DNA of 64,000 nucleotides. Source: a virus. Position numbers and translations under genes: made by a program. Positions 1 through 64,000 of the stretch are shown in pieces. Positions within the stretch are counted from its first letter, which is position 1; each line of letters opens with the position of its first letter. The notes beneath the pieces are model-generated. The model searched no databases. It was not told the DNA's origin and saw nothing but the letters and a program-made list of their open reading frames with translations. The DNA is taken from positions 541 to 64,540 of IMG/VR virus record IMGVR_UViG_3300031911_000004; one strand, given 5' to 3'.

Positions 1-154
1 GCTTTGGCGTCTTGGTGATCGCCGTCATGGCGATGCGTAGGAACCGATCTGGCGTCAGATGGTTTGGCAGCGCTTTGGCTATCTGCTCGCGAATGACCTC
101 CTTTGAAAGAAGGGCGCGGAGATCGGATGTTTTGTTAGCAAGTTGTTGATTCAT
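1..154 (-). CDS. recT: RecT-family ssDNA annealing protein, N-terminal part (runs off window start)
   Basis: Manual translation from ATG at 154: MNQQLANKTSDLRALLSKEVIREQIAKALPNHLTPDRFLRIAMTAITKTPK, a typical RecT N-terminus (IAKALP-H-TPDRF-RIA); the matching C-terminus lies at the other end of the window. Confidence 0.88.
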   Translation of the reverse strand, partial: MNQQLANKTSDLRALLSKEVIREQIAKALPNHLTPDRFLRIAMTAITKTPK

Positions 155-173
155 AAATACATGATTGGTTTAA

Positions 174-198
174 TGTGCGTTAATCAGTCGCACCCCTG
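174..198 (-). promoter_or_regulatory. Putative mini-pseudoknot leader element, copy A (upstream of recT)
   Basis: - strand CAG-GG-GTGCG-A-CTG-ATTAA-CGCAC; related copies at 1432-1454 and 48048-48074. Confidence 0.5.
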
Positions 199-215
199 AA
201 TTGCATATTGCAATA

Positions 216-1403
216 CTACAAGGTTGCCGCCTTGGTCTCGATCCACTTGGCAAAACTCTCGACCTTTTCAGCGATGTCGGCGGCGACGGAACGGGCCTCG
301 GTGGATGTGACGACAGGAACCGTGAGGGTACGAACCTGAGCAGCGAAGGCGCGGAGTTTGTCGGCTTCTGGCGCGAGTGCGGCCTTCTTAGCGGAAGCTT
401 CCTCGGCGCGGCGCTTTGCGTCTTCCGCTTTCTTGCGCTCGACCGCCTCCCGCTCAAGCTTCTCCCGCGCGGCACGCTCCTGGGCCAGCTTGAGTTCTGA
501 GGCCTTACGCTCCGCTTCAGCCTTTGCGTTGGCGATGCGCTGCTCTTCAGCAGCTTTCGCGAGCGCCTCTTGACGAAGCTTTTCAGCCTTGTCACGCTCA
601 GCTTTGAGCGCAGCTTCAGCAGCTTCACGCTCCTTGCGCACCTTCTCTTCAGCGGCCTTGCGCTCCGCCTCAAGCTTCTCCTGCGCGGCTTTCGCCTCGG
701 CCTCCGCCTTGAGACGGGCGGCTTCGCGCAAAGCCTGCTCAGCCTCGGCTTTCACGCGAGCTTCTTTGGCTTCACGGCGCAGGCGCTCATTCTCGACCTT
801 GATGCGCTCACGCTCTTCAGCCTCGGCCTTCTCCGCTGCAATGCGAGCCTCTTCGGCTTTGCGCACCTCTTCTTCCTTGCGGGCTTTGGAGGTTTTTGCG
901 CCCTCCAAAAGCATGGAGAACTGATCGTCGGTCATGTCGGCCAATCCAGTCACGGGGCCAGTCTGATCGTAGTACGGAGACAACTCTGTATGGCGGCGGT
1001 CCAGTCTCTCGGCACGCTCACGCTCAGCCTGGCGCTCGGCAAACTTCTCCTGCTCCAAGAGATATTCCTCAATAGGTTCGATGAGATACTTCGCGATGTT
1101 GGCGAGGCCGTCGATTGCCTTACCTTTGCGAAGGGAATCCTCTTTCAAGCCCTTGCGCTTGCTCTCCACATTGATGCGAATCTCGCGCAGAGCGAGGCGG
1201 CATTCGCGGGCAAGCTTCATCTCGCGAGTCTGCGAAATGTCGGTCACCTTGATGGCTTCGGCTTTGAGTCGCCATTCTTCAGCTTGAATGAACATAGGCT
1301 CGAATGCAGCGCGGAGGCTGGAGCCGGTTTCAATAGTCAGTCCGTTGGAGAGAATGATCTCGTCCACTTGGGCGAGGGGTGTAGATAGTGATGTATTGCT
1401 CAT
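216..1403 (-). CDS. Coiled-coil phage protein of the recombination module
   Basis: 395 aa; conserved-looking N-terminal segment (RLALREIRINVESKRKGLKEDSLRKGKAIDG) followed by a long E/A/K/R coiled coil. Confidence 0.7.
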   Translation of the reverse strand: MSNTSLSTPLAQVDEIILSNGLTIETGSSLRAAFEPMFIQAEEWRLKAEAIKVTDISQTREMKLARECRLALREIRINVESKRKGLKEDSLRKGKAIDGLANIAKYLIEPIEEYLLEQEKFAERQAERERAERLDRRHTELSPYYDQTGPVTGLADMTDDQFSMLLEGAKTSKARKEEEVRKAEEARIAAEKAEAEERERIKVENERLRREAKEARVKAEAEQALREAARLKAEAEAKAAQEKLEAERKAAEEKVRKEREAAEAALKAERDKAEKLRQEALAKAAEEQRIANAKAEAERKASELKLAQERAAREKLEREAVERKKAEDAKRRAEEASAKKAALAPEADKLRAFAAQVRTLTVPVVTSTEARSVAADIAEKVESFAKWIETKAATL

Positions 1404-1431
1404 ACTGTTTATATTAAGTACTATTGATTGA

Positions 1432-1454
1432 TGCGCGTTACAGCCGCGCCCCTG
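1432..1454 (-). promoter_or_regulatory. Putative mini-pseudoknot leader element, copy B
   Basis: - strand CAG-GG-GCGCG-G-CTG-TAA-CGCGC; compensatory change relative to copy A. Confidence 0.5.
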
Positions 1455-1463
1455 TTTGGTTTG

Positions 1464-1829
1464 TTACTTTGCAGGCTGTTGGGCGTCTCTCATCATGAGT
1501 CGAACACGAAGCTCGCCAAGATATTTGACGGCATCAAGCGTGCTCCACGCATGTATGCAGAACTCGGACTTCGTAGTGTTGTCATCAGTCAAGTCTGACG
1601 CAGAAAGTCCGGTGTCGGTCCAGTCAATAGATATGACTCGTTTCCTACACCCGATCTCAATCCATCCCCACTCGGTTTTAATGAACCACCATACTCCACG
1701 GGGCGGCTTTTGCCAGAAGTCCTCGTGCTCTGGTTGTGAGCCATACCCATCAATCAACGGTTTGACGCCGTTGGTGCGGAACCCAGCCAGAATAAAGATG
1801 GACTCCGCTTGCTTCTGTTCCATGTGCAT
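1464..1829 (-). CDS. Hypothetical phage protein
   Basis: 121-aa ORF, Trp-rich motif (WWFIKTEWGWIEIGCRKRVISIDW), in operon context. Confidence 0.65.
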   Translation of the reverse strand: MHMEQKQAESIFILAGFRTNGVKPLIDGYGSQPEHEDFWQKPPRGVWWFIKTEWGWIEIGCRKRVISIDWTDTGLSASDLTDDNTTKSEFCIHAWSTLDAVKYLGELRVRLMMRDAQQPAK

Positions 1830-1846
1830 ACTTTTGGTTGGTTGAA

Positions 1847-2203
1847 CTACTCCGGAGTGACTGCCCAGCCGCCAGGATTGCCGAGAGGGACGTGATCCAT
1901 CTCAGGGAGTCCGGCTTTGCGCTGTTTGGCGTTGAACCGGGTGAGGGCGGTGGCGCGGGCAGTCCACATGAGGAAGATTTCCTTGCGACGCGCCTTTTTA
2001 TCGAGCCGATACGCCTCGGCATAGGTCATGCCGCGAGTGTTTCGGAAGCACGGCGACGGCTGACGGGCAGGCATGGCGCGGAATCCGTTCAGCATCCGCT
2101 GGCGGGTCGCACGGTTCTTGCCGCGCTGAGGCGCATGGGACTCAATGACGGCGATGTCACGGGCTTGTTCAGGTGATACTTCGATGGTTTCGCGGTGTCT
2201 CAT
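1847..2203 (-). CDS. Hypothetical basic protein
   Basis: Likely start MRHRETIEV at 2203, just after the upstream stop. Confidence 0.5.
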   Translation of the reverse strand: MRHRETIEVSPEQARDIAVIESHAPQRGKNRATRQRMLNGFRAMPARQPSPCFRNTRGMTYAEAYRLDKKARRKEIFLMWTARATALTRFNAKQRKAGLPEMDHVPLGNPGGWAVTPE

Positions 2204-2210
2204 GGTTTTA

Positions 2211-2609
2211 CTATTCGGGTTGGGGAAAGAATGCACTGACATCTGGCTTTTTCGGCCAGTTGGTGATGATGCCGTTGGCGTCGATCTGGAGGGTGACATA
2301 ATCGCCGTACTGTCCGGGGATGACACCATGGGGAACGTAGTCATTCTCAATGGAGGCAACTTCCTCGCCTGCATGGTTTAGGAGACGATAGGTGCCGCTG
2401 TCGCAGACCTTCATACACTCAATTTCGCCGACTATTCCTTTCGGCCATCCCTGAATCTCTCCGTTGTCGATGGCGACAATGACTTTCCACACGTCATCTT
2501 CACGAAGGGGGAAGTCATTCGGAATGTCCTCCTCTTCATACCTGACTGGCAGCACGACGCGAATGAACGCGATGTCCACCTCCTGTTGAATCCAAACTTT
2601 TGCTTTCAT
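2211..2609 (-). CDS. Conserved phage hypothetical protein
   Basis: Start MKAKVW at 2609 overlaps the upstream stop; motif KVCDSGTY...YVP...YGDY. Confidence 0.65.
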   Translation of the reverse strand: MKAKVWIQQEVDIAFIRVVLPVRYEEEDIPNDFPLREDDVWKVIVAIDNGEIQGWPKGIVGEIECMKVCDSGTYRLLNHAGEEVASIENDYVPHGVIPGQYGDYVTLQIDANGIITNWPKKPDVSAFFPQPE

Positions 2610-2911
2610 GGTTGTTTTGGCTGGTTTCTGAATGCGGTGAATTGACTGAGTGTGATCCGGCCTTTCTCGGTGAGAGCCAGAATGACTGCCCTCCTGTTTT
2701 TCGTTGTCTTCCTGTAAACGAGTTTCATCTCGACCATCCGTTGCACGAGCGATGTCATTGCCGCAGACAATACTCCGATGAGTGGGTGAATCTGCTTGAG
2801 TTTCATCGGCTCCACGGCATCCCGGATCGTCATGAGGATTGCGAGTCCTCCGATTGAGAGACCGTGCTTGCGGCAGAAGCGGGCCGTCAGTTGTATTTCC
2901 TCGGCGGTCAT
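2606..2911 (-). CDS. MarR-family winged-helix regulator
   Basis: GLSIGGLAILMTI...SAAMTSLVQRMVEMKLVYR...NRRAVILALTEKG is a MarR signature. Confidence 0.8.
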   Translation of the reverse strand: MTAEEIQLTARFCRKHGLSIGGLAILMTIRDAVEPMKLKQIHPLIGVLSAAMTSLVQRMVEMKLVYRKTTKNRRAVILALTEKGRITLSQFTAFRNQPKQP

Positions 2912-3216
2912 TTCGCGAGTTCGACGATGCACGGTTGAGTGGGGCGTCCAAGCTCCTTGTTGAGAGTCATGAACTCGCGGGCCAGGGTCTGGATGGCGGA
3001 TTCGGATTTGGACTTCCTCTCCGTCTTCTGTGGCATCAAGCCCATGTCGCGCCGAAGGTTTGAGACATTGGCGTTGTTCACGGGGAACCCCAGTGCAATG
3101 GTCGCCTGCCGAGCAAGTTCTTCAGCTTTCGTCCCCTGCGTTACCTGATGGTCTTTGTCAAGGAAGTTGTAGAGTTTGACTGATTGAACGGTGGTAAGAG
3201 TATTTCGCGTGATCAT
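2908..3216 (-). CDS. Hypothetical, possibly DNA-binding protein
   Basis: Likely start MITRNTL downstream of the tRNA; helix-turn-helix-like segment. Confidence 0.5.
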   Translation of the reverse strand: MITRNTLTTVQSVKLYNFLDKDHQVTQGTKAEELARQATIALGFPVNNANVSNLRRDMGLMPQKTERKSKSESAIQTLAREFMTLNKELGRPTQPCIVELAK

Positions 3217-3244
3217 ACTGGATTGCTTAGTATTTGGTTTTGAA

Positions 3245-3320
3245 TGGAAGCCCCCGGCCCGAATCGAACGGGCAACCAGCATATTACGAGTATGCCGCTC
3301 TACCATTGAGCTACAGGGGC
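3245..3320 (-). tRNA. tRNA-Thr(CGT)
   Basis: Cloverleaf: acceptor GCCCCTG/CGGGGGC, D arm GCTC-AATGGTA-GAGC, anticodon arm GCATA-CTCGTAA-TATGC, T arm GCCCG-TTCGATT-CGGGC; 3' end reads T-TCCA. Confidence 0.93.
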
Positions 3321-3475
3321 GATTGGTTACAGGCACATGTAGGCGATGATTCCAAGGCTGAGGATCAGGATGGAGGCCGCTTTGATGCAGCCGTCTTGCT
3401 CCTGCCTGATGGGACGGCGGTCGTCATCATTGAGGATCACCCTGTCCCTGATGTTGAAGTATTTGGGCTCTTTGC

Positions 3476-3661
3476 TCACGCGGGCTTCCCTCCTTTCTTC
3501 CTTGCGGGTTTCAGGTCGGGGGCGATTCCAGTTTGAACGAGAGCGTGAGCCGTCGTGCGGATATTGCTCCGACCAGAGCTTGTGGTGATGCCGAGGCGCT
3601 TGGACGTTCGCCCAATGGCCTCGTATTCGGACGGCGTGAGTGATATTGTGATGGATGGCAT
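3476..3661 (-). CDS. Small putative DNA-binding protein (ribbon-helix-helix-like)
   Basis: MPSITISLTPSEYEAIGRTSKRLGI; first gene after the leftward promoter. Confidence 0.5.
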   Translation of the reverse strand: MPSITISLTPSEYEAIGRTSKRLGITTSSGRSNIRTTAHALVQTGIAPDLKPARKKGGKPA

Positions 3662-3762
3662 AGTGCCGATTTTGCATCATTGTTCTAATCGCGCAAGTAA
3701 TCATTTTAATAATCTGATTCTTTTTTCTTGCCAAGTCGCGGGAAGGGTGGATGATGGCGAAT
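3662..3762. promoter_or_regulatory. Divergent sigma70-like promoter pair
   Basis: Leftward TTGCGC-N16-CAAAAT-N7-ATG(3661); rightward TTGCCA-N16-GATGAT-N7-ATG(3763); AT-rich spacer between them. Confidence 0.6.
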
Positions 3763-3984
3763 ATGAGCGAACAGACAACCAACCGTAAAGACGTGCTGCT
3801 GCGAGCCGCCTTCGATCTACTCAAGCGGGCGAAGATGTCTCGCTACGTTCTTCATGCACCTGAAATCGTTGTCAGGTATGATGAAGCCAATTGCGACGGG
3901 TCTTGTTTGATGGAAGACATCGCCATCGAATTGGACATCGACACCACCTCAGACCCAATCCCACTTGGAAAGGATGACGAATGA
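3763..3984 (+). CDS. Hypothetical phage protein
   Basis: First gene of the + strand cluster; YDEANCDGSCLMEDI motif. Confidence 0.6.
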   Translation: MSEQTTNRKDVLLRAAFDLLKRAKMSRYVLHAPEIVVRYDEANCDGSCLMEDIAIELDIDTTSDPIPLGKDDE

Positions 3985-4886
3985 GCAATCCACAATTTGA
4001 CGAAGAGTGCCAGAAGGCGGAAGCGGAGAAGACCGCCAGGAAGAAGCCACTGAGCACCAAAGAAGCGTTTGCGCAATGGTGGGAGAAGCATGGCAAACCT
4101 CCTCATGGGGTGTCAACATCCTACTCGCAGAACTTCGCCTTCCAGTGTGCTTTCAACGCCGGAGCACAACACCAAGAGAACGTCCAGATTGCCGCACTGG
4201 TGGACATCCGAGAGGCCATCGGGGATAAGGATGGCCGTTTGATGTCCGATGAGGTGGTCCAGAAAGTCATCCAGTTGCAGGCTGATAATGCCTGCCTCAT
4301 GCAAAAAGCAGACATGCTTTTCAACATTGAGGAATCGCTCCTTGATGCGCTTCAGCACAAGGTCATGCGGTCAGATGTTGCTGCGGCAGCTTGCCCTCGC
4401 ATTGCTAAACTGGAGGCTGAGAGCACACGGTTGAGGGATGCGTTGGAGCCCCTCGTGTCAGCGTGCGAAGAGGAGTTCGCAGGGCCGTCCACTGATGGTT
4501 TTGATGATGAAACATCCGTGGGCGGAGGTGAAGATGGAGAGATGACGATCACATTCGGCATGATCCGCCGCTGTCGCAAAGCCCTCGCCAACCATATTGT
4601 TGACGCCAACAAAATGGTGCCACCGGACAGGGTTGTTGAGTTGGAGGAAGCTCTTCGACTCATGCTGCCCATGGCAAAGGGGTACGCTGCCGAGCATCCA
4701 GTTGGCAGGAATCGTGAGATGGTTATTGATGCTGAGAATGCTTTGGCTGGAACTCTGGTCCAGGGTGATAGCAGCAACCCTTTCCAAGCCTTGACGACTG
4801 AAAAATGCCTTGAACTGGCTGATATGGAGGGTGATCACAACCCTCTTGCGATCAGTCCTGATCTGGATGGAAAGGAGGGGGCGTGA
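3981..4886 (+). CDS. Hypothetical mosaic phage protein
   Basis: 301 aa; ATGA-type overlaps with neighbours; coiled-coil segments. Confidence 0.65.
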   Translation: MSNPQFDEECQKAEAEKTARKKPLSTKEAFAQWWEKHGKPPHGVSTSYSQNFAFQCAFNAGAQHQENVQIAALVDIREAIGDKDGRLMSDEVVQKVIQLQADNACLMQKADMLFNIEESLLDALQHKVMRSDVAAAACPRIAKLEAESTRLRDALEPLVSACEEEFAGPSTDGFDDETSVGGGEDGEMTITFGMIRRCRKALANHIVDANKMVPPDRVVELEEALRLMLPMAKGYAAEHPVGRNREMVIDAENALAGTLVQGDSSNPFQALTTEKCLELADMEGDHNPLAISPDLDGKEGA

Positions 4887-5167
4887 AGAACTACACTAAC
4901 TCCCAAATCAAAAGCATAGTTCGTCGTCTCTGCAAGATTGGGAAAGAGATGGAGGATTTGCGGATTGGCCTGATGTCTGGAAACTGCAATGACAATGCCT
5001 TTCTCGTGGATGAAGAGACAGGTGAAGTTCTTGGCGGCATTATAGGCCCAGAGGGAGTTTGGAAGGGCGGAGATCCTCCCACCTACAAACGAAATGGGAA
5101 GTTATACTGTCCAGATTACAGCCCAGAAGCTGAGTCGTTTTTCAAAACTCTACCAAAGACACCATGA
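4883..5167 (+). CDS. Hypothetical protein
   Basis: 94-aa ORF overlapping the upstream stop. Confidence 0.55.
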   Translation: MKNYTNSQIKSIVRRLCKIGKEMEDLRIGLMSGNCNDNAFLVDEETGEVLGGIIGPEGVWKGGDPPTYKRNGKLYCPDYSPEAESFFKTLPKTP

Positions 5168-5343
5168 GCATCTTCGTCACCACCCTATTCTTCCTCCTCT
5201 GGTCTGTCATCCCGACTGCCGTGGAGGGCATCACTAACGCCGCCAAGGTCATCGGCATGATCCTCATCATCCCCACTCTCTGGATGCTGGTCATCAAGGT
5301 TGACCGGATGAGGACCAGCCGTAGGGAAGGGAGGCCAGCGTGA
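5164..5343 (+). CDS. Small membrane protein (not in ORF track)
   Basis: MSIFVTTLFFLLWSVIPTAVEGITNAAKVIGMILIIPTLWMLVIKVDRMRTSRREGRPA; two hydrophobic segments; ATGA overlap. Confidence 0.5.
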   Translation: MSIFVTTLFFLLWSVIPTAVEGITNAAKVIGMILIIPTLWMLVIKVDRMRTSRREGRPA

Positions 5344-5371
5344 ACCCTGAAGACATTCGATTCCAACCGAG

Positions 5372-5629
5372 ATGAACTGGCACAAGGCAACCAAGAAACC
5401 TCGCATTGTCGAGTGGGTGTGGGTTCTCTCCAGATGTGGCGAAAATCCTCACAAGCTGACTATGACCAAGGGCCTCGCTGAGACTTGGTACAACGGCAAG
5501 GACGGTTGGTGTGTCACACCATTCGGAGGTGGTACGATGCTTCCAGATCGCGACTTCTTCGCCTGGGTGTATGATGAGGAATGTGACCTACCTACTCACA
5601 CATCCCCCGATTTGACGAAAACTGACTGA
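5372..5629 (+). CDS. Hypothetical phage protein
   Basis: 85-aa Trp-rich ORF. Confidence 0.55.
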   Translation: MNWHKATKKPRIVEWVWVLSRCGENPHKLTMTKGLAETWYNGKDGWCVTPFGGGTMLPDRDFFAWVYDEECDLPTHTSPDLTKTD

Positions 5630-5757
5630 TGACCAGCAAACCCAAACGACGAAAGGAAAAAGCCATGAAACCCAATCCAACCTACCCTGTCGGATTCCGC
5701 TGGCTCGAAGGGCTGCAAAAGCCTGTGCCAGATGAACCCCTTCGCCCGATCAAGACG

Positions 5758-6264
5758 ATGATGCGGACTCTCCTGGTCATTCCCCTGCTACTCTCCTGCA
5801 CGGCCTTCGGGGAGGATCTCCACCTTGCAAAAGGCGGGATGCTCTCCGGGGAGTTGGGCCGGGTGACTACCGAGTCAGTCGAGATCGTGACCACCATCGG
5901 GAGAACCTGGGTGTCGCCCGCCGACCTGACCGCCGAGACCCGCGCCCGTCTGGGCATCGGGACCGCCGCAGACAACGCCGTCGCCGCCGAGCAGAAGCGG
6001 ATCGCCGAGGACAAGGCCAGCTTTGAGCGGCGCATGCGCATCGCGCTCCTTGAGGCGCGTGTCGAGGCTCAAGACCGCGCAGATGTTGACCGACGCGCCA
6101 GAGAGGCTGCAAATGCGCAGAAAGCGGCAGCAAACGAGGCTCGACGCCAGTCTGAGGCGTTGGAGGCACTGGAACGCGAACTCATCATCCGAAACCTGCA
6201 AGAGCAAGCGCGATACGGCCCGGTCTGGATCTCTCGGGAGCTTGCTGAGAAGCTGAAGCGGTAA
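5758..6264 (+). CDS. Secreted/periplasmic protein with signal peptide and coiled coil
   Basis: MMRTLLVIPLLLSCTAFG signal peptide; small beta domain (LAKGGMLSGELGRVTTESVEIVT...ADLTAETRARLG) of a kind common in Verrucomicrobia/Planctomycetes. Confidence 0.6.
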   Translation: MMRTLLVIPLLLSCTAFGEDLHLAKGGMLSGELGRVTTESVEIVTTIGRTWVSPADLTAETRARLGIGTAADNAVAAEQKRIAEDKASFERRMRIALLEARVEAQDRADVDRRAREAANAQKAAANEARRQSEALEALERELIIRNLQEQARYGPVWISRELAEKLKR

Positions 6265-6268
6265 GGCC

Positions 6269-6763
6269 ATGCAATCCACCGAACCAATCACAGAGGAATG
6301 GTTGAAGTCTGTCGGCTTCAAGTGGCATCAATTCTACCGTCAACCCGGCAAGCATTGGCTGCTTTGGATGGGTTCAGTCAAGCCGAGGGGGTTCAACGGA
6401 ACGGAGGATCTGGGAATTGAGGTTGCGTTCAGCCGGGACAATGAATGGTTCTGCTGGCTGCGGTCAGACACAGCGCATCGGTACAGCCGATTCATCCACA
6501 TCAGACACATCACGTCGCAGTCAGATGTCATATCGCTCGTAGAGGCATGCACTGGCGTGCCGTGGTGCCCTGAAAACCATCTATACGGATCGGTTCATTG
6601 TCAGGAGCATGCCGATTCAATCCGAAGGGATGATGAACGACTCGACCGCCGCATGCTTCGCGAAGGTCACCCATGGAAAGACTCAGAGAAAGATCCGACG
6701 CAAGGTCGCCCGCTGGCTGAGCATCTTGATGTTGCCGAAAAGGTTCGCGAGAACCTGCAATAA
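6269..6763 (+). CDS. Hypothetical phage protein
   Basis: PITEEWLKSVGF N-terminal motif is common in phage proteins. Confidence 0.65.
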   Translation: MQSTEPITEEWLKSVGFKWHQFYRQPGKHWLLWMGSVKPRGFNGTEDLGIEVAFSRDNEWFCWLRSDTAHRYSRFIHIRHITSQSDVISLVEACTGVPWCPENHLYGSVHCQEHADSIRRDDERLDRRMLREGHPWKDSEKDPTQGRPLAEHLDVAEKVRENLQ

Positions 6764-6867
6764 TTCCCGCGCACAACCACCCGATTCTAACGATTTTCAA
6801 CAGTCCGTAATAATTTCTAACAACGCGGCATCGGGTCATGCTCGGTGCCGCTTATCCAAACAAGCAT

Positions 6868-7011
6868 ATGACTGTCAGAGAACTCATTCAAGCGTTAGAA
6901 TCAATGCCAAGTGAAGCGGACGTTCTAGTCCCATCCCGAACAGGCGGGTGGAGCTTTGTCAATGAAGTGGATGTGGACGAAGATGATGAAGACATTGTGA
7001 AGATCGACTAA
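6868..7011 (+). CDS. Small acidic phage protein (not in ORF track)
   Basis: MTVRELIQALESMPSEADVLV...; MTV.ELI..L start is a common phage family motif. Confidence 0.6.
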   Translation: MTVRELIQALESMPSEADVLVPSRTGGWSFVNEVDVDEDDEDIVKID

Positions 7012-7024
7012 CCCACCCCACCCC

Positions 7025-7174
7025 ATGAGATTCCTGAAAGACATCGGGCGACTGTCCGACCACCACGCCGACAAACCACTCCACAAACACTGGCAAATCG
7101 TCCTGGCGGTCGCGATGATCGTGGGAGCCTTCGCCGGGTTCGTTTGGATCGCGTACAAGATTCCAATGCAATGA
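7025..7174 (+). CDS. Small membrane protein (not in ORF track)
   Basis: MRFLKDIG...WQIVLAVAMIVGAFAGFVWIAYKIPMQ, one TM helix. Confidence 0.5.
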   Translation: MRFLKDIGRLSDHHADKPLHKHWQIVLAVAMIVGAFAGFVWIAYKIPMQ

Positions 7175-7479
7175 CTGACCTTGAAACATTCGCCCTATTC
7201 CTTCCTCCAAGGAAAGCCCCGTCCACATCGGACTATCAGAAAACACCGCTTGGCGTGGTCAGGTGGACGGGTGACAGATTCAAAAGTCCACCCTCAAGGG
7301 AGGAAGTGACAGCGAGTGGCTTCAGCATGTTTAAATGGTGGAATGAGAATGCGGTTCAACGGTACTCTATCCATGGATCACTCGTGAGGTATTCACGAGA
7401 ATATGAAGAGGCACCGTTTGAGTTGTGCATACTGTACACTGGAGAAATTACAACGCCAGTAGACAGCGGTTTCGACTGA
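7171..7479 (+). CDS. Hypothetical protein
   Basis: Start MTDLETF overlaps the upstream stop. Confidence 0.5.
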   Translation: MTDLETFALFLPPRKAPSTSDYQKTPLGVVRWTGDRFKSPPSREEVTASGFSMFKWWNENAVQRYSIHGSLVRYSREYEEAPFELCILYTGEITTPVDSGFD

Positions 7480-7531
7480 TGGTTTCTTTTTCCTTGCGTG
7501 GAAATGCCTAAAATTGTAGCCGTTCATACGG

Positions 7532-8092
7532 ATGTCCACTGGCAACACCACCAACGACAGGCTGACAAAGCTTGAATCCGGCTTGGCCAACATCAGCCAA
7601 GAGGTGGCGAACATTCGCTCGGACATCGCTTCACTTGCTCAGGCACAAAATGCCTCACGCATCACAAACTGGCCCCTCGTCATGACGATCATTGGCGCAG
7701 GGGCCGCTGTTTTGGGCGGATTGTACAGTACCCTTGCCAGCCGCCAGGAAAACATGTCACTCAAGGCAGAGTTGGAGATGGTGCGATATGTGCAACCCGT
7801 TGTCGTCTCCTCAGAACAATCAAAGGCAGACCGGGGAATGCTTCATGACCGCGTACAGGACAACAACACGAAGCTGACAGCTCTTGCTGGCAAAGTGGAC
7901 GCTCACTATGCCGAGGCTCGCTCCACCGTTGCAGAAATCGAGGCGCAATTCCGCAACGTCGGCAACACCCAGAACCTCCGCTATCAAGAGATATCCAGGC
8001 TACTCGGGCTACTCTGGCAGAAGGCGTACAACGAGCCGCTTCCTCCACCATCTTTCTACCCTGACGCGCATCGGGACATCATGCAGAGGTGA
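7532..8092 (+). CDS. Membrane-anchored coiled-coil protein
   Basis: TM segment WPLVMTIIGAGAAVLGGLY flanked by coiled coils. Confidence 0.65.
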   Translation: MSTGNTTNDRLTKLESGLANISQEVANIRSDIASLAQAQNASRITNWPLVMTIIGAGAAVLGGLYSTLASRQENMSLKAELEMVRYVQPVVVSSEQSKADRGMLHDRVQDNNTKLTALAGKVDAHYAEARSTVAEIEAQFRNVGNTQNLRYQEISRLLGLLWQKAYNEPLPPPSFYPDAHRDIMQR

Positions 8093-8136
8093 AAATAGGC
8101 TTGCAAATCTTGCGCTAGACGTGATGGTTGAGGGGT

Positions 8137-8412
8137 ATGGACGCCAAAGAACGAGAAGTTATTGAAGACGTATTGTCCGACATTGAGGATGATATAAAGA
8201 CGGATGGCTGGGTTGAAATGCCAGCGAGAAACATTGCTCCTCTAGCCCGCTTCGCCCGTCAGCAACTCAACATGACGCAGAAGATTGACGCATTCCGCAA
8301 GGCTATCATTGAGGCTGGCGGAGTGAAACTTCACATTCCCGTTGAGCATTCTGTGAAAGTCGAGTCACTATTCATGGCATTGTTCACCACAGAACCGAAG
8401 GAGGTAGAATGA
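8137..8412 (+). CDS. Hypothetical protein with its own promoter
   Basis: TTGCAA-N16-GATGGT-N8-ATG at 8101-8139. Confidence 0.55.
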   Translation: MDAKEREVIEDVLSDIEDDIKTDGWVEMPARNIAPLARFARQQLNMTQKIDAFRKAIIEAGGVKLHIPVEHSVKVESLFMALFTTEPKEVE

Positions 8413-8651
8413 GCACTCGCCAAAATGCTAAGTGGCGGAGGAAGGCGCGTATCCGGTTGCTCGCTAGGGACGGCGCGAACGTGACTTGTTTCTGGTGTAA
8501 GAGACCTCTATTCATTCACATGAATGGGCAGGGTGACCCGGACTATGCGACCATTGAGCACAAAATCCGTCTTGCTGATGGCGGAACAAACAGACTTCAA
8601 AATCTCACGTGGTCTTGTCCAAAGTGCAACCACACGCGTCACACATCATGA
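8409..8651 (+). CDS. HNH endonuclease
   Basis: CFWC...TIEHKI...GGTNRLQNLTWSCPKCNH. Confidence 0.85.
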   Translation: MSTRQNAKWRRKARIRLLARDGANVTCFWCKRPLFIHMNGQGDPDYATIEHKIRLADGGTNRLQNLTWSCPKCNHTRHTS

Positions 8652-8803
8652 GTGAAAAAGAACAGATCAACAGGTTCTCAAAAGAACTGGTGGCGCTCAT
8701 TGACCGATACCGGGCTGAATACGAACTCACGTTGGCATCAGCGGTTGGTGTACTTGAAGTCGTGAAGCACGAACTTATCCACGAGCAAATCAAGGAGGAG
8801 TAG
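8648..8803 (+). CDS. Small hypothetical protein
   Basis: MSEKEQINRF...; ATGA overlap. Confidence 0.5.
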   Translation: MSEKEQINRFSKELVALIDRYRAEYELTLASAVGVLEVVKHELIHEQIKEE

Positions 8804-8805
8804 GT

Positions 8806-11208
8806 TCACTTCCTCCGCTGACTCGACCAAAGCAGAGTCACATCCCGGATGATCCACGGCTTTTGATCCCCGCTGATGACGCGAATCTTCACCTTCACGG
8901 CGGCATCCTGAATCGACAGCATGAGGGAGTGCTTGCACAGTGGATAGTCGCCCATGTCGCCGTAGGTCCGGGTGACAGTGTTGCCTTTCTCGCCCGTAAA
9001 CGTCACCTCAACGATCCCGCGTGATCCGGCCACACTGGACCAGATCAAACCCTGGAAATGCTTGATGGTCGCCGGGTCGCCCATGTCAAACATCCCGGTC
9101 TCCATCACGGTATCGACCGAGCGGAGATACTTCACGCCGTTATACGTGACGGTCCCGTAGCCATTCTCGGCAGCGCCAGGGGTGTAGGAGGGCGAGTAAC
9201 CCGTTGCGGGTGTCGTGACCCCGAAGGTATCGCCCCGGTCGTTCTGGCGCACGGTGTCCATGTAGAACAGGTTGCCGCCTTCATCGCTGAACAGAATCTC
9301 GGTACGGTCGAGCTCCAGTTTTGAGGCATGGTACATCTTTGGGTAGTCGAACGGGCCTACAATCCCTTCCTCCAGCATGTCGTACCCAAAGCCCTTCATG
9401 GTGCCATCGGTGGCCGGGAGCCACATCCAGAGCATTTGCCCGTAGGTGTCAGAGATCATGAAGGTGCGCTCCGACTCATTCACCAATCGGTTGCGGTCGA
9501 TGGTGTCACGCAGATACGCCGCCGCCTCCAAGCTTTTAAACTTGGAATCCTTCTTGCCGTAACGGGCGTTGTTCCATTCGTAAATCTGGCAGTCAGCGCC
9601 GAGGAAGTAGCTCTTCGCGTCCTCCCATTGGGCGATCATGTTTTGGTTGAACGCGCCCGCTGTAACCTGAAGGCTGTAGCGGGTGAAGTCAGATGTCGTG
9701 ATGCTGGTGATGCCAGACTTGGTGTGGGCGAAGATGGTTCGCTCGTCTCCAGTCAGCGCCGTGATAGTCGATTTACCCGTCTCCTCAGTGCTCCCTTGGA
9801 TCGTCAGGTAGTCTTGGTTCCACATCCCCTCTGGCGCGATCTCGTCCGCCAGCGATGCCTTGCTGAACTGAACTCGGGCCGTGTAATTGGTGATGCCAGC
9901 TTTCCAGACCTGACCGTTTGAGAAGACCGTGTACTTTGACGGCAACGGCCTTGACTGGTCGTTGCTCATCACCTGACCGATCTCCACGTCTGTCCCGAGG
10001 GTGTAGACGTTGGTGCCATCGGTGTTCGGCACCGTGCGTACAAGATTCCAGACAGCTTCGTCGCCCGTCCCAAACTGGAGGTAGATGCGGATGAATCCGA
10101 ACCGGCTGCTCTCTACGGTGCTGTTGCCCGTGACCTGGACTTGCAGGTCTTTGAAGTCGCCGGAGCCGATCAGCACACTTGCGGATTTCTCGGACGACGG
10201 CCCCTCGTATCCAAAGCCATTTGTGCCGATGTCCCAGTACCGCAGATACACGGTTTTCTCCGTGTTGTTGAACCCAACGCTTTCGTTAGCGTCCACACCG
10301 CCAGACATTGCGGCGATGGAGTAGCTGCCAGAATCATCTGTTGAATTTGATCCGCTGGCAGTAGCTACCCCGAATGTGAGCGTGGATGAGTTCCACATCG
10401 CTATGATGGCGCTGTTGCTGCTCAATCCCGGGCCAGGGGCGGTGTGGATCAAGAACTGATAAGGGCTCGCTTGGGTGCCTGCGCCAGACCTCTCAACAAA
10501 TAGCGACGCACCATAAAGGTCATGAATGATGCCGATCTGGATGTTGTGCCCAGTCGTCCCTGGGAACTGCGTAGGATCAGCCGTAAACACAAGGTTCACG
10601 CCACCCGCTCGCCCCGTTACCACCCGTGTTGCCTGCACGTTCGCCACCGTAGACACCGCCACGGGCACAATGACGGGCTTTGCTGGCTTCTCATTGGTCC
10701 CCGCCTTGCGGAGAGTCCCGCTGCGGGCAAGCTGTGCAATCCGGTCGTCATCGACGCCGTTGCCAAGAAATACCTCCTCGAAAATACGGCGATCATACCA
10801 CCGTGCGGTGGCGTCGAGCGTAGCGTTCTCCAGAACCGTGTAAACCACAGATCCAGCGTCGAAGTCGTAGTTCCCTGTGAAACTCCCGTCGTCTCCGATG
10901 TAGATCGGACCACCACGGCATTTCGAGGTGTTGAAGTTGTAGAAGTAGAGCCAGCTTTTGCCTTGGCTCGTGATCTTCACGCAACTGACTTTGTTGGTCG
11001 CCGTGTTGATCCCCAGCGTTGCCGCCAATGAAACGAACGTCGGAATCCCAAGCAGCCTGTAGTAGTAGATCGTGCCCCTGAATCCACCTTGAGGACGCAG
11101 AATCAGGTTGTTGGCGGCGGTGAGACGTTCTCCCGTGTGGGTCGTCTCCCGCAACGATGTGACGGGTTCAAACTGGGCGATCTTGAACTGTGCTTGGCGG
11201 CTGGCCAT
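8806..11208 (-). CDS. Podovirus tail nozzle / DNA stabilization protein (P22 gp10- or T7 gp12-like)
   Basis: 800 aa, beta-rich; N-terminal AANNLILRPQGG, C-terminal METGMFDMGDP...KHFQGL; follows the adaptor gene. Confidence 0.7.
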   Translation of the reverse strand: MASRQAQFKIAQFEPVTSLRETTHTGERLTAANNLILRPQGGFRGTIYYYRLLGIPTFVSLAATLGINTATNKVSCVKITSQGKSWLYFYNFNTSKCRGGPIYIGDDGSFTGNYDFDAGSVVYTVLENATLDATARWYDRRIFEEVFLGNGVDDDRIAQLARSGTLRKAGTNEKPAKPVIVPVAVSTVANVQATRVVTGRAGGVNLVFTADPTQFPGTTGHNIQIGIIHDLYGASLFVERSGAGTQASPYQFLIHTAPGPGLSSNSAIIAMWNSSTLTFGVATASGSNSTDDSGSYSIAAMSGGVDANESVGFNNTEKTVYLRYWDIGTNGFGYEGPSSEKSASVLIGSGDFKDLQVQVTGNSTVESSRFGFIRIYLQFGTGDEAVWNLVRTVPNTDGTNVYTLGTDVEIGQVMSNDQSRPLPSKYTVFSNGQVWKAGITNYTARVQFSKASLADEIAPEGMWNQDYLTIQGSTEETGKSTITALTGDERTIFAHTKSGITSITTSDFTRYSLQVTAGAFNQNMIAQWEDAKSYFLGADCQIYEWNNARYGKKDSKFKSLEAAAYLRDTIDRNRLVNESERTFMISDTYGQMLWMWLPATDGTMKGFGYDMLEEGIVGPFDYPKMYHASKLELDRTEILFSDEGGNLFYMDTVRQNDRGDTFGVTTPATGYSPSYTPGAAENGYGTVTYNGVKYLRSVDTVMETGMFDMGDPATIKHFQGLIWSSVAGSRGIVEVTFTGEKGNTVTRTYGDMGDYPLCKHSLMLSIQDAAVKVKIRVISGDQKPWIIRDVTLLWSSQRRK

Positions 11209-11211
11209 AGG

Positions 11212-12141
11212 CTACCACACCCCTCCATTGCTGACGGACTCTTGGTATTCGGTCTGCGGCTCCCTGATGATGTCAAGTTGAGCAAGCGCCCGCTGGTACT
11301 GCTCGTCAATCTGGGCTTGGTCGCCGTCAAAAAGGTGGTATCCGCTGAACCGCTTTCGCGCAATCGGGTAAAGAATCGTCTGATCGAACCCATAAGGGCA
11401 GAGTTCTGCTGTCGTGTCGCTGGAGAGATTCGTGATTGCGGGCCAGAGTTTGCGGACGAAGAACTTCAACGGGAATGCCGATGGAGGGATGGGATTAAGC
11501 CGGATGAACTGGCGGGGAAACCCGCTTGAGTTTCTCAGCGTCTCAATCAAATAGGAGTCCGGGGTGTCGATCTCCCGGTCGGCGGTGGTCTGCGGCATGT
11601 AGCGGGCCGCGCCATAGTCTCGTGTGGTTCCGTAAACGGTCCAGTCCACAAGCTGGGCGTTGCTCGTGATGGGATACAGTCGGCGGTCGGCGGCGAGTTC
11701 AATCGGAGCAATCACCTCGAACACACCATCATCAAGGGGGATGCAGTCGCTATAGACGATCGCGGTTCCGGTCCCGCTGACAGTCGCGCTGCCCCACGGG
11801 ATGACAAGTTCCCAGCCCGCACCCACGGCGACAAGCTGGTTCTGGAACGCTTGGTTGCCAATCTGGACGGTGCAGCCGTTCATCCACGACGCAAATCCAG
11901 TCCCGCCCGTGATGGTCTTGGAATCCTGGGTAAGGGTCAACCCCGTGAGAGCCGCTTGCGCCTTCGTGTATGCGCCAGATGGAACGCGGGTCCACCAGAG
12001 CGGACCAAGGGTCGCCATCTCCTCCCGTGCCGCGTTGATGTCATTAAGCACCCGTTGCAGAAGAACTGGTCCTGCATGGGTGGAGTTTTCGACCCCCACC
12101 ATGCCAAGGAGTGCGTCGCGGAGGTCGGTAACGGCTGACAT
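11212..12141 (-). CDS. Head-tail adaptor protein
   Basis: Helical N-terminus (LNDINAAREE), IRLNPIP motif, helical C-terminus; position after the capsid genes. Confidence 0.65.
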   Translation of the reverse strand: MSAVTDLRDALLGMVGVENSTHAGPVLLQRVLNDINAAREEMATLGPLWWTRVPSGAYTKAQAALTGLTLTQDSKTITGGTGFASWMNGCTVQIGNQAFQNQLVAVGAGWELVIPWGSATVSGTGTAIVYSDCIPLDDGVFEVIAPIELAADRRLYPITSNAQLVDWTVYGTTRDYGAARYMPQTTADREIDTPDSYLIETLRNSSGFPRQFIRLNPIPPSAFPLKFFVRKLWPAITNLSSDTTAELCPYGFDQTILYPIARKRFSGYHLFDGDQAQIDEQYQRALAQLDIIREPQTEYQESVSNGGVW

Positions 12142-12238
12142 GGGAGGGAGTATGGTTGCGGCAGACGGAGTTGCACCATCATCTCAGCCGTATGAGAGCT
12201 GCGTTTTGCTGTTATACTATGCCGCGATTTTCGCGACC

Positions 12239-12877
12239 TTAGTTCGCGCTGCGGGCCACTTCAACAAAAGACGTGCCATCCCACAGAAGTGAGAGAATAT
12301 CGTTTGCGTCAGGAGTCCACGCGGCAGACAAGACAGCCGTGCCACTATCAGGCAATTCCACCGCATTGGTGGCTGGAGCGCGGAGGATGTACACCTGCCC
12401 GCTGATCGCACCCGTGCCAGATAGGACGATGGTCCTATTCGATCCCGTCGCATTGTCGGAAGTGAAGATGATGTTCACCGCAGTTCCCGGCGTAACAGTC
12501 TGGCCGTCTGCCGTCATCGCAACCGTCGTAGCGGCCTGAGCGCCGGAGACTTGAGCGGTGCGGTTCGTGACGGTGATCGTAGCGGCCCGGACGGGTTCCT
12601 CAGCGGCAATCGTGGTCTGGAAGGAGTCGCGGGTAGCGCCTTCGAGCACGAGAGCGTTGGCTGATGCCGTGACGGATACCTTGCCAGAGCGATCAATCAG
12701 ACCGCCAGATGTGACCGCGTAGGGCACACTCGCGCCAGCCTGGGGATTCACCTGCTGGACAGCGAGGTCAATCTGGGCGGCACTCTGAGCGTCAGAGATG
12801 CGCGGAGGCCAGACAGAGAAGAACGCAACCGCCAGAATGGCAGTCAGTAGCGAGAGGGTGGCGTATTGCTTTTTCAT
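12239..12877 (-). CDS. Putative virion decoration/fibre protein with N-terminal signal-like peptide
   Basis: Thr/Ala-rich beta protein ending LLWDGTSFVEVARS; hydrophobic N-terminus. Confidence 0.6.
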   Translation of the reverse strand: MKKQYATLSLLTAILAVAFFSVWPPRISDAQSAAQIDLAVQQVNPQAGASVPYAVTSGGLIDRSGKVSVTASANALVLEGATRDSFQTTIAAEEPVRAATITVTNRTAQVSGAQAATTVAMTADGQTVTPGTAVNIIFTSDNATGSNRTIVLSGTGAISGQVYILRAPATNAVELPDSGTAVLSAAWTPDANDILSLLWDGTSFVEVARSAN

Positions 12878-12898
12878 GGGGTGTCGAGGTGGTGGTGT

Positions 12899-13909
12899 TT
12901 AGCGATTGAGAGTGATGACGCCAGCGGCGTTCTGTTTGATGGGCGGGTGATCGAGTTCAAGGAGTGCCTTGATGGCGTCTTTCTCGACTCCGAGGTCGCG
13001 GGCGATAGCAGTGATGCGAACTTTCTCGGTCGCGTTCTGGACGTACTCCACGACGGACTTTGCGAGGTCGGATTCAGCGGCGGGAGATTCGGGTTCTTCT
13101 GGAGGCGCTTGATAGTCATTCTTGTCATCCTTCCACTCATCAACCTCCTGCGGTTGATCGGTGTCAGCGAGGTCAACAACTGGCTCGGTTTCCGGCTCAG
13201 CCTTGAAGCCACCTTCAGGGAATGCTGGAATGCCAGGGGTCGGCACGATCCCCTTTTGCTCAGCGTAGGCGCTGAGTTGCTTTTTCTGATCTTCAGTGAA
13301 TGGAACCTGAATGAAGGTCGTCGCACCATCCTTTTCCGTGACTTCGATGTTGATATCCTTCACTGGCTCCATCCCCTCTGGCCATTCAGCCGGGATCTCG
13401 ACCACTGGAATCGGAACCTCGTTCGCACCGCGCCGGACTTCCCAAACGTCGCTCGCACTGGCGTTGAAGTGGTACACATCGCGGAACCACATGATGGGGA
13501 CTCCGCGTTCACGGTCCTGCATCGCGATACCGATCTGACCGAATTGGCCATGGACTTCGACGGTCAGTCCGCTGTTTTGGAACTCGGCACCAAGGCGGGT
13601 GGCTTTTTTGAGCCAGTCATGGGATTCGTTGGAAATGACCCAACGATCAACGTCAAGCCCCCTTTGAACTGAAACGATTGGAACAGGGATATTCACACCA
13701 TGTCTGCCCACGCTTTCCATGACATCACGCCGATACAGGTTGAACTCCTCTAGTGAGGCAAAGCGATAAACCTGATGACCCTTGATGTTCGCATGAGTCA
13801 AGCCTAACACCTTATGTCCTGCCTCGCAGGCAACTGGACGGGTGGCATTGGGATACACGAAGCCGATCTCAAGGAACTCGGCAGGACTGGGGATATAGGC
13901 TTCAGACAT
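12899..13909 (-). CDS. Hypothetical head-module protein, acidic C-terminal half
   Basis: Likely start MSEAYIP at 13909, directly downstream of the major capsid gene. Confidence 0.6.
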   Translation of the reverse strand: MSEAYIPSPAEFLEIGFVYPNATRPVACEAGHKVLGLTHANIKGHQVYRFASLEEFNLYRRDVMESVGRHGVNIPVPIVSVQRGLDVDRWVISNESHDWLKKATRLGAEFQNSGLTVEVHGQFGQIGIAMQDRERGVPIMWFRDVYHFNASASDVWEVRRGANEVPIPVVEIPAEWPEGMEPVKDINIEVTEKDGATTFIQVPFTEDQKKQLSAYAEQKGIVPTPGIPAFPEGGFKAEPETEPVVDLADTDQPQEVDEWKDDKNDYQAPPEEPESPAAESDLAKSVVEYVQNATEKVRITAIARDLGVEKDAIKALLELDHPPIKQNAAGVITLNR

Positions 13910-13932
13910 AATGATGGCATGTTGCACCATAG

Positions 13933-13964
13933 AGGGGTGGACCGCAAGCCTGCGATCCACCCCC
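13933..13964 (-). terminator. Strong hairpin downstream of the major capsid gene
   Basis: GGGGTGGATCGCA-GGCT-TGCGGTCCACCCC; weak U tail, so it may be an mRNA-stabilising hairpin. Confidence 0.5.
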
Positions 13965-13981
13965 GAACTTGTAAGCGTTGC

Positions 13982-15466
13982 TTACACGATGGTCGGCCAA
14001 CCTGGAGGATTGTACGCCGACTCAACGATGGCGTAGCCGTTCACCACGTTGTCGGCGTTCTCCACCGCGCGGCACCCCCAGATTTGACGCCAGCCAAGAC
14101 CCGTCACGTTGCCGTAGTCTTCGACCTGCTGGATGCGCTCACCGTGGCGAGCGCCACCATCAAGCGAACCCCAGCCAGTCACCATCATGTGCTTGCCGAA
14201 CACCCACGTACGAACGAACGGCTGGCCGTTGGCGTTCACTTCGTAGATGCGGGAGCCGACCGGAAGAGCCTCGGTTGCCACAACGCTGGAGGTCCAGACG
14301 CCGGAACCGTAGGTCATGCTCCCGACGGTCGTCGCAATCGCGCCAGTGGTGCTGGCCGCGAGGCGCAGAACCTGGGTGATCTGGTTCCCGTTGTTCACCT
14401 GATAGGAGAAGATGGCAATCTTCCCGGTGTCGGACGCCACAACCGCCAGATAGCGCATCGTAGTGGTATCCGCCGCGATCTTCTCGCCTTCGTGGCCAAC
14501 GTACTGGGCGTTGGAGAAGTTCTGGAAGTACAGCGGAGCCGTAAGAGCGCCGAACGTCGCGGTGCCGCCGCCCTTGATGGTCTGGGCAGTCGTGGTCGCG
14601 GTGGAGGGGATCACTGCACCGAGGTAAGCGCGAGGAGCGCCCAAGCAGGCTTTGGGGCCGATCTGGGTGCCATCTTCAACCTGCCACTCGTGCAGCCATG
14701 TGTTGTCCCATGTCGGGAACCCACCCGCGAACAGGTAGTTCTTGTCTCCACGTTCGCCCGCCTGGGAAAGCAGGTTCTGGTAGGAGTTGCTCTGGTGCAT
14801 CCCGTCGAAGGAATACTGGCTCCCCAGCGCGGTGAAACGCCAGATGTCGGCTCCTGCGTTGGACTTCTTGACCGAGAACGGTTCGGCCTGAAGGCTGACA
14901 AGGCCACTCTTGGCGCGGGACACGTCACCCAACTTCAGGTAGTTGGCGCTCTTGAGGGAGTCGCGGGAGGTAACACCATCGGCATAGAAGGTGTTGTTCG
15001 AGTGCTTGCGCTTCTCCATCTCGAAGAGGATGTCGGAGGACATCTTCCAGGCGAAGAACTCGGCGAGCTTCTTCTTGCACCGCTGATCCCACTGAGAACC
15101 GATGACGGTTTGCTCCTTGGTCTGCTTGTCGGTCGCGACCGCATGGCGGAAGTGGCCGATCTTGGCGCGGTAGTTGGAGTGGTATTCCTTTTCCTCGGAG
15201 CCGATGAGGGTCGTGGAACCCTGCACGCCAGCACCGCCGAGGGGGCGATCCATGGTGAGCACGATTTCCTGACCGTCGAGCTTGCCGAAGTCAACGAGTT
15301 CAAGGATCGGGCGTTGTTCGCCGATCCCGCCGATGTAGTCGTAGAGCGGATTGGCCCGACCACGCATTTGCAGCGTGATGGACTTTTTCCATTTCACTTC
15401 CTGCGTGTCCGACGTATTCAGCCGGGTCAGGAAGTTGGTGAAGTTGGGGATGTCGTAAGAGGCCAT
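13982..15466 (-). CDS. Major capsid protein (N4-gp56/DUF4043-like)
   Basis: Start MASYDIP at 15466; DFGKLDGQEI...LGGAGVQG..TLIGSEE...IGHFRHAV; C-terminal VEDYGNVTGLGWRQIWG. Confidence 0.85.
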   Translation of the reverse strand: MASYDIPNFTNFLTRLNTSDTQEVKWKKSITLQMRGRANPLYDYIGGIGEQRPILELVDFGKLDGQEIVLTMDRPLGGAGVQGSTTLIGSEEKEYHSNYRAKIGHFRHAVATDKQTKEQTVIGSQWDQRCKKKLAEFFAWKMSSDILFEMEKRKHSNNTFYADGVTSRDSLKSANYLKLGDVSRAKSGLVSLQAEPFSVKKSNAGADIWRFTALGSQYSFDGMHQSNSYQNLLSQAGERGDKNYLFAGGFPTWDNTWLHEWQVEDGTQIGPKACLGAPRAYLGAVIPSTATTTAQTIKGGGTATFGALTAPLYFQNFSNAQYVGHEGEKIAADTTTMRYLAVVASDTGKIAIFSYQVNNGNQITQVLRLAASTTGAIATTVGSMTYGSGVWTSSVVATEALPVGSRIYEVNANGQPFVRTWVFGKHMMVTGWGSLDGGARHGERIQQVEDYGNVTGLGWRQIWGCRAVENADNVVNGYAIVESAYNPPGWPTIV

Positions 15467-15588
15467 GGCCGTAGGTGTATGGATGTTGAGGGCCTGCGAC
15501 ACATGCCGCAGACGGGTTTGATTCACGCAAGATCATCAGCCGGAACGTGCCGACCTGATCTCGAATGGTGCTGCCAGAGGTGGGATGG

Positions 15589-16671
15589 TTACGCGATTGC
15601 GAAACCAAGCCCATGTTGGGCCGCTTTTGATCCGCTGTAGATTTCAGCGTCGTACAACGCTGCCACAGCTTCTGGACCACCTTCTTGGAGGGCTTTCGCC
15701 ACCGCCTCTTGAGTGATGCCTTCTTGGCTTGCAGACTTCGCCGCCGTAGCGGCAGACCCCTGCACGGGTCGGTATCCAGCCTTCTGGACGGGCTTCTGAG
15801 TGGCTTTCGCCTGCTCTGTGCCCTTCTCTTCAGACTGGGACTCCTTCGCGGACTTGATGTCCAAACGGGCAGCAACTTCCTTGAGGATCAAGTACGGGGC
15901 TTCGGGGTTGCCCTTGTACTTGTGGTTCTTATCTCTTGAAAACTTGTCGATTGCAACATGCATTGCATCAGAAAGCCGAGAGTCTTCAATCTCAGACTCG
16001 GGAAACTCCTCAATGCCTCGACGAACCGCTTCGTTCCACTTGGCGTCGAAATCTTCAGCGGTAGCAACCCGGTACTCATACTCGGCTTGCTCCTGTTCCT
16101 CTTGGATTTCGAGGCGCTGGATTTCGAGTTTGAGGTCGGTCTCCTGCTTGGACAGCTTGCGGATGTCCTTCGCGGTAAGATCGTAGTCCTCGTCGGATGA
16201 GTCGAGTTTCGTGGTGATCTCGGTCAACTGTGTCCGCTTCTCCTCAAGAGTGGAGCGGATTTTCGCCACCGTGTCAGGGATCTCGGGAGTGGCGTCGGCA
16301 TCAGCCTCGTCGTCCGTGACACCAAGCTGTTCTTTCGCGATCTCCAGAGCTTTTTCGAGGGGAATTCCAGCCTTCGCGGCGATGGTGGCAGCGCGGCGGT
16401 CAACCGGACTCCACTTGCCGATGCGAACACGCTTTGGGTCTTCAGCCTCCTCCTCGTCGTCATCCTCGGATTCTTTCTCCTCGGACTTCTCCTCAGCGGT
16501 GACTTCCTCGGAAGCCTCCTCCGTTTCTTCGGTGGACTCACCTTCCTTCTTGTCCTCAACCTTCTCCTGTTGTTGATCCTCGATCACAACCTGCTTTTCG
16601 CCGTCGGGCTTCCCAGCCTCTTCGTACATGGCTTCTGCGGCTGCATCAAGATCAACATACTCGTCGGACAT
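15589..16671 (-). CDS. Capsid scaffolding protein
   Basis: Very acidic coiled-coil protein immediately upstream of the MCP. Confidence 0.7.
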   Translation of the reverse strand: MSDEYVDLDAAAEAMYEEAGKPDGEKQVVIEDQQQEKVEDKKEGESTEETEEASEEVTAEEKSEEKESEDDDEEEAEDPKRVRIGKWSPVDRRAATIAAKAGIPLEKALEIAKEQLGVTDDEADADATPEIPDTVAKIRSTLEEKRTQLTEITTKLDSSDEDYDLTAKDIRKLSKQETDLKLEIQRLEIQEEQEQAEYEYRVATAEDFDAKWNEAVRRGIEEFPESEIEDSRLSDAMHVAIDKFSRDKNHKYKGNPEAPYLILKEVAARLDIKSAKESQSEEKGTEQAKATQKPVQKAGYRPVQGSAATAAKSASQEGITQEAVAKALQEGGPEAVAALYDAEIYSGSKAAQHGLGFAIA

Positions 16672-16771
16672 GGCCCTATCGTAATTCCACGCAACCATGG
16701 TGCTCAACAGATTCCGATGGCGAAAAACGATACCATCCGCTACTATCCGCAACCATCCAATACATCACGAC

Positions 16772-16966
16772 ATGAAACCACCCTCAAACGATACAAAGAC
16801 GGTCAACGCCAGAGAGTTGGCGGCAATGCTCGGAGTCAGTCGGTTGACGGTGCTCCGATGGGGCCGTGACGGGCTGATTCCGTCGATGAAAGTCGGGCGA
16901 CTCGTGATGTTCGAGCCGGAGAAAGTGAAATCCGCAGTTCAGAGATTCAAACCCAAAACCGTATGA
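16772..16966 (+). CDS. Excisionase-like HTH (HTH_17) DNA-binding protein
   Basis: NARELAAMLGVSRLTVLRWGRDGLIPSMKVGRLVMF. Confidence 0.8.
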   Translation: MKPPSNDTKTVNARELAAMLGVSRLTVLRWGRDGLIPSMKVGRLVMFEPEKVKSAVQRFKPKTV

Positions 16967-17964
16967 AGCAAGACACCAAAATCGTAGTCACCGGAGCCAG
17001 CGGGTTTATCGGTGGGCACCTCGTCAAGCGCCTTGTCGCGGACGGGTACACCAACATCCGAGCCATCGGGCGCGGGGATCGCTGGTGGCAACAATTCCCG
17101 GAGGCCGACAACCGAAAACTCGATCTCACGAACCCGACTGACTGTGACGAAGCGGTGTCGGATGCTGAGGTGGTGTTCCATCTTGCGGCTGACATCGGGG
17201 GTATTCAGTACATTCAGGCGCGTGATTTTGAGTGCATGAGGAATGTAATAATCGACGCCAACGTCATCGAGTCGGCCAGGAAGTACGGGGTTGGTCAATT
17301 CATCCTAGCGAGTTCGGCGTGTGTTTACCCTGACAGCGCGGCCAAAGAGTGCTTGGAGGACTCCGCATTCCCGGCGAATCCGGCGACCGGGTACGGGTGG
17401 GCAAAGATCATGAGCGAGAAGATGGTCGCTGCGGCAGTCCCGCATCAGATTGCCCGTCTGCATACCATCTACGGCCCGCATGGCGACTGGGAAGGCAGCA
17501 AGGCGAAGGTGATCTCGGCGTTGTGCCGGAAGGTCGCAGAAGTGGCACTCGGGCTGTCCGAGACGGTCCACATCTACGGGGACGGCACGCAAACGCGGAC
17601 GTTCCTTTACGTGGATGACGCGGTTGAGTTGTTGATACGGATGGCGACGAGAAAGCACCTGCGTGAACCGATCAATATCGGACACCAATTCTCGCGGAGT
17701 GTGATTGAGGTTATTGCGGCAATCGAAGAAGCAGCGGACTTGAAGACGCGGAAACTCTTTGACCTCGGGGCGAACGTTGGACTTCAAGACCGTGGGTGCA
17801 ACACTGGACGCGCTCAGGCGCGACTTGGTGGACTCTCTCCAACATTATTTGAGGACGGCATCACAAACACCTACTCATGGGTGCTCGATCAGGTACAAGA
17901 GAAGGCGGGACTTAACCGTCCTCGTCCCGCTCTGCAAAGTGCTGGGCAACTGCCGCCATCATGA
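16963..17964 (+). CDS. GDP-mannose 3,5-epimerase-like NAD-dependent epimerase
   Basis: TGASGFIG Rossmann motif, LAADIGG, SSACVYP, YGWAK (YxxxK), KVISALCRK, YGDGTQTR, all GME-like. Confidence 0.85.
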   Translation: MKQDTKIVVTGASGFIGGHLVKRLVADGYTNIRAIGRGDRWWQQFPEADNRKLDLTNPTDCDEAVSDAEVVFHLAADIGGIQYIQARDFECMRNVIIDANVIESARKYGVGQFILASSACVYPDSAAKECLEDSAFPANPATGYGWAKIMSEKMVAAAVPHQIARLHTIYGPHGDWEGSKAKVISALCRKVAEVALGLSETVHIYGDGTQTRTFLYVDDAVELLIRMATRKHLREPINIGHQFSRSVIEVIAAIEEAADLKTRKLFDLGANVGLQDRGCNTGRAQARLGGLSPTLFEDGITNTYSWVLDQVQEKAGLNRPRPALQSAGQLPPS

Positions 17965-19516
17965 TCGGGTCGGCTTCGGATGTCCATTGAAGGTATCCAT
18001 CCTGCGTGATCTCAAGGTCGCGTAGGATGTTCATCCCGTCGATGTAGATGTGACGCTCGGCGTATTTCCGCTTTGTCTTGTCGCCGTGGTACTCGTGAAG
18101 GGCACTCCCGGCTACGAGTCCAACCTTCCCGCCCGTCCAGTCAGCAATCGGCTCTGCCCACTGCCGCCAGATGGCGCGGCTCTCCATCGTGCCGCCAATC
18201 GAGTTGAGTTGCAGGTCAGACAACGGCTTGCCAAAGAACGCAGCTCCTGCAACGGCATCACCACGCCCGGTGGCCGAGTAGGGGAATAAGCCGCCATATC
18301 GTGTCCAAAGCTCTCTACGGGCTGCATATGCGAATCCAGGGTGCCCGAGAACCGCGTCCCCCGGCTGAGCCAACGCCGCAGTCGATTGCAGCCGCTGGAT
18401 CTCCTGACCATCCACTCCCATCCATACTGCGGTGTCGTAGGGCTGCACGACGTTGTATGCCTCCAGCGCAAGGGATGTCTCTTTCACCCAATCGGGATTG
18501 GTGAACTCAATGTCGGCATCCACCCAAGCCAGTTTGGTGTAGTGCTGAGGAACCAGCTTTTCCGCGGCATTAAGGAGTGCCTCTTTCTGGAACGCGATGG
18601 CATGGCGAGGGACTTGCACCTGCACCCATCCCGCAATCCCTTTGGTGATCGGCTCCTGCGATGACAAGTAGGCTTCCACGCCAAAGACCTGGGCACCATC
18701 CCTCTCCATCCTGCGGCAGAATCGGTGGAGGTTCGCACGCGGGCGGTCGTATCCAGCGAAATTGAAGTGGCAGGCGATGACGGCCAAGTCCGGCTGACTC
18801 GCGGTATCATGCCTGCTATAGCCGTAGTCTGGCCCCCATTGCGCGGCGTCCAGCGGCTCACCGCGAAGACTCCTGATACCGTCCGTGAACGAGCTATTGC
18901 GCGTCCCGATGAAGAACCGGGCTTGTGAGCACGCGAGGAGGTCCGCGCACGCGGTGGTGAGGTCCGTTTGATACGGAAGCGTGTAGTCCTTTGGGATGTG
19001 ACGGAGGTTATTGGCCCCGAACTCCTGGGTAAACGCATCGAAGGTGTCCTTGCCGTCTGTGGACAAGTAGATCGGGAGGGCGCGGAACCCCTCGCGTCTC
19101 ATCACCTCGGCAGTCCGGCGCACGAAGTCATCTGTTGTCAACTTGTGCCAGCCGTCGTGGTCGGTCCGGCGCACATGCACGGCAAGACCGCACATCGCGC
19201 CTTGTTTCGCCATCTCTCGCACCCGGTCACTCCACTGGATGGAGCGCCATTGTGTTATCTCAAAGTCCCTGTCATGGCCTCCGAGTATAGTATTCGCGAT
19301 GCCTTGGAACATCGTCGAGGACGCAATCGGGACGTGGTTGTCACGAGTCGTCTGGATGTCCACGCCGGGGACTGAGAACTCGCCGTTGTGCTTGGTGGCG
19401 TATCGGTTCTGCTCCCACAAGAACTCCAGGGTTTCGCCTTTTCGTGAGCAGACCGCTTGGTATCCAAGCATGATCCGCAGACGATTGCACAACCCGCCGA
19501 CGCTCGATATCTTCAT
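17912..19516 (-). CDS. Two-domain glycosyltransferase (GDP-fucose-type GT-B plus DxD GT-A-like domain)
   Basis: GGLCNRL, AVHVRRTD, YLSTD, DLLACSQARFFIGTRNSSFT (NodZ/O-FucT/GT11-like); then QKEALLN...WVDAD. Confidence 0.8.
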   Translation of the reverse strand: MKISSVGGLCNRLRIMLGYQAVCSRKGETLEFLWEQNRYATKHNGEFSVPGVDIQTTRDNHVPIASSTMFQGIANTILGGHDRDFEITQWRSIQWSDRVREMAKQGAMCGLAVHVRRTDHDGWHKLTTDDFVRRTAEVMRREGFRALPIYLSTDGKDTFDAFTQEFGANNLRHIPKDYTLPYQTDLTTACADLLACSQARFFIGTRNSSFTDGIRSLRGEPLDAAQWGPDYGYSRHDTASQPDLAVIACHFNFAGYDRPRANLHRFCRRMERDGAQVFGVEAYLSSQEPITKGIAGWVQVQVPRHAIAFQKEALLNAAEKLVPQHYTKLAWVDADIEFTNPDWVKETSLALEAYNVVQPYDTAVWMGVDGQEIQRLQSTAALAQPGDAVLGHPGFAYAARRELWTRYGGLFPYSATGRGDAVAGAAFFGKPLSDLQLNSIGGTMESRAIWRQWAEPIADWTGGKVGLVAGSALHEYHGDKTKRKYAERHIYIDGMNILRDLEITQDGYLQWTSEADPIMMAAVAQHFAERDEDG

Positions 19517-19519
19517 ACC

Positions 19520-20188
19520 TCACAGTTCACGAAGGCCACGGAGAAGCAAGGCGACGCCGATCTGTTTTGTCGGGGCGTCGGGATCGAATTTTGAATCCGC
19601 AGTAAACTTTCCGATCTCGTCGCAGTGGTTTGAGAACGCCCACAAGTAGGGGTTGTCGGTTCCCCGTGTGCCGTCTTTGTTGCGGACGTTGCGATAACCG
19701 AAGCCGTTGTATCCCTCCAACTTGTAGAGGGTGCCCTCAATCGACCAGTCCACCCACTTGGTGAGACCGTCGTACTGTAGCGCATCGACGGCAGATTCAT
19801 CGAAGGTAAAAGGTGGCATCCCTGTCTTTGGGCGTCCTGCTGGATGCTGCCATGTCCTCTTGCTCAGTTTGTCCCCGTTGTGGAGATGGCACCCAAAATC
19901 AAGCCCGCATTCCATGTTGTGGATGATGCCAATGATCTCCCATGGAACGCCCGTCTTGGCGGTGATGCCTTCGTACCTCTCCCTGCCTTTAGCTATGGCG
20001 GCGACACGGGCGGCAACAACGGCTTCTTTACCCTTGTCGGTCTTCATCGTATCCCAGAGGCGGCGATACTCCTCAGCGTGCGGATTCTTTGGAGGCGTCA
20101 TAGCGGGAGTGACGGTTGATGGTACTGGTTTCGGGGTGTCGGCCACGTTGTTGCGCAGCCGTGAAAAGAGTCGTGAGAACCAGTTCAC
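19520..20188 (-). CDS. Endolysin, lysozyme-like family
   Basis: TGVPWEIIGIIHNMEC...HLHNGD...PAGRP...LEGYNGFGY...PYLW. Confidence 0.85.
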   Translation of the reverse strand: MNWFSRLFSRLRNNVADTPKPVPSTVTPAMTPPKNPHAEEYRRLWDTMKTDKGKEAVVAARVAAIAKGRERYEGITAKTGVPWEIIGIIHNMECGLDFGCHLHNGDKLSKRTWQHPAGRPKTGMPPFTFDESAVDALQYDGLTKWVDWSIEGTLYKLEGYNGFGYRNVRNKDGTRGTDNPYLWAFSNHCDEIGKFTADSKFDPDAPTKQIGVALLLRGLREL

Positions 20189-20508
20189 GCCAGCCTCCCT
20201 ATCCGCTTGAGGTACTTCACGCCCGCATCAATCGCCAGTCCGACCAGAACAGGCTCAAGGCCGTTCCAAATCTGACGGAAGAACCTCAACACGTGATTTC
20301 GCTTTGTCTCACCGCTGCCAGGGGCCGGGAAGTCCTTCTGGGCGTCGATCATCAACCCCTGAAGGACTTGCCACTGGTCAGCAGTCAAATCTGGAACTAC
20401 TTCCGCGACCTCGGTAGGGACTGCCTCGTCATCGACCGTCTCTGGAAACTCCATCGGCGGATTGAATGTTGCGGTGATCCAAGACCAGAAGCGGCGGAAT
20501 GGGTTCAT
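20185..20508 (-). CDS. Lysis-module protein (holin/spanin-like candidate)
   Basis: SGETKR motif and amphipathic helices; adjacent to the endolysin. Confidence 0.5.
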   Translation of the reverse strand: MNPFRRFWSWITATFNPPMEFPETVDDEAVPTEVAEVVPDLTADQWQVLQGLMIDAQKDFPAPGSGETKRNHVLRFFRQIWNGLEPVLVGLAIDAGVKYLKRIGRLA

Positions 20509-20523
20509 AGTGGGAGGATGTGG

Positions 20524-20967
20524 TTACTCGGTGACGCCTTTCACGTTCTCGCCACCAACCGCAACGGCGGCAGGCGGCCGCTTCACACACAAGATGGCGA
20601 ACACGATGTTCTGGCGCAGAAGATCAAGGCCCCACTTGGCGAGGTCGCGGTCACGATGGGCGACACCGAACTTGCCGAGGCTGTCGTCAATGAGGTTGAT
20701 CAGCGCGGCGTGGGCATCACCGCCCTCTGTGGTCGCCAGGAACTTGAACTCGTCGTCGATGCGTTGCAGCCCGGTCAGTCCCGTCTTGGCGACGCTGTAG
20801 TTGCCGACCACGAGACCGATGCCGTCACCGACAGAGAATCGGCCATCAGCAAGTTTCTCTTTCACATCGCCAGCAACCTCCGTCGCGAAGACGATGAATT
20901 CAGCAGTTTCGGGCACGCCAGCAGCGCGGGCGGCTTCAAGGAGTGGATTGGGTGGAGTCTTGGCCAT
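20524..20967 (-). CDS. Hypothetical protein of the lysis module
   Basis: Start MAKTPPNP at 20967; ADGRFSVGDG motif. Confidence 0.55.
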   Translation of the reverse strand: MAKTPPNPLLEAARAAGVPETAEFIVFATEVAGDVKEKLADGRFSVGDGIGLVVGNYSVAKTGLTGLQRIDDEFKFLATTEGGDAHAALINLIDDSLGKFGVAHRDRDLAKWGLDLLRQNIVFAILCVKRPPAAVAVGGENVKGVTE

Positions 20968-21083
20968 GGGATGGTTTCGGTTTGGGTGGTTCTGGCGCTG
21001 GTTTGGTCGGATACTTCGCCGCATGACGACGACGCATATCGTCGATCTCGTCTTTCGGCGTGCGCTTCGGGATGGTGGGTTGG

Positions 21084-21521
21084 TCAGGCATCAGGGAGAA
21101 TGGTCCAGTCTTCAGCGAGCACGTCGGTCTGGCTCGCAAGCCAGCCTGTGAGAACTTTCTTGTCAGCGGTCATCATCCGAATGCTGCCGAGGGCCTCAAT
21201 CTCGCCACCATTCGCCTCAGCCATGGCTTTCAAGTGAGGTTCGCGGCACCACTCGGCTTTGACCATGGCGGCGGGAAGAAGCCAGAGATACATGTCTTTC
21301 CCGTTCCACCCTGCTCGGGAGACACGTTTGCCGGATTTGAGCGCGGCGATTGCGTCGCCAAAGGTATTTCCTCCAGAGAGTCGGGCTAAAGCAGCTTCAA
21401 CCTCCACGAGATTCGCGGCCTCTGCGTCGGCTTGAATTGTGTTGCCTTCCTGCCTGTTGATCGGCTCGTTGGTCTTCAGGGTGTCGCGGTATTGCTCCAA
21501 TGCGGAAACGGCTGCTTTCAT
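21084..21521 (-). CDS. DUF2829 / Tad2-like anti-defence sponge protein with N-terminal extension
   Basis: FGDAIAALKSGKRVSRAGWNGKDMYL...GWLASQTDVLAEDW is the DUF2829 signature. Confidence 0.85.
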   Translation of the reverse strand: MKAAVSALEQYRDTLKTNEPINRQEGNTIQADAEAANLVEVEAALARLSGGNTFGDAIAALKSGKRVSRAGWNGKDMYLWLLPAAMVKAEWCREPHLKAMAEANGGEIEALGSIRMMTADKKVLTGWLASQTDVLAEDWTILPDA

Positions 21522-21733
21522 GATATGATGTTCGCGGTGAACTCTGGGTTCTGGGTGGTGATGAGTTCCGGCATAACCGATGTGGTGTTGCCGAAACCGA
21601 GGGATATGACGACGAAGGTTGTACCGTCAGAGTATGACGTATGCCCAGTGACAATACCTCTCTCGCCGCTGGTCTTGTGATAGACGATAGCGCCAAATGG
21701 GAACTCGTGTTCGATGGGCTTGTCTGCGTTCAC
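21518..21733 (-). CDS. Small SH3-like phage protein
   Basis: FPFGAIVYHKTSGERGIVTG. Confidence 0.55.
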   Translation of the reverse strand: MNADKPIEHEFPFGAIVYHKTSGERGIVTGHTSYSDGTTFVVISLGFGNTTSVMPELITTQNPEFTANIIS

Positions 21734-22254
21734 GGCTTATCGGCAGGAGGGTTCGGGTCTTTGTAGTCAGGCGGCACAAGAATCCGGCTCGTCTTATTGT
21801 CGAACCATTTCACGCCAACCATCGTGGCAATCGGGACGGCGAGTTTCAGCACCCCCCACGACAGCAACGCCACCAGAAAGGCAGTTCCAAGGCACCAATC
21901 AGATACCAGCGGCATCTTCCACCACTGCATCAGCATCGGAGTCAGCATCGTTCCAGCCCCAATCGAGACCGTGAACTTGCCGCCGAGTTCCTTGGTGGAC
22001 ATCGGAATTTGAGCGCCTGATTCGTCCTTCTCACGCGGGAACATCCACACGCTGGCCCATGCCCCGCCCATCGCTCCGATGAAACAGAAGAGACGCAGCA
22101 TGTTGTCCTCCATGATGGAGGACCGCGCTGTCATCGCGTCAGCCGCCGTCGCAACAAACGCCATGTCTGGGATGACGATGACTCCACCGATTGCCGCTAC
22201 CATCGTGGCAGCGGTTGAGAGGGCGAGTAGAAATGCTGCTTCGGTGCCAAACAT
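21730..22254 (-). CDS. Putative holin (multi-TM membrane protein)
   Basis: Start MFGTEAAF at 22254; 3-4 hydrophobic helices and a charged C-terminus; upstream of the endolysin. Confidence 0.6.
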   Translation of the reverse strand: MFGTEAAFLLALSTAATMVAAIGGVIVIPDMAFVATAADAMTARSSIMEDNMLRLFCFIGAMGGAWASVWMFPREKDESGAQIPMSTKELGGKFTVSIGAGTMLTPMLMQWWKMPLVSDWCLGTAFLVALLSWGVLKLAVPIATMVGVKWFDNKTSRILVPPDYKDPNPPADKP

Positions 22255-22313
22255 AGGGTGGTAGGTGGTTGTGGTTGCGTTCTGTGTAGTACCATTGTTG
22301 GCATTCGCAGATT

Positions 22314-22448
22314 TTACCACTCCCAGTGAGCCAGCGTAACCTCCACGTACGGAATCTTGTTCTTGTATTCCTCCACTGTCGCCCTCGTCGTTATGCACCC
22401 CATCGGGAGCACCAGCAGCACGGCGGCAGCGAGAAAACGTGAGATCAT
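22314..22448 (-). CDS. 44-aa lipoprotein, spanin candidate (not in ORF track)
   Basis: MISRFLAAAVLLVLPMGC-ITTRATVEEYKNKIPYVEVTLAHWEW; lipobox-like Cys; ATGA overlap with the upstream gene. Confidence 0.6.
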   Translation of the reverse strand: MISRFLAAAVLLVLPMGCITTRATVEEYKNKIPYVEVTLAHWEW

Positions 22449-22888
22449 GCGTCAATTCGGGTTTTGAGCGCCCGAAGCGTGACGAGAAGGTTGCCGACCT
22501 GCTCAGCTTCATGGTGGATGGTGTCATGGGGTTTCAATCCTGCCGCTGGTTCATGGACGAACTTGATCGCCTCACCCTTTACCAAGAAAGGATCGAGTTT
22601 CGAGATGAGGTCGTTCGCCTCATCGTAGAGTTCGCGGACAATCAACTGAAACCCGACCGCAGTATCGCGCAGGCGGGAATTGCCAGGGGCTATGGCTCTC
22701 GTTTGCTCCTCTGGTGCAGTCTGCTCATCAGCAGCATCCTCGACAGCCTTTCTCGTCAAAACCTGCCCTCCTGTAATCGCCACCACCTCATGAGGCTCAA
22801 ATAGCGGATTGGTTGGAGGTTTTGAGACGGCATGGTTCCCGTTGGTTTGTGGGAACCTTGTTGGTTCAACGAGGATTTGCTTGAGCAT
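22445..22888 (-). CDS. Hypothetical protein
   Basis: Start MLKQILVE at 22888, 4 nt after the upstream stop. Confidence 0.55.
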   Translation of the reverse strand: MLKQILVEPTRFPQTNGNHAVSKPPTNPLFEPHEVVAITGGQVLTRKAVEDAADEQTAPEEQTRAIAPGNSRLRDTAVGFQLIVRELYDEANDLISKLDPFLVKGEAIKFVHEPAAGLKPHDTIHHEAEQVGNLLVTLRALKTRIDA

Positions 22889-22892
22889 ACTG

Positions 22893-23264
22893 TTACACGT
22901 GGGGAGGCAGTGGGACTTCAATGTAGAGAACCTGAATCCCCACTGTGGACCCGGCTCCAAGGGTGACGACGAGCGCGGCGCCACGTGCCGTCTCGAACCA
23001 CCCGTGATCGTTGTTCGGGATCGCGCCGCCGTTGGCTCCCGGCGTGAATGCCGCTGAGATAGCCGTGCTGGCGCTCTTGAAGGTGATCTCGGTTGCGGTG
23101 TCACCAGCGAGGAACAGGACGCCGACCACGCGGATACCATGGCCTGTGACGGCAGCAACGAGCGTGGTGTCACCGCCAGCGGCGGCATTCGCGAAGGTGC
23201 GTTTGACAGGCCGATTGACAATCTGGCCACTCTTTTCAACGGGGATGAGTCCTGATGCGTACAT
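22893..23264 (-). CDS. Putative virion structural (beta-sandwich) protein
   Basis: Gly/Ala/Thr-rich 123-aa beta protein downstream of the portal. Confidence 0.6.
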   Translation of the reverse strand: MYASGLIPVEKSGQIVNRPVKRTFANAAAGGDTTLVAAVTGHGIRVVGVLFLAGDTATEITFKSASTAISAAFTPGANGGAIPNNDHGWFETARGAALVVTLGAGSTVGIQVLYIEVPLPPHV

Positions 23265-23303
23265 GGGCGTCGGGGGTGATGATTATGGGTTGTGTGGTGA
23301 AAA

Positions 23304-23681
23304 TCAAACCTTTTCTTTTTGTCCAAGGGCTGCTTTGGAGCATTCGTCCATGAGCCGCTCAAAGAGTTCCATGTCGGAAACCATCTTCTCGACGAGTGAA
23401 TAGGACAATTGGAACCGGGCAAGAGACATCCTCAGCGTCATCTCTGGCGTGACATTCGGATCGAGCGTAGTGAGTTCATGTCGAGCCTGTTCCTCCTGCA
23501 AAACCAGCCACTCGACAAACTTCGGATTGTCCATCAACGCTTTGTTGCGGTCGTAGGCGGTACGCGCTTCCGGTGGCAACTCCCCGCCTGCTTCCACTCC
23601 AATGGCTGGACTGCCATCGGTCGGGAAAAATTGTCGGTGGAGGGCTCGGTAACGGCTGCTAGGCTGCAAGTCCTGTGACAT
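23304..23681 (-). CDS. Hypothetical helical protein following the portal
   Basis: 125-aa ORF, 7 nt after the portal stop. Confidence 0.6.
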   Translation of the reverse strand: MSQDLQPSSRYRALHRQFFPTDGSPAIGVEAGGELPPEARTAYDRNKALMDNPKFVEWLVLQEEQARHELTTLDPNVTPEMTLRMSLARFQLSYSLVEKMVSDMELFERLMDECSKAALGQKEKV

Positions 23682-23688
23682 TCGGTGG

Positions 23689-25743
23689 CTATTGTGTGGT
23701 TGGTGGTGCTTGTGATTGAGCGAGCATCATCGCCTCCTGCTGCTGACGGGCAACAACGGCCTTTGCTTGTTCGAGCACCTGTTTCAAGATCCGGTTGGCG
23801 TTCGGCACCTTGCGAGCGGTCAGGATGCTGGAGTACATGGGGAGCATCGCCTCAGCGATTTCTGGGGACTCCATGCAAAGCTGCTCCCATGTCTTCGGCC
23901 CCACGATCATCGCTAGGGCTTCGTTGAGCTTCTGGATCTCGTCGGGGGAGAACGCCTTGCTGAGCGTGGGCTTGACGGTGTTGTAGAGGCGTTCAACATC
24001 CGTGTTCTTGAGCCACTCCCAGAAGATTTCTGCCTTATCACCGCCGAGGAGGTTCGCGATCTCGCCCGGTGGTTCCTCTTGGTCTTTGAGGTGATAGAAC
24101 AACGCTCCGAGGCTGTCCCGGAGGCAGTCCATGATCCCCGATTGGAGATCCATAGTCGCGTTGTCTGACAACAGATTGGCGTCCGCTTGGATGCTCTGAA
24201 GCTCTCCAAGCGTCCCGGTGGTGGGCATCTTGCTCGCCTGGGCATCTTGCGGCGTCATCCCGCCTGTCATCAACTGGGCGTTCTGCTGCATGGTCTGGAG
24301 CATCGACCAGATGTTGCCGTCCATCTCTTGAAGCGGGATGGTGGTGATGACCTTTTCAATATCTTGATCCTTCGCCTCCAGCGTGTAGAGCCGTGGCCCC
24401 GGCACAATCGGAATCCCCTGCTTCTGCTCCTTGAACACTCCGGCGCGGACAATGTGTATGCCGCCGCTGCGGGATGAACGGGCGTCCACCCGGTTAATCA
24501 TCCGGTCGATGAATCCATGCTCATTCTGGAGATACTGGTAGAACCCCATACCATACCAGCGCCCGCGAACTGGGATCACGCGAAGCACCCGGAACGGGCG
24601 TCGCTTGGTCGGGCTGACCTTATCCATCTCGCCGTAGAAGATGAGTTCCTTGGTCTTGTAGTCCCACACAACGCACAACTCTTTCGAGTACCCCGTCATG
24701 TCACAGTCGATGCGGCACCACGACTCCACGACGGTCACTACGGGCATACCTACCGTCCGATCTGCATCGGATTCGGCCTTCCTGTTATCTTCCGGCTTGG
24801 CTGCATCCGACTGGGTGGTGTTGTCCTGGTTGTTGACCTGTGCTTGCGCCCACGCTTTCCCGGACTCGGTGATCTCCAAGTCCTTGAGTTGGTCCAGCAG
24901 CTTGTCCAGCTTGATGTCGAACACGTGAGCGATGTACTCGGCAGTGTGGATGTCTGGCTCAAGCGGGTCGCAAACGAAGTCCGAGTAGTGGACAGGCTCG
25001 AAGTTCAGGATGTCTTCGCGGGTGATGTCCTGTGCTTCGACATCCTGTTTCGAGACCTTCGCGCCCTCTGGACGACGGGCCTGTGGGTCACGCTTTAGCT
25101 GCCACGCATCCAGTTCGTCCGGCACCTTCTCCCACTCGTCCTTGTCGGTGATCCAGTTGCCCTTGGAGTCTTTGATCGGTGTGTTGTTGGCATCGACCCA
25201 GATTTTTACCGACTTCGGACCGCTGTAGGGCGTCATCGCCAGCATCCCGATCTTCTCGATGCCTTCGCCACCAACCAGTGCATGAAGCGCACCGTTGCGG
25301 AGTCCGTACTTGCATTTCCCGAGTTCGAGGTTGTTCCGCCAAACACGATCCGCAAGCGTCAATCCGTCCGACTCGTCTTCCTCCCCCTCGGCCAGCAGAC
25401 TGACGAATGGGTCAGAGTTCACCAACTGGTTGCAGGCTTTGGCGTGCGCTACCAGAATCGCCCTCTTCGGGATGTTCAGCGTGGTGTTGAACTCCCGATA
25501 GAGCGCCGAGTACCGGGAATCGTTGCGGCGGTGTTCAAAGTCGTTCTCAAACTCAGCCCATGCCTGCTTGCGGATGGCGAGGAAGGTGTTGAACGATTTG
25601 TTGTCCTCCCACCCCATCGACTTTCGAGCGTGCGCGTGGAGGTCGCCCACCATTTGCTGCACCCTCTCCTCTTGGGCTGCATCGAGCACAAGGCCACCTT
25701 CTGCGCGGAACAGGACGCATGTGTTGTTCGGGGAGTCACTCAT
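23689..25743 (-). CDS. Portal protein
   Basis: 684 aa; DFVCDP, VVESWCRID, RRPF...GRWYGMG motifs of podovirus portals; Gln-rich C-terminus. Confidence 0.85.
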   Translation of the reverse strand: MSDSPNNTCVLFRAEGGLVLDAAQEERVQQMVGDLHAHARKSMGWEDNKSFNTFLAIRKQAWAEFENDFEHRRNDSRYSALYREFNTTLNIPKRAILVAHAKACNQLVNSDPFVSLLAEGEEDESDGLTLADRVWRNNLELGKCKYGLRNGALHALVGGEGIEKIGMLAMTPYSGPKSVKIWVDANNTPIKDSKGNWITDKDEWEKVPDELDAWQLKRDPQARRPEGAKVSKQDVEAQDITREDILNFEPVHYSDFVCDPLEPDIHTAEYIAHVFDIKLDKLLDQLKDLEITESGKAWAQAQVNNQDNTTQSDAAKPEDNRKAESDADRTVGMPVVTVVESWCRIDCDMTGYSKELCVVWDYKTKELIFYGEMDKVSPTKRRPFRVLRVIPVRGRWYGMGFYQYLQNEHGFIDRMINRVDARSSRSGGIHIVRAGVFKEQKQGIPIVPGPRLYTLEAKDQDIEKVITTIPLQEMDGNIWSMLQTMQQNAQLMTGGMTPQDAQASKMPTTGTLGELQSIQADANLLSDNATMDLQSGIMDCLRDSLGALFYHLKDQEEPPGEIANLLGGDKAEIFWEWLKNTDVERLYNTVKPTLSKAFSPDEIQKLNEALAMIVGPKTWEQLCMESPEIAEAMLPMYSSILTARKVPNANRILKQVLEQAKAVVARQQQEAMMLAQSQAPPTTQ

Positions 25744-25746
25744 GGG

Positions 25747-28700
25747 CTATGATGTCGGGCGTTTGGCCCATGCGGGCAGATTGTTCGATGCCGTTGATTG
25801 TCCAGCATTTGCGGCAGGTTTCAAGGCTTGCTTTCTGGCGTCAGCGTTTGCCTTCTCTCGAAGTTCCTTCAGACGTTCGATCACGGCGGGCGTCGGAGCC
25901 TTCGGGTCAGACTTGCTGACAAGCGGGTCTTTCGCCATCGCATCAGCCATGAGATCGTGACGGAGCTTGTCGTAACGGTCCATCTGGTCGGGCGTCATCT
26001 CGCGTTTCTCGGACTTCTTGGTCTCTGGGTTCTTCTCCGTCACCGAGTACGAAGACTTGTTCGGCTGGGACGGCAACCAAGCGGCATCTGGGTTCTGCTC
26101 GTTCCACGCTGAAACGATGTCAGTGAAAATCTGCGGATTCTTGGGTGCATCGCGGCCTGTTTCGTAGGTCTGGACACCAGCGCCGAAGAGCGACAACAGC
26201 GTAAATGTCAAACCTTTCGGGACGCCCTGGTCTGCCATCACATCTTTGATGTTCTGAAGCGACATCGGCACCGTCATCTTCAGAATCTCTTTCTGGATCG
26301 TGACTTCCTCGCCCGCGAAGTCCTTGCCTTGCAGGAGATTCACGGCGGAACCGATGGCCGGACTCAGCTTGCTGCGGAGGAACTTGGCAATCACATCAAT
26401 CGTGGAGTCTCCGCTGTAGGGTTTGAGCGGTCCACGAAGCGGCACAAGCTCACCCTTCTTCATTGTCTTTCCGGTGACGATGCGAGAGACGAGAACCGTG
26501 GCTTGCAGAATGCCGCCGAACAGATCGAGCCGGGTGTTGCCGAATCTGGCTTTCAGGAAGTCGCTGGAACGCGGGTCGGTTTCAAGGAACTTGGCCTTCT
26601 TCTTCTCCTCGTCATCTGTGAACGCCAGCCATGCCCAATAGGCAAGGCCCATGGCGGTTCCGATTCCGACAAGGAACTTGCCGTACTCCTGGGACACAAG
26701 GGCGCGGGTGCGACCATTCCCGCCGTAAAGCGGCTGGCCAAACAGCAGGTTGAAGCGGCTGGCCATCAGTCGCGGGCTGAAGAAGATGGTGGATAGGATA
26801 GGGTTTCCAGATGGCGGAACCTTCTTGCCCTCCAGTGTCTTCGACATCCCGATGATGCCACGTCCGGTCGCCACGTTGATGTAGTTGGCGAGTGCCGCAC
26901 CTTCTTCCATCGTCACCCGGCCATCGCGGCCAAGCGTCTGCACCATGGTGTTGAAGGAATCAAAGCGAAGCTTGTTCAGGAAGGTGACGAACGCACGTTG
27001 AGATGCCTCAACGGTGCCGAGTGAGCCGAGGATAGCACCAGCAGCAGCGCCAGGGATTGCGCCAATGCCAAGCAGACCAGTCGCACCAGCGGCAGCTCCG
27101 AGGCCAGCGCCAACGGCTGCACCCTTCCATCCGCGAATCTCACGCGCCCACCGGGACATATACTGCTCCTCCATCTTGGTGAGGTCCAGTTCGCCCATGT
27201 CGGTCAGATAGAGTCCCGCCTGTTGTGCGAGTGCGAAGTTCGGATGGTTCCGAATCTCGTTCTCGACCTGTAGTTGGTATTTCTCTTTGGCGAATGCCTT
27301 AATCATCGGCCAGACAGCACGAGCGGCGCGAGCGGGGTTCCCAAAGGCGATGAATCCGCCTTGGCGAAGTGGGGCACTCAAGTCCACGGAGGTCAGGACG
27401 GCGCGACCAGTATTCAGGATCTCACCGCCTGTACCAAGGATCTTCAGGATGGTCGGACGGTTTTCGAGTGTGCGGTTGAAAAGGAAGGTGTTCCAGTCCC
27501 GTTTCGCGGATTCGAGTTGGTGCTGAGCGTCAAGTCGGCGTTTGTCGAAAGCGCGATCCACATCGCTGCGGTCTAGCGTTGGAACCTCAAGGTATTCCTT
27601 GTTCTTCAGCTTACGCTCCAGCTTTTCCCGCTTGCGCTCGGTGGCTCGGCGGAAGTTGTCGAGCGCGATTTCCTCGGGAAGCCTTGAAGGGTTCTGCGCT
27701 TCCTTGAGTGCATCATGGATCTCCTGAAGTTCCGCTCGCTCTTGACGCAGAGCCTTCAGTTCTGGCGTTTCCTCAACGGGTTCACGCTTTGTCCTGCCTA
27801 CATCGGGGAGTCCCCGCGACATGCGGTTGATCCGCCCTTTGAGTTCATCAATGGTCCGTTGCGTCGCTTTCGCCAGGATCGCTGCACGCTGAGCGTCCGT
27901 CTGATTCGGACCCTCCACCATGCGGACTGCCTGACGAAGCCGTCCAAGCTGGGATTTCAGGTCTCTAATCTCCTGCGGCGGCAACGGCTTGGCACCCGGC
28001 TTGTTTGGCCGTTGTCCGGTGATGAGACGGCGTTGAGTCTTCTCGATCTCCTCCTCAAGACGCTTCTTCTGCTTCGCCAGCCTTTCAGCCTGTGGTTCTC
28101 CCGTGAGTTCGCGCAATGCCTTGAACTCCTCGCGTGCGATACGAGCATCCTCCCGAGCCTTCTGGGTCTCGGCGGTAGCGGTCCGGTTTGGCTTCTGGCG
28201 GGCGCTGAAGTCTGCGGCAGCGATCCGGCGCTTGTAATACTCCTCGGACGCTTTGGCGGCACGAGTAGCAGCGCGGTTCCATTTCACGTCGTCGGACTCG
28301 CCCGTCATCTCATCGACGGCGGCTTTGAGTTCGTTGCGGAGCTTCACCAGTGCGTTCAACTCCTCATCGTATTCCAGGGTCTGACGATCTGGACGCGGCT
28401 TGCTCTTGCCGTCGATGATGGCTTGCAGGTCTTCGATCTGGTTCTGCAACCGGGTCTTCGCCGCCTTCTTGGCACTCGCCAGCTGTCCTTCACGGGTGGT
28501 CTCAATGCCCATCTTACGCATTGCAGCCTTCACCTGTGCAGTGAGGTCGCGCACACGCTGGGACATCGGTCCGCGCTGATAGCCGGACTTCAGAGGATTC
28601 TGGCCACGATTTGCCCGTTCCAGTGATTCAAGCAAGCGGGACTCGGCCTTCACCTCGGAAAGCTGGCGCTCCAGTTCATCCTTGGTCGGCTGCGTGGTCT

Positions 28701-31700
28701 TCCCGTAGTCAGAGAGGATGACGCGCACGTTTGATTCCGTGGTGCCTGGGAACAGCGGTTGAACGTCTCGGGCGATGTTCGCTACGATGTCTTCCGTGCG
28801 GTTCACCTTCTGGCGGATGTAGGCGCGGGCAAGGTTGGTGAGCAACTCCTTGCTGAGTCCCTTGGTTGGGTCAGCTCGGAATGCTTCAATGACACCCTCT
28901 GGCGTCTTCAACCGCTCACGACGCGCTTTCTCGGCAGCGAACTCCTGTTGTGCCGTCTGAAACGCCTGCTGTGACACCGTGAAGATTTCCGGCACTCTCG
29001 GACGGATGTCCTCGCCAAATTCCGCAACCATCTTGGCAGTGAAGTCTGGTAGCGTTGTAGCGCCCTCTTGGATGTACTCGGCACCGATCACGCCGTAGTC
29101 AGCAAGGTCGTCTTCTGGGGCTGACGGGGCACCTGCTGGACGCGGGCCTTCAGCCGCGCCAGTCGGACGGTTCTTCTTCAACCGCTCCCTCGCCGCCTTC
29201 GCCTTGTCTTTCAGGTACGCTTTCTCATCGCCACCCTTTTTGACCACGCGCTCGGCATCCCGCTGCATGTTCTGACGCAGACGGTCGAGCGCGGCTTTCA
29301 CCTCACGCACTTCCTGCTCTGTGTCGGTAGCATCCAACTTGGCTTGTGCGGCCTGGATCTTGTTCGCATGCTGGGTGATCTCCGCTTGTTCTTGCGGCGA
29401 CACCTCAGCGCCAAGGTTCGCCTCAGTCTGGAAGGTCTGAATCAACGCCTCTGGCGTGTACACCTCATCCAGCTTCAGGAACATCTTGCGGATGTTGAGT
29501 CCTCGCCCTTGGCTTGTGCCGACTCCGACGGCTGCGACATCAACGTCATTCTCCATCTGCTTGAGATGGTCGTAGCGTTGCTTTGCGGAGTTCTTTTCCG
29601 GCCCGTCCTCCATGCCGTTGATCTCGCGTTGAGCCGCTTCTTTCTGCTGCTTCACCGCAACCTTCTGCATCAGCAAAACAGCGGCTTCCACGTCCGTGAC
29701 GGCACGCGGGGCGTTCACAAGCTCTTTGACGAGCGCCTCACCAGCACGCGGGTCTTTCCGCAAGATGGAGCGGGCTTTATCGAGCGCCTCTGGCCATGTG
29801 TGGGCAGCTTCACGGAGGATCGGGTTTTCACCACGCGCTTCACGCTCGGCGTCCGTATCGGCATTCTTGAGCGACGTGACGTTTTCCAACTCTTCACGGA
29901 CTGCCGTCTGTGCATCCTGACGGTTCAGGCTATCCACCTCATCATCAGCGATCCTCTGTGCATCCTCTTTCGGCATCCCGTCTTTGACGCGATTCTCGTA
30001 TGACTGACGGATTGCCCGCACTTCATCCAAGATAGCCTGGGCATCTGGCGCAAGCGTGCCGATGTTCTCCTGCTGGCCTTCTTGTGCAAACTCAAAGAGC
30101 GCCACGATGTCATCGACCTCTGGCGCGGACTGCTCCAACTCTTCCAGTAGCTTGGCGAGTTCTGCGGAGTCGTCGGGTTCTTCGGCTACGGATGGGGCAC
30201 CTGCTGGTTTTTTTGCAGGAATACGAATCAAGTTCCAAGTGTCACCGTAGAAATTGGTGGCTGACTCGTTGTTCTTCACTCGCTGTTCTGGCGTCAAAGC
30301 CTCGACGAGATCCAGTCTGCTCAACTGGATTTTCATCCGGTTGTCGAACAGCAAATTCTTGAACTGACCAAGGGATACACCGGGGTTCTCTTTTACCCAT
30401 GCTTTATAGACATCAGAGATGAACACCTTTTCTTCGCCCCATCGTTCAGATGGAGGGATTGAGGCGGCGATACGCTCAACGTCATTGTTGAATTCAGCTT
30501 TTTTCGTCGAACCTTCGGTTTTAACCGGGTTATTACCCTGTTTACTCCGCTCAGCTTCCTGACGGCGCGACTCCTCCAATGCTGATGGTGCAGCCTTCTT
30601 GAAGATCGGACCTTTGGGTTTTGAGGCAGGTTTCGCAGCGGCTTTTGCGGCATCAACCGCCTTTGACACATCGGCGTAGGAATAAACTTTCACTCCCGCT
30701 GGAACAATGGCCTGGACCGCATCGACAAACTCTTGACCCAGTGCCGGATTCACCAGCACGGCGGTAATGTCAGCCGCATTCCCGAACGACTTCATGCCGG
30801 GTTTACCGACGAGGATGAATGCACCGTCACGTACTGCGACCCCGCCCGCCGTGGTAGCGAGACCAGCGGTTCCCTGCGGTTTCGCAAGTGGCGCGTAGTG
30901 AAGTCCTTCAGCCCGGTTGTCTGTGCGAATACCGTCGCGGAAGATGCGAGCCAGGGCATCCAACGCAGCAGGCGGTGAGGCTTTCGCCATGCCGTGCGCC
31001 GGGATGTCTTTCCCGTCTTCACCTACTGCGTTGAAAGCTTTATTGGATTCCAGTTCGCCTTCTTGCAACGCGTCTGTCCAGTTGCGGTTTTGCCGCATCC
31101 AGTCATTCGCGAGTTGCTTGGCGCGGTCGAAATCGACATCGGTTTTGTCCGCTTTCTTGTCGCTCGCAGCGTTCTCAGCCTTAGCGGGTTGCTCCGTTTT
31201 TGTCTGCTCGGTTGTCGCAAGACGTGTCTCAATCTCCTTCACGGCTTCACGCGCCTCTTTCAAAAGCGCGTCCATGCGTGTCTTCACCTCGGGGAGCATG
31301 TCGCCCTTCTGGATGCTGCGGATGGCGTCGATGAACTCATTCAGCACATCGCGCAACCTCTGGAGAAGACTTGGGCTGGCGGTCTCCTCGGTGATCTTCC
31401 GCAGATCTGCATCCTGCCAATACTGGCGGAAGAACTCCAGCGCGGCGGTGAAGTCATCTTCGGGTGAGAACGTGGCACCCGTCCGGGCGAAATACACCTC
31501 CGCGGACCGTTGCTTGATCGCATCAGGCAACTCCTGCCACATGGCAGCGAAGTTGTCTGAGAACGTCTGACTTTCGTTCCCGCGCTTGACCGTCACGGCA
31601 TGACGGAACTCCTCATCAAGAGCCGTCTCCATGTAGTTGCGGATCTCGGCAGCGTTTTTGAACTGGCGGAAACGCCGGATGGCGCGGGTCGGGTCGATCT

Positions 31701-34700
31701 CGACACGTCCGGTGTCAAGATCCACCTGCATGAAGGAAGTGGAATCGTTGGCCCCGAATCGGCGGAACTCCACGCCCCCAAGCTTTGGTGCCCAGCGGTC
31801 CAATGCCTGACCAATCAACTTGGCTCGAGCACGAATCAACGTCGCGGCCTTCTGCTGGCCGTTGAGATCTGCGATGCGGGCCACTTCGTTGCTGTACTCG
31901 TAGAAGTAGCGTCCTGGCGCAGTGCCTTTTGGGACCGTTACTGCACGGGAATCTTTCTCGGTCGGCCTCTCTGGCGTGACTGTAGCTGGCTTACTTGCGA
32001 CAGCTTCAGGTGTAGATTGTCCTGTTCCTGGGCCGGGAGTTGCCTCGCTCCCGACAACAGCAGGATTTCCAGTACTCCCTGCGGGTTCAACTTCACCATC
32101 GCTTGGTAGTGGTCCGGCGGCATCCCCGGTCGCTTCAACTGGACTGACATTTCCTGCTCCTGCGTCGGGAGCAACAGCGGATTCGGGAGCGGGAGTGAGG
32201 CTGGCATCTTCTTCTGGTGCTGGTTGTTCTTCTTCAGGGTCTTGATTGGCTTGTGCGCGAGCCTCCTGCTCATCCAGTTGGATGAGGCTGCGGGTAGCTG
32301 GGAAGTTGGCTTCCAGGGCGTCCAGCGCCCCTTGCGTAATGATCGGCTTGCCGTTCTCCAGCTTCACGGCTGGAACGCCTTTGCTTGATCCCTGCTCAAT
32401 GGCTCCATTCTCGTTTCGTTCAAGGCCGACAACCGCAAGCTGCTGGTCGGTGAACTGCCCGAGCTCAGCGCCTTGTGCGATGTCGCGGAGAACTTGTGCC
32501 TGCTGCGTGACCGTCGTCGTCTCCTCGGGTGTTGCACCTTGAAACCCTTGGATCTCGGCGTCAGACTGCGCCATCGCCTGCTTGTCACGGAATCCCTGAT
32601 ACAACTCGTTGGCGACATCAGCGCCTCCTGTGGAGGCCGATACTGCGCCCCCCAGTGCCCCACCGATCCATGCGGCTTCAAAGGCTTCGTTGAGGATCTC
32701 TGGTACGGTTTTGTTCTGGTTGTAGGTGGATGCAGCCAGCACACCCTGGGCAAGCTGGTCAAGTCCTTCTTCCAACGCTTCTTCACCGACATCGCGCCCG
32801 ATCTCCACCAACTTACGACGGAGGATGGTCTTGACAGCTTCACGGCCTGTGGTGCTGCGGAAGAGACCTTCCACACCGTTCATGCCGCCGCCATACGTGA
32901 GAGCGCCTGTGATGATCGCAGAGATGACGGCGGGCTTCAGCGCATCCCGTGCCGCGAGGCTCTCGGCTTTACCTTGCTGTGTACCAGCTTGGAATGCCTC
33001 AGCGTAGGTGCCGCCGCCCGATTGTCCGGCTGCTGCCAGCGCGGAACCCAGAAGTGGATTGCCAGGTGTCAGTACCGACCCAGCAAGCGCGGGAAGCAGC
33101 GATGTGCCAGCCCCAGCAACTTTCGTGAGGCTGTTGGCCAGGATGCCCGTCCCGGCGAGTTCTGCCCCGACGTTGTAGGCATTCTGCCGCTTGGTCCAAA
33201 ATTGCATGGCGTCATGGAGAGCCGATTGCGCGGACTCCCCAAGCTGACTTTTCGCCCCCATCTTCTCCACGCCAGCGAGTCCTGTGGTCGTGAGCGCCGC
33301 CAAAACACCCATGGCCTGCTGACCGATGCCTGCGCCACCAGCGTTCACACGGTTGATAAGCTGGTCTACCCAGCCGCCCTTGCGCTGTTCCTTAACGAAT
33401 GCCGTCGCCTTCTGCTCGATGTTGCCAGGAGTGTTGTCTAGGAAATCCTTGAATGCTGGAATCGCCTGCGCGGCTTCTACGATCTGGGTCGCAGCCTTCA
33501 AGCGAAGCTCGGGGAGGAGCGCCATGGCCCTGTCCTTGGCTTCCTGATCGGCTCCAGAATCCTCCACGGCTTTCCGGTAGGCATCTGGGTCGGCCCAGTC
33601 GGCTGGGTTCACCACGACGTTCCCATTGTGGAGTAGTCGGGTGCGCTTCTTCTCGAAGTCTCCCCATCCAGACTCAAGGTTCATCGCGTCTTCTAATGCG
33701 TTGGAAGCCTGTTGCTTGGAGATACCCGCCTTTTCAGCCAAGGTATTCACCTTCTCAGTGACATTTCGGAGGAAGTAGTCCGCGAAATCCTCACCAGGCT
33801 TCTGCTCGATCTTCGTGCGGGACATCTCAGATGCAGCCTCACGAATGAGATCTTGCTCAACCTCGCCAGCCTGCAAGAGCCTCTCCCGCTTGGCCTGATA
33901 CTCGTCGGTCATCGCCGCAAGCTGCGCCTCGAACTCTGGACGCGCTTCGGGGGCGACGTTTGCGGACTCCTCACGGATGCGGTCCAGCGCCTGAACGAAT
34001 TCATCGTCAAGCTTCTGGATGTCGGGAATCACCTTGCCGATACCTGGCTGTTGCTGGCCGAGTTTCTCCAGCTTTGCACGTTGCTCAGCAAGCTGCTCGT
34101 CGCGGACCTTACGGGATTCAGCATCGAGCGTCTGGCCGTCAGCATCCATTGCAGCGGCCTTCTGGGTCACAGTGTCAATCTGCGGCTTTAGACGCTCCAG
34201 TGCGGTCTTGCGCTCGTCCCACGCCTTTTGCGCTTGTTCCCAGAGGCTCTTGTCCCACTCCTCTTTGACGGGGTTCCCCTCGCTGTCCCGTGAGGTCACG
34301 ATGATGCGGTTGGTCCCGCCAGGGGTTGCGGTGGTGTTGAGGTTCTGTTCCTTCAACTCCATCCACCGTTTGTCGGCGGCTGTGATGGCGGTGTTGAGTT
34401 GCTGGACCTCGGCGTTCAGTGACTCTCGTTCTTTGGTGTAGCGGTCGAGGCGGGTGGTGTAGTCCTCAGCTTTGGCGGCGGGAGTGGGCGGCAAAGCCGT
34501 TTGCGGGCCGGGGGCATCGTCTGTGACGGTCGGTTTTCGACCAGCGCGAAGGTCTTGGCGCAGGGTTGTGACATCCCGCCCAGCGTTGTCAAGCTGTTGT
34601 TGCGTGGTGACAAAGCGGGTCTGGCGCTCTGATTCGCCTGACACAAACGCGTCTCGATCTTCCTGGGCTTCAAGGTTCTGGCGCTTCAGGTCTTCGATGA

Positions 34701-35406
34701 GCGTCTCATCGAGTTCATCCTTCTGGGCAGCGCGGAGTTTGCGGGCCGTTTCAGCCACACGACTTTCGAGCCTCGCTTTCTCGATTCGGTTGAGCGATTC
34801 CTCATGCTGTAGAGCCTCCTTGGCCTTCCCAACGGTGTTTGCGGCGGTGTCGATGGATGCCGCTGCCTCGCGCTTCTTCGCCCACTGCTCATCCTCACCC
34901 AGATCACGGGGTTTTAACCCGCGAACCGACTGGATTTTCCGCCCAGTCTTCGGGTCGGTGACGGTCTTGCCGAGCGTCTCGTAGGCGTCCACTAGGTTTC
35001 CTTGTGCATCACGGGTCCACGCCTTACCCTCGTTGTCATCCGTCCAGACGTTTGTGTTCTGGGTACGACGGAGAATCCCCCCATTCGGCGCAGTCGCGGG
35101 CCGTTTGCTCCCGGTTTCGGGGTCGGTCTGGAGTTGATAGCCAGCGTCTTTTGCTGCCTGTTCGGCTGCTTTCTGGCGGGCCACCGCAGCTTTCTCGGCG
35201 GCTTTCTGCTCTGCCAACAACTCACGATCAACGCGCTTGCGCATCTCAGCGTCCTGATCCTCCTGCACCTCAACTTCCGGGTCTTTGATCCCAGCCATGG
35301 CCATAGACGCCTTCCGACGCGTGGGAGACGGGTCGTTAAGGATGCGGCCAACGGCTGCTTGTTTTGCCCGCGCCAGGGCGGAACTTGAGAATGTGATGCG
35401 TGGCAT
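25747..35406 (-). CDS. Giant internal virion / ejection protein, large polyvalent-protein-like
   Basis: 3219 aa; coiled coils, Gly/Ala-rich hydrophobic segments, EALEEGLDQ motif, C-terminal LPD38-like RSKLSPAIG...GKDFAGE. Confidence 0.8.
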   Translation of the reverse strand: MPRITFSSSALARAKQAAVGRILNDPSPTRRKASMAMAGIKDPEVEVQEDQDAEMRKRVDRELLAEQKAAEKAAVARQKAAEQAAKDAGYQLQTDPETGSKRPATAPNGGILRRTQNTNVWTDDNEGKAWTRDAQGNLVDAYETLGKTVTDPKTGRKIQSVRGLKPRDLGEDEQWAKKREAAASIDTAANTVGKAKEALQHEESLNRIEKARLESRVAETARKLRAAQKDELDETLIEDLKRQNLEAQEDRDAFVSGESERQTRFVTTQQQLDNAGRDVTTLRQDLRAGRKPTVTDDAPGPQTALPPTPAAKAEDYTTRLDRYTKERESLNAEVQQLNTAITAADKRWMELKEQNLNTTATPGGTNRIIVTSRDSEGNPVKEEWDKSLWEQAQKAWDERKTALERLKPQIDTVTQKAAAMDADGQTLDAESRKVRDEQLAEQRAKLEKLGQQQPGIGKVIPDIQKLDDEFVQALDRIREESANVAPEARPEFEAQLAAMTDEYQAKRERLLQAGEVEQDLIREAASEMSRTKIEQKPGEDFADYFLRNVTEKVNTLAEKAGISKQQASNALEDAMNLESGWGDFEKKRTRLLHNGNVVVNPADWADPDAYRKAVEDSGADQEAKDRAMALLPELRLKAATQIVEAAQAIPAFKDFLDNTPGNIEQKATAFVKEQRKGGWVDQLINRVNAGGAGIGQQAMGVLAALTTTGLAGVEKMGAKSQLGESAQSALHDAMQFWTKRQNAYNVGAELAGTGILANSLTKVAGAGTSLLPALAGSVLTPGNPLLGSALAAAGQSGGGTYAEAFQAGTQQGKAESLAARDALKPAVISAIITGALTYGGGMNGVEGLFRSTTGREAVKTILRRKLVEIGRDVGEEALEEGLDQLAQGVLAASTYNQNKTVPEILNEAFEAAWIGGALGGAVSASTGGADVANELYQGFRDKQAMAQSDAEIQGFQGATPEETTTVTQQAQVLRDIAQGAELGQFTDQQLAVVGLERNENGAIEQGSSKGVPAVKLENGKPIITQGALDALEANFPATRSLIQLDEQEARAQANQDPEEEQPAPEEDASLTPAPESAVAPDAGAGNVSPVEATGDAAGPLPSDGEVEPAGSTGNPAVVGSEATPGPGTGQSTPEAVASKPATVTPERPTEKDSRAVTVPKGTAPGRYFYEYSNEVARIADLNGQQKAATLIRARAKLIGQALDRWAPKLGGVEFRRFGANDSTSFMQVDLDTGRVEIDPTRAIRRFRQFKNAAEIRNYMETALDEEFRHAVTVKRGNESQTFSDNFAAMWQELPDAIKQRSAEVYFARTGATFSPEDDFTAALEFFRQYWQDADLRKITEETASPSLLQRLRDVLNEFIDAIRSIQKGDMLPEVKTRMDALLKEAREAVKEIETRLATTEQTKTEQPAKAENAASDKKADKTDVDFDRAKQLANDWMRQNRNWTDALQEGELESNKAFNAVGEDGKDIPAHGMAKASPPAALDALARIFRDGIRTDNRAEGLHYAPLAKPQGTAGLATTAGGVAVRDGAFILVGKPGMKSFGNAADITAVLVNPALGQEFVDAVQAIVPAGVKVYSYADVSKAVDAAKAAAKPASKPKGPIFKKAAPSALEESRRQEAERSKQGNNPVKTEGSTKKAEFNNDVERIAASIPPSERWGEEKVFISDVYKAWVKENPGVSLGQFKNLLFDNRMKIQLSRLDLVEALTPEQRVKNNESATNFYGDTWNLIRIPAKKPAGAPSVAEEPDDSAELAKLLEELEQSAPEVDDIVALFEFAQEGQQENIGTLAPDAQAILDEVRAIRQSYENRVKDGMPKEDAQRIADDEVDSLNRQDAQTAVREELENVTSLKNADTDAEREARGENPILREAAHTWPEALDKARSILRKDPRAGEALVKELVNAPRAVTDVEAAVLLMQKVAVKQQKEAAQREINGMEDGPEKNSAKQRYDHLKQMENDVDVAAVGVGTSQGRGLNIRKMFLKLDEVYTPEALIQTFQTEANLGAEVSPQEQAEITQHANKIQAAQAKLDATDTEQEVREVKAALDRLRQNMQRDAERVVKKGGDEKAYLKDKAKAARERLKKNRPTGAAEGPRPAGAPSAPEDDLADYGVIGAEYIQEGATTLPDFTAKMVAEFGEDIRPRVPEIFTVSQQAFQTAQQEFAAEKARRERLKTPEGVIEAFRADPTKGLSKELLTNLARAYIRQKVNRTEDIVANIARDVQPLFPGTTESNVRVILSDYGKTTQPTKDELERQLSEVKAESRLLESLERANRGQNPLKSGYQRGPMSQRVRDLTAQVKAAMRKMGIETTREGQLASAKKAAKTRLQNQIEDLQAIIDGKSKPRPDRQTLEYDEELNALVKLRNELKAAVDEMTGESDDVKWNRAATRAAKASEEYYKRRIAAADFSARQKPNRTATAETQKAREDARIAREEFKALRELTGEPQAERLAKQKKRLEEEIEKTQRRLITGQRPNKPGAKPLPPQEIRDLKSQLGRLRQAVRMVEGPNQTDAQRAAILAKATQRTIDELKGRINRMSRGLPDVGRTKREPVEETPELKALRQERAELQEIHDALKEAQNPSRLPEEIALDNFRRATERKREKLERKLKNKEYLEVPTLDRSDVDRAFDKRRLDAQHQLESAKRDWNTFLFNRTLENRPTILKILGTGGEILNTGRAVLTSVDLSAPLRQGGFIAFGNPARAARAVWPMIKAFAKEKYQLQVENEIRNHPNFALAQQAGLYLTDMGELDLTKMEEQYMSRWAREIRGWKGAAVGAGLGAAAGATGLLGIGAIPGAAAGAILGSLGTVEASQRAFVTFLNKLRFDSFNTMVQTLGRDGRVTMEEGAALANYINVATGRGIIGMSKTLEGKKVPPSGNPILSTIFFSPRLMASRFNLLFGQPLYGGNGRTRALVSQEYGKFLVGIGTAMGLAYWAWLAFTDDEEKKKAKFLETDPRSSDFLKARFGNTRLDLFGGILQATVLVSRIVTGKTMKKGELVPLRGPLKPYSGDSTIDVIAKFLRSKLSPAIGSAVNLLQGKDFAGEEVTIQKEILKMTVPMSLQNIKDVMADQGVPKGLTFTLLSLFGAGVQTYETGRDAPKNPQIFTDIVSAWNEQNPDAAWLPSQPNKSSYSVTEKNPETKKSEKREMTPDQMDRYDKLRHDLMADAMAKDPLVSKSDPKAPTPAVIERLKELREKANADARKQALKPAANAGQSTASNNLPAWAKRPTS

Positions 35407-35463
35407 GGGTGATATGGCCTGTCAGGTGGGGCGTGATTGGGAGCGCCCCTGTAGGTTGTCGTG

Positions 35464-36075
35464 CTACTGCTTGCGGGCGCGGAGTTTCCACCACTCCCAC
35501 GGGACTTTCTTGCCGTCCTCTACAACGTAGCGATCTTTACGGCCAGAGGCTTTCCCGGTGGCAGTCATCTTCCCGCCTTGTGTGGACTCGGCTTCAACGC
35601 CTGAGAATGCATTTGCGGTGCTGTTGCCATCCGTCTTGGCAGTCGCTGAAACAGCAGGTTCTCTAGCCTTCGCGGATTTACGCTTCACTCGCTCAGCCTC
35701 AGCATAAGCGCGAGCGTACTCAGGGGAAGATCCCCGAGACGTATAGTAGGCTTCCGACTCCTTGTCGGATGTGTCACCACCACCTTGAACCTCAGCACGG
35801 CGTCGTTTCCGATACGATTCCTCACGGGCCATCGCAGCGTTGGACTTCTCGTTCTGTGCTTGATCCTCGGCGGCTTTGAATACCGCGTCAGGATCTCCAC
35901 CGCGTGCAGCAATCCGGCTGGCAAGCGCCTGCTCGGCGTTGACTCCCCGGATACGTCCCGGCACACCGCCAGAAGACGAGCGGCTCAACATGCGGGCAGC
36001 ACCAACATAATCGCCACGGTTCTCCATGGCGGCGGCACGTGCTCGGGATGCCCAACGAGGAAGGGTGGTTGCCAT
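35464..36075 (-). CDS. Putative small ejection/internal virion protein
   Basis: Basic, Ala/Arg-rich; upstream of the giant protein. Confidence 0.55.
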   Translation of the reverse strand: MATTLPRWASRARAAAMENRGDYVGAARMLSRSSSGGVPGRIRGVNAEQALASRIAARGGDPDAVFKAAEDQAQNEKSNAAMAREESYRKRRRAEVQGGGDTSDKESEAYYTSRGSSPEYARAYAEAERVKRKSAKAREPAVSATAKTDGNSTANAFSGVEAESTQGGKMTATGKASGRKDRYVVEDGKKVPWEWWKLRARKQ

Positions 36076-36078
36076 AAG

Positions 36079-36561
36079 TTATCGGCTACTACGGGCTTTG
36101 CGGAGTTTCGCCATGTTGACGGCACCATCCCACGACATCGTGCCTTCATTCCACGTCTGGCCGACTGCACGGCGAAGCGCCTGCTTACGTGCATCGCCCA
36201 TCTTGGCGTCACGGATTTGGTTCACTCGGAAAGTGTAGTCTGAGTCAACCTGCTGAGTGCGGAGTTTGTCAAGGTTCGCCTGTTCGAGATCCTGAAGGGC
36301 ATCAGACCCGACTTTGACCCGCACAGTTCCCGGCTGCCCTTGGCGAGCGCCTGCCCCATCTCCTGCGTAGACACCTGTGCCGCGGCGATAGTTGGTGTTG
36401 GCAGCGGAGTTGCGGGCAACGCTGTCCATGGCGGCTGAAACCCCCTGTTTAGCGGCCATCTGTCGCGCCTGGGACTGGTAAAGCAGATCGTTCTTGGCCT
36501 TGTCGCGCTCGTGGGCGAGTTTCTTGACCAGACTGCTGGCGGATTGGAGTTTGATGGCCAT
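36079..36561 (-). CDS. Putative small ejection/internal virion protein
   Basis: Basic, Ala/Gln-rich; same operon. Confidence 0.55.
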   Translation of the reverse strand: MAIKLQSASSLVKKLAHERDKAKNDLLYQSQARQMAAKQGVSAAMDSVARNSAANTNYRRGTGVYAGDGAGARQGQPGTVRVKVGSDALQDLEQANLDKLRTQQVDSDYTFRVNQIRDAKMGDARKQALRRAVGQTWNEGTMSWDGAVNMAKLRKARSSR

Positions 36562-36566
36562 GGCGG

Positions 36567-36854
36567 TTATTCCTCAGATTCTGGGTTGCGGCGGGACTTC
36601 TTCTTGGCGCGTTGAGCCATCCCGGCCCAGCCAACAGCGCGGAGATCCCGCAGAAAGTCTTCCTGCGCCTTGTCCATCATCGGGGCTATTGCGGAACCCG
36701 CAACCGGGACTGCGATCCTGCCTTGTCGGCGCTGCCCCAAGTGGTTGACGTTGGGGTCGAACTTGGCGGGTTGCTGCTGGACCCGCAGTCTTTCCCGGTT
36801 CTGGAATGCCGGGGACTTGCGGGCAGTGCTGAAGTTTGTCGCGATCCCTGCCAT
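36567..36854 (-). CDS. Small basic protein, first gene of the ejection operon
   Basis: 95 aa; TTGCGC promoter-like element upstream. Confidence 0.5.
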   Translation of the reverse strand: MAGIATNFSTARKSPAFQNRERLRVQQQPAKFDPNVNHLGQRRQGRIAVPVAGSAIAPMMDKAQEDFLRDLRAVGWAGMAQRAKKKSRRNPESEE

Positions 36855-37088
36855 AATGGCAGCATGATGCGATTTTCAAGGCTTTGGCGCAAGTGGTATT
36901 TTGAACGCCTTGATTGTCATACAGAAAGAACCCTCCCGATCCGGCCTCTCTCTCGCACGCAAGAGAGGTTTGGAGGATGGCCAGAAGGGGAGAGTAAGGG
37001 TATGACGCAGAAGGTAGGTTTTCTGGATTCGGAAATTGCCGCACAGCCTGATCAAAACCGCCGCTTTGGATTCTGAGTGCCTAAATTC

Positions 37089-37165
37089 ACCCGAGAGGTA
37101 CAGTGGGCTTTTTCATCCGATGGTTCACAGGCTATTGTCCAGCTACGACTTCCTTTCCTTCGGGC
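37089..37165 (-). ncRNA. Unrecognised structured RNA motif, copy 2
   Basis: Closing stem GCCCGA/TCGGGT; blocks AGTCGTAG, CTGTGAAC and TGTACCT shared with copy 1. Confidence 0.55.
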
Positions 37166-37226
37166 GTCAAATTGGTGCGTAACATTCAAGAAACGCGGAA
37201 ACCTTATCTTGTGGAGGGCGGGAGAA

Positions 37227-37347
37227 TCAGGACTGAAGAGATGGATTCGGGACTCGAACTCCGAACGTCACTTTCGTGACACTGCGTGATTGCCTAGGAT
37301 CAGCAGCGCGTCTACCAGCTTCCGCCAATCCATCTCTTCAGTCCTGA
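37227..37347 (-). ncRNA. tRNA-Leu-like RNA with a 21-bp closing stem
   Basis: Perfect 21-bp inverted repeat (37227-37247 / 37327-37347) enclosing a Leu-type D arm GCGGAAGCTGGTAGACGC, an enlarged anticodon arm, variable arm GTCAC-GAAA-GTGAC and T loop TTCGAGT; no CCA. Confidence 0.75.
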
Positions 37348-37354
37348 ATTTATG

Positions 37355-37429
37355 CCGCTGTCTGGTGTTCAACAAGGTACACATATAACCCCGTTCGCAG
37401 TTCTCCTACGACTCTATTCCAGACAGCGG
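37355..37429 (-). ncRNA. Unrecognised structured RNA motif, copy 1
   Basis: Perfect 11-bp closing stem CCGCTGTCTGG/CCAGACAGCGG; blocks AGTCGTAG, CTGCGAAC, TGTACCT. Confidence 0.6.
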
Positions 37430-37447
37430 GTTAAGGGTTGATTGATG

Positions 37448-37699
37448 CTAGTCGCATCCGCAACTGTTGCAAGCAGAACTTGAGGATGAATCCCCGCTCG
37501 TCATGTAAAGGAAGTTTTGAGCGGCGGTGAAACCAGCCATCGGGTCAGGCTGCGAATCTGTCGAGATCGAAGTGAAAGACCGTTGTTTCTTGGCTGGTGG
37601 CTTGGTAGGCTCAGCCTTTCGCGTTGGCGCACGCTCATTCTCTTCATGCTTCAGGCCGGAAAACAGGGCGGTGAATCTTGGAACGTCGTAGGATGCCAT
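37448..37699 (-). CDS. 83-aa protein whose N-terminus resembles the major capsid N-terminus
   Basis: Start MASYDVPRFT at 37699, 5 nt after the upstream stop; C-terminal CNSCGCD. Confidence 0.6.
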   Translation of the reverse strand: MASYDVPRFTALFSGLKHEENERAPTRKAEPTKPPAKKQRSFTSISTDSQPDPMAGFTAAQNFLYMTSGDSSSSSACNSCGCD

Positions 37700-37704
37700 A
37701 GTGG

Positions 37705-38109
37705 TTACTGGTTGATTGCTCTCGGTCCGATGTTGCGGCCACGGCGACGGAGGATGGAGGTCTTGGCGTGTTTCTGGCGGACTATAGCACGTCGGGCAAA
37801 CACTTGTCTTGCTTCCCAATCTTTGATATACGCCTCCCCTTGGGCCTTCCGTTCGTCATTGCGGCGTTTACACTCGGCCCTGGCTATCACCTCCAGCGCC
37901 TTCCCTTGTGGGCTGTCATATGGCTGCTTGATGAGCGCCCATGTCATGCCCCTGTCATCAACGTGGTATTCTATGTCTGAGGCGTATGCAGGCTTTGACC
38001 AGTTGCTCGTGTCGGGCGGGTCATCTCGGTATATCCACCACAGAGCAATCTTCACGATGCTCAAAGTGCCCAATCCGACAGCAAGAATCCAGAAGAGTGT
38101 TTCCATCAC
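37705..38109 (-). CDS. Membrane-anchored hypothetical protein
   Basis: N-terminal TM helix LFWILAVGLGTLSIVKIALWWIY. Confidence 0.6.
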   Translation of the reverse strand: MMETLFWILAVGLGTLSIVKIALWWIYRDDPPDTSNWSKPAYASDIEYHVDDRGMTWALIKQPYDSPQGKALEVIARAECKRRNDERKAQGEAYIKDWEARQVFARRAIVRQKHAKTSILRRRGRNIGPRAINQ

Positions 38110-38459
38110 AATCCCTCCCCCTCTGTGAATGTGATCTGAATGCAGGCGATGCGAGGTCCGCCCATTTCGTCGGCATCCTCCTTGGTCTCAAACAGACCAT
38201 TGCAACTGCCATTGTACACGTTTGTCCACATGGTTCGCGTAACCGGGGCCATGAAGAGGTCGTTGCCGCTTGTGGTTGCATCATCATGATACCCACCATT
38301 CACGATGAACGTTTCCATTCTCCTGTTGATACTGGCAACTATTTGATAGTTGTCGCAATCGGCGCAGTACGTGATGAACGTAGCAGGTCTCCCGTTACGT
38401 GTCTGTATCGGGTGGCCAGCTTGGGCCAACTTCAGGTCAAAAGGCTTCAGGGCGCTCAT
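38106..38459 (-). CDS. Conserved phage hypothetical protein
   Basis: KPFDLKLAQAGHPIQTRNGRPA...DLFM motif. Confidence 0.65.
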   Translation of the reverse strand: MSALKPFDLKLAQAGHPIQTRNGRPATFITYCADCDNYQIVASINRRMETFIVNGGYHDDATTSGNDLFMAPVTRTMWTNVYNGSCNGLFETKEDADEMGGPRIACIQITFTEGEGL

Positions 38460-38746
38460 ACTTCTGGGTCGAATTTGGATTTGAACTCTTTGTCTGACAT
38501 GACGTGAGGATTGTTGATGTCGTCCCACACCACCCAATCTCCAATCTGCAAATCTCTGCCCCACCAGTTAGAGCAGCGGACTACGACTGATCTGATGATG
38601 CGCTTCCCATTGTCTACCTGCCAGTTGTTGAGGTAGATGGGTTTAGGCAGTTCCTGCTTGTCGAAGATGTGAGACGCCACCAACTCCAATGTCACCTGAA
38701 ACGCTTGGAAGCGCTGTGGTTTGCTGATGAAGACTTGGGTTGCCAT
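38456..38746 (-). CDS. Conserved phage hypothetical protein
   Basis: KP..FQAFQ...IGDWVV...F..KF pattern. Confidence 0.6.
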   Translation of the reverse strand: MATQVFISKPQRFQAFQVTLELVASHIFDKQELPKPIYLNNWQVDNGKRIIRSVVVRCSNWWGRDLQIGDWVVWDDINNPHVMSDKEFKSKFDPEV

Positions 38747-38917
38747 ACTGTTGGATTTGAAGAAGTCAGCCAGTCCAGGTTGCTCACAGATGAGGTTTCA
38801 GTTCGTCTCGTGTACTTGAAGACGGACCATGTGTTTTCCGCTGCGCCCTCGATGCTGGCTGACTCAGCCGTCATTCTCCCCACTTGCGCAATCATTGCAA
38901 GCGGTTTTCTCCACAAA

Positions 38918-41209
38918 TCACAACCCATGCGCCTGATTGTCCCAGTCGAACCCATCATCGCGATAGCTGTATTGGGCATCTGGTGGCCCCTCAAGATGTG
39001 GCGTGAACTGGGTCGCAAACTGAATGCACGACATCCCGACCGAGAGCATACGCAGCCAGTCGTCGCGTTCACCAGCGGGTGGAACTGGGTCGCCGTCTTT
39101 GTTCACCGTGATGTAGCTGAGTTGGCGGATCATCTCGGGACAGTTGACGACGAGCTTCTGTTCGCGGATCACCCTGTCGAGGTTGTCGGTGGATTGACGG
39201 TGGAGCCCTGGCTTGCTGAGCCAGCCGAATGTCTCTGTGGACTTCCCTTGCGTGAGCCGTGAGCCGTCGGCACCCATTCCCGGCCCCCAGAGGTTCTGCA
39301 CGCCGATCTCCATCAGCCTGTTTGCGGCGTTGTCGAGGTTGTCGATGATCGGCACCACGGTACACCGCCCGTACATCCGATGGAGCGCCAACACGCGCTG
39401 CATCACCACATCGGGCGCTGATTCGTCCTCAAGTTGCAATGCCGCCACGAGTTTCGCAGGTGTCACGGCCCGCGTCTCCGGGTCTACATGCTCCGAGCAA
39501 AGCACGCCTATCGCGTTGGTGTCGCGGCGGGTGGCGCTGCCGACCAGCAACTTCCCATCTCGAAACCTCACTGACAACACATAGGATCGGCCTTCCATCG
39601 GCGTATTCCACACCCGGCACCATCCGCCTGGGTTATCCCGTGGCACGCTCGCCCGCGTGGTCTCATTGGTGATGATCTCCATGATTCTCGGCTGGGCCGT
39701 GGTCGGAACCGAGGCGATACGGAGACGCTCGACACCCGAGGCATCGAAGCGGCGGCTGGATTTTGTGACCATCACCCCCGACATCTTGGCCTCAGCCTTT
39801 ACACGCAGGGAGTCGCAAAAGTGACTGCACCAGTTATGCACGATGTCGTTCGTCAACAACCCCGTCTTTTCATCCTGCTTGCGTCGGTACTCGCGGAGGG
39901 CCTCCAACCCACGCTTGCATTTATCGGCATCGAACATGCAGAGGTCCAGCATCTTCGAGACCTCGTTGATGCCCAGCCATGGATCGGTTGTTCTCGGGAC
40001 GGTGACGACGTTCTCCAATCCAGCGAGCGTCAATTCCTCGCGGAAGGTCATGCCGCCAGGGCGTAGTGCGTTCGCATCGTGTGGTACGTAGTGGGCGTTG
40101 AAGTCATAGCCCTTCGCCCGCATGTGGGCCGTGCGCTGCTCGGTCGTCAAAAACAGGTTGTGGTCGCAGTCGATGACATGCTCGTACCCAGCAATCGTTT
40201 GCGTGTACCAGACGACCGTGTTCTCGGGTGCTCCGAGATCCCAGAAGGTGTCCACGGTGTACTCTGGATTGTGCGGCAGCGAGGTAATCTGGCCGCGGGT
40301 CATCAGCGTGTCCATCATCACCCCATAGATTGCCCCGATGATTGGAGCCTCCCAGCACTCGTCGATGGTGCTCGGGAACTCGCGCTTCATCTTCGACCCC
40401 TGTTGAGCGGAGGTCAGCGTGTACCAACGCTTTTGCGCCTGGGTGAAACCTTTTTTCGTCTTCTCAGCCAGATCCCTGAAATATTGCTCCACCTCTCCTG
40501 AGACGGTGCCGCCATCGAATCGGGCGCACTCCGGGTCATTGTGCCACGGGAAGAACATCAGCACGCCCTCGGCATCCTCTGCCTTCTTCATGATCGGCTC
40601 GATCAACTCCCAGAGGTCTCCAGACTTCCCGCCCATCCACGTAGTCTCGACCACGCGTTTCCCCTTACGTGCCGCAGGAAGCGCGCCGGACCGGATTTCC
40701 GCTGACCTGGGCCTGTCCTCGAACGCGATTGGCCCCCACTCGGAGACCCAGAGGAACGAGCAGTCGCCCCCGCGGGCTTGCACGCCTGCATGGATGCTCG
40801 ACTTGAACTCATCGGGAACCGTCTTGATCTTCAACTCGAAGTCTGAGTCAGACCGCTTGAATACCTCCAGCCTGCTTGTCAACTCGTCGGGCATGGATTC
40901 AGCCGCGAACCTGATGATGTTGCGCATCTTCTCAGCCGCGAACTCTTTGGATCGCTCGATCAGCCTCGCCTGGGTGCCGCCTTTCCAGATTGCCTCGTCA
41001 GCCATAGCCACTCCGATCCCGGTGGACAGCCCCAAGCGGCGGGCTTTGATGATGTAGACTGGCACCGTTGGGCTTTCACGCAAGGATGTGATGACCATCT
41101 CCTGCTCTTGGCGCATCTTGAAAGGGATGGGATCACCTTCCCCCTCTTTGCGGATCTTGTAGAGGTTGGAGAGACGCCATCTCCAGTCGGCGAGGAGTTC
41201 GGGGGTCAT
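38918..41209 (-). CDS. terL: Terminase large subunit with C-terminal extension
   Basis: Walker A IIKARRLGLST, Walker B FLWVSEWG, coupling motif ETT, nuclease WDLG...SHFCDSLR. Confidence 0.9.
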   Translation of the reverse strand: MTPELLADWRWRLSNLYKIRKEGEGDPIPFKMRQEQEMVITSLRESPTVPVYIIKARRLGLSTGIGVAMADEAIWKGGTQARLIERSKEFAAEKMRNIIRFAAESMPDELTSRLEVFKRSDSDFELKIKTVPDEFKSSIHAGVQARGGDCSFLWVSEWGPIAFEDRPRSAEIRSGALPAARKGKRVVETTWMGGKSGDLWELIEPIMKKAEDAEGVLMFFPWHNDPECARFDGGTVSGEVEQYFRDLAEKTKKGFTQAQKRWYTLTSAQQGSKMKREFPSTIDECWEAPIIGAIYGVMMDTLMTRGQITSLPHNPEYTVDTFWDLGAPENTVVWYTQTIAGYEHVIDCDHNLFLTTEQRTAHMRAKGYDFNAHYVPHDANALRPGGMTFREELTLAGLENVVTVPRTTDPWLGINEVSKMLDLCMFDADKCKRGLEALREYRRKQDEKTGLLTNDIVHNWCSHFCDSLRVKAEAKMSGVMVTKSSRRFDASGVERLRIASVPTTAQPRIMEIITNETTRASVPRDNPGGWCRVWNTPMEGRSYVLSVRFRDGKLLVGSATRRDTNAIGVLCSEHVDPETRAVTPAKLVAALQLEDESAPDVVMQRVLALHRMYGRCTVVPIIDNLDNAANRLMEIGVQNLWGPGMGADGSRLTQGKSTETFGWLSKPGLHRQSTDNLDRVIREQKLVVNCPEMIRQLSYITVNKDGDPVPPAGERDDWLRMLSVGMSCIQFATQFTPHLEGPPDAQYSYRDDGFDWDNQAHGL

Positions 41210-41658
41210 GTGGTTGCTCTGTCTTTCATGGCTGCGTAAAACTCTTCTTTGTCCGTCGAGTAGAAACCTTGCCCGACAATCTCGTCGAAGAGTTGGCGCA
41301 TGGTCGCCAATGTGGACTCAAGCCTTTGCGCGTGGCTGGGGCCTTGGAGTTCACCGAATTTCATCTCGTCATAGTAGCCGGGATATCCAAGGCCATAGTC
41401 ATACAGCAGCGCCATGCTCATCAGAAGCCCCGGAGGAGGCTCCCTTCGCGACGACTTTTCCACGTTCTTCCACTCCTTGTATTCTGGGTCGCTGGTAGAG
41501 TCCCACCACGTGTCGTTCACAAGCTCAAATGGACCCGTATGGGTGAACAGGAACTCGCGCATACCATCGGCTTTAAACTGTGCGAATTCACCGCTCAATT
41601 TCCCCAAGTCGAAGAACTCCTTGGATGCCTTGCAAACCAGACTGTAGTCAACTCCCAT
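41206..41658 (-). CDS. Hypothetical phage protein
   Basis: 150 aa; MSMALLYDYGLG...QLFDEIVGQGFY; overlaps the terL start. Confidence 0.6.
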   Translation of the reverse strand: MGVDYSLVCKASKEFFDLGKLSGEFAQFKADGMREFLFTHTGPFELVNDTWWDSTSDPEYKEWKNVEKSSRREPPPGLLMSMALLYDYGLGYPGYYDEMKFGELQGPSHAQRLESTLATMRQLFDEIVGQGFYSTDKEEFYAAMKDRATT

Positions 41659-41816
41659 AATTCAAAACCCTCTATGTTTCCGCATCTCGTTGAAGTGCCG
41701 CCGATGCGCTTCCTCAGCGTCCTCTGGCGGCGTGAAAGGTCCATGGTAGATCGTCAGCCGTCCCAGCGCCAGCACTACGGCGAGCCAGATCAGGACGGTG
41801 ATGAGGAGGCCGAGTT

Positions 41817-42134
41817 TCATGCGTTGTCCCCGCTGAAGCCTCTCTGGCCTGTACGACCATTCATTCCGGGTTCGAACATGCCTTTCCCGTACCACTGCGG
41901 CTCCTTCCTCCTCCGCTTCTCACTATTCTCCTGCTGGATGTCAGAGAGCTTGCGGAAGCGGTGAACAAACCAATAACCCTCAATTCCAACAAGCTGTATG
42001 ACCTCCCAGTGTATAGCGGTTTCAGCCTGGAAGGATTGAACGACGTAGATCTTCCCCTTCTCCACAAAGGATGTGCTTGGCACAGATCCCGGTGAATCGT
42101 CGATGCAAACTACCTTTTCTCCGATTTCAAACAT
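41817..42134 (-). CDS. Hypothetical phage protein (SH3-like)
   Basis: FEIGEKVVCIDD...KGKIYVV...RFRKL. Confidence 0.6.
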   Translation of the reverse strand: MFEIGEKVVCIDDSPGSVPSTSFVEKGKIYVVQSFQAETAIHWEVIQLVGIEGYWFVHRFRKLSDIQQENSEKRRRKEPQWYGKGMFEPGMNGRTGQRGFSGDNA

Positions 42135-42239
42135 GGTCTTGGTTGGTTGGTTATCCTCTGATTTGGTCCCACGCCCACTTGAGCATGCAGATGGTGCCGA
42201 ACACGAGGATCGGCCATTCCCATGGCTGGATGGCAGTCT

Positions 42240-42557
42240 TCATGCTTTTGGCTTCCTCTTGGCGGGTTTCTTGGGCTTTGGAAAGGCAAAGCTTCGTTCA
42301 CGCTGCCTCAAAACCTTCTTGATCCCCTTCTCCCACTTGGCCGTATTCTCTGGCGTCCTTGGGTCGCCGGGGTGTAGCGGAGGGATGTGTGCCGAGATCC
42401 TCGCCATCGTCCCCTCTTGGGCCAGCACGTGAGGAGTCACCTCACCGTCCTCCCAGTACGCAATGAGGCGCGGAGAGACGCTCAGTAACTCGGCCATCTG
42501 TAGCCGAGTCATCCCGAGTCGCTTTCGCTCGGCTTGGAGTTGTTCGGCGAAAGTCAT
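42240..42557 (-). CDS. XRE-family HTH protein
   Basis: FAEQLQAERKRLGMTRLQMAELLSVSPRLIAYWEDG. Confidence 0.8.
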   Translation of the reverse strand: MTFAEQLQAERKRLGMTRLQMAELLSVSPRLIAYWEDGEVTPHVLAQEGTMARISAHIPPLHPGDPRTPENTAKWEKGIKKVLRQRERSFAFPKPKKPAKRKPKA

Positions 42558-42874
42558 GGTTGGTTGGGCGCTTTGACGAGCATGAATGCGGGGACTACCG
42601 ACCGCCAAGGGATTCCGGTGGTGGAGATGCCTTGGATGAGAAGGTACTGGCACGGATCATCAGGGGCTTTCTCAGCCACGCTCAGCACGACAGCGCGCCA
42701 ATGTGACCCCGTGCTGATGAGCGGGGCGTCGCGGTACTTTGGCGCAAGCTCCACGATGTCGCCTGTACTCCATGCGGGTGGAGGATTAATACTCTTCCTG
42801 AGCGCGGCCTCAGCCTCAGTCGCCGTTGGGTAACTCCGTTTGCGAGCCGTCTTCTTCTTCGGTTTGGTGGCCAT
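42554..42874 (-). CDS. Hypothetical protein with its own promoter
   Basis: TTGCAA-N16-AATGAT-N8-ATG upstream (42875-42910). Confidence 0.55.
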   Translation of the reverse strand: MATKPKKKTARKRSYPTATEAEAALRKSINPPPAWSTGDIVELAPKYRDAPLISTGSHWRAVVLSVAEKAPDDPCQYLLIQGISTTGIPWRSVVPAFMLVKAPNQP

Positions 42875-42923
42875 ACCCCGCAATCATTGCCTATCCCGCA
42901 AATGTTGCAAGCGGGAATGTGCG

Positions 42924-43115
42924 CTATTCGTCAGATGGTGGAGCAAGGGATTCAAGGGCTGCTCCCAGTCCTCCCGCCTTGGATGCCAGTCCACGAAACC
43001 ATGTGGCGCATCGAGCGGTGGTCTGGATGTCCAGGCGCTCGGTTCTCTTGAGTCCACCTTTTGGCGGTCGTCCTGCTCCAGGGCGTTTTCCGCCTTTGTT
43101 GTGTTTGGGTTTCAT
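42924..43115 (-). CDS. Small basic DNA-binding protein
   Basis: GGKRPGAGRP motif. Confidence 0.55.
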   Translation of the reverse strand: MKPKHNKGGKRPGAGRPPKGGLKRTERLDIQTTARCATWFRGLASKAGGLGAALESLAPPSDE

Positions 43116-43375
43116 GTTCTGTCTTCAATCTTGATTGTTCTTTGGCGTTTCACGATTCCCTCTGGGAGCCAGACAGGGATTAGGTGAGGTCTGCCATCTA
43201 CGGTCATTTCTACAGTGGCTTCACAAGGATGGATATAGACCTTGGAGGGGTTGATAATGAGGAAATCCGACCCCATCTGGTTGACTTGGATAGGGTCTTT
43301 TCCAGGGATGCAGAGATCCATTGTGATGGTGGAGGAATTGCCAGACCATTTTCGCTGGGGGATGTGATTATCCAT
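43112..43375 (-). CDS. Hypothetical protein
   Basis: 87-aa ORF with ATGA overlap. Confidence 0.55.
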   Translation of the reverse strand: MDNHIPQRKWSGNSSTITMDLCIPGKDPIQVNQMGSDFLIINPSKVYIHPCEATVEMTVDGRPHLIPVWLPEGIVKRQRTIKIEDRT

Positions 43376-43474
43376 AGAATTCTGTTGCGACAGATTGGAG
43401 GGCCGGGAAGGACAAGAGGACTGTAGCTCGCTAGCGTGGCAATATGCGACAGCTGTCCTTCCCGGCTGATTGTG

Positions 43475-44116
43475 TCAGGCGAAGCAATCCACGAGGTCTT
43501 CATCCTCATGAGCTGCCTTTACCGCCCGGTACTCGGCAAGCGTCAGGCTCCACCGCTCGATAGCCTTGGAGCCATCATCATCCTCACTGGATTCCCGATT
43601 GGGCCAGAGGATGCAATCACCGGAATCGTGGAGCCAGAGATATGCGTTTTCGCCCGCCTCAGCCTTGGCTTTCTGGATAGCGGTTACCGTTTCCTGCGCG
43701 GCAACGCGATCATTCAGGAAGACCCAAGCATCTGTATCTGTTGCCATGCCGTGCTCAACAAGGCCGGATACCATCGCCTCATAGGCATCTGGTGATTCCA
43801 TGGCCTCCTCCAGAGAGGGGCAGACCAGTTCTATGACAGACTCATCCGACCATTCCACCTCTCCATCCTCGTCCAGAGTGGCCTCCCGACCATCGCTGGA
43901 GTCAATATAGCTGGAGGCACCATAGTCCCCTGAGATCGCCCTCTCAGCGTAATCAGAGGCATCGTATTGCTTGCTCCAGCCTGATCCCGGGCCAGAGGTG
44001 CCGAATGACGGCCCAATCACTCCAGAGGCAATGGAGTCATGGTCTTTGCATGCTGCCTCGATGGCTGAGGCGACATTGTTTCCAGCTTCTGCGACTTGTT
44101 CGATTGTGATTTTCAT
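43475..44116 (-). CDS. Highly acidic hypothetical protein
   Basis: Asp/Glu-rich; promoter TGGACG-N17-TATAAA-N8-ATG. Confidence 0.65.
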   Translation of the reverse strand: MKITIEQVAEAGNNVASAIEAACKDHDSIASGVIGPSFGTSGPGSGWSKQYDASDYAERAISGDYGASSYIDSSDGREATLDEDGEVEWSDESVIELVCPSLEEAMESPDAYEAMVSGLVEHGMATDTDAWVFLNDRVAAQETVTAIQKAKAEAGENAYLWLHDSGDCILWPNRESSEDDDGSKAIERWSLTLAEYRAVKAAHEDEDLVDCFA

Positions 44117-44337
44117 ACACACCCTTTATACGCTCTCCCCTCTGATTCGTCCACATAAATCAATCATTCGAGTAGAAAAAGATGAACCCAGTGTTCAAAA
44201 CGCCAGTTTCTCCAAACGTTCAAAGAAAGTTGTTCACATTTTGAACAAAATGCTCTTTTGAACAACAAAGAGCGCGCGACTGCGCGAGGATTGATTTTGA
44301 CAGGCGCGTGCGACCTGGCATCTCCGCACCCCTGACC

Positions 44338-44799
44338 TCAGTCCTTCCGCGCATGGCCTGTGGCCAACTGCGCCATGAACGCCGTGAGCGTGTCTCCGGC
44401 TTCAATCTCGTGCTTCTCTGGGGCATCAAACCCCAGCATCTTGCAGAGTCTCTCCATGATTCCCTTCTTGTCCGGGAATGTGGCGAAAGGCCCCTGCTTG
44501 CTCATCTTCAACTCGCAGAGAGGGTTTTCCATCCCTGCATCGCTGGGTTTGGACTTCACGATGTCGATGCACATCTTGACCAATTCTTCCCTGGTGATCT
44601 GGAGTTTCTCTGCTGTTTTGGTCTTCAGTTCATCAACCCTGAAATTCACCTGAACAGACCTCAAAAGCTTTGGCCCAGCGGTTTCCGCCGATTGAACCGT
44701 GCAACCGCTGAACACCTTTTGGTAAGCAGCGGATGCACTCAACCCCTTCGCCACCTCTTGAGCGAACTTCTCGTGTCTGGGGTTTTTCAGGACTGGCAT
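44338..44799 (-). CDS. terS: Terminase small subunit
   Basis: MPVLKNPRHEKFAQEVAKGLSASAAY...LCKMLGFDAPEK. Confidence 0.85.
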   Translation of the reverse strand: MPVLKNPRHEKFAQEVAKGLSASAAYQKVFSGCTVQSAETAGPKLLRSVQVNFRVDELKTKTAEKLQITREELVKMCIDIVKSKPSDAGMENPLCELKMSKQGPFATFPDKKGIMERLCKMLGFDAPEKHEIEAGDTLTAFMAQLATGHARKD

Positions 44800-44824
44800 A
44801 AGAGGTTGATGGTGAGTGAGTTGA

Positions 44825-45160
44825 TCAGAACTCGCCAGTGTCTACCGTGAGACCGAGATCGACAAGGCGAGTCTGCGGATAGGTGTTCTGGATTTTAGAA
44901 TTGTACTTCTCGATGATGGCCGTTGGGAACGCGATGATTGCCGCGTTGAGGGCGTCGAGATGCTCCTGGGTGAGGGTCGGAGTGGCCTGAACGGACTTGT
45001 ACGCCGTCCAAGCGTGCGTCTGCGTGCGGATGGGGGTGTCCGCAGTGGTGTAGAGCGGGGAAGTGATCGACTTTCCTATCGCAGCTTCAAGGGTAGCGGT
45101 ATCTGCGACTGTGCAGATGACTAGATAGCGGTCAAGGTTTCCGACTGGTGGCGTAATCAT
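44825..45160 (-). CDS. Hypothetical protein, possibly a tail-fibre partner
   Basis: 111 aa, directly after the fibre-like gene. Confidence 0.55.
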   Translation of the reverse strand: MITPPVGNLDRYLVICTVADTATLEAAIGKSITSPLYTTADTPIRTQTHAWTAYKSVQATPTLTQEHLDALNAAIIAFPTAIIEKYNSKIQNTYPQTRLVDLGLTVDTGEF

Positions 45161-45163
45161 AGT

Positions 45164-46015
45164 TTATGGGGCTGGTTTGAGGGTTTCGTAAAAAGCTTCT
45201 ACCGTGCCACGGTCAACATTAGAGGGAGGTCCATCGTAGACGAAAAATGCCACTGTCTCAAGAGATCCGAAAAATGTCAGCCCCATCTGGAAAAGTCCCT
45301 TATCTCCCACGTTTGCAGAAAATGCTGACTGCACAGTCAAAACCATCCATTCATCAATCGGGGCACAGTCGAATGGACTAACAAGGTCAACTCCATCGCG
45401 TCTCATTGAGTTTGGCGGAACTGCCGCCCAGTTGGTTTGCCCTTGCTCAACTACGCCCCAATTACCTGGGCCACCGTTAGCCCTGTCGTAAAGGGAGAAA
45501 TATGAGTTCCAGGTTGGACTTTTACTGTGGAGTAGGCAGGTATAATATATCGTAGTGGATGAAGGGTCTTGCGTGAGATACCAGTCATCCACACCATCCA
45601 GATCAATGTAAGGCGTGCCATCTGCCGCCAGAAACAGTGTTCCCTTTTTTTCTTCATCACCTTGCTCAGGCACCAGTTCAGCGTCTTCCGAACCCATCGT
45701 AGCAACCTGATCTCCTTCGCCTGTGACTGGCGTCGTCCGCGCCACATCCTGCCACATCGGCCTTAATGCCACCTTATCCCACGTGGTCTCGAACCGGAGC
45801 CTGTAGGCAATCCCGTCGAGCGGATCGACTTCGCCCGATCCTCCGGGTCCAGAGGAACCAGCGCCAGTGAGGAGCATTGAGGTGGACATACGCGGGTATT
45901 GTAGCCGGACCACCGTTTTTGTCACGCGGAAAGAGAAACGCCCCTGGGTCGAGCGCGTGGCCGTTTTCGAGACGGCATGTGTGAATGAGCGGCCCACCGC
46001 TACCTTTGCTGACAT
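45164..46015 (-). CDS. Putative receptor-binding / ConA-like fibre protein
   Basis: WQDVARTTPVTGEGDQVA, YIDLDGVDDWY and C-terminal VEAFYE pattern of phage LamG-like domains; alternative start at 45889. Confidence 0.6.
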   Translation of the reverse strand: MSAKVAVGRSFTHAVSKTATRSTQGRFSFRVTKTVVRLQYPRMSTSMLLTGAGSSGPGGSGEVDPLDGIAYRLRFETTWDKVALRPMWQDVARTTPVTGEGDQVATMGSEDAELVPEQGDEEKKGTLFLAADGTPYIDLDGVDDWYLTQDPSSTTIYYTCLLHSKSPTWNSYFSLYDRANGGPGNWGVVEQGQTNWAAVPPNSMRRDGVDLVSPFDCAPIDEWMVLTVQSAFSANVGDKGLFQMGLTFFGSLETVAFFVYDGPPSNVDRGTVEAFYETLKPAP

Positions 46016-46115
46016 GCACTCGCCCAGAGGTCGGAGGCGTGGCGGCTGGGACTATCAGCACCACGGCCTCATCTGGAGTCTTGCGGGGGATGGGTTGTGA
46101 GTCAACCTGAAACAG

Positions 46116-46152
46116 AAAACCCCTGACAGCAGGGAAGCCATCAGGGGTTTCT
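46116..46152. terminator. Intrinsic terminator-like hairpin
   Basis: AAACCCCTGA...TCAGGGGTTT with A/T tails on both sides. Confidence 0.6.
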
Positions 46153-46219
46153 TGTATGAGAGGACCGAGGATCGGAACAGAAGCGGTTGCAGGTTATCGC
46201 GGGGAGGTTTGGGCGTCAA

Positions 46220-46729
46220 CTATTTTCCAAGGCTGGCCAGGATGCCGTCGAGCTTCTTGACGGACTCCGGGTCGGTCAGCAGCTTCTGAACGCGCTCGGT
46301 TGTAGTCTCTGTTCCCATAGCGAACAGGATCTCCTGTTTCGTGCGCTTGGGGTCGAAGCTTGTGATCCCGGCGCGGACCTTCTTGTATGCCTCGTTTGCC
46401 TTTCGGATTTCTGGAGTTGCGACGCCATCCCAGTTAACGCACATGTTTTGACCTCCCCAGAGGTTGACTCGGAGATTGGCATCCGGGTTGGCGATTGCCG
46501 CCCTGAACTCCTTGAGCACCAATTGGGTGACGCCAGCCCATAGCGCATCCGCTTGCTGGGTCTTGGCCTTCATCTCCTCGGCGTGCTGGACTCGTGCCCG
46601 TTCCACCAGCGCAGCCACGATCTCGGATTTGCGCGGAGGTGGCTGCATGACAGCGATGACGGGTTGGTTGCCCGCAACGGTGAGTGCGGATGTCTTGGTT
46701 TTTGGTTTTGTCTTGGTCTGCGTTTTCAT
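46220..46729 (-). CDS. Hypothetical protein
   Basis: 169-aa helical ORF. Confidence 0.6.
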   Translation of the reverse strand: MKTQTKTKPKTKTSALTVAGNQPVIAVMQPPPRKSEIVAALVERARVQHAEEMKAKTQQADALWAGVTQLVLKEFRAAIANPDANLRVNLWGGQNMCVNWDGVATPEIRKANEAYKKVRAGITSFDPKRTKQEILFAMGTETTTERVQKLLTDPESVKKLDGILASLGK

Positions 46730-46765
46730 ACTTTTGATGTCTGCTTTTTCGGGGTGATTGGTGCG

Positions 46766-47416
46766 TCAAGCTTCTTTCTCGCAGGGTTGCCATGTCTTTC
46801 CGTAATCAGCAGAGAATTGGTATTCATCTTGTAAACCTTGGAAGGATATTCTCTTGAATTTTTGGTCTCTGATGTCGCAGCAAACGATCTCATCCAGTTG
46901 GCATGCAACAACGGTGAAGAACCAACCAGGATTCTCGCATTTCTTGTGCTGAAACCGCATATTTTCCCGAAGGTCCTCCGGTCCAAGCGGCACCATCACC
47001 TTCTTCTTGGGAGATGAGTGGAATGGATGTGAAACAGGCACCCTGTACATACAGGTCGATGGGGTCAGTCCTGCATGATGGACTGATGCCCAATCTTGTT
47101 TGTCTTTGCTCCAAATTTCCACCCCGGTTGTCCAGCTTGGTACGTCTTCGCCTTTCGCGAGAGGACGGAACCCCTCGCCAAATTGCTCAGGCGTCCACCC
47201 TTCTGGGTTGTGATAGCCGTCAAACCTCTCTGGCAGCGGCGGGAACTCCAGGGGCTTGATGCGGTAGTCCACATCAGGCCAGTTCCATGCCAATGTGGAA
47301 ACATCCATCCAGTTACCTTTGGAGCCACGTGTCCGGCATTGAATGGCCTTTCCCTCCTTGGAGGCGGTCATCACGGCAATTTTGCCCTGGGTGGTTGATG
47401 TGTCGATTTCGCTCAC
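46766..47416 (-). CDS. Hypothetical phage protein
   Basis: GKAIQ...WNW..DYRIKP N-terminal motif; DGKTW-like C-terminus. Confidence 0.65.
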   Translation of the reverse strand: MSEIDTSTTQGKIAVMTASKEGKAIQCRTRGSKGNWMDVSTLAWNWPDVDYRIKPLEFPPLPERFDGYHNPEGWTPEQFGEGFRPLAKGEDVPSWTTGVEIWSKDKQDWASVHHAGLTPSTCMYRVPVSHPFHSSPKKKVMVPLGPEDLRENMRFQHKKCENPGWFFTVVACQLDEIVCCDIRDQKFKRISFQGLQDEYQFSADYGKTWQPCEKEA

Positions 47417-47674
47417 GGTCTTGTTCCTTTCGTGTTGGTGTTGAGTGTCTCCAGAAACGCCATCCAGCGGCGTTTCTCGGCTTGTGCGGGTGTCTCGGGG
47501 CGTGGATGGGCGTCAGGCCGCGCTACGGGCGGTTTCTGGGGCATCCAGGGGGCAAAGGCGGGACTCATCTGGTCTGGTGTTGCAGTGTTCTGGGTTCAGC
47601 GCGTTCAACGAGCCAGAGGACTGACGCGATTCCGAGCGCGATGGAGACGGCGAGGATGATGGGGTTGAGGCGAG

Positions 47675-48037
47675 TCATTCTCCCTCCCTCCAGAGGTCTA
47701 GAGTTTGTCCGAACGTCTCAGCGTGCTGTTCGGCAGTAGCGTCAACCATCTGGAAAATAGCCCCAGTTTCTGGCACATACCAGAACCCTTTCTTGCCGCA
47801 GATCACCTCACGCAGGACGACCTCATAGTCACCCTTTTGACGCTCCGTCAGATGAGAGCGCATTACACGGCAGTCGTTGAGATCCTTGAAGTAGTCTGGC
47901 ACCATATCCCAAGCAAGGAACTCCGTGCCGTCGATCTTGTGATGACCCATGAGAGCGCCATCCTCGTAGTCAGGTGGATCGGCAATTACCCACCCGCACG
48001 CCTCAGCGATCTTGATTCGTTTTTGCCCTTGCGTCAT
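47675..48037 (-). CDS. Hypothetical phage protein, paralog of 60526-60864
   Basis: KRIKIAEACGW...VPDYFKDLN...LWREGE. Confidence 0.7.
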   Translation of the reverse strand: MTQGQKRIKIAEACGWVIADPPDYEDGALMGHHKIDGTEFLAWDMVPDYFKDLNDCRVMRSHLTERQKGDYEVVLREVICGKKGFWYVPETGAIFQMVDATAEQHAETFGQTLDLWREGE

Positions 48038-48047
48038 ACGATTGATT

Positions 48048-48074
48048 CTGCGTTTTAGCTATGCGCAGCCCAGC
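48048..48074 (-). promoter_or_regulatory. Putative mini-pseudoknot leader element, copy C
   Basis: - strand GCT-GGG-CTGCG-CAT-AGC-TAAAA-CGCAG; same topology as copies A and B. Confidence 0.4.
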
Positions 48075-48088
48075 GGTTGGGTTGGGGT

Positions 48089-48307
48089 TCAGGAAGGAAT
48101 ATGCGTGAACGTGCTCATGCTCTCCCTGATGGTGATCTCATCGCCAGTCTCCTTCTCGTTGTAGGCCATGAGCGCCCCAGCTTTGCCGGACGAGATCACG
48201 CCGGAGATCCATTCCCCATCCACGCTGTCAACGCGCATGGCGAACTGACCTTTGCGGGTGTGGCGCACATGGTATTCCTGCCCGATGATGAGTTGGTTTG
48301 CTGTCAT
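48089..48307 (-). CDS. Small phage protein
   Basis: YHVRHTRKGQF motif. Confidence 0.6.
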   Translation of the reverse strand: MTANQLIIGQEYHVRHTRKGQFAMRVDSVDGEWISGVISSGKAGALMAYNEKETGDEITIRESMSTFTHIPS

Positions 48308-48339
48308 ACTGGTTTGCTCTTTTGTGTTCTGATGATGCT

Positions 48340-48885
48340 TTAGTCCGCGGCCCGAACGGCGGAGGCGTTGGCGGCGATCATGTGGGCGTGAACCACCCGC
48401 CAGTCGTAGCCGACAATCTCGTCCTCGGTGAAAGTCCCGTCGCCAGCGTAGTCAGACATACCCTTCTGCTCGTTGATGGCGGCGGCGTACTTGCGGAGGA
48501 GTCCAGCGATCTCCGAGGATTCGTCGGCGTTGAACTCAGGGAACGTCCGGCTCATTCTGTACCGCTTCACATCGGAGATGTAGCAGTCCATAAGATCCCG
48601 CTCGTCATCGGTCAGCAGGCGCTCGCCCTTCTCCGTGTGGTGAACGCGGTCAGCGTCCAGCAGCTTGGTAAACGGGTAAAACACCTGTTTTTCGAGGCAG
48701 TCCAGCGCCTCCGCGAGATGCCAGTTGCGGGAGATGTCGGCCATCCGCTTGGCCTCCGCTTCGACGATCAACGCGGTTCCGAGGCTGGCACGCGCTTCGT
48801 TGTACTTGATGGACGGCACAAGGAACCCTGGCAGCTTGTGGCTCTCGGGTGCCGTGATGATCATTTGCTCGGTTGTGGTGCTCAT
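48340..48885 (-). CDS. Hypothetical protein with its own promoter
   Basis: TTGACG-N16-TATGAT-N8-ATG upstream. Confidence 0.65.
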   Translation of the reverse strand: MSTTTEQMIITAPESHKLPGFLVPSIKYNEARASLGTALIVEAEAKRMADISRNWHLAEALDCLEKQVFYPFTKLLDADRVHHTEKGERLLTDDERDLMDCYISDVKRYRMSRTFPEFNADESSEIAGLLRKYAAAINEQKGMSDYAGDGTFTEDEIVGYDWRVVHAHMIAANASAVRAAD

Positions 48886-48921
48886 ACGCTCCAATCATAG
48901 CCGCTTACGCATTCACGTCAA
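48886..48921 (-). promoter_or_regulatory. Sigma70-like promoter
   Basis: TTGACG-N16-TATGAT; near-duplicate at 62738-62773. Confidence 0.75.
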
Positions 48922-48927
48922 TACACT

Positions 48928-49518
48928 TTATGCAATCTTTTCGCATACGGGAGGCGAAAGCTTGGAAATCGCGTGCTCGAGCTTCTGCTTCAGTTTGTCT
49001 CCGCTGAGTTTCAGACCAGACGGGTTTATCTTGTTTTGGTTGATCCCAAAGCGTGCCACAAGCTCGTGATGCCGGATGCCCCGCTCTTTCGCCAATTCAA
49101 GCAGCCGCCCGTAGAGCGTCTCAAGTTCTCCCGGCTTGCATCGCTTCTGCATTTGCGGCGGGAGACCGTTGGGGAACCTCTCGCTCGTGGTCAGCACCTG
49201 CGGCGGTTGCGGCTCCTTTGGAGTCTTCTCCACCTTCTCTCGCCGTTTGAATGTACGGCACCGCTGTACATTGTTCGCCAGCCTCGGGGCGCTCTTTCCC
49301 GCTCCAGCGCCAGGACAGGCAATCGGCTCGTCGTTGCTGTGGTCTTCTTCTGCGGCCTCCTCTTGGATGTCCGTGAGTTGGACAAGGCCACGGCGGAACA
49401 GCGCGAAGTTGAGCTTGCGGTTCTCAACATCGCTCCCCGGCATGTGCCACCAGCGGTACGTGTGTCCGTTTCGGGCTTTGAATGGGAGTTGCCAGACGGG
49501 ATATTCTGCGGTGGTCAT
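48928..49518 (-). CDS. Hypothetical protein, possible C-terminal HTH
   Basis: 196 aa; KERGIRHHELVARFGINQ. Confidence 0.55.
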   Translation of the reverse strand: MTTAEYPVWQLPFKARNGHTYRWWHMPGSDVENRKLNFALFRRGLVQLTDIQEEAAEEDHSNDEPIACPGAGAGKSAPRLANNVQRCRTFKRREKVEKTPKEPQPPQVLTTSERFPNGLPPQMQKRCKPGELETLYGRLLELAKERGIRHHELVARFGINQNKINPSGLKLSGDKLKQKLEHAISKLSPPVCEKIA

Positions 49519-50531
49519 ACTTGCTTGGTTGTTCTGTCGAGTTCTTCGATGGCGCGTTTCAGGTAAATGGCTTTCTTTACTGAAGTTGATAACGCAGCTT
49601 TATGCTCATCACTGAATTTTTTACCCTTGCGCGCTTCGCTCATCTTTCTTCTTGTCTCTTTTGAAACCAGTTTCCCAGCTTGGGACATCCGCCTTCTTTG
49701 AGATACAATGGGTGAAAATATGGACATTATTTTGGGAGGATGTCCCATTTCTGAAACCAGATGCCGTGGACTTACCCTGTTTCTGATATTGCATATACTT
49801 TGCGCCGACAGGTTGAATACTGCTCCTATGTCTCTGTATGTCCTGCCTTCAAGGATCATCCTGTCTATAGCCCTTACGTCTTCAATGGTTACCTTCGTCA
49901 ATGACTGAGAGATATTCATCTTTGCTTGCATGCTCCTTTTCTTGCCAGTGTGCCACAAGGCCGTTTGATTTGTGGCTTTTTCGCTCCGCTTAACGCCAGT
50001 CCTTTTCAAGGCACCAGACAATCTGGATTCTATTGATTGCTTTTTAGAAGCTATTGATAGAAGAGCCTTAGTTTTCTGTGAAGTCACCCTCCCTCTACTC
50101 GCCTCCCCTATCTTTGCCTTTGTTGATTCGGAAACATCTTTTGATCCAGTAGCATCCTTTGTCATATTCAGACCGGACTTATAGGATTGCAGTTCTGTTA
50201 TCCAGAACGTTTCTCGCTCCTGCAAATTTCCATCCAAGTTATATTCTATAACCCCAACAAGAAGTTTATCGAAACCTCTCTTTTTGAAAATGTAAGTCAG
50301 TTTTGCATTGGGATGCCGCCCTTTCCTCAATGCGCATCTGTGTTCTCTCATTCTCCTACTGAGATCCAATGTTGACCCAACGTAAAGTCTGCCAGAACAT
50401 GCACATCTCAGTGCATAGACGCATGCGCGCCTATGCACTGATGGATCAAGGTTTGCCATCGGCATCCAGACCACTGCATGCAATCTCATCTCGGCATTTT
50501 TTACACAGCCCTGTCTCTTTTTCGACATCAT
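49515..50531 (-). mobile_element. GIY-YIG homing endonuclease with NUMOD3-type repeats
   Basis: CVYAL...LYVGS...RMREH, ERETFWI, repeats such as SKETRRKMSEARKGKKFSDEHK; markedly AT-rich; true start uncertain. Confidence 0.85.
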
Positions 50532-50724
50532 CCATCAATCTCCTTAGATATATAGCTGCGTCAAGCAGTTCTTCATACAGGGAGCGTTGCCAAAATTGTT
50601 TGGGTTGACTATTAAGTTCAACAGTGGTCCCGTACTTCTGCAAGCCAAAAACCTGCCGCGACGCGATGTCGCGGCAGACCCTGGCCTCTGTTCCAGTCGG
50701 CGTCGGGTCAGTACCGTTTTCCAT
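50446..50724 (-). CDS. Small all-alpha phage protein (MazG-superfamily-like), probable homing target
   Basis: GLQKYGTT...LYEELLDAAIYL. Confidence 0.65.
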   Translation of the reverse strand: MENGTDPTPTGTEARVCRDIASRQVFGLQKYGTTVELNSQPKQFWQRSLYEELLDAAIYLRRLMDDVEKETGLCKKCRDEIACSGLDADGKP

Positions 50725-51079
50725 GGAGATGTGGGCGAGTCGTGTTGTAGGCATGCTTCACCTGAATGGCTTCAAGGATGTCAATGCCTAGGCGACGGCA
50801 TTGATCAAATGCACGGATCACCACATCTGCATACTCTTCCTCGGCACACGTCAGAGGCTTCAGGCCGAGGGCTGTCATCTTGTCAGCCTTGTCGCAAGGT
50901 TCATTGAACTTGCCGTTGCGGTGAGCACTAAAAAGCTCGGTCACTTCCTCATGTAGCAGGTTGGTGTGTTTGATGATGAAGTGGTCAACACTTTCACTTG
51001 GATCGTGGAATCCTTTGTTTTTGGCGTTCTCATGAACCGCGTCAGCGATTTCGTCGATGGTATTGAATGGTAGTTTCAT
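50708..51079 (-). CDS. MazG-like nucleotide pyrophosphohydrolase
   Basis: LLHEEVTE...EEEYADVVIRAFD...KHAYNTTRP...GK. Confidence 0.8.
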   Translation of the reverse strand: MKLPFNTIDEIADAVHENAKNKGFHDPSESVDHFIIKHTNLLHEEVTELFSAHRNGKFNEPCDKADKMTALGLKPLTCAEEEYADVVIRAFDQCRRLGIDILEAIQVKHAYNTTRPHLHGKRY

Positions 51080-51136
51080 AATTCTATTGTTGTTTCCCTG
51101 CACGTCACACCCGCGCAAGCGAAAAGATTGCTTATT

Positions 51137-51505
51137 TCAAGAACAAGATTCACAAGCCCCGTCCAGCGCACAAGACGCCTGTGGGGCAGGCAGAGGCTCG
51201 TTGAGGTCGTCATCTTGGATAGGCAGTTCGACACACTCCCCGATGGCGTCACCTCCCGGCGTTGGGAATGTTGATCCACCGGGCCACTTCCACCCATTCT
51301 CCACTTTAACCCAGTGCCCACCCATGAATGCATGCGCCTTTGTGCCGAGTGGGTAGTCTCTCCACGGTCGGTCACATTTGATCTTCTTCGGAATCTTCGC
51401 CCTGACCGCCTGCGCGACCTGGGTCAACCCCTCCTGTTCGAGCCTCTCGGCCATTTCGCGTAATTCCTCGGCGCTGCGTCTTGGTGCTGGTGGTGGTGTA
51501 TTCAT
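51137..51505 (-). CDS. Hypothetical protein
   Basis: ORF with C-terminal CALDGACESCS. Confidence 0.5.
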   Translation of the reverse strand: MNTPPPAPRRSAEELREMAERLEQEGLTQVAQAVRAKIPKKIKCDRPWRDYPLGTKAHAFMGGHWVKVENGWKWPGGSTFPTPGGDAIGECVELPIQDDDLNEPLPAPQASCALDGACESCS

Positions 51506-51702
51506 GACAGGTTCTCCCATGTTTGAAGGTTGTGGTCTTCGGCTCCACCGCAGGCAACATGAGGTCCGTCATGGCCAGCGGGCAGTGTGCATTCCATCTG
51601 CCATCCTGCTCCTGGGTGTTTTGACCCGCATTGCTGTTCATCTGGGAGTCGGCATGCTGTTCCATCGCATGCCCCGGTTGAGTGATATTGTGGTGTGTTC
51701 AT
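51502..51702 (-). CDS. Small Cys/His zinc-binding protein
   Basis: C...CTLPAGHDGPH motif. Confidence 0.55.
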   Translation of the reverse strand: MNTPQYHSTGACDGTACRLPDEQQCGSKHPGAGWQMECTLPAGHDGPHVACGGAEDHNLQTWENLS

Positions 51703-52406
51703 GCGAATGTAAGTTGATTCTTGTCTTTTACTGCTTTGCACACATGCGGCCACATCTCGTGATCGACACGTCCAAAATTCACCTTTGATCTTGCCCATCG
51801 CTCGACTCCTCTTGTCTGAACGGAGTTTCCCCGGTTCCAGCCAGTGCCGTCGCAGGATTCAACGCCGAGCGATTCAAGGTAGTACAGTTTCTCGGGTGAG
51901 TTGCATCTCAGAACATTAACTCTCTTAAACTCCTTGGCCCACATTTCAACAGTCCCCCACTTGAACTCGTCCGTCCCGCCAATAGTTATGACCTGTGGTT
52001 GGATTTTTAATTTCTTCACATCATCAACTGTCATGCCGTCTTGAGTGGCGATGGCCAATGGGAATCCGCTGTGTTTTACAATAGGCGCAAACTCGTCCCA
52101 CCTTTCAAGTGTAGCTGGTGAATTTCCAGGGATGTCAGGAACAATCGCCCACAATGGAGGCTGTGGTGCGCTCTGTGCCCAAAACAGCATGTGCCTCCAC
52201 TTCGACTCAACCGTCTCCCATTTCTCATAATTGAAGGTGTTTGTTGCCATGTCCCAGCACTTAAACGCGCCGTTGTCCATAGCATAAGGGAACCAAGGCC
52301 ACGGTCCACGCTGATCACCCGGAGAAAACAAATGCCCTATCCTCCTAGTCTCACGAGCAAGAGAGTGCCAGAACCATCCAGTTGAATTGGCTGGCATAAC
52401 AATCAT
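51699..52406 (-). CDS. TGT/DpdA-like TIM-barrel protein (putative DNA base transglycosylase)
   Basis: MDNGAF, IVPDI, ATQDG, TIGGT, VESCDGTGW motifs; start MIVMPANS at 52406. Confidence 0.55.
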   Translation of the reverse strand: MIVMPANSTGWFWHSLARETRRIGHLFSPGDQRGPWPWFPYAMDNGAFKCWDMATNTFNYEKWETVESKWRHMLFWAQSAPQPPLWAIVPDIPGNSPATLERWDEFAPIVKHSGFPLAIATQDGMTVDDVKKLKIQPQVITIGGTDEFKWGTVEMWAKEFKRVNVLRCNSPEKLYYLESLGVESCDGTGWNRGNSVQTRGVERWARSKVNFGRVDHEMWPHVCKAVKDKNQLTFA

Positions 52407-52434
52407 ACGGTTTCCTCTTTCCAAACGTAAGTGT

Positions 52435-53745
52435 TCATGGTGCTGGTTTCGGATGGTTGTTGGTTTCTCTGAAGATGTAGGTCGGCCCGTGGAACTCAAA
52501 GGGGATGACGGTCCCGCGTGGACCACCGCGGATCTTGGAAAACAGCAGGTTGCGAACATCCTCCAACCGTTCTCCCGTGTCTTCATCTTCTGGAGCCTGT
52601 AGAACGCCCACAACATCAGAGTCCATGCCTACCGCTCTAGATTCGCGAAGTTTCCCGTCATCATTCAACTGTGAAAGGTTGATGATCGTGACCTTGAGCA
52701 ACTTGGCATCCGCCTTCATGGCTGCGCTAATCTCCGCAACCTCACGCTCCCGGTTATGGCCTTTCTTGTCCGGGCTGACGAGCTGCAGGTAGTCCAGCGC
52801 GAAAACCCGTGTTTTCCTACGACGGACCTGCGCCCGCATGTTGGCCCGCAACGCCGACAGCTTGATGCCGGACACGTCTTCGATGTGAATTGGCCATTGC
52901 TTCAACTCCACGGCTGCCTCCATCGCTCGCTTCATCGTTGCCCGGTCTGGCAATCCGTAAAGGTACTCGTGGCCGGGAATAGCGCTCTGAATGCAGAAGA
53001 AGCGGTCGGTATTCTCGTCTGCCGTCATCTCAAGCGTGTAGATGCAGGTCGATACTCTGGCGCATCCCAGCGCCCTAATGATGTTTTGCATGAACGCAGA
53101 CTTCCCGTCGCTGGTGCCCCCGCCGAACGTCCACACCTGCCCCTCACGCATCCCGCCCGTGGCTGCATCCACGCGACGAAATCCGGTTGAGATGCCAGGG
53201 AGCGCCCCGCCGCTCAACATCGCGGACTCGTACCGGGTCAACGCATCCTCCACAAGCTCGCGGAAAGACTTGGCGCGGCTGTCGGTTCGCTCATCGCGCA
53301 ACTGGATAACCTGTTGCTCGAACTGGTCCAGGATGGCGTTCGCGTCTTCCGACGGCACATGACTGTAAACGGCGTCCATGGTGGCATTGCATACCTCCAA
53401 TATGTTCCGCAGCATCAGGAGGTCTCGGAGAACCTTCTTGCTGTACTGATACAGGTCTGACTGCATGAGGCTGTGAGCGATCTCTGCGAACTCACCAGGG
53501 CCTCCGATGGCGTCCAGTGAGCCGTCCTGCATCATCCACGCCAGCACTGACCGTGCCTCAATCGGTTTCCCGGCGGTGTGCATGGTGCAAAGTACGTCGT
53601 AGAACCTTCGGTTTGCCGCATGGTAAAACGCCTCGGGCGGCATCGTGGCCATGAAGTCAGGCAGGTACTGCTCGGGGTTGGTGAAGAAGCACGAGAGGAT
53701 TGTCCTCTCGGTCTCTGAGTTGAACGGTGTGTTGCGGTCGGTCAT
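52435..53745 (-). CDS. dnaB: Replicative DNA helicase
   Basis: GISTGF, Walker A GTSDGKS, LEM, LDYLQLV, LSQLN, RESRAVGMDSD. Confidence 0.92.
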   Translation of the reverse strand: MTDRNTPFNSETERTILSCFFTNPEQYLPDFMATMPPEAFYHAANRRFYDVLCTMHTAGKPIEARSVLAWMMQDGSLDAIGGPGEFAEIAHSLMQSDLYQYSKKVLRDLLMLRNILEVCNATMDAVYSHVPSEDANAILDQFEQQVIQLRDERTDSRAKSFRELVEDALTRYESAMLSGGALPGISTGFRRVDAATGGMREGQVWTFGGGTSDGKSAFMQNIIRALGCARVSTCIYTLEMTADENTDRFFCIQSAIPGHEYLYGLPDRATMKRAMEAAVELKQWPIHIEDVSGIKLSALRANMRAQVRRRKTRVFALDYLQLVSPDKKGHNREREVAEISAAMKADAKLLKVTIINLSQLNDDGKLRESRAVGMDSDVVGVLQAPEDEDTGERLEDVRNLLFSKIRGGPRGTVIPFEFHGPTYIFRETNNHPKPAP

Positions 53746-53751
53746 GACTGG

Positions 53752-54573
53752 TTAGAATCCGGTTGGAAGCTTGGCTTTAGGCTTTGGCATCTGTTGACTT
53801 GAACGCGACCATCGAGCCTCAAAAAGATCAGGCGCTCGCCACTGTTCTGCCTCGAAGAACTTCGCGGCACTCGGGACAAAACGGTTTTTCGTCCCGCCGG
53901 GAGCCTTCCGAATCAGCGTGGCACACTCCCGCACGGCCTCGTAAATTTTCTCTGGGTCATCACCATTCAGCATACAGGCGCTGATTGCATTCCTTGATGC
54001 AAGTGGGGAGTCTTGGTGTGGGTAAGCGGCAACGATCCTCTCGACCCATTCCGCATCCTCGCGCGCTCTCTCTCTCTCTGTATTTAATGAAGGGGTGGGT
54101 GGTGGGTGGTGGGTGGTGGGTGGTGGCAAGGCTTGAGCAACTTGCTCCCCACCTTGCTCAAGCCTTGCTGCGTTCTTGCTCAAGTCTTGCTCAGCAAGCT
54201 TTCCAGCATCCATAAGTAGTTCACGTTCATCAGAAGTCAGACTTTCTACGCCGTACCTCTTCATGTGGGAAATCGCAGCGCCCACCTTTCGCGTCTTGAT
54301 GCGGTCGCGTTGCGCAACGCGCTCCTTCTCAAGCCTTGCGTTCCACCTCTTGCCTTCCGACTCAGGGAATTTCGCGAGCAATTTTTCAGTGACACCACGG
54401 CCTCCAAGCCTCTTGAGGGTGGCTACATCAGACGGGAGTCCGTTCATGATCCACTGGTGGCAGAGTAGCCGAAGGTAACTCAACTGTTCCGCGTCGCTGA
54501 GGTCCATTGTGCCAGCCAACCACCGTTCAGGGTAGAAGTCGAATGCGGGAGCGTGTTTGATAGCGACACTCAT
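53752..54573 (-). CDS. Replication initiator (DUF1376/YdaU-like N-terminus)
   Basis: PAFDFYPERWLAGTMDLSDAE..YLRLLCHQW; C-terminal FVPSAAKFF...W; upstream of dnaB; start uncertain. Confidence 0.8.
   Translation of the reverse strand: MSVAIKHAPAFDFYPERWLAGTMDLSDAEQLSYLRLLCHQWIMNGLPSDVATLKRLGGRGVTEKLLAKFPESEGKRWNARLEKERVAQRDRIKTRKVGAAISHMKRYGVESLTSDERELLMDAGKLAEQDLSKNAARLEQGGEQVAQALPPPTTHHPPPTPSLNTERERAREDAEWVERIVAAYPHQDSPLASRNAISACMLNGDDPEKIYEAVRECATLIRKAPGGTKNRFVPSAAKFFEAEQWRAPDLFEARWSRSSQQMPKPKAKLPTGF
54061..54200. repeat. Iteron-like repeat cluster, candidate replication origin
   Basis: (CT)n run, AT patch, tandem GGTGGGT heptamers, and about six CTTGCT(C) repeats in both orientations inside the initiator gene. 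Confidence 0.6.
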
Positions 54574-54610
54574 GGGAGTTGTGTTGACTGGTAGGTCTTC
54601 ATTTGAGGTG

Positions 54611-55009
54611 TTATGCCGATTTCCATTCATCGCCCTCAACTACTGGAGGAGTGGGAGGTTTTCGGGTAAACGTGAATGCCTGCCCCTCTTGATCCAAGTG
54701 AGTCGCCTCACGAACGAACTCTGCGAAGAAGTGCGGGCACAAGCACCCGGCCCTGTCAGCAAGATCAGCCAACATTGGTATCAGGTTGTCACCGCACCAT
54801 CCGCCCTGGGTGTACCTAATAGCTGCCTTCTCTCCCTCCTCACGTTCTGGGATAGCCATTACTATTTCGACAGAGAAACGCATCACAACGGAACGCTGCG
54901 GGATGCTGCAATCGGAGTAGTGCTTGTTCCCAACGAGTTCGTCACAGTCCCGGCATCGCCCCGTGGAATCTGCATCCGCCTCCTGAACGATATGATTTTG
55001 GGCAAGCAT
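54611..55009 (-). CDS. Hypothetical Cys-rich phage protein
   Basis: CRDC...H..DC and CLCP motifs; start uncertain. Confidence 0.55.
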   Translation of the reverse strand: MLAQNHIVQEADADSTGRCRDCDELVGNKHYSDCSIPQRSVVMRFSVEIVMAIPEREEGEKAAIRYTQGGWCGDNLIPMLADLADRAGCLCPHFFAEFVREATHLDQEGQAFTFTRKPPTPPVVEGDEWKSA

Positions 55010-55013
55010 GTGG

Positions 55014-55442
55014 TCAGAATTCCTCCTCTGGCTCAAGCCCTTTTTGCTTGAAAAACCACTCAGCAGCGACCAGTAGAGTTTTAAAGAACTCTTCCCTCGG
55101 TACTCCTTGGCTTTCTGCATGAGTGATGATGCGACCTATCGTATTGAGGGTGCTTGGCTGTTGTGAATGGGAATGGAAAACCGAACCGATGCGCTCCCAC
55201 TCCATCCATTGTGAACAATGAAATCCATGATGGTTCTCATGACACGCCTCACACAATGTTCTGAGGCCCCAGTCTGGATAGTTCCAAGGCCATCTGCCAG
55301 AAACATAGTATGAATGATGGACATTCAAATGGACATCATCGGCATGGCACTCCTGGCACGCAAACCCATCTCTCTGCATGATCTCCAGGCGCTTTTTCTG
55401 CCACCTGGGGTCTTTCAGCTTGTCGCTGTAGGTTTTGTTCAT
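55014..55442 (-). CDS. HNH endonuclease-like protein
   Basis: YSDKLKDPRWQKKRLEIMQRDGFACQEC...LNVHH...TLCEACH. Confidence 0.85.
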   Translation of the reverse strand: MNKTYSDKLKDPRWQKKRLEIMQRDGFACQECHADDVHLNVHHSYYVSGRWPWNYPDWGLRTLCEACHENHHGFHCSQWMEWERIGSVFHSHSQQPSTLNTIGRIITHAESQGVPREEFFKTLLVAAEWFFKQKGLEPEEEF

Positions 55443-55451
55443 AACCCAAAC

Positions 55452-55644
55452 AAAAACCCTCTGCGGGAAACTCCGAAAGTTCCGTCCAAATCCGGGGAAG
55501 AGAAACCCGGTAGGCAGTCGAAGCGCCCCGCAGAGGGCATTGGTATTGAGTCTAGTCTCTTCATGTACGGACGCCGTTGGAAATCGGCTTCCCTGACATC
55601 TCTATCAGGGCACTGCATTTTCGCCAAGTCGCCCCTGAGCGCAA
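55452..55644 (-). promoter_or_regulatory. Promoter plus structured attenuator-like leader of the replication operon
   Basis: TTGCGC-N16-GAAAAT; 11-bp stem CCCTCTGCGGG/CCCGCAGAGGG followed by TTTTT, enclosing two inner hairpins. Confidence 0.55.
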
Positions 55645-55668
55645 GAGGTTTTTGCGCTGGTTTGCAAA

Positions 55669-56667
55669 TTAAACAGCCGCTAGGAACGCTTTGATGAACT
55701 CCGCTGCGACTTGTGAAACGATTGCATTGCCGTAACCCCGCAGTAGTCCCACTCTATCGGATACCCCATGAGCCAGCGGGAATGTCCCGGCCTCAACGCG
55801 CCTAAACTTTCCGTCTTTGAATGGCAACACGTCGAAATTACTCCAGCAGCGTCCGAACTCAGTGCGCCGCCCGCTTGATTCGGCCCTCCATTGCTCCCAT
55901 CCGTCGCCCTTGGAGTGTTCCACCCGGCCAGGACCATCGCAGCCTGCTGACTCAATGGAACCCCCGTGTCCGATGGTCTCGGCCCTTTGTCTCCTCTCGT
56001 CCCGTCTTGAGCGGTCGGCGAGCACCAACCCACCATTCTCGCTACAATCTGTAGAGGCAACCCTGCCCCGTTTCCGTTTCGCTTCAACGCCTTTAGGTTC
56101 GAGATTCGCTGTAGGTGGGTGTCCACACTCCCCGTCAAATTGATCGCTTGCGCGTCTGGTGTCGGCCACCCAGAAAATCCGTTGCCGAGGATGCGGTGCC
56201 CCGACGCACGCAGCGCACAGATCGGCGGCCCCGACGCCATACCCCATGTCTTCCAAGTCAAGGCGTACTCCAGAGAGCCAGTCGCGCCCAAGATTGCTTG
56301 CAACCTGTTCGCCAAAGATGACTGAAGGGTTGCACTGTTCGATGTGCCACTTGAATGACGGCCACAAGTGGCGCTCATCATCAACCCCCTTGCCCTCGCC
56401 TGCCTGGGAGAAAGGCTGGCACGGGCAACTTCCTGTCCAGACGGGCTTATCATCCGGCCATCCCGCCAGCCGAAGAGCTGCGGACCATCCACCAATGCCC
56501 GCGAAGAAGTGGACTTGGTTGTATTGCGTGAGTTCTGCTGGCGTGATGTCATCAATGCTTCGTTCATCGACAACTCCTTCTGCGATAACTCCAGTTTTAA
56601 TGAGTTCTCGCAACCATGCCGCTGCTTTGGGATCGTGCTCATTGTAGAAATTCATATCTTCAGACAC
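55669..56667 (-). CDS. C5-cytosine DNA methyltransferase, alpha polypeptide
   Basis: FFAGIGG (I), GSCPCQPFS (IV), GEQV (VI), PHPRQRIF (VIII), YGNAIV (X); motif IX absent from this frame. Confidence 0.9.
   Translation of the reverse strand: MSEDMNFYNEHDPKAAAWLRELIKTGVIAEGVVDERSIDDITPAELTQYNQVHFFAGIGGWSAALRLAGWPDDKPVWTGSCPCQPFSQAGEGKGVDDERHLWPSFKWHIEQCNPSVIFGEQVASNLGRDWLSGVRLDLEDMGYGVGAADLCAACVGAPHPRQRIFWVADTRRASDQFDGECGHPPTANLEPKGVEAKRKRGRVASTDCSENGGLVLADRSRRDERRQRAETIGHGGSIESAGCDGPGRVEHSKGDGWEQWRAESSGRRTEFGRCWSNFDVLPFKDGKFRRVEAGTFPLAHGVSDRVGLLRGYGNAIVSQVAAEFIKAFLAAV
55680..56381 (-). CDS. C5 methyltransferase beta polypeptide, nested in an alternative frame
   Basis: Open overlapping frame with GWPTP/GWNTP repeats and motif IX-like LRPGHSRWLMGYPIEW, as in M.EcoHK31I. 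Confidence 0.7.
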   Translation of the reverse strand: MMSATCGRHSSGTSNSATLQSSLANRLQAILGATGSLEYALTWKTWGMASGPPICALRASGHRILGNGFSGWPTPDAQAINLTGSVDTHLQRISNLKALKRNGNGAGLPLQIVARMVGWCSPTAQDGTRGDKGPRPSDTGVPLSQQAAMVLAGWNTPRATDGSNGGPNQAGGALSSDAAGVISTCCHSKTESLGALRPGHSRWLMGYPIEWDYCGVTAMQSFHKSQRSSSKRS

Positions 56668-56914
56668 TCAGGCAAACGTATCCGTCGCCGGGGATGATGA
56701 CCGTGTAGGAGCCATAAACGCGCTGGGTCAACTCAGTGCCCAGCCACTCTGTCGGCTCCAGGTTCTCGTCGTCGCCAAGCTCACGGAGGAACGCCCGCCA
56801 CATCGGACGGGTGATGAATGTCGTGACCTCCAGTTCTGTTGCGCCAGGGCCTTTGGATTCGCGGGCACGGGTGACTTGTCCGATGAGTGCGTGGGTAATG
56901 TCGTAGTCGCTCAT
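56660..56914 (-). CDS. Hypothetical protein
   Basis: 84-aa ORF with overlaps on both sides. Confidence 0.55.
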   Translation of the reverse strand: MSDYDITHALIGQVTRARESKGPGATELEVTTFITRPMWRAFLRELGDDENLEPTEWLGTELTQRVYGSYTVIIPGDGYVCLSV

Positions 56915-57150
56915 CGGCAGGCGTCTCGTTTGCGGAAAATGACCATCCGGCGGTTGTGGTCCAGTTCATGCGTGCAATCAACTGCGTCAGCGATTGATTT
57001 TGCGGCATCCTCAAGTGTGACGAGAAATGGAGTCTTTGACTGCATCGCAACTCTGACATCTTCGACGATCATTTGGCCGACGAATGTCGCGTTGTTGAGT
57101 TGCAGCTTATCCTTCACGATGTCCCGAAGGTCGTTGAATGACGTTTTCAT
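56911..57150 (-). CDS. Hypothetical protein
   Basis: 79-aa ORF in operon. Confidence 0.5.
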   Translation of the reverse strand: MKTSFNDLRDIVKDKLQLNNATFVGQMIVEDVRVAMQSKTPFLVTLEDAAKSIADAVDCTHELDHNRRMVIFRKRDACR

Positions 57151-57152
57151 AA

Positions 57153-57968
57153 TTATGCTCCTTTGTTGATCTCCTCCATCCTCTTCTCCATCTGTTCAAG
57201 TCCTTTGCGCAACATCGACACCTGATATTGGATCTGCTGGGTGAACACCTCTTGCTGCGCCTTCACCTTGTTGCGGACAATCGTCCCGACGTACGGCGAA
57301 GTGTGGTCGATCCCCGCGGATTGCAGGTAGGCGATGATCGAACCGTAGGACTCGCAGAGAGCGCGGGTCTCCTGGCTCTCGCGGTTCAGTTTGCGCATCA
57401 TCTCGCGGGTCTTCCGTGATACCGCGAGTCCGAGAGCCTTGTCTTCCTCCTTCTCGTCAAGAAACTGCTGCGCCCGTTCACGAGCGCCCATTTCGCGGTC
57501 AACGCCGATGGTTGCCCGACACATCAAGACGTAGCGGAAAACTGACTCCGGGATCTTCTGGTCGGTTCTGCACACGGCTTTCTTGCGGGTGATGAGCCGC
57601 ATCCCGGTTCCCCAGCCGACAGCCTCCATCAACCCGACCTCTGCCGGGAGTTCATTGGGATGGATGATGCCAGGGGCGGCGGCGAAGTACAGGGTATTGC
57701 ACATCTCAAGGTATCCCTGCCATTTCCGGTCGCCGAGGAAGTCTCCACGAGTGACCTTGATCTCGTAGCCTGTGATGTGCGGCTTAGACCAGCTACGCGG
57801 CATGACCCATGCGTCCATCTTCTTGTGCGTGGACCGTGCTTGCGTGCTGCCGTCCTTGCACTCTGGGACAAACACGTCCTCAATGTGCTTCTGCCGCAAC
57901 GCTGAAAGGATGTGACTCGCGGTGTATTTGCGGTCAGACTTCTTGGCGGTGAATAGGTCTGCACTCAT
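57153..57968 (-). CDS. MmcB-like PD-(D/E)XK nuclease-fold protein
   Basis: MDAW...GYEIKVTRGDFLGDRKWQGY...LYFAAAPGII...GL. Confidence 0.75.
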   Translation of the reverse strand: MSADLFTAKKSDRKYTASHILSALRQKHIEDVFVPECKDGSTQARSTHKKMDAWVMPRSWSKPHITGYEIKVTRGDFLGDRKWQGYLEMCNTLYFAAAPGIIHPNELPAEVGLMEAVGWGTGMRLITRKKAVCRTDQKIPESVFRYVLMCRATIGVDREMGARERAQQFLDEKEEDKALGLAVSRKTREMMRKLNRESQETRALCESYGSIIAYLQSAGIDHTSPYVGTIVRNKVKAQQEVFTQQIQYQVSMLRKGLEQMEKRMEEINKGA

Positions 57969-58222
57969 ACCTCATTCCATAGTTTCCAGCCGTTGAGTTC
58001 CGCAAGACTGGCGACAGCTTCTTCCTCAGAATCCGCAGCGATGATCCTGCCCTGCACAGAGGCAGCGAGGATGTCATCCACAGTCTCGGGATAGTCACCT
58101 ATCCACGCCTCCCATGTCAGATGATGTTCGGGAGTCTGTCGCGTCTTTACATCGTGCTCATGCAACCACCGGAGACGCGGCGACAGGACGGGAGGGAGGT
58201 CGGGGAAGAGGTCGTCGCTCAT
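57965..58222 (-). CDS. Hypothetical protein
   Basis: MSDDLFPDL...LSPRLRW...LWNE. Confidence 0.55.
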   Translation of the reverse strand: MSDDLFPDLPPVLSPRLRWLHEHDVKTRQTPEHHLTWEAWIGDYPETVDDILAASVQGRIIAADSEEEAVASLAELNGWKLWNEV

Positions 58223-58875
58223 TTCGCCTCCTTCTTCGTTGGCGTTGCGGTGTAGGACCAGTGGTAGAGAGTCCAAGAATCCTTTGATGTTTGATACGAT
58301 TTCTCGAAATGCGAATGGAAATTCGAGTAGGAATGATGCCACCCATCACCAGCGCAGTCAGCACAGATTAACCCAGTTGGGTCGACGCCTGATTCATCGC
58401 AGAGAAGGCATGGAGTCGTCTCGAATCCCATCTTGTAGGCTTCACCTTCCGTCACATCACACGGCTTTCTCACGCGCACATCCGACAGGGTGACAAGGGT
58501 TCGGACTGCCCATGGTGGCATCTGGGTGGAGGATCTCCATTGGAATCCTGGAGGCAATCCCCAGCCTTCCTCCTCAGTTGGATCAGCCTTGTAGGCAAGG
58601 ACTGCTGGATAACCAGAGAGGGCCATATCTCCCCACGTCTCCTTGCCAAGCAGCGGGACGTTGAGGGGGAGGGGGATTCCCTGAAGTTCGGACATGCCGT
58701 CATGCATGAACCACCGAACACCATTTTGAAGCGGGAGCTGTGAAGTTATGGCGGACACTCCGCGGGCCAAGAAGGCAGGATGCGGTTGAGGGTTCAACAC
58801 CCTCCAGATCGTGATGGTCTCACCACGGGCCAGCGCTGCCGACTCATGGGGTTTCAGATTGATGCATTTCTTCAT
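58219..58875 (-). CDS. ASCH/PUA-like phage protein with Cys-rich insertion
   Basis: GKETW...WRSSTQMPPWAVR...VRV...EA..G, plus CLLC/CADC. Confidence 0.65.
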   Translation of the reverse strand: MKKCINLKPHESAALARGETITIWRVLNPQPHPAFLARGVSAITSQLPLQNGVRWFMHDGMSELQGIPLPLNVPLLGKETWGDMALSGYPAVLAYKADPTEEEGWGLPPGFQWRSSTQMPPWAVRTLVTLSDVRVRKPCDVTEGEAYKMGFETTPCLLCDESGVDPTGLICADCAGDGWHHSYSNFHSHFEKSYQTSKDSWTLYHWSYTATPTKKEAK

Positions 58876-58880
58876 AGATT

Positions 58881-59264
58881 CTACTCCTCATGTTCAAAGT
58901 ATTCATCCTGCTCATCGTATGGAGCCAGTCCAATAAGACGTTTGGTTGATCTTCTGACCCAGTTCCCGGCGATGATGTCCTGCACCATGTGGCCGAAAGT
59001 CTTGTATAGGGTTCCTCGCTTGGAGAGGACACCATAGGCTTTGAGCGACACCGTGACGGCTGTCTGGCCGCCTGGGTACTCGCGATGCCTCACGGGCGGG
59101 TTGCTGGCCACAGGAAGGCGCACCCACTCACCTGATATCAGGTCCTCGAAGAATCGCTTCGGGCTGGGACGCTTTTGGTACACGTACCCCTCCTTCACGC
59201 AGAGTTCACGGAACTCCTTCCCCAGTGCGGCGGGGTAACTCATGCACATCTCATTTCCCTTCAT
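58881..59264 (-). CDS. Hypothetical protein
   Basis: 127-aa ORF in operon. Confidence 0.55.
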   Translation of the reverse strand: MKGNEMCMSYPAALGKEFRELCVKEGYVYQKRPSPKRFFEDLISGEWVRLPVASNPPVRHREYPGGQTAVTVSLKAYGVLSKRGTLYKTFGHMVQDIIAGNWVRRSTKRLIGLAPYDEQDEYFEHEE

Positions 59265-59457
59265 TTCGTCGGTTCCTCGGTTGATTGCTTTATCTCGGAA
59301 TACTTGCGGTTCGGGTGCTGGTTGGCCTCCAGCCAGTCAGCGGCTTGACGCCAGTTCTTGAATGCTGGTGAGCGTCTCTTTGTGACACCCTCTGGATGGT
59401 CGCGAGACGGGATGGTTGTTCCCGGCCTCGCGTAGATGATGGAGATGAAGGAGCGGG

Positions 59458-60102
59458 TCACGCGTATCCCTTTTTCACCCTTCTTCTTAGCGTTTCTTTG
59501 TGCATGCCATATTTATCAGCTATGTCATTCAACATGACGCCTGACATAAATAATTCTCTTGCGCACTTCAACTGCGCATCCGTTAAACGCCTTTTTCCGG
59601 GTCTTGGTCCACTCACAAATTGACCTCCATTCCTTCCCTTTGCCATCATGTCTAAAATGTTATCTCGGCAATCACCCTTAAATAGGTGATCAGGATTATT
59701 GCATGAAGGTGTGTCACATTTATGTAAAATCATAAACTCACCAGCTAAAGTGTTGTTTGCGACTTCCCATGCAACTCGATGGGTGCTATATAGGCGGCTT
59801 CTTCCTTCTACGAAGATACGTATTTGGCCGTACATTTTTGAGTGAGAACCAGACCATAGCCAGCACCCACTTGAGGACACTTTTAATTTTGGTTTTATCC
59901 TATGGGACCAACTCCACTTTTTATTTTTAAACTCATGCCCTGCGTAATCATACTTAGGCACCCTGGCTATTTTTATGCCTAATTTTGACGCTTTCGTCAC
60001 AATGGATGTTGGCGTTTTATTCAGCAATCGGCATACAATTTTCATGCCGCGGCTTGCATTTTTACGAAGCATTTCGACTTCAGAATCAGACCATGTTTTC
60101 AT
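59458..60102 (-). mobile_element. HNH homing endonuclease
   Basis: CWLW...YGQI...THRVAW...ILHKCDTPSCNNPDHL...DN..DM..KGR plus C-terminal HTH; strongly AT-rich. Confidence 0.85.
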
Positions 60103-60127
60103 GCCGCCAGCATAGACAACATAAAAT

Positions 60128-60529
60128 CTAACTGCAAATCCTTTTTAATTCATCACGTGCTTGCTCAACTGATTTTATCAGGCACCATTCACCCCGTTGG
60201 GTTAAAATTAACGTGCGTACATGCTCTTGACCTGGGTCTAGTTTCCCATTGCCAAACTTAACCTCCCACGCTACGAATTTGCCATTAAGGCAGAAGATAA
60301 AATCCGGCGTGGATTTAGTCCCAGTCCGCCGTTTATGCATAGCGTCTTGGTCGAACCAGATGCCACGCAACCGCAGAAGGTCCGCTATCTGATTCTGCAA
60401 GTCGCGCTCAGACTTGATCGTGTATCGGCTGATTGCTTCCTCAGCGGTCATCACGCGGGCACCAAGAGCCTTGCGATCCTCGGGCCGCATACGGCGCAGC
60501 ATGTTGTCAGGGAGGTCGGTGGATTTCAT
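60128..60529 (-). CDS. VRR-NUC / resolvase-like PD-(D/E)XK nuclease
   Basis: SERDLQ...TPDFIF...AWEVK...L..GQ. Confidence 0.8.
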   Translation of the reverse strand: MKSTDLPDNMLRRMRPEDRKALGARVMTAEEAISRYTIKSERDLQNQIADLLRLRGIWFDQDAMHKRRTGTKSTPDFIFCLNGKFVAWEVKFGNGKLDPGQEHVRTLILTQRGEWCLIKSVEQARDELKRICS

Positions 60530-60864
60530 TCTCCCTCCTTCCATAGGCCGAGGCAGATGCCGAAGGCTTCTGCGCGTTGTGGCGGCGTGGCCATGTGTTT
60601 ATCGAATTCCGAAACTCCTTCATCCTTCATCATGATTTTATAGGTCAAGCAGTGCATATAAAGAGCCTCCTTTTCATAGGGCATCGCCATCAACATCTCA
60701 TGACATGCATTGAGGTCATTGAAGTAGTCTGGGACTGGGATAGGCCCAATATCTGGCGCTTTCTGGGACCGCGGATGTCCAACGATAAGATCGGGACCGT
60801 CATAATGTATATGATGCCATCCCATCGCCTCGGCTATCTTGATACGTTTCTCTTCCAGCGTCAT
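60526..60864 (-). CDS. Hypothetical phage protein, paralog of 47675-48037
   Basis: KRIKIAEAMGW...VPDYFNDLNACHE...LWKEGE. Confidence 0.7.
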   Translation of the reverse strand: MTLEEKRIKIAEAMGWHHIHYDGPDLIVGHPRSQKAPDIGPIPVPDYFNDLNACHEMLMAMPYEKEALYMHCLTYKIMMKDEGVSEFDKHMATPPQRAEAFGICLGLWKEGE

Positions 60865-61009
60865 ACCTTCTCCTTCCTCTTGGTCTTCTTTCGCGCCTTC
60901 TGCATCATCGCCTGTTGTTCTGGCGTGATCGTCCGCTTGCTAGCCTTCCCGCCCTTTCGCGAGAAGTCGGCAAGACTGTCAGGGATTTCAGTGTGGCAGT
61001 TCGGGCACT

Positions 61010-61333
61010 TCATGCGGACTCCTTCTTGTGTTTAAGGTAGCGGAGATATTCTCGAAACCCGTCAGGGAAACAGTCGGCAACCTCCTTGTATTCAAACCAC
61101 CGCCGTTGAGCGCGAGTCATCTTTCGAGGTGTGCCCATCTCGCCGTATTCAACTCCATCGGTCGGATGGTAGTTGTTCACAGTTCCCGGCTTCTCGCTGT
61201 CCAGTGTCACGCCGATGTAGTTGCCGCGATCCGCGACTATGATGCCTGGTTTTCCGCCGATCACCACGCGACGCCCAATGCAGGCAGGAACGCCGTAGTA
61301 GTCGGTGATGTATTGAAATGGCTTCTGGGTCAT
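61010..61333 (-). CDS. Conserved phage hypothetical protein
   Basis: YYGVPACIGRRV...GII...GNYIGV.LD...HPT. Confidence 0.65.
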   Translation of the reverse strand: MTQKPFQYITDYYGVPACIGRRVVIGGKPGIIVADRGNYIGVTLDSEKPGTVNNYHPTDGVEYGEMGTPRKMTRAQRRWFEYKEVADCFPDGFREYLRYLKHKKESA

Positions 61334-62079
61334 TCCCCCTCCTTCTGTTGAGGTGCTGGAGGGAGAGGTATCCAGTGGGTAGGAATAACTTCAATTTGTC
61401 GCATCTCCACTTGGCATTCAACTGATGATGCGCTCCTGTAAAACACAGGGCAAGCAAACCATTTTTCATTCCACCTGAAACCGCGAGCGGTTGTTTTGTC
61501 TTCTTCTGGCCCCCATGCTAAGTCACAGAAAAAGTACTTACCATCCGATTTTGGAGCCGTCTCGATGGTTTGCCATCCCTCCAGTGTGTACCGTGGAGGT
61601 TGAGGGGTGGAGTTGGAGAGGGTATCCCGCATATGTGCTTCGAGGACTGGATCAAGCCAATCTCTACGAGTCGGGAGTTCGTTCACCACGCGATTGAGAA
61701 TATGCTCCAACTCCTGAACGCGGGCGCGGAGGTCTTGCTTCTCGTTGTCCAGCTTGTTGACTAGAACAGCGGACTCCTCCAGCGCCTTCAGGTTGTCGGC
61801 AATCTCGGCCTTCGCCTTCAGCCCCTCCTCTGCCGCTGCGATGAGGGCGGGAGCGAGGTTGTGGAGAGAGACAATGGACTGAGCATTCGCCTCAATTTCC
61901 TCCAGGGGGTAAGCGCACCCTCCAGAGTCCATGAATGCCACACACTGCCCCGACGAGTCTAAAATAACCGGAAAATTCCCAGAATGGTCCTTCCGTATTT
62001 CAGTGACCCAAGTAATCCCCGTGCCATTGTCCAGGGACAACTTCAGCCCGTCCAGTTCTTCTTGTGTGATGGTGTTCAT
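61330..62079 (-). CDS. Mosaic Ead/Ea22-like protein with DUF551-type C-terminus
   Basis: NAQSIV..HN..PAL; WQTIETAPK...PTHWIPLPPAP. Confidence 0.7.
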   Translation of the reverse strand: MNTITQEELDGLKLSLDNGTGITWVTEIRKDHSGNFPVILDSSGQCVAFMDSGGCAYPLEEIEANAQSIVSLHNLAPALIAAAEEGLKAKAEIADNLKALEESAVLVNKLDNEKQDLRARVQELEHILNRVVNELPTRRDWLDPVLEAHMRDTLSNSTPQPPRYTLEGWQTIETAPKSDGKYFFCDLAWGPEEDKTTARGFRWNEKWFACPVFYRSASSVECQVEMRQIEVIPTHWIPLPPAPQQKEGE

Positions 62080-62354
62080 ATCGCGACTCCGTGAAATTCG
62101 TACAGGTGGTTTTTGATCGCCTCGATGTCCAGACCGTGCTTGGACATCTCAAGACGAAGCTGTTGACTCTGGACAAGCTGATCTGTCTCCAGCATCTCAA
62201 CAGGACGGCGGTTCAAGGGTTCAACCTCGAAAGTGCCGTCCTTGATTTCAGTCCAGTCGGAGAGGTCCGATGAATAGGATTGATCCCCCTCTTTAGGAAT
62301 CCACCCCCAAGCTTTCGCCTCTGCGGCGGTGAAGATTTTCCAGTTGGTTGTCAT
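62076..62354 (-). CDS. Hypothetical protein
   Basis: 92-aa ORF with ATGA overlaps. Confidence 0.5.
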   Translation of the reverse strand: MTTNWKIFTAAEAKAWGWIPKEGDQSYSSDLSDWTEIKDGTFEVEPLNRRPVEMLETDQLVQSQQLRLEMSKHGLDIEAIKNHLYEFHGVAI

Positions 62355-62737
62355 GACTCGGCGGCTCCTTTCACTTTTCCGAGCACCTCTATGGCTTTAC
62401 TCCACTTGGAGCAATGGTCAGCGAAGTTAGATGAATGATGCCATTTCCGCATCACAGACTCAGCGTCGCCACTCGGATATGTCTCTTGAAGCCACGACTC
62501 AAAAGCTGACTGCTCGGCATTGAGCAACCTTTCCTCCAAAGCTTCCCACAAGCATGGAGCAGCGGCGATGAGACGGGCATCTTCTTCTGCTATGCAGCCT
62601 GTTACGCTCAAATAGCGACCATCCACCCAGCCAAGACCATCACTTGCAACAGGTGTGATGATCCATACAGTTGGATCTCCTGCCACTACGGATGGTTTAG
62701 CCACCCATGGCCCCGGCGTGTGTTTTATTTCGCTCAT
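62351..62737 (-). CDS. Conserved phage protein (HTPGPW family)
   Basis: KHTPGPW...DARLIAAAP. Confidence 0.7.
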   Translation of the reverse strand: MSEIKHTPGPWVAKPSVVAGDPTVWIITPVASDGLGWVDGRYLSVTGCIAEEDARLIAAAPCLWEALEERLLNAEQSAFESWLQETYPSGDAESVMRKWHHSSNFADHCSKWSKAIEVLGKVKGAAES

Positions 62738-62773
62738 ACAACGCAATCGTAGCCGCTTATGTTTTCGCGTCAA
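62738..62773 (-). promoter_or_regulatory. Sigma70-like promoter
   Basis: TTGACG-N16-TACGAT-N8-ATG; shares TAAGCGGCTA.GATTG with 48886-48921. Confidence 0.75.
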
Positions 62774-62951
62774 TAGGTTTCCTCACAAAATCTTGTGGTC
62801 TGGCGTGGAAATTCTGATTCGATCATCTGGCAACTCAATTGCAGACGCAATCGTGATTGCATCGCTCTCTGATGTCGCCTCGTCGTAGGTGTCCCAGACG
62901 CCGCAAATCTGGACCTCGATGATCCAGACCTGCGGAGGAGTGGTTATTTCG

Positions 62952-63776
62952 TCATTCGTCTTCACTGCCCCAAGCTATCTCCTTCAGATATTTGGCGGGA
63001 GCAAGAGGCTTGATTCCGCCGCCGTATCCAGGCCACTCAGAAGGCGGCTTGCCTCGATACTGCTTCAGCATCGCGATACAGTAATCCAGTTTTTCGCGCC
63101 CACGTCTTAGCATGTCATCAGTGGGTTTATAAACCTGCACCTCATGCGGGGCCTTGTTTTCTTCCGCAATCCAGAAAGGGTAGATGTTCTCATGCCCTTC
63201 CGATTGCAGACCGCGTGAGTAGATCACAAGCTGCATATCGTAGTCAAGTTGATCCACCTTCTTGGCAAACGAGTGCGGGCGGCAGTCCTCCAAGGTCTTG
63301 AGATCCCCCAGAATCGCGCCCTTGACCATCTCTTGCCCTTCCTTCCATTGCCCTACGCCGTCCATATCCAGCAGCATCTTGAAATCGATGCCGTCGATAT
63401 TGCACTGAATGCATCGCTCCCGGTTGCGGCATCCTCGAATCAGCGCGACAGCATCCACGTCACGCGAGATGCGCTCAGCCATGCGTTCGGTCTTTTTCAC
63501 ATCCTCTTCTTTGATTATCGGAAGAGTCTGTGCTTTGCGCCATTCCTTGCCCTCCTTGGTCGCGAAGTTCATCCCAGATGGCTTCACCGCATAAAAATGC
63601 GAGATGTCCTTGCCTTCAAGAATCAACGCATGAGCCAATGTCCCCACCGCATAGCGAGACGGATCATCGGGCTCAGGATCGTTCACTGCCGCAATGTAAT
63701 GCGCCGGAGAGCGAAGCATGTACTTCAGAGTGGAGAAGTTAACCGCCTCTATACGGCTGTATTGTTCACGATTCAT
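62952..63776 (-). CDS. RecE/exonuclease VIII-like PD-(D/E)XK nuclease (DUF3799-type)
   Basis: NFSTLK...SPAHY...GTLAHALILE...KMLLD...DLKT...YDMQLVIY; directly downstream of recT. Confidence 0.85.
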   Translation of the reverse strand: MNREQYSRIEAVNFSTLKYMLRSPAHYIAAVNDPEPDDPSRYAVGTLAHALILEGKDISHFYAVKPSGMNFATKEGKEWRKAQTLPIIKEEDVKKTERMAERISRDVDAVALIRGCRNRERCIQCNIDGIDFKMLLDMDGVGQWKEGQEMVKGAILGDLKTLEDCRPHSFAKKVDQLDYDMQLVIYSRGLQSEGHENIYPFWIAEENKAPHEVQVYKPTDDMLRRGREKLDYCIAMLKQYRGKPPSEWPGYGGGIKPLAPAKYLKEIAWGSEDE

Positions 63777-64000
63777 TTCGCGGCCTCCTCTTCAGGTTCA
63801 TAGCCAAAGCCATCGGTTGTCGTTGGGGTTGCGGATGCAGCAACTTCTGGCTCATCAGGCAAACTGAAAATAGGTGGCGCAACCGTGCCTTTTGGGCTCA
63901 CGTCACGCTCAGCCAGTTTGTCATCATCACGATCCAGGGCGTCGCGGAAGTCAGCCGAAAGCGGGAGCCACTTGGAAAGACGACGAAACACCGTCTTTTT
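63773..64000 (-). CDS. recT: RecT, C-terminal part (runs off window end)
   Basis: KTVFRRLSKWLPLS is the conserved RecT C-terminal motif. Confidence 0.85.
   Translation of the reverse strand, partial: KKTVFRRLSKWLPLSADFRDALDRDDDKLAERDVSPKGTVAPPIFSLPDEPEVAASATPTTTDGFGYEPEEEAAK

What the first reader, a model, noticed from the sequence alone, without database searches (positions are those of the whole stretch)
37227..37347. tRNA-Leu mimic locked in a perfect 21-bp stem with a rebuilt anticodon arm
Seen: on the - strand a Leu-type D arm, long variable arm (GTCAC-GAAA-GTGAC) and T loop (TTCGAGT) are intact. The acceptor helix, however, continues into a perfect 21-bp duplex (TCAGGACTGAAGAGATGGATT / AATCCATCTCTTCAGTCCTGA) with no CCA. 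The anticodon arm is 25 nt rather than 17 (CTGC-TGAT-CCTAGGCA-ATCA-C-GCAG), with an 8-nt loop containing the palindrome CCTAGG and C where U33 should be. Every helix still pairs, which argues against random decay. Established: YrlA Y RNAs are tRNA-like, but they attach their long stem at the anticodon position and sit near Ro60, which was not recognised here. Inference: a non-aminoacylated tRNA mimic, for example a decoy for anticodon nucleases or LeuRS, an RNase III/P-processed precursor, or a kissing-loop dimer.
Basis: partly seen in the sequence, partly recalled or inferred. Interest (0 to 1): 0.85.

Follow-up and report, generated by a model that had tools for sequence, protein, structure and literature searches.

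The report
Stem-clamped leucine-tRNA look-alike in phage
An uncultured soil phage carries a small RNA gene shaped like a leucine tRNA that cannot read codons and is clamped shut by a long perfect stem; it is an unusual variant of a widespread, poorly studied kind of phage tRNA look-alike whose job is unknown.

Summary
On the minus strand at 37227-37347 lies a class-II (Leu-type) tRNA body. Its acceptor helix runs on into a perfect 21-bp leader/trailer duplex, the longest perfect inverted repeat in the window. Its anticodon arm is a 25-nt interrupted 8-bp helix with an 8-nt loop.

ARAGORN at default settings and Rfam do not call it. A covariance model built from 50 similar phage elements hits it alone in the window, at 50.7 bits.

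It belongs with a large class of phage Leu-type tRNA look-alikes with aberrant lower halves: at least 111 IMG/VR loci, an unannotated SPP1 locus and T5 RNA1, annotated 'tRNA-like stable RNA with unknown functions'. This scan noted the family before on other DNA.

The 21-bp clamp is unique among 74 distinct elements; the others have 10 bp or fewer. No homologue of this copy and no RNA data were found, so function stays inferred. The most likely reading is an RNase III-type processing stalk releasing a non-decoding tRNA-shaped RNA that acts as a decoy. It is not a Y RNA, retron RNA or attP. Moderate interest.

The parts
37227..37347 (-). Whole stem-clamped tRNA-Leu-like element (121 nt)
   Evidence: Sequence; fold -61.6 kcal/mol, z -7.4; inverted repeat I1
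37335..37347 (-). 5' strand of the 13-bp leader/trailer extension (UCAGGACUGAAGA)
   Evidence: Perfect complement of 37227-37239. The 13-mer occurs nowhere else in the window without mismatch.
37227..37239 (-). 3' strand of the extension; 37239 is the U at the discriminator position, paired with A(-1)
37239..37334 (-). tRNA-like body (acceptor 37328-37334 / 37240-37246)
   Evidence: Model R1 matches positions 1-95 of 95, 50.7 bits, E 5e-11; it is the only hit in the window at E<=10. ARAGORN at -ps90 draws the same 7-bp acceptor stem.
37308..37325 (-). D arm, Leu type (3-bp stem GCG/CGC)
   Evidence: The 20-nt string around it is identical in 16 bacterial tRNA genes, 15 Leu and 1 Ser
37282..37306 (-). 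Extended anticodon-position arm: 4+4 bp, bulged C, 8-nt loop CCUAGGCA (loop 37291-37298)
   Evidence: CCTAGG occurs only 2 times in the window against 6.6 +/- 2.6 expected.
37265..37281 (-). Class-II variable arm GUCAC-GAAA-GUGAC
   Evidence: same build as in canonical tRNA-Leu genes
37247..37264 (-). T arm with canonical loop UUCGAGU and one bulged A in the stem
   Evidence: the A is an insert state in the model alignment
37350..37434 (-). Second stem-closed module, 2 nt upstream of the clamp (16-nt arms, 88% complementary, 53 nt between)
   Evidence: Not tRNA-like by R1 with filters off (2.8 bits on the - strand, 4.8 on the +).
36855..37447 (-). Gene-free gap that holds the element
   Evidence: By codon usage the 156-aa ORF 36574-37044 looks non-coding (-0.13) and the 95-aa ORF 36567-36854 looks coding (+0.286); training genes score 0.20-0.41, apart from the GIY-YIG gene at -0.12
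37781..37810 (-). Only sigma-70-like promoter match near the element, upstream of the 83-aa ORF; no terminator-like site in 36500-38200
   Evidence: a consensus match only
36920..38056 (.). 1137-bp segment (two small ORFs, the promoter-like site, the RNA modules) replaced by 22 nt in one contig of another metagenome
   Evidence: run X6, record 9: a 151-nt contig at depth 2.3, with sides of 74 and 53 letters and 2 and 1 differences. A single low-depth contig. GC of the segment is 0.534 against 0.598 and 0.561 in the flanks.

Best explanation
It is a real, non-decoding RNA gene: a class-II (leucine-type) tRNA look-alike. It is a divergent variant of the widespread phage class that includes T5 RNA1 and an unannotated SPP1 locus.

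Shown: the tRNA-Leu body (acceptor, D arm, variable arm, T loop) is intact. The anticodon loop is replaced by a helix extension. Leader and trailer form 13 extra perfect base pairs. A second stem-closed module lies back to back with it in a gene-free gap on the coding strand.

Inferred mechanism: the element is transcribed with the minus-strand operon. The 21-bp leader/trailer duplex, coaxial with the T arm, works as a processing stalk. A double-strand-specific nuclease of the RNase III type cuts it, as in the stems that flank 16S and 23S rRNA. That cut frees a stable tRNA-shaped RNA and separates the neighbouring messages. The freed RNA cannot decode, and with U73 and a closed end it is probably not leucylated. 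It most likely acts in trans by occupying a protein that recognises tRNA shape or the tRNA-Leu(UAG)-like loop (UAGG is kept), for example a host tRNA-cleaving defence nuclease. The identity is well supported; the stalk role and the decoy role are inference.
For: Structure and chance.

Membership:
- Fifty of the 55 distinct elements with an acceptor stem of 7 bp or more were aligned. In that alignment, 98.1% of 745 cells pair in the acceptor, D and T helices. The covariation score is 0.585 against 0.165 +/- 0.012 in shuffles, and 0.078-0.110 when partners are slid. Ten of 15 pairs change on both sides.
- Model R1 built from them hits the window once, at 37239-37334, with 50.7 bits. That is above T5's true tRNA-Leu at 44.8 bits.
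- R1 also finds SPP1 6648-6755 (30.3 bits, no RNA annotated there). It finds T5 RNA1, annotated 'tRNA-like stable RNA with unknown functions' (30.7 bits). The class therefore includes an RNA annotated in GenBank as a stable RNA.

Lower halves of the class are non-canonical and unalike. ARAGORN at default settings called 41 of the 114 matching stretches in 114 loci, three of which hold this same element, many with 2- or 4-letter 'anticodons'.

Not decayed members of tRNA arrays: 47 of 71 distinct elements have no other tRNA in the locus held.

Clamp: 21 bp here against 10 bp or fewer in the other 73 distinct elements. A second stem-closed module lies 2 nt away.

Co-orientation with the flanking genes, with no terminator-like site.

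RNase III binds the duplexes that flank 16S and 23S rRNA (PMC8708148, passage read).

Anti-phage tRNA nucleases are established (PrrC, AriB of PARIS, PtuAB, Schlafen), and phage tRNAs that escape them are known (PMC13056530, passages; PMC10264068 and PMC11555353, abstracts).
Against: - No homologue of this copy was found: 0 hits for two patterns in metagenome contigs, 0 for a 24-nt pattern in viral contigs, and only L052 for the G26/CCC pattern. blastn against sequenced phages gave only two 24-nt D-arm hits at E = 4. The 13-bp stalk and the extended arm therefore have no covariation support.
- The class was gathered with a pattern taken from this element. The 19 pattern letters are invariant in the model, so part of the 50.7 bits is there by construction. 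R1 also hits ordinary tRNAs.
- This copy departs from the class: U not A at position 73, a bulged T stem, A not U at position -1.
- A perfect Watson-Crick duplex with no G-U pair is also what a recent DNA-level event would leave.
- One contig of another metagenome lacks the whole 1137-bp segment, so the element may be dispensable.
- The phage encodes no RNase III and no CCA-adding enzyme, so processing would depend on an unknown host.
Confidence: 0.55

Rival explanations
1. A purely cis-acting punctuation element. The tRNA shape and the long duplex serve only as RNase P, RNase III or RNase E entry or barrier sites that set the stability and ratio of the upstream and downstream messages. The excised RNA has no job of its own.
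For: It lies inside an operon-like run of minus-strand genes with no terminator-like site, back to back with another stem-closed module. Class members sit at module borders next to unrelated genes. Among 20 neighbouring proteins from 12 loci, 4 are head or packaging proteins, and the rest are helicases, exonucleases, methyltransferase, glycosyltransferases, phosphoesterases or unknown. The SPP1 copy lies in the head operon.
Against: A plain hairpin would do for processing. Keeping a full Leu-type D arm, variable arm and T loop across very different phages points to recognition of the tRNA body. T5 RNA1 is annotated as a stable RNA.
Confidence: 0.2
2. A neutral relic: a phage or captured tRNA-Leu gene that lost function. 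The inverted repeat and the near-palindromic insert in the anticodon loop come from DNA-level events, such as insertion into a pre-existing hairpin or palindrome formation.
For: A singleton with no relatives. The duplex is perfect Watson-Crick. The segment is absent from one related contig. It has lower GC than its flanks.
Against: All five helices pair, and all changes relative to a canonical tRNA-Leu build helices rather than break them. The extension is 13 bp, longer than a 7-bp acceptor remnant could give. R1 with filters off finds no tRNA remnant in the flanks; the next best hits are 5.1 bits or less.
Confidence: 0.15
3. After trimming, it is a chargeable tRNA. It is leucylated and used either for unusual decoding (an 8-nt loop, four-base or UAG-related reading) or as an aminoacyl donor outside the ribosome.
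For: The Leu-type body is intact. LeuRS does not read the anticodon (recalled, not checked here). The loop keeps UAGG, as in the tRNA-Leu(UAG) gene. One class member, L013, has an extended stem, a canonical CUUCUAA loop and an encoded CCA.
Against: U at position 73 instead of the A of the class. The ends are locked in 13 extra pairs. The anticodon helix is 8 bp instead of 5, with C where U33 should be. The phage's genes read open in the standard code.
Confidence: 0.05
4. A Y-RNA-like partner of a Ro60 protein.
For: Y RNAs mimic tRNA (PMC4201824). A P100-like Listeria phage paper proposes Y RNAs beside an Rsr-like gene (PMC12282133, passages).
Against: This element has the tRNA order, not the permuted YrlA order. 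No TROVE gene in this complete phage, nor in 0 of 42 class-bearing viral records, 0 of 14 among those at least 90% complete. No Rfam Y RNA hit.
Confidence: 0.03
5. A DNA-level site (attP, recombination or protein-binding palindrome) whose tRNA likeness is secondary.
For: A perfect inverted repeat and a CCTAGG palindrome. tRNA genes are common integration targets (general knowledge).
Against: No tyrosine integrase and no reverse transcriptase in the complete record. The full tRNA body is present, not just a 3' half. The record has direct terminal repeats.
Confidence: 0.02

Closest known systems
Phage T5 RNA1 (T5s03, GenBank NC_005859: 'tRNA-like stable RNA with unknown functions')
   Same: A Leu-type D arm, T arm and 7-bp end helix with a non-decoding interior. 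It matches the same model over its full length (30.7 bits). Function unknown.
   Different: T5 RNA1 carries a 33-nt insert in the D loop and sits in a tRNA cluster. It has no 21-bp clamp. Here the D loop is canonical, the anticodon arm is extended, and the gene stands alone.
Canonical class-II tRNA-Leu (Rfam RF00005)
   Same: An identical D arm, the same stem-GAAA-stem variable arm, a T loop and a 7-bp acceptor stem.
   Different: A 25-nt arm with an 8-nt loop and no U33, a bulged T stem, U73, and ends locked in a duplex. No Rfam tRNA hit even at E<=10 and no default ARAGORN call.
RNase III leader/trailer stems of rRNA operons and phage transcripts
   Same: Flanks of a stable RNA pair into a duplex of about two helical turns (PMC8708148).
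   Different: The cargo is a 96-nt tRNA mimic. Cleavage is not shown, and there is no covariation data.
Bacterial and phage Y RNAs (YrlA)
   Same: tRNA-like D and T arms in a non-coding RNA with a long stem.
   Different: The module order is permuted and the long stem sits at the anticodon position in YrlA. No Ro60 gene here.
Phage tRNAs with altered anticodon loops that escape anticodon nucleases
   Same: A phage-encoded tRNA body with a changed anticodon loop (PMC10264068, abstract).
   Different: Those tRNAs still decode; this one cannot.

Membership tests
Canonical tRNA (Rfam RF00005 / ARAGORN) | Score at or above the curated threshold, or a default detector call | tested here: not met
   No tRNA hit at gathering or at E<=10 in 36900-37700. 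ARAGORN at default finds none. Only at -ps90 does it give a 97-nt 'tRNA-Gly(tcc)' with a poor T stem.
Canonical tRNA (Rfam RF00005 / ARAGORN) | 5-bp anticodon stem, 7-nt loop, U33 | tested here: not met
   An 8-bp interrupted stem and the 8-nt loop CCUAGGCA
Canonical tRNA (Rfam RF00005 / ARAGORN) | 7-bp acceptor stem, D arm, T loop with GUUCGAGUC | tested here: met
Phage Leu-type tRNA look-alikes (T5 RNA1 class) | Leu-type D arm plus T arm plus 7-bp end helix, matched by a model built from other members | tested here: met
   R1 50.7 bits, E 5e-11, full length. Caveat: the members were gathered with a pattern taken from this element.
Phage Leu-type tRNA look-alikes (T5 RNA1 class) | Lower half that is not a decoding anticodon arm | tested here: met
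Phage Leu-type tRNA look-alikes (T5 RNA1 class) | A at the discriminator position and free ends (closing helix 7-10 bp) | tested here: not met
   U at 37239. The closing helix is 21 bp against 10 bp or fewer in the 73 other distinct elements.
Phage Leu-type tRNA look-alikes (T5 RNA1 class) | Made as a discrete stable RNA | not testable with these tools
   No RNA holder of the stretch
YrlA / Y RNA | Permuted order (T arm, closed stem-loop, D arm) with the ends in a Ro60-binding stem | tested here: not met
   The order here is D, anticodon, variable, T (PMC4201824)
YrlA / Y RNA | Ro60 (TROVE) gene nearby | tested here: not met
   0 matches in the complete record
RNase III processing stalk | Leader and trailer form a duplex of about 20 bp or more around a stable RNA | tested here: met
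   21 perfect bp
RNase III processing stalk | Cleavage by RNase III; compensatory changes in relatives | not testable with these tools
   No relatives; no RNA data
Retron non-coding RNA | Adjacent reverse transcriptase | tested here: not met
   No RVT_1 match in the record
attP in a tRNA gene | Integrase in the element | tested here: not met
   No Phage_integrase match; serine recombinases were not searched

The most novel reading that the evidence does not exclude
The clamp and the palindromic loop are functional. The RNA is stored inert in its 21-bp stalk and is released by RNase III during infection. It then acts as a dedicated counter-defence decoy that presents a tRNA-Leu(UAG)-like loop on an over-long stem to a host tRNA-cleaving nuclease, possibly as a CCUAGG kissing dimer. 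If so, 'anticodon-less' Leu look-alikes would be a general RNA-based anti-defence class in phages.
Probability: 0.12. Interest if true: 0.8.

Novelty: new variant of a known kind. Interest (0 to 1): 0.45.

Why it matters
Phage tRNA look-alikes have been known since the T5 and T4 stable RNAs but have no assigned function. In six full-text searches of the held library I found no description of the Leu-type family. The model phages offer a way in: SPP1 carries an unannotated copy, and T5 RNA1 is a member. This copy adds a variant in which the tRNA body is locked in a long perfect duplex beside another stem-closed module. That layout links the look-alikes to RNase III-style excision of small RNAs from phage operons. 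If the decoy reading holds, it would be an RNA-only counter-measure to tRNA-cleaving defence systems.

Tried and rejected
Relatives of the phage:
- The 156-aa ORF, TerL and P0100 as queries in viral contigs gave no relative.
- blastn of 36000-39000 against sequenced phages gave no match.
- TerL homologues are at most 53% identical; the named ones are Verrucomicrobia proteins.

Homologues of the element:
- Searches found none.
- blastn of a class member (L033) against sequenced phages found nothing.

RNA evidence:
- No RNA holder was listed.
- The laid runs X2, X3, X4 and X6 gave only short contigs. None covers 37250-37757. X4, labelled RNA-Seq but probably DNA, covers 36989-37152 only.

A shared motif in the variable interiors:
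- The best 5-mers reach z of about 4 among 1024 tested, which is not convincing.

Similarity of the two flanks of the element:
- Local alignment scores 27 against 20.8 +/- 3.9 for shuffles (maximum 33), which is not significant.
- The flanks are not tRNA-like.
- The downstream 387 nt is not clearly structured (z -1.9).

A partner for the loop:
- The only other CCTAGG (50787) lies inside a coding region.

Neighbouring ORFs:
- No PHROG, Pfam or PADLOC family was found, apart from TerL, the portal protein and one HTH protein.

Host clue from the D arm:
- Exact matches are mostly Dehalococcoidia tRNA-Leu, which is not informative.

Other limits:
- Supplementary files of papers were not opened.
- Recalled and not checked here: T4 species 1 and 2 RNAs and their cleavage by RNase III; the preference of RNase P for U at -1; LeuRS ignoring the anticodon; phi29 pRNA.

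Full report
**What is there**

The window is positions 541-64540 of a complete 64.5-kb virus record with direct terminal repeats. Its large terminase is at most 53% identical to anything in the protein collection; the named relatives are Verrucomicrobia proteins. No sequenced phage matches the region.

On the minus strand, 37347 to 37227 reads as follows:
- a 13-nt leader;
- a 7-nt acceptor strand GAUGGAU, then U8 and G9;
- a Leu-type D arm;
- a 25-nt arm CUGC-UGAU-CCUAGGCA-AUCA-C-GCAG;
- a variable arm GUCAC-GAAA-GUGAC;
- a T arm UCGG-A-G / UUCGAGU / CCCGA;
- the acceptor strand AUCCAUC;
- a 13-nt trailer that is the exact complement of the leader.

The 21-nt arms are 100% complementary. They form the longest perfect inverted repeat within 200 nt in the window. 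The RNA folds at -61.6 kcal/mol (z -7.4), and the cloverleaf inside the clamp is 4.4 kcal/mol above that minimum. Two features were missed: the T stem needs a bulged A, and the discriminator position holds U.

**Detectors**

ARAGORN at default settings finds only tRNA-Thr and tRNA-Met in the window. Rfam finds the same two at gathering threshold. It finds no tRNA or Y RNA in 36900-37700 even at E<=10. Relaxed ARAGORN draws the 7-bp acceptor stem but a poor T stem.

**A class of look-alikes**

I took the D-arm and T-loop motifs of the element and asked for a spacing too long for a normal tRNA-Leu. They are 90-105-nt genes with a Leu-type D arm, a T arm and a 7-8-bp end helix. Their interiors are unalike: usually two hairpins, with loops of 3 to 19 nt. 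ARAGORN at default called 41 of the 114 matching stretches (three of them this element itself), often with 2- or 4-letter 'anticodons'. Some reach the Rfam tRNA threshold at 35-45 bits.

I aligned 50 of the 55 distinct elements with an acceptor stem of 7 bp or more. The 5 dropped were near-duplicates or carried D-loop inserts. In that alignment:
- the acceptor, D and T helices are paired in 98.1% of 745 cells;
- the covariation score is 0.585, against 0.165 in shuffles and about 0.1 when partners are slid;
- 10 of 15 pairs change on both sides.

The model R1 built from these elements hits the window once, at 37239-37334, over its full length, at 50.7 bits.

There are caveats. The class was gathered with this element's own motifs, so part of the score is built in. 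R1 also hits ordinary tRNAs: T5 tRNA-Leu scores 44.8 bits.

Independent of my pattern, R1 finds two further members:
- an unannotated locus in SPP1 at 6648-6755, between genes 9 and 11 (30.3 bits);
- T5 RNA1, which GenBank annotates as 'tRNA-like stable RNA with unknown functions' (30.7 bits, with a 33-nt insert in the D loop).

T5 RNA2 matches only weakly (14.2 bits, E 0.097).

Earlier notes of this scan describe the same family on other genomes. I reached it independently. I then checked the SPP1 and T5 claims myself.

**How this copy differs**

Among 74 distinct elements the closing helix is 21 bp here and 10 bp or fewer in all the others; 8 bp is the commonest length. Most members have A at the discriminator position and U at -1. 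Here these are U and A, and they pair.

I compared the element with canonical tRNA-Leu genes that share its exact D arm (16 genomes). The variable arm has the same build. The 7-nt anticodon loop, however, has been replaced by a 4-bp helix with an 8-nt loop. That loop still reads UAGG, as in the tRNA-Leu(UAG) gene. The chance of a Leu anticodon plus purine-37 falling in register is a few per cent by my estimate, so this is suggestive only.

**Context**

- By codon usage the 156-aa ORF next door looks non-coding and a 95-aa ORF looks real. The element therefore lies in a gene-free gap at 36855-37447.
- A second stem-closed module lies 2 nt upstream.
- The only promoter-like site is at 37781-37810, and there is no terminator-like site.
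- The neighbouring ORFs match no family.
- The complete phage record has no TROVE/Ro60, tyrosine integrase, RNase III, reverse transcriptase or CCA-adding enzyme.
- None of 42 class-bearing viral records encodes TROVE.
- 47 of 71 distinct class members stand without another tRNA in the locus held.
- Their neighbours are unrelated genes, sometimes terminase or head genes.
- One 151-nt contig from another metagenome joins 36919 to 38057 with 22 other letters between. A near relative may therefore lack the whole 1137-bp segment. This rests on a single low-depth contig.

**Reading**

Identity is well supported: a non-decoding, Leu-type tRNA look-alike of the T5 RNA1 kind.

For the clamp, the best analogy is the leader/trailer duplexes that RNase III cuts to free 16S and 23S rRNA (PMC8708148, passage read). 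Earlier notes of this scan report stem-clamped small-RNA cassettes of about 21 bp in other phages; I did not check those.

For the body, a decoy role is plausible. Anti-phage tRNA nucleases are established, and phage tRNAs that escape them are known (PMC13056530, passages; PMC10264068 and PMC11555353, abstracts). The decoy role remains inference.

The rivals cannot be excluded without relatives or RNA data. They are a cis-only processing element, a neutral relic, and a chargeable tRNA. The Y RNA, retron and attP readings each fail a defining feature.

**Verdict**

This is a new variant of a known but unexplained kind of RNA, of moderate interest.

Noticed in passing
L115 (SPP1, NC_004166) 6648-6755 +: An unannotated Leu-type tRNA look-alike in the head-gene operon of model phage SPP1 (R1 30.3 bits). 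It overlaps the opposite-strand 'gene 10' CDS, which the record flags as conflicting with its translation.
   Followed up: partly
L006, L008, L012, L020 and about 40 further loci: One subfamily accounts for 44 of the 114 pattern matches. Its enlarged 19-nt 'anticodon' loop is complementary to the variable region (CAGATAGATT / AATCTGTC), which suggests a pseudoknot.
   Followed up: no
L013:2101-2190 +: A Leu-type body with an extended anticodon stem, but a canonical CUUCUAA loop and an encoded CCA. It may be a working class-II-shaped tRNA-Arg(UCU).
   Followed up: no
L017, L026, L036, L112; T5 RNA1 (L116 10513-10643): Several class members carry a hairpin inserted in the D loop; T5 RNA1 has a 33-nt insert there.
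   Followed up: partly
window 36574-37044 (-) versus 36567-36854 (-): The 156-aa ORF is low-complexity and scores as non-coding by codon usage. The 95-aa ORF in another frame scores as coding.
   Followed up: partly
window 36920-38056: In one contig of run X6 this 1137-bp segment is replaced by 22 nt. This may be a presence/absence polymorphism of an accessory cassette. The segment's GC is 0.534 against 0.56-0.60 in the flanks.
   Followed up: partly
window 12153-12226 (-) and 3249-3320 (-): The phage tRNA-Met has a C1/A72 mismatch, the mark of a bacterial initiator (recalled), and an encoded CCA. tRNA-Thr(CGU) has no encoded CCA.
   Followed up: no
window 38918-41209 (-): The terminase large subunit is 763 aa, whereas relatives cover only its first 63% or so. 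One 781-aa protein (P0100, 35% identity, 96% coverage, on a 64-kb contig) shares the long form.
   Followed up: no
window 36855-37226 (-): Further hairpins lie downstream of the element, for example a module closed by AGCCUG...CAGGCU. As a whole the stretch is not significantly structured (z -1.9).
   Followed up: partly

What the first reader, a model, noticed from the sequence alone, without database searches (positions are those of the whole stretch)
37448..37699. Small protein beginning with a copy of the major capsid N-terminal peptide
Seen: this 83-aa ORF starts MASYDVPRFTALFSGL, and the major capsid protein 22 kb away starts MASYDIPNFTNFLTRL (MASYD-[IV]-P-x-FT). The codons differ at synonymous sites (GCA TCC TAC versus GCC TCT TAC), which suggests the peptide rather than the DNA is conserved. 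The rest is low-complexity and ends in CNSCGCD. It lies directly upstream of the ncRNA array on the same strand. Inference: a decoy for a capsid-sensing defence system, a competitor of capsid N-arm/scaffold contacts, or a capsid-targeting tag. It may form one anti-defence unit with the RNAs.
Basis: partly seen in the sequence, partly recalled or inferred. Interest (0 to 1): 0.75.

Follow-up and report, generated by a model that had tools for sequence, protein, structure and literature searches.

The report
Small gene copying capsid protein start
An uncultured soil phage carries a tiny, dispensable extra gene whose first 16 amino acids are an old copy of the start of its own major capsid protein; the copy is real, but whether it works as a capsid-docking tag or is only a leftover of how the gene arose is still open.

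Summary
ORF83 (37448-37699, -) and the major capsid protein (MCP, 13982-15466, -) share MASYD[IV]PxFT..[LF][FL][ST].L. Against the MCP start P is about 6e-9, and it is the second-best pair among 4.2 million ORF-start pairs. The likeness starts at the ATG and is visible as peptide, not as DNA.

New findings:
- ORF83 has no homolog anywhere searched.
- It lies between two copies of a 16-nt repeat, as a discrete insert.
- It sits in a 1137-nt block (36920-38056) that a ~96 % identical relative lacks in two other metagenomes, so it is dispensable.
- It keeps this phage's own residues (SYD[IV]P) but not the family-conserved N8, F/W12 and R15.
- Selection on the copy is not shown (P 0.05-0.12 under the fair null).

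Best reading (0.35): a young accessory gene whose MCP-derived N-arm tip acts as a capsid-docking tag, like the T4 capsid targeting sequence. Nearly tied (0.33): the tag is only a by-product of gene birth. The decoy idea is untested.

This scan noted small proteins bearing MCP fragments in other phages (unchecked notes).

The parts
37448..37699 (-). ORF83, an 83-aa orphan small protein (8.9 kDa, Ser/Pro/Ala-rich, ends CNSCGCD)
   Evidence: Best coding frame of six. No family or homolog.
37652..37699 (-). Codons 1-16 of ORF83: the copy of the MCP N-arm tip
   Evidence: Score 43, P 5.6e-9. 16 of 45 nt differ, 8 of them at third codon positions.
13982..15466 (-). Major capsid protein gene (N4 gp56 / PF13252 type, 494 aa). 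Source of the copied peptide (codons 1-16 = 15419-15466).
   Evidence: In the AF2 model residues 1-18 have pLDDT below 50, with helices at 12-16 and 22-34.
37703..37718 (-). Left copy of the 16-nt direct repeat. It contains the last codons and the stop of ORF134 and ends 3 nt before the ORF83 ATG.
   Evidence: D5; the only two exact matches of the pattern in the window. ORF83 ranks 1 of 316 ORFs for flank repeats.
37429..37444 (-). Right copy of the 16-nt direct repeat (14 of 16 identical). It starts 3 nt after the ORF83 stop and overlaps the 5' arm of the first hairpin.
   Evidence: (D5, I2).
36920..38056 (.). 1137-nt strain-variable block: most of ORF134, ORF83 and most of the structured RNA region. 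Absent from a ~96 % identical relative, which has 22 other letters in its place.
   Evidence: table 5. The same joint 36919->38057 appears in contigs of X2 (soil) and X4 (wastewater). X3 record 8 (38019-38169, identical) spans the right border of the long form.
37705..38109 (-). ORF134, upstream neighbour: N-terminal hydrophobic segment, basic tail, good Shine-Dalgarno sequence. Only its first 53 nt are kept in the short-form relative.
   Evidence: No family.
36855..37447 (-). Structured ORF-poor region downstream of ORF83, including a perfect 21-bp stem at 37227-37247 / 37327-37347
   Evidence: MFE -206 kcal/mol, z -4.54, 0 of 100 shuffles as stable. No Rfam or tRNA hit.
15589..16671 (-). Scaffold-like gene directly upstream of the MCP gene (acidic, coiled-coil-like, 360 aa from the second Met). 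Candidate partner of the N-arm.
   Evidence: Weak homologs sit upstream of the MCP genes of G001 and L001. No PHROG or Pfam hit, so the scaffold assignment rests on position and composition only.

Best explanation
ORF83 is a real but young and dispensable accessory gene of an uncultured phage with an N4-gp56-type capsid. The host is probably a member of the Verrucomicrobia.

SHOWN
- Its first 16 codons are related to the start of the phage's own MCP gene far beyond chance.
- The direction of copying is MCP to ORF83, because the SY(D) start also occurs in distant MCPs.
- The gene sits as a discrete insert of about 258 nt between two copies of a 16-nt repeat at the end of ORF134.
- The whole 1.1-kb block around it is missing from a ~96 % identical relative.
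- It lies in the head-gene block: terminase, small genes, giant protein, portal, scaffold-like gene, MCP.

INFERRED
The inherited N-arm tip works as a docking tag. In HK97-fold capsids the N-arm is what the scaffold's C-terminus grips in the procapsid. In N4 the N-arm runs to the neighbouring capsomer's quasi-2-fold. A small disordered protein that starts with the same tip would be carried to the same socket, on the scaffold or on the inner capsid face. One candidate place is the portal vertex, where a missing penton leaves sockets empty. The protein would then be built into heads as a non-essential internal or cargo protein, as the T4 internal proteins are by their N-terminal capsid targeting sequence.

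Confidence that the gene's start derives from the MCP gene is about 0.9. Confidence in the docking-tag mechanism is 0.35.
For: - Non-chance match that begins exactly at the ATG.
- Peptide likeness exceeds what 16 random nucleotide changes would leave: 0.8-1.5 % of simulations for 16 codons and 0.07 % for the first 10 codons.
- The replacements at positions 12-14 are conservative (L/F, F/L, S/T) and L16 is kept.
- Best coding frame of six. The start context is typical for this phage. The ORF is tightly packed 5 nt after ORF134.
- Same strand and block as the head genes: terminase-related PHROG matches and homologs named terminase, portal phrog_1216, MCP.
- Strain-variable location like the T4 internal-protein loci. 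[quoted passage not shown]
- The scaffold C-terminus binds the N-arm helix in 80alpha (PMC5644958, passages).
- The N4 N-arm, residues 1-46, reaches the quasi-2-fold of the adjacent MCP (PMC11768535, passage).
- In the MCP model the tip (residues 1-18) is unstructured on its own, as expected for a segment that orders only on a partner.
Against: - ORF83 lacks the residues of the tip that the MCP family conserves (N8, F/W12, R15). It scores -7.6 on a profile of the 19 other MCP starts, against 13.0 for the phage's own MCP and a background of -25.7 +/- 7.8. If those residues make the contact, the tag is dead.
- Under the fairer null (MCP constrained, ORF83 drifting) the peptide likeness is not significant: 5-12 %.
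- No homolog exists, so nothing shows conservation.
- The close relative does without the gene.
- The complete distant relative G001 has no such second copy: best score 22 of 3410 starts.
- No other ORF start of this phage carries the tag, unlike the T4 targeting sequence, which several proteins share.
- No prohead protease was identified among the 20 proteins scanned.
- Codon bias is weak, at the 4th percentile of gene windows. An open frame of this length is not rare: 6.3 % of shuffles.
Confidence: 0.35

Rival explanations
1. By-product of gene birth. An illegitimate or repeat-mediated recombination placed a copy of the MCP gene's start in front of unrelated, low-complexity sequence, possibly together with its upstream translation-initiation region. 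The shared peptide is only inherited and has no function of its own. ORF83 may be a neutral or weakly useful ORFan of a hypervariable region.
For: - Orphan, disordered, low-complexity protein (composition).
- Discrete insert between 16-nt direct repeats.
- Sits in a block that a close relative lacks.
- The family-conserved tip residues are lost.
- The pattern of nucleotide differences is compatible with drift of the ORF83 copy.
- The 30 nt upstream are also somewhat alike: 14 of 30 ungapped, reached by 1.7 % of 1198 ATG upstreams, and a gapped 16-of-20 block reached by 2.4 % of 1192. This hints at a DNA-level copy that included the leader.
- Weak codon bias.
Against: - Third codon positions differ at 8 of 15 sites, which is near saturation, yet the frame is intact for 83 codons and 12 of 15 residues are identical or conservative.
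- The upstream likeness may be only shared C/A-rich composition, which many starts here have.
- The better upstream block lies outside the repeat-bounded insert.
- The likeness begins exactly at the ATG.
Confidence: 0.33
2. Decoy or competitive binder. A host factor recognises the MCP N-terminus: a capsid-sensing defence protein, a protease or a chaperone. ORF83 offers the same peptide and occupies that factor without triggering it.
For: - The location in a strain-variable accessory block is typical of counter-defence genes.
- The copied residues are the phage-specific ones (SYD[IV]P) rather than the family-conserved ones. That fits mimicry of what a sensor of this particular phage would see.
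- Unchecked notes of this scan report small proteins bearing MCP fragments in other phages. These are a lead only.
Against: - No defence-related family in ORF83 or its six neighbours: 0 of 7 in PADLOC.
- A peptide that is the trigger of a sensor would be expected to activate it rather than block it, as with the T4 Gol peptide and Lit (recalled, not from a call).
- My one search for a published capsid-peptide decoy (88 papers held 4 of 5 terms, and of the 12 listed I saw titles and abstract starts only) showed none.
- The gene sits among late head genes rather than early genes. No promoter evidence either way: one search found one weak promoter-like site, within expectation.
Confidence: 0.1
3. 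Shared removable leader. The common peptide is a propeptide cut off by a phage or host protease from both the MCP and ORF83. This would resemble the leaders shared by capsid and scaffold proteins of Staphylococcus phage 80alpha. The mature ORF83 would be a processed small peptide with a Ser/Cys-rich end.
For: - A precedent for head proteins sharing a cleaved N-terminal leader: PMC5744158 (search listing and abstract start only), while the Prp detail is recalled.
- Three unchecked scan notes of shared MCP/scaffold leaders.
- The MCP tip is disordered in the model.
Against: - The scaffold-like protein does not carry the peptide. No third ORF start does either.
- No protease family among the 20 proteins scanned.
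- MCP relatives have equally short, uncleaved-looking starts with no conserved cleavage motif.
- In N4 the N-arm from residue 1 is part of the mature shell (PMC11768535, passage).
Confidence: 0.07
4. Not a gene, or a chance match. The ORF is an untranslated open frame in a non-coding, RNA-rich spacer, and the peptide likeness is coincidence.
For: - No homolog and weak codon bias.
- Open frames of 83 codons or more are common here: 23 % of all ATGs, real genes included, and 6.3 % of shuffles.
Against: - Chance is excluded for the match: P 5.6e-9, and 0.08 expected even over all 4.2 million start pairs.
- The frame is the best of six and scores above 99.5 % of off-frame windows.
- The start context and gene packing are typical.
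Confidence: 0.1

Closest known systems
T4-type internal proteins (IPI, IPII, IPIII) with the N-terminal capsid targeting sequence (CTS)
   Same: Small, non-essential, highly strain-variable proteins encoded in variable loci. A short N-terminal peptide takes them into the assembling head (PMC3012670, passages). ORF83 is small, dispensable and strain-variable, and carries a short N-terminal peptide shared with a head protein.
   Different: The T4 CTS is shared among several internal proteins and is removed by the prohead protease; it is not a copy of the MCP start. Here the peptide is shared only with the MCP, no protease is identified, and packaging is not shown.
Scaffold / N-arm contact of HK97-fold capsids and its hijacking by SaPI1 CpmB (Staphylococcus phage 80alpha)
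   Same: A short helix of one protein docks on the MCP N-arm. A small foreign protein (CpmB) competes by carrying a look-alike of the docking piece (PMC5644958, passages). ORF83 would be the mirror case: a look-alike of the N-arm side.
   Different: CpmB mimics the scaffold's C-terminus, sits on a satellite and changes capsid size. ORF83 mimics the MCP's N-terminus and is encoded by the phage itself. No binding is shown.
Repeat-flanked ORFan cassettes of phage hyperplastic regions (PeSL-mediated modular shuffling in T4-type phages; morons in general)
   Same: Novel small ORFs that differ between nearly identical phages and are bounded by short repeated motifs (PMC2839356 and PMC4122927, search listing and abstract starts only). 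ORF83 lies between 16-nt repeats, inside a block absent from a ~96 % identical relative.
   Different: The repeat here occurs only twice in the genome and is not a promoter-terminator motif. PeSLs are a dispersed family.
N4 gp56-type major capsid proteins (PF13252, phrog_334)
   Same: The source of the peptide is a bona fide member. In N4 the N-arm (residues 1-46) is part of the mature lattice (PMC11768535, passage).
   Different: ORF83 has only the first 16 (at most 29) residues. No other MCP part is present in any frame of the block.
Small phage proteins bearing copies of MCP fragments, noted elsewhere in this scan (e1-5625639, e1-5792337, e1-5939320, e1-3266402)
   Same: A short copy of the phage's own MCP on a small carrier protein. 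One of these families is Cys-rich, and ORF83 ends in CNSCGC.
   Different: Those are unchecked AI notes about other phages. They concern conserved internal or C-terminal MCP pieces and families with many members. ORF83 is a singleton and copies the least conserved tip. No sequence relation was found.

Membership tests
T4-type CTS-bearing internal proteins | The same N-terminal targeting peptide is shared by several internal head proteins | tested here: not met
   Only ORF83 and the MCP share the peptide. The next best of 3871 ORF starts scores 16 against 43.
T4-type CTS-bearing internal proteins | The peptide is removed by a prohead protease | not testable with these tools
   No protease family among the 20 proteins scanned. 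Cleavage needs protein chemistry.
T4-type CTS-bearing internal proteins | The protein is present inside proheads or virions | not testable with these tools
   Needs virion proteomics.
T4-type CTS-bearing internal proteins | Encoded in a strain-variable locus and non-essential | tested here: met
   The 1137-nt block holding ORF83 is absent from a ~96 % identical relative in two runs of two studies.
Shared cleavable leader of capsid and scaffold proteins (80alpha type) | Scaffold and MCP start with the same leader | tested here: not met
   The scaffold-like protein's start (either Met) is unlike MASYD. It does not appear among the top start pairs.
Scaffold-mimicking size-redirection proteins (SaPI1 CpmB type) | The C-terminus resembles the helper scaffold's C-terminal helix-and-hook | tested here: not met
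   In a tblastn of the MCP, scaffold-like and 353-aa proteins against the cassette DNA (E up to 100), every row I could read was an MCP match and only MCP residues 1-29 stood out; the printout was cut, so scaffold rows were not seen. In a tblastn of ORF83 against the window, the only match apart from ORF83 itself with E below 1 was the MCP start (E 0.006).
N4 gp56 / PF13252 major capsid protein (for the 494-aa source gene) | Match to the family models and homologs over the full length | tested here: met
   phrog_334 E 9e-15. PF13252 31.4 bits against a cutoff of 23. 34 homologs, most covering 96-100 % of the query. HK97-like model with pTM 0.78.
N4 gp56 / PF13252 major capsid protein (for ORF83) | Any MCP fold element beyond the N-arm tip | tested here: not met
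   Only residues 1-29 align, at 34 % identity. No Pfam or PHROG hit.
Repeat-bounded mobile ORFan cassette (moron / PeSL-like) | Presence/absence polymorphism between near-identical phages | tested here: met
   for the 1137-nt block. No relative was seen that lacks ORF83 alone.
Repeat-bounded mobile ORFan cassette (moron / PeSL-like) | Flanking repeated motif | tested here: met
   A 16-nt direct repeat, 14 of 16 identical, lies 3 nt from the start and from the stop. These are the only two exact matches of the pattern in the window, and ORF83 ranks 1 of 316 ORFs.
Repeat-bounded mobile ORFan cassette (moron / PeSL-like) | Own promoter and terminator | tested here: inconclusive
   One weak promoter-like site at 37810-37781 (9 of 12 matches), within chance expectation. 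No terminator-like site on the - strand.
Capsid-sensing defence triggers or decoys (Gol/Lit-like) | A host sensor that binds the copied MCP peptide | not testable with these tools
   The host is unknown. 0 of 7 local proteins hit PADLOC.

The most novel reading that the evidence does not exclude
A phage has turned the tip of its own capsid protein's N-arm into a portable address label. A 16-residue MCP-derived tag docks a small, strain-variable cargo protein into the N-arm socket of the scaffold or of the inner capsid wall, for instance the sockets left empty around the portal. The protein is then packaged and delivered with the DNA. This would be a capsid-targeting signal of independent origin from the T4 capsid targeting sequence, in an N4-gp56-type phage for which no packaging signal is known. 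It could also be one instance of a wider habit of phages to display pieces of their own MCP on small proteins.
Probability: 0.2. Interest if true: 0.75.

Novelty: new variant of a known kind. Interest (0 to 1): 0.42.

Why it matters
If the tag works, it would be a second, independently evolved way of addressing proteins to a phage head. It would be derived from the capsid protein itself, and it would be a simple 16-residue handle for loading cargo into N4-type capsids. It would also link to the small proteins bearing MCP fragments that this scan keeps noting in unrelated phages.

If the tag is only a by-product, the locus is still a clean, datable example of how phages make new genes. It shows capture of the first codons of a highly expressed gene, insertion between short repeats, and presence/absence between ~96 % identical genomes. 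Either way the case is a singleton without homologs, so its general weight is limited until the protein is looked for in virions.

Tried and rejected
Homolog searches for ORF83, all empty:
- PHROGs and Pfam and PADLOC.
- The 5.8-billion-cluster word search: 1 candidate, none scored.
- tblastn against 50,697 phage records at E up to 10, and blastn of the region.
- HMMER against 1.84 billion representatives. It gave 2 hits at E 1.8e-4 and 5.4e-4, to 1212- and 3206-aa proteins, matching only the low-complexity residues 28-72.
- ESM Atlas: no usable hit.
- Scan index by sequence: only this window.

Search for the peptide elsewhere. A degenerate DNA pattern for MASYD[IV]PxFT found nothing in viral contigs or metagenome contigs.

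Relatives:
- The MCP alone or as an alignment found only L001 (36 %), G001/L002 (50 %) and L009 (48 %, Verrucomicrobia MAG).
- The terminase in viral contigs and the 160-aa neighbour in metagenome contigs found none.
- tblastn of the MCP against phage records found none.
- G001 shares only about 8 genes and has no ORF83.

Complex prediction (MCP alignment, scaffold-like residues 100-360, and ORF83 as partner): no verdict. The score was 0.01 against a mark of 0.32 and the controls were not run. This is no evidence either way.

Sequencing runs: no RNA holder was listed, so nothing can be said on expression. X3 and X5 do not cover ORF83 itself, which means nothing.

Other checks that led nowhere:
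- Origin of the ORF83 body: blastn with 7-nt words against the rest of the window and G001 gave nothing above noise. No other MCP piece occurs in any frame of the block.
- A candidate shared upstream motif (GGCC..CAACATC) is not a recurrent gene-start element: 7 loose matches, none at other starts. I dropped it.
- Hydrophobic-moment analysis was uninformative.
I did not pursue it.

Supplementary files of papers were not opened. Virion proteomes in supplements of the N4/DEV papers could bear on MCP N-terminal processing.
Full report
WHAT THE WINDOW IS
The window is bases 541-64540 of a 64,540-base virus record. ORF starts at record positions 1 and 64414 have identical first residues, so the record's ends repeat.

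The minus strand carries a head-gene block in this order:
- a 763-aa large terminase (41209-38918). Its own PHROG matches are mostly unnamed families, but its homologs are named terminase in Prosthecobacter and Luteolibacter, and one is a hypothetical protein of an Akkermansiaceae MAG;
- several small genes;
- a 3219-aa protein (35406-25747);
- the portal (25743-23689, phrog_1216);
- an acidic scaffold-like gene (16671-15589);
- the major capsid protein, MCP (15466-13982). It matches phrog_334 and PF13252. It has 34 homologs, one of them labelled 'N4-gp56 family'.

A 48 % identical MCP lies on a contig of a Verrucomicrobia MAG, so the host is probably a member of the Verrucomicrobia. The record was assembled from, or is identical to, a rhizosphere metagenome run.

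THE OBSERVATION
ORF83 (37699-37448, -) reads MASYDVPRFTALFSGL... and ends CNSCGCD. The MCP reads MASYDIPNFTNFLTRL....

Over residues 2-16 there are 8 identities and 4 conservative pairs, and the BLOSUM62 score is 43.
- The exact tail probability is 5.6e-9 against the MCP start.
- Even over all 4,177,495 pairs of ATG/GTG/TTG starts opening 40 codons or more, only 0.08 such pairs are expected.
- Empirically the pair ranks second among non-trivial pairs. The first is a true paralog pair, the ORFs at 47675-48037 and 60526-60864. The random background tops out at 31-36.
- Against the MCP start alone, the runner-up of 3871 starts scores 16.

The DNA alignment begins exactly at the ATG, with 23 of 30 and then 32 of 48 bases identical. 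As DNA it is not significant: score 25, against shuffles with mean 20 and maximum 28. BLAST extends the peptide match weakly to residue 29. Nothing else of the MCP is present in any frame of the region.

IS ORF83 A GENE?
- Its frame is the best of six by a codon log-odds trained on ten long genes: 0.034 per codon. Gene windows give 0.38 +/- 0.17 and off-frame windows -0.62 +/- 0.22. ORF83 is above 99.5 % of off-frame windows but only at the 4th percentile of gene windows.
- The ATG lies 5 nt after the stop of ORF134.
- It has no Shine-Dalgarno sequence. Of the 22 starts I listed, 14 have no SD-like word in the 28 nt upstream, the MCP, terminase, portal and giant gene among them. They have C/A-rich leaders instead.
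- An open frame of this length is not rare: 6.3 % of shuffles.
I put about 0.85-0.9 on its being translated.

NO HOMOLOGS
Every search for ORF83 relatives came back empty. The DNA pattern encoding MASYD[IV]PxFT occurs in neither IMG/VR nor the JGI metagenome contigs.

Among the 34 MCP homologs, only the phage's own MCP and one distant one (P0030, MASYDKINAQT) begin with MASYD. A distant clade of MCPs carries xSYxK[IV]N further in. So SY(D) is old in the MCP lineage, and the direction of copying is MCP to ORF83.

WHICH RESIDUES ARE KEPT
A profile of the other 19 close MCP starts gives the phage's own MCP 13.0 and ORF83 only -7.6, against a background of -25.7 +/- 7.8. ORF83 keeps A2, S3, Y4, F9, T10 and L16, and the phage-specific D5 and P7. 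It has lost N8, F/W12 and R15, the positions the family conserves best. ORF83 therefore resembles this phage's MCP, not MCP starts in general.

IS THE PEPTIDE UNDER SELECTION IN ORF83?
Sixteen of 45 bases differ: 8 at third codon positions, 6 at first and 2 at second.
- If 16 changes are thrown at random onto the MCP start, the peptide stays this similar in 606 of 72,204 simulations (0.8 %) or 1188 of 77,165 (1.5 %). For the first ten codons it does so in 60 of 84,067 (0.07 %).
- That null lets both copies drift. With the MCP copy held to synonymous change and only ORF83 drifting, the figure is 5-12 %: 63/1330, 768/10817, 1983/21499 and 621/5033 for four rates.

THE NEIGHBOURHOOD VARIES BETWEEN STRAINS
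Laying Logan contigs of four other runs on 35400-39000 showed the following.
- A relative about 96 % identical in the three downstream genes. For example, X2 record 3 has 22 differences and 2 gaps in 690 nt.
- By hand from the table, 29 of the 31 listed differences inside those genes fall on third codon positions. These are real, constrained genes.
- In X2 (soil) and X4 (wastewater), which are two different studies, a contig joins 36919 directly to 38057 through the same 22 other letters. It skips 1137 nt.
- The skipped block holds all but the first 53 nt of ORF134, all of ORF83 and most of the structured region.
- Reading the joint by hand, the ORF134 frame in the short form ends after about 24 codons at a stop at 36919-36917.
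- X3 (a third study) has identical 151-nt pieces. One spans the right border of the long form (38019-38169) and one lies inside the block (37758-37908).
- Two further stretches (38134-38401 and 38761-38867) are replaced by unlike sequence of similar length in X2.
The space between the terminase and the 95-aa gene is therefore a hypervariable region, and ORF83 is dispensable for a viable close relative.

ORF83 IS A NESTED INSERT
A 16-nt direct repeat (14 of 16 identical) brackets ORF83.
- One copy (37718-37703) holds the last codons and the stop of ORF134 and ends 3 nt before the ATG.
- The other (37444-37429) starts 3 nt after the stop and runs into the 5' arm of the first hairpin (D5, I2).
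- The two are the only exact matches of the pattern in the window.
- Among 316 ATG-ORFs of 50 codons or more, ORF83 has the best repeat between its flanks: 14, with the next at 13 and the bulk at 8-10.
- Removing the unit between the repeats would leave ORF134 with an almost unchanged end, directly followed by the hairpin.
ORF83 therefore looks like a separate, later addition to an ORF134-plus-RNA arrangement. This tempers the idea that it forms one functional unit with the RNAs.

The 30 nt upstream of the two ATGs are 14 of 30 identical, a level reached by 1.7 % of 1198 ATG upstreams. A gapped 16-of-20 block exists, reached by 2.4 % of 1192. This may be a trace of a DNA-level copy that included the MCP leader, or just the common C/A-rich composition.

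WHAT THE COPIED PIECE DOES IN THE MCP
- In the AlphaFold model of the MCP (pLDDT 77, pTM 0.78), residues 1-18 are unstructured (pLDDT below 50). There is a short helix at 12-16 and then the N-arm helix at 22-34.
- In 80alpha procapsids the scaffold's C-terminal helix-and-hook binds mainly the N-arm helix, and SaPI1's CpmB competes there (PMC5644958, passages).
- Papers on P22, SPP1, phi29 and D3 held the same search terms (listing and abstract starts only).
- No scaffold has been identified for N4 itself (PMC11445570, passage). Here an acidic gene upstream of the MCP is scaffold-like by position and composition, with weak homologs in the same place in two relatives.

READINGS
(1) Docking tag, 0.35. 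The tip takes ORF83 to the N-arm's partner, and the protein is built into heads as a non-essential internal protein. This is analogous to T4's strain-variable internal proteins with their capsid targeting sequence (PMC3012670, passages).
- For: the location in the head block, dispensability and variability, conservative replacements, and an intact old frame.
- Against: the conserved tip residues are lost, there is no conservation data, no second tagged protein and no protease.

(2) By-product of gene birth, 0.33. Capture of the MCP start, perhaps with its leader, by an insert between short repeats. The peptide is merely inherited.

(3) Decoy or competitor for a host factor that reads the MCP start, 0.10. 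It fits the accessory location and the retention of phage-specific residues. There is no supporting hit and no published precedent among the 12 papers listed by my one search (titles and abstract starts only).

(4) Shared removable leader, 0.07. The scaffold-like protein lacks the peptide, and no protease was seen.

(5) Not translated, about 0.10. Chance is excluded for the match itself.

COMPARISON AND NOVELTY
The thing works most like a T4 CTS-bearing internal protein, or like a mirror image of CpmB. It fails the testable defining features of both families (see Membership tests). Structurally it is an ORFan cassette of a hypervariable region, as in PeSL-mediated shuffling of T4-type phages (PMC2839356 and PMC4122927; abstract starts only). 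I saw no published description of a small protein starting with a copy of its phage's MCP N-terminus.

Unchecked notes of this scan describe small proteins carrying other MCP pieces in other phages, and head proteins with shared leaders. They gave me the leader rival and the wider context, but they are not evidence.

VERDICT
The feature is a singleton, dispensable, MCP-start-bearing ORFan. It is an interesting curiosity with a testable docking-tag hypothesis, but it has no conservation behind it. Interest 0.42.

Noticed in passing
window 38134-38401 and 38761-38867: In the ~96 % identical relative (run X2) these two stretches are replaced by unlike sequence of similar length (269 and 137 letters). 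The space between the terminase and the 95-aa gene is therefore a mosaic hypervariable region.
   Followed up: partly
window 37227-37347 (-), within 36855-37447: A perfect 21-bp stem encloses a 79-nt branched insert with a T-loop-like GTTCGAGTC. The whole 593-nt spacer folds far better than shuffles (z -4.5). ARAGORN and Rfam (E up to 1) recognise nothing. A 21-bp perfect duplex would be an RNase III-type substrate; that is my inference.
   Followed up: partly
window 47675-48037 (-) and 60526-60864 (-): Two small ORFs (120 and 112 aa) start with nearly the same peptide (MTQGQKRIKIAEACGW / MTLEEKRIKIAEAMGW). It is the best-scoring start pair of the genome, so probably a paralog pair.
   Followed up: no
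record ends (G000 1 and 64414; the right copy starts at window 63874): ORF starts at both ends of the 64,540-base record have identical first 18 residues. The ends therefore repeat, either as a terminal repeat or as an assembly overlap.
   Followed up: no
window, gene starts listed: Of the 22 starts listed, 14 have no SD-like word in the 28 nt upstream, the MCP, terminase, portal and giant gene among them. They have C/A-rich leaders (..ACC/CCC ATG) and often begin ATGGC (Met-Ala).
   Followed up: partly
window 38918-41209 (-): The terminase large subunit is 763 aa. Its nearest homologs (up to 53 % identity, about 510 aa, named ones from Prosthecobacter and Luteolibacter and an Akkermansiaceae MAG) cover only 62-65 % of it. 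Only P0134 (781 aa, on a 64-kb contig) covers 96 %.
   Followed up: no
MCP homologs P0021-P0031: A distant clade of PF13252 MCPs is predicted with a 30-50-residue hydrophobic, signal-like extension before the conserved xSYxK[IV]N motif. P0030 starts directly at MASYDK. These may be miscalled starts or a real leader.
   Followed up: no
window 37448-37492 (-), C-terminus of ORF83: The protein ends in a Ser/Cys-rich stretch (five Ser, then A-C-N-S-C-G-C-D). This is reminiscent of metal-binding tails or of cores of modified peptides. No modifying enzyme was seen among the neighbours scanned.
   Followed up: no
G001 (IMG/VR relative) 32710 (+) / 32755 (-): Two long ORFs on opposite strands start with the same 16 residues, which implies a perfect inverted repeat of about 50 nt at that spot. 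G001 also encodes a 5016-aa protein related to the window's 3219-aa protein.
   Followed up: no
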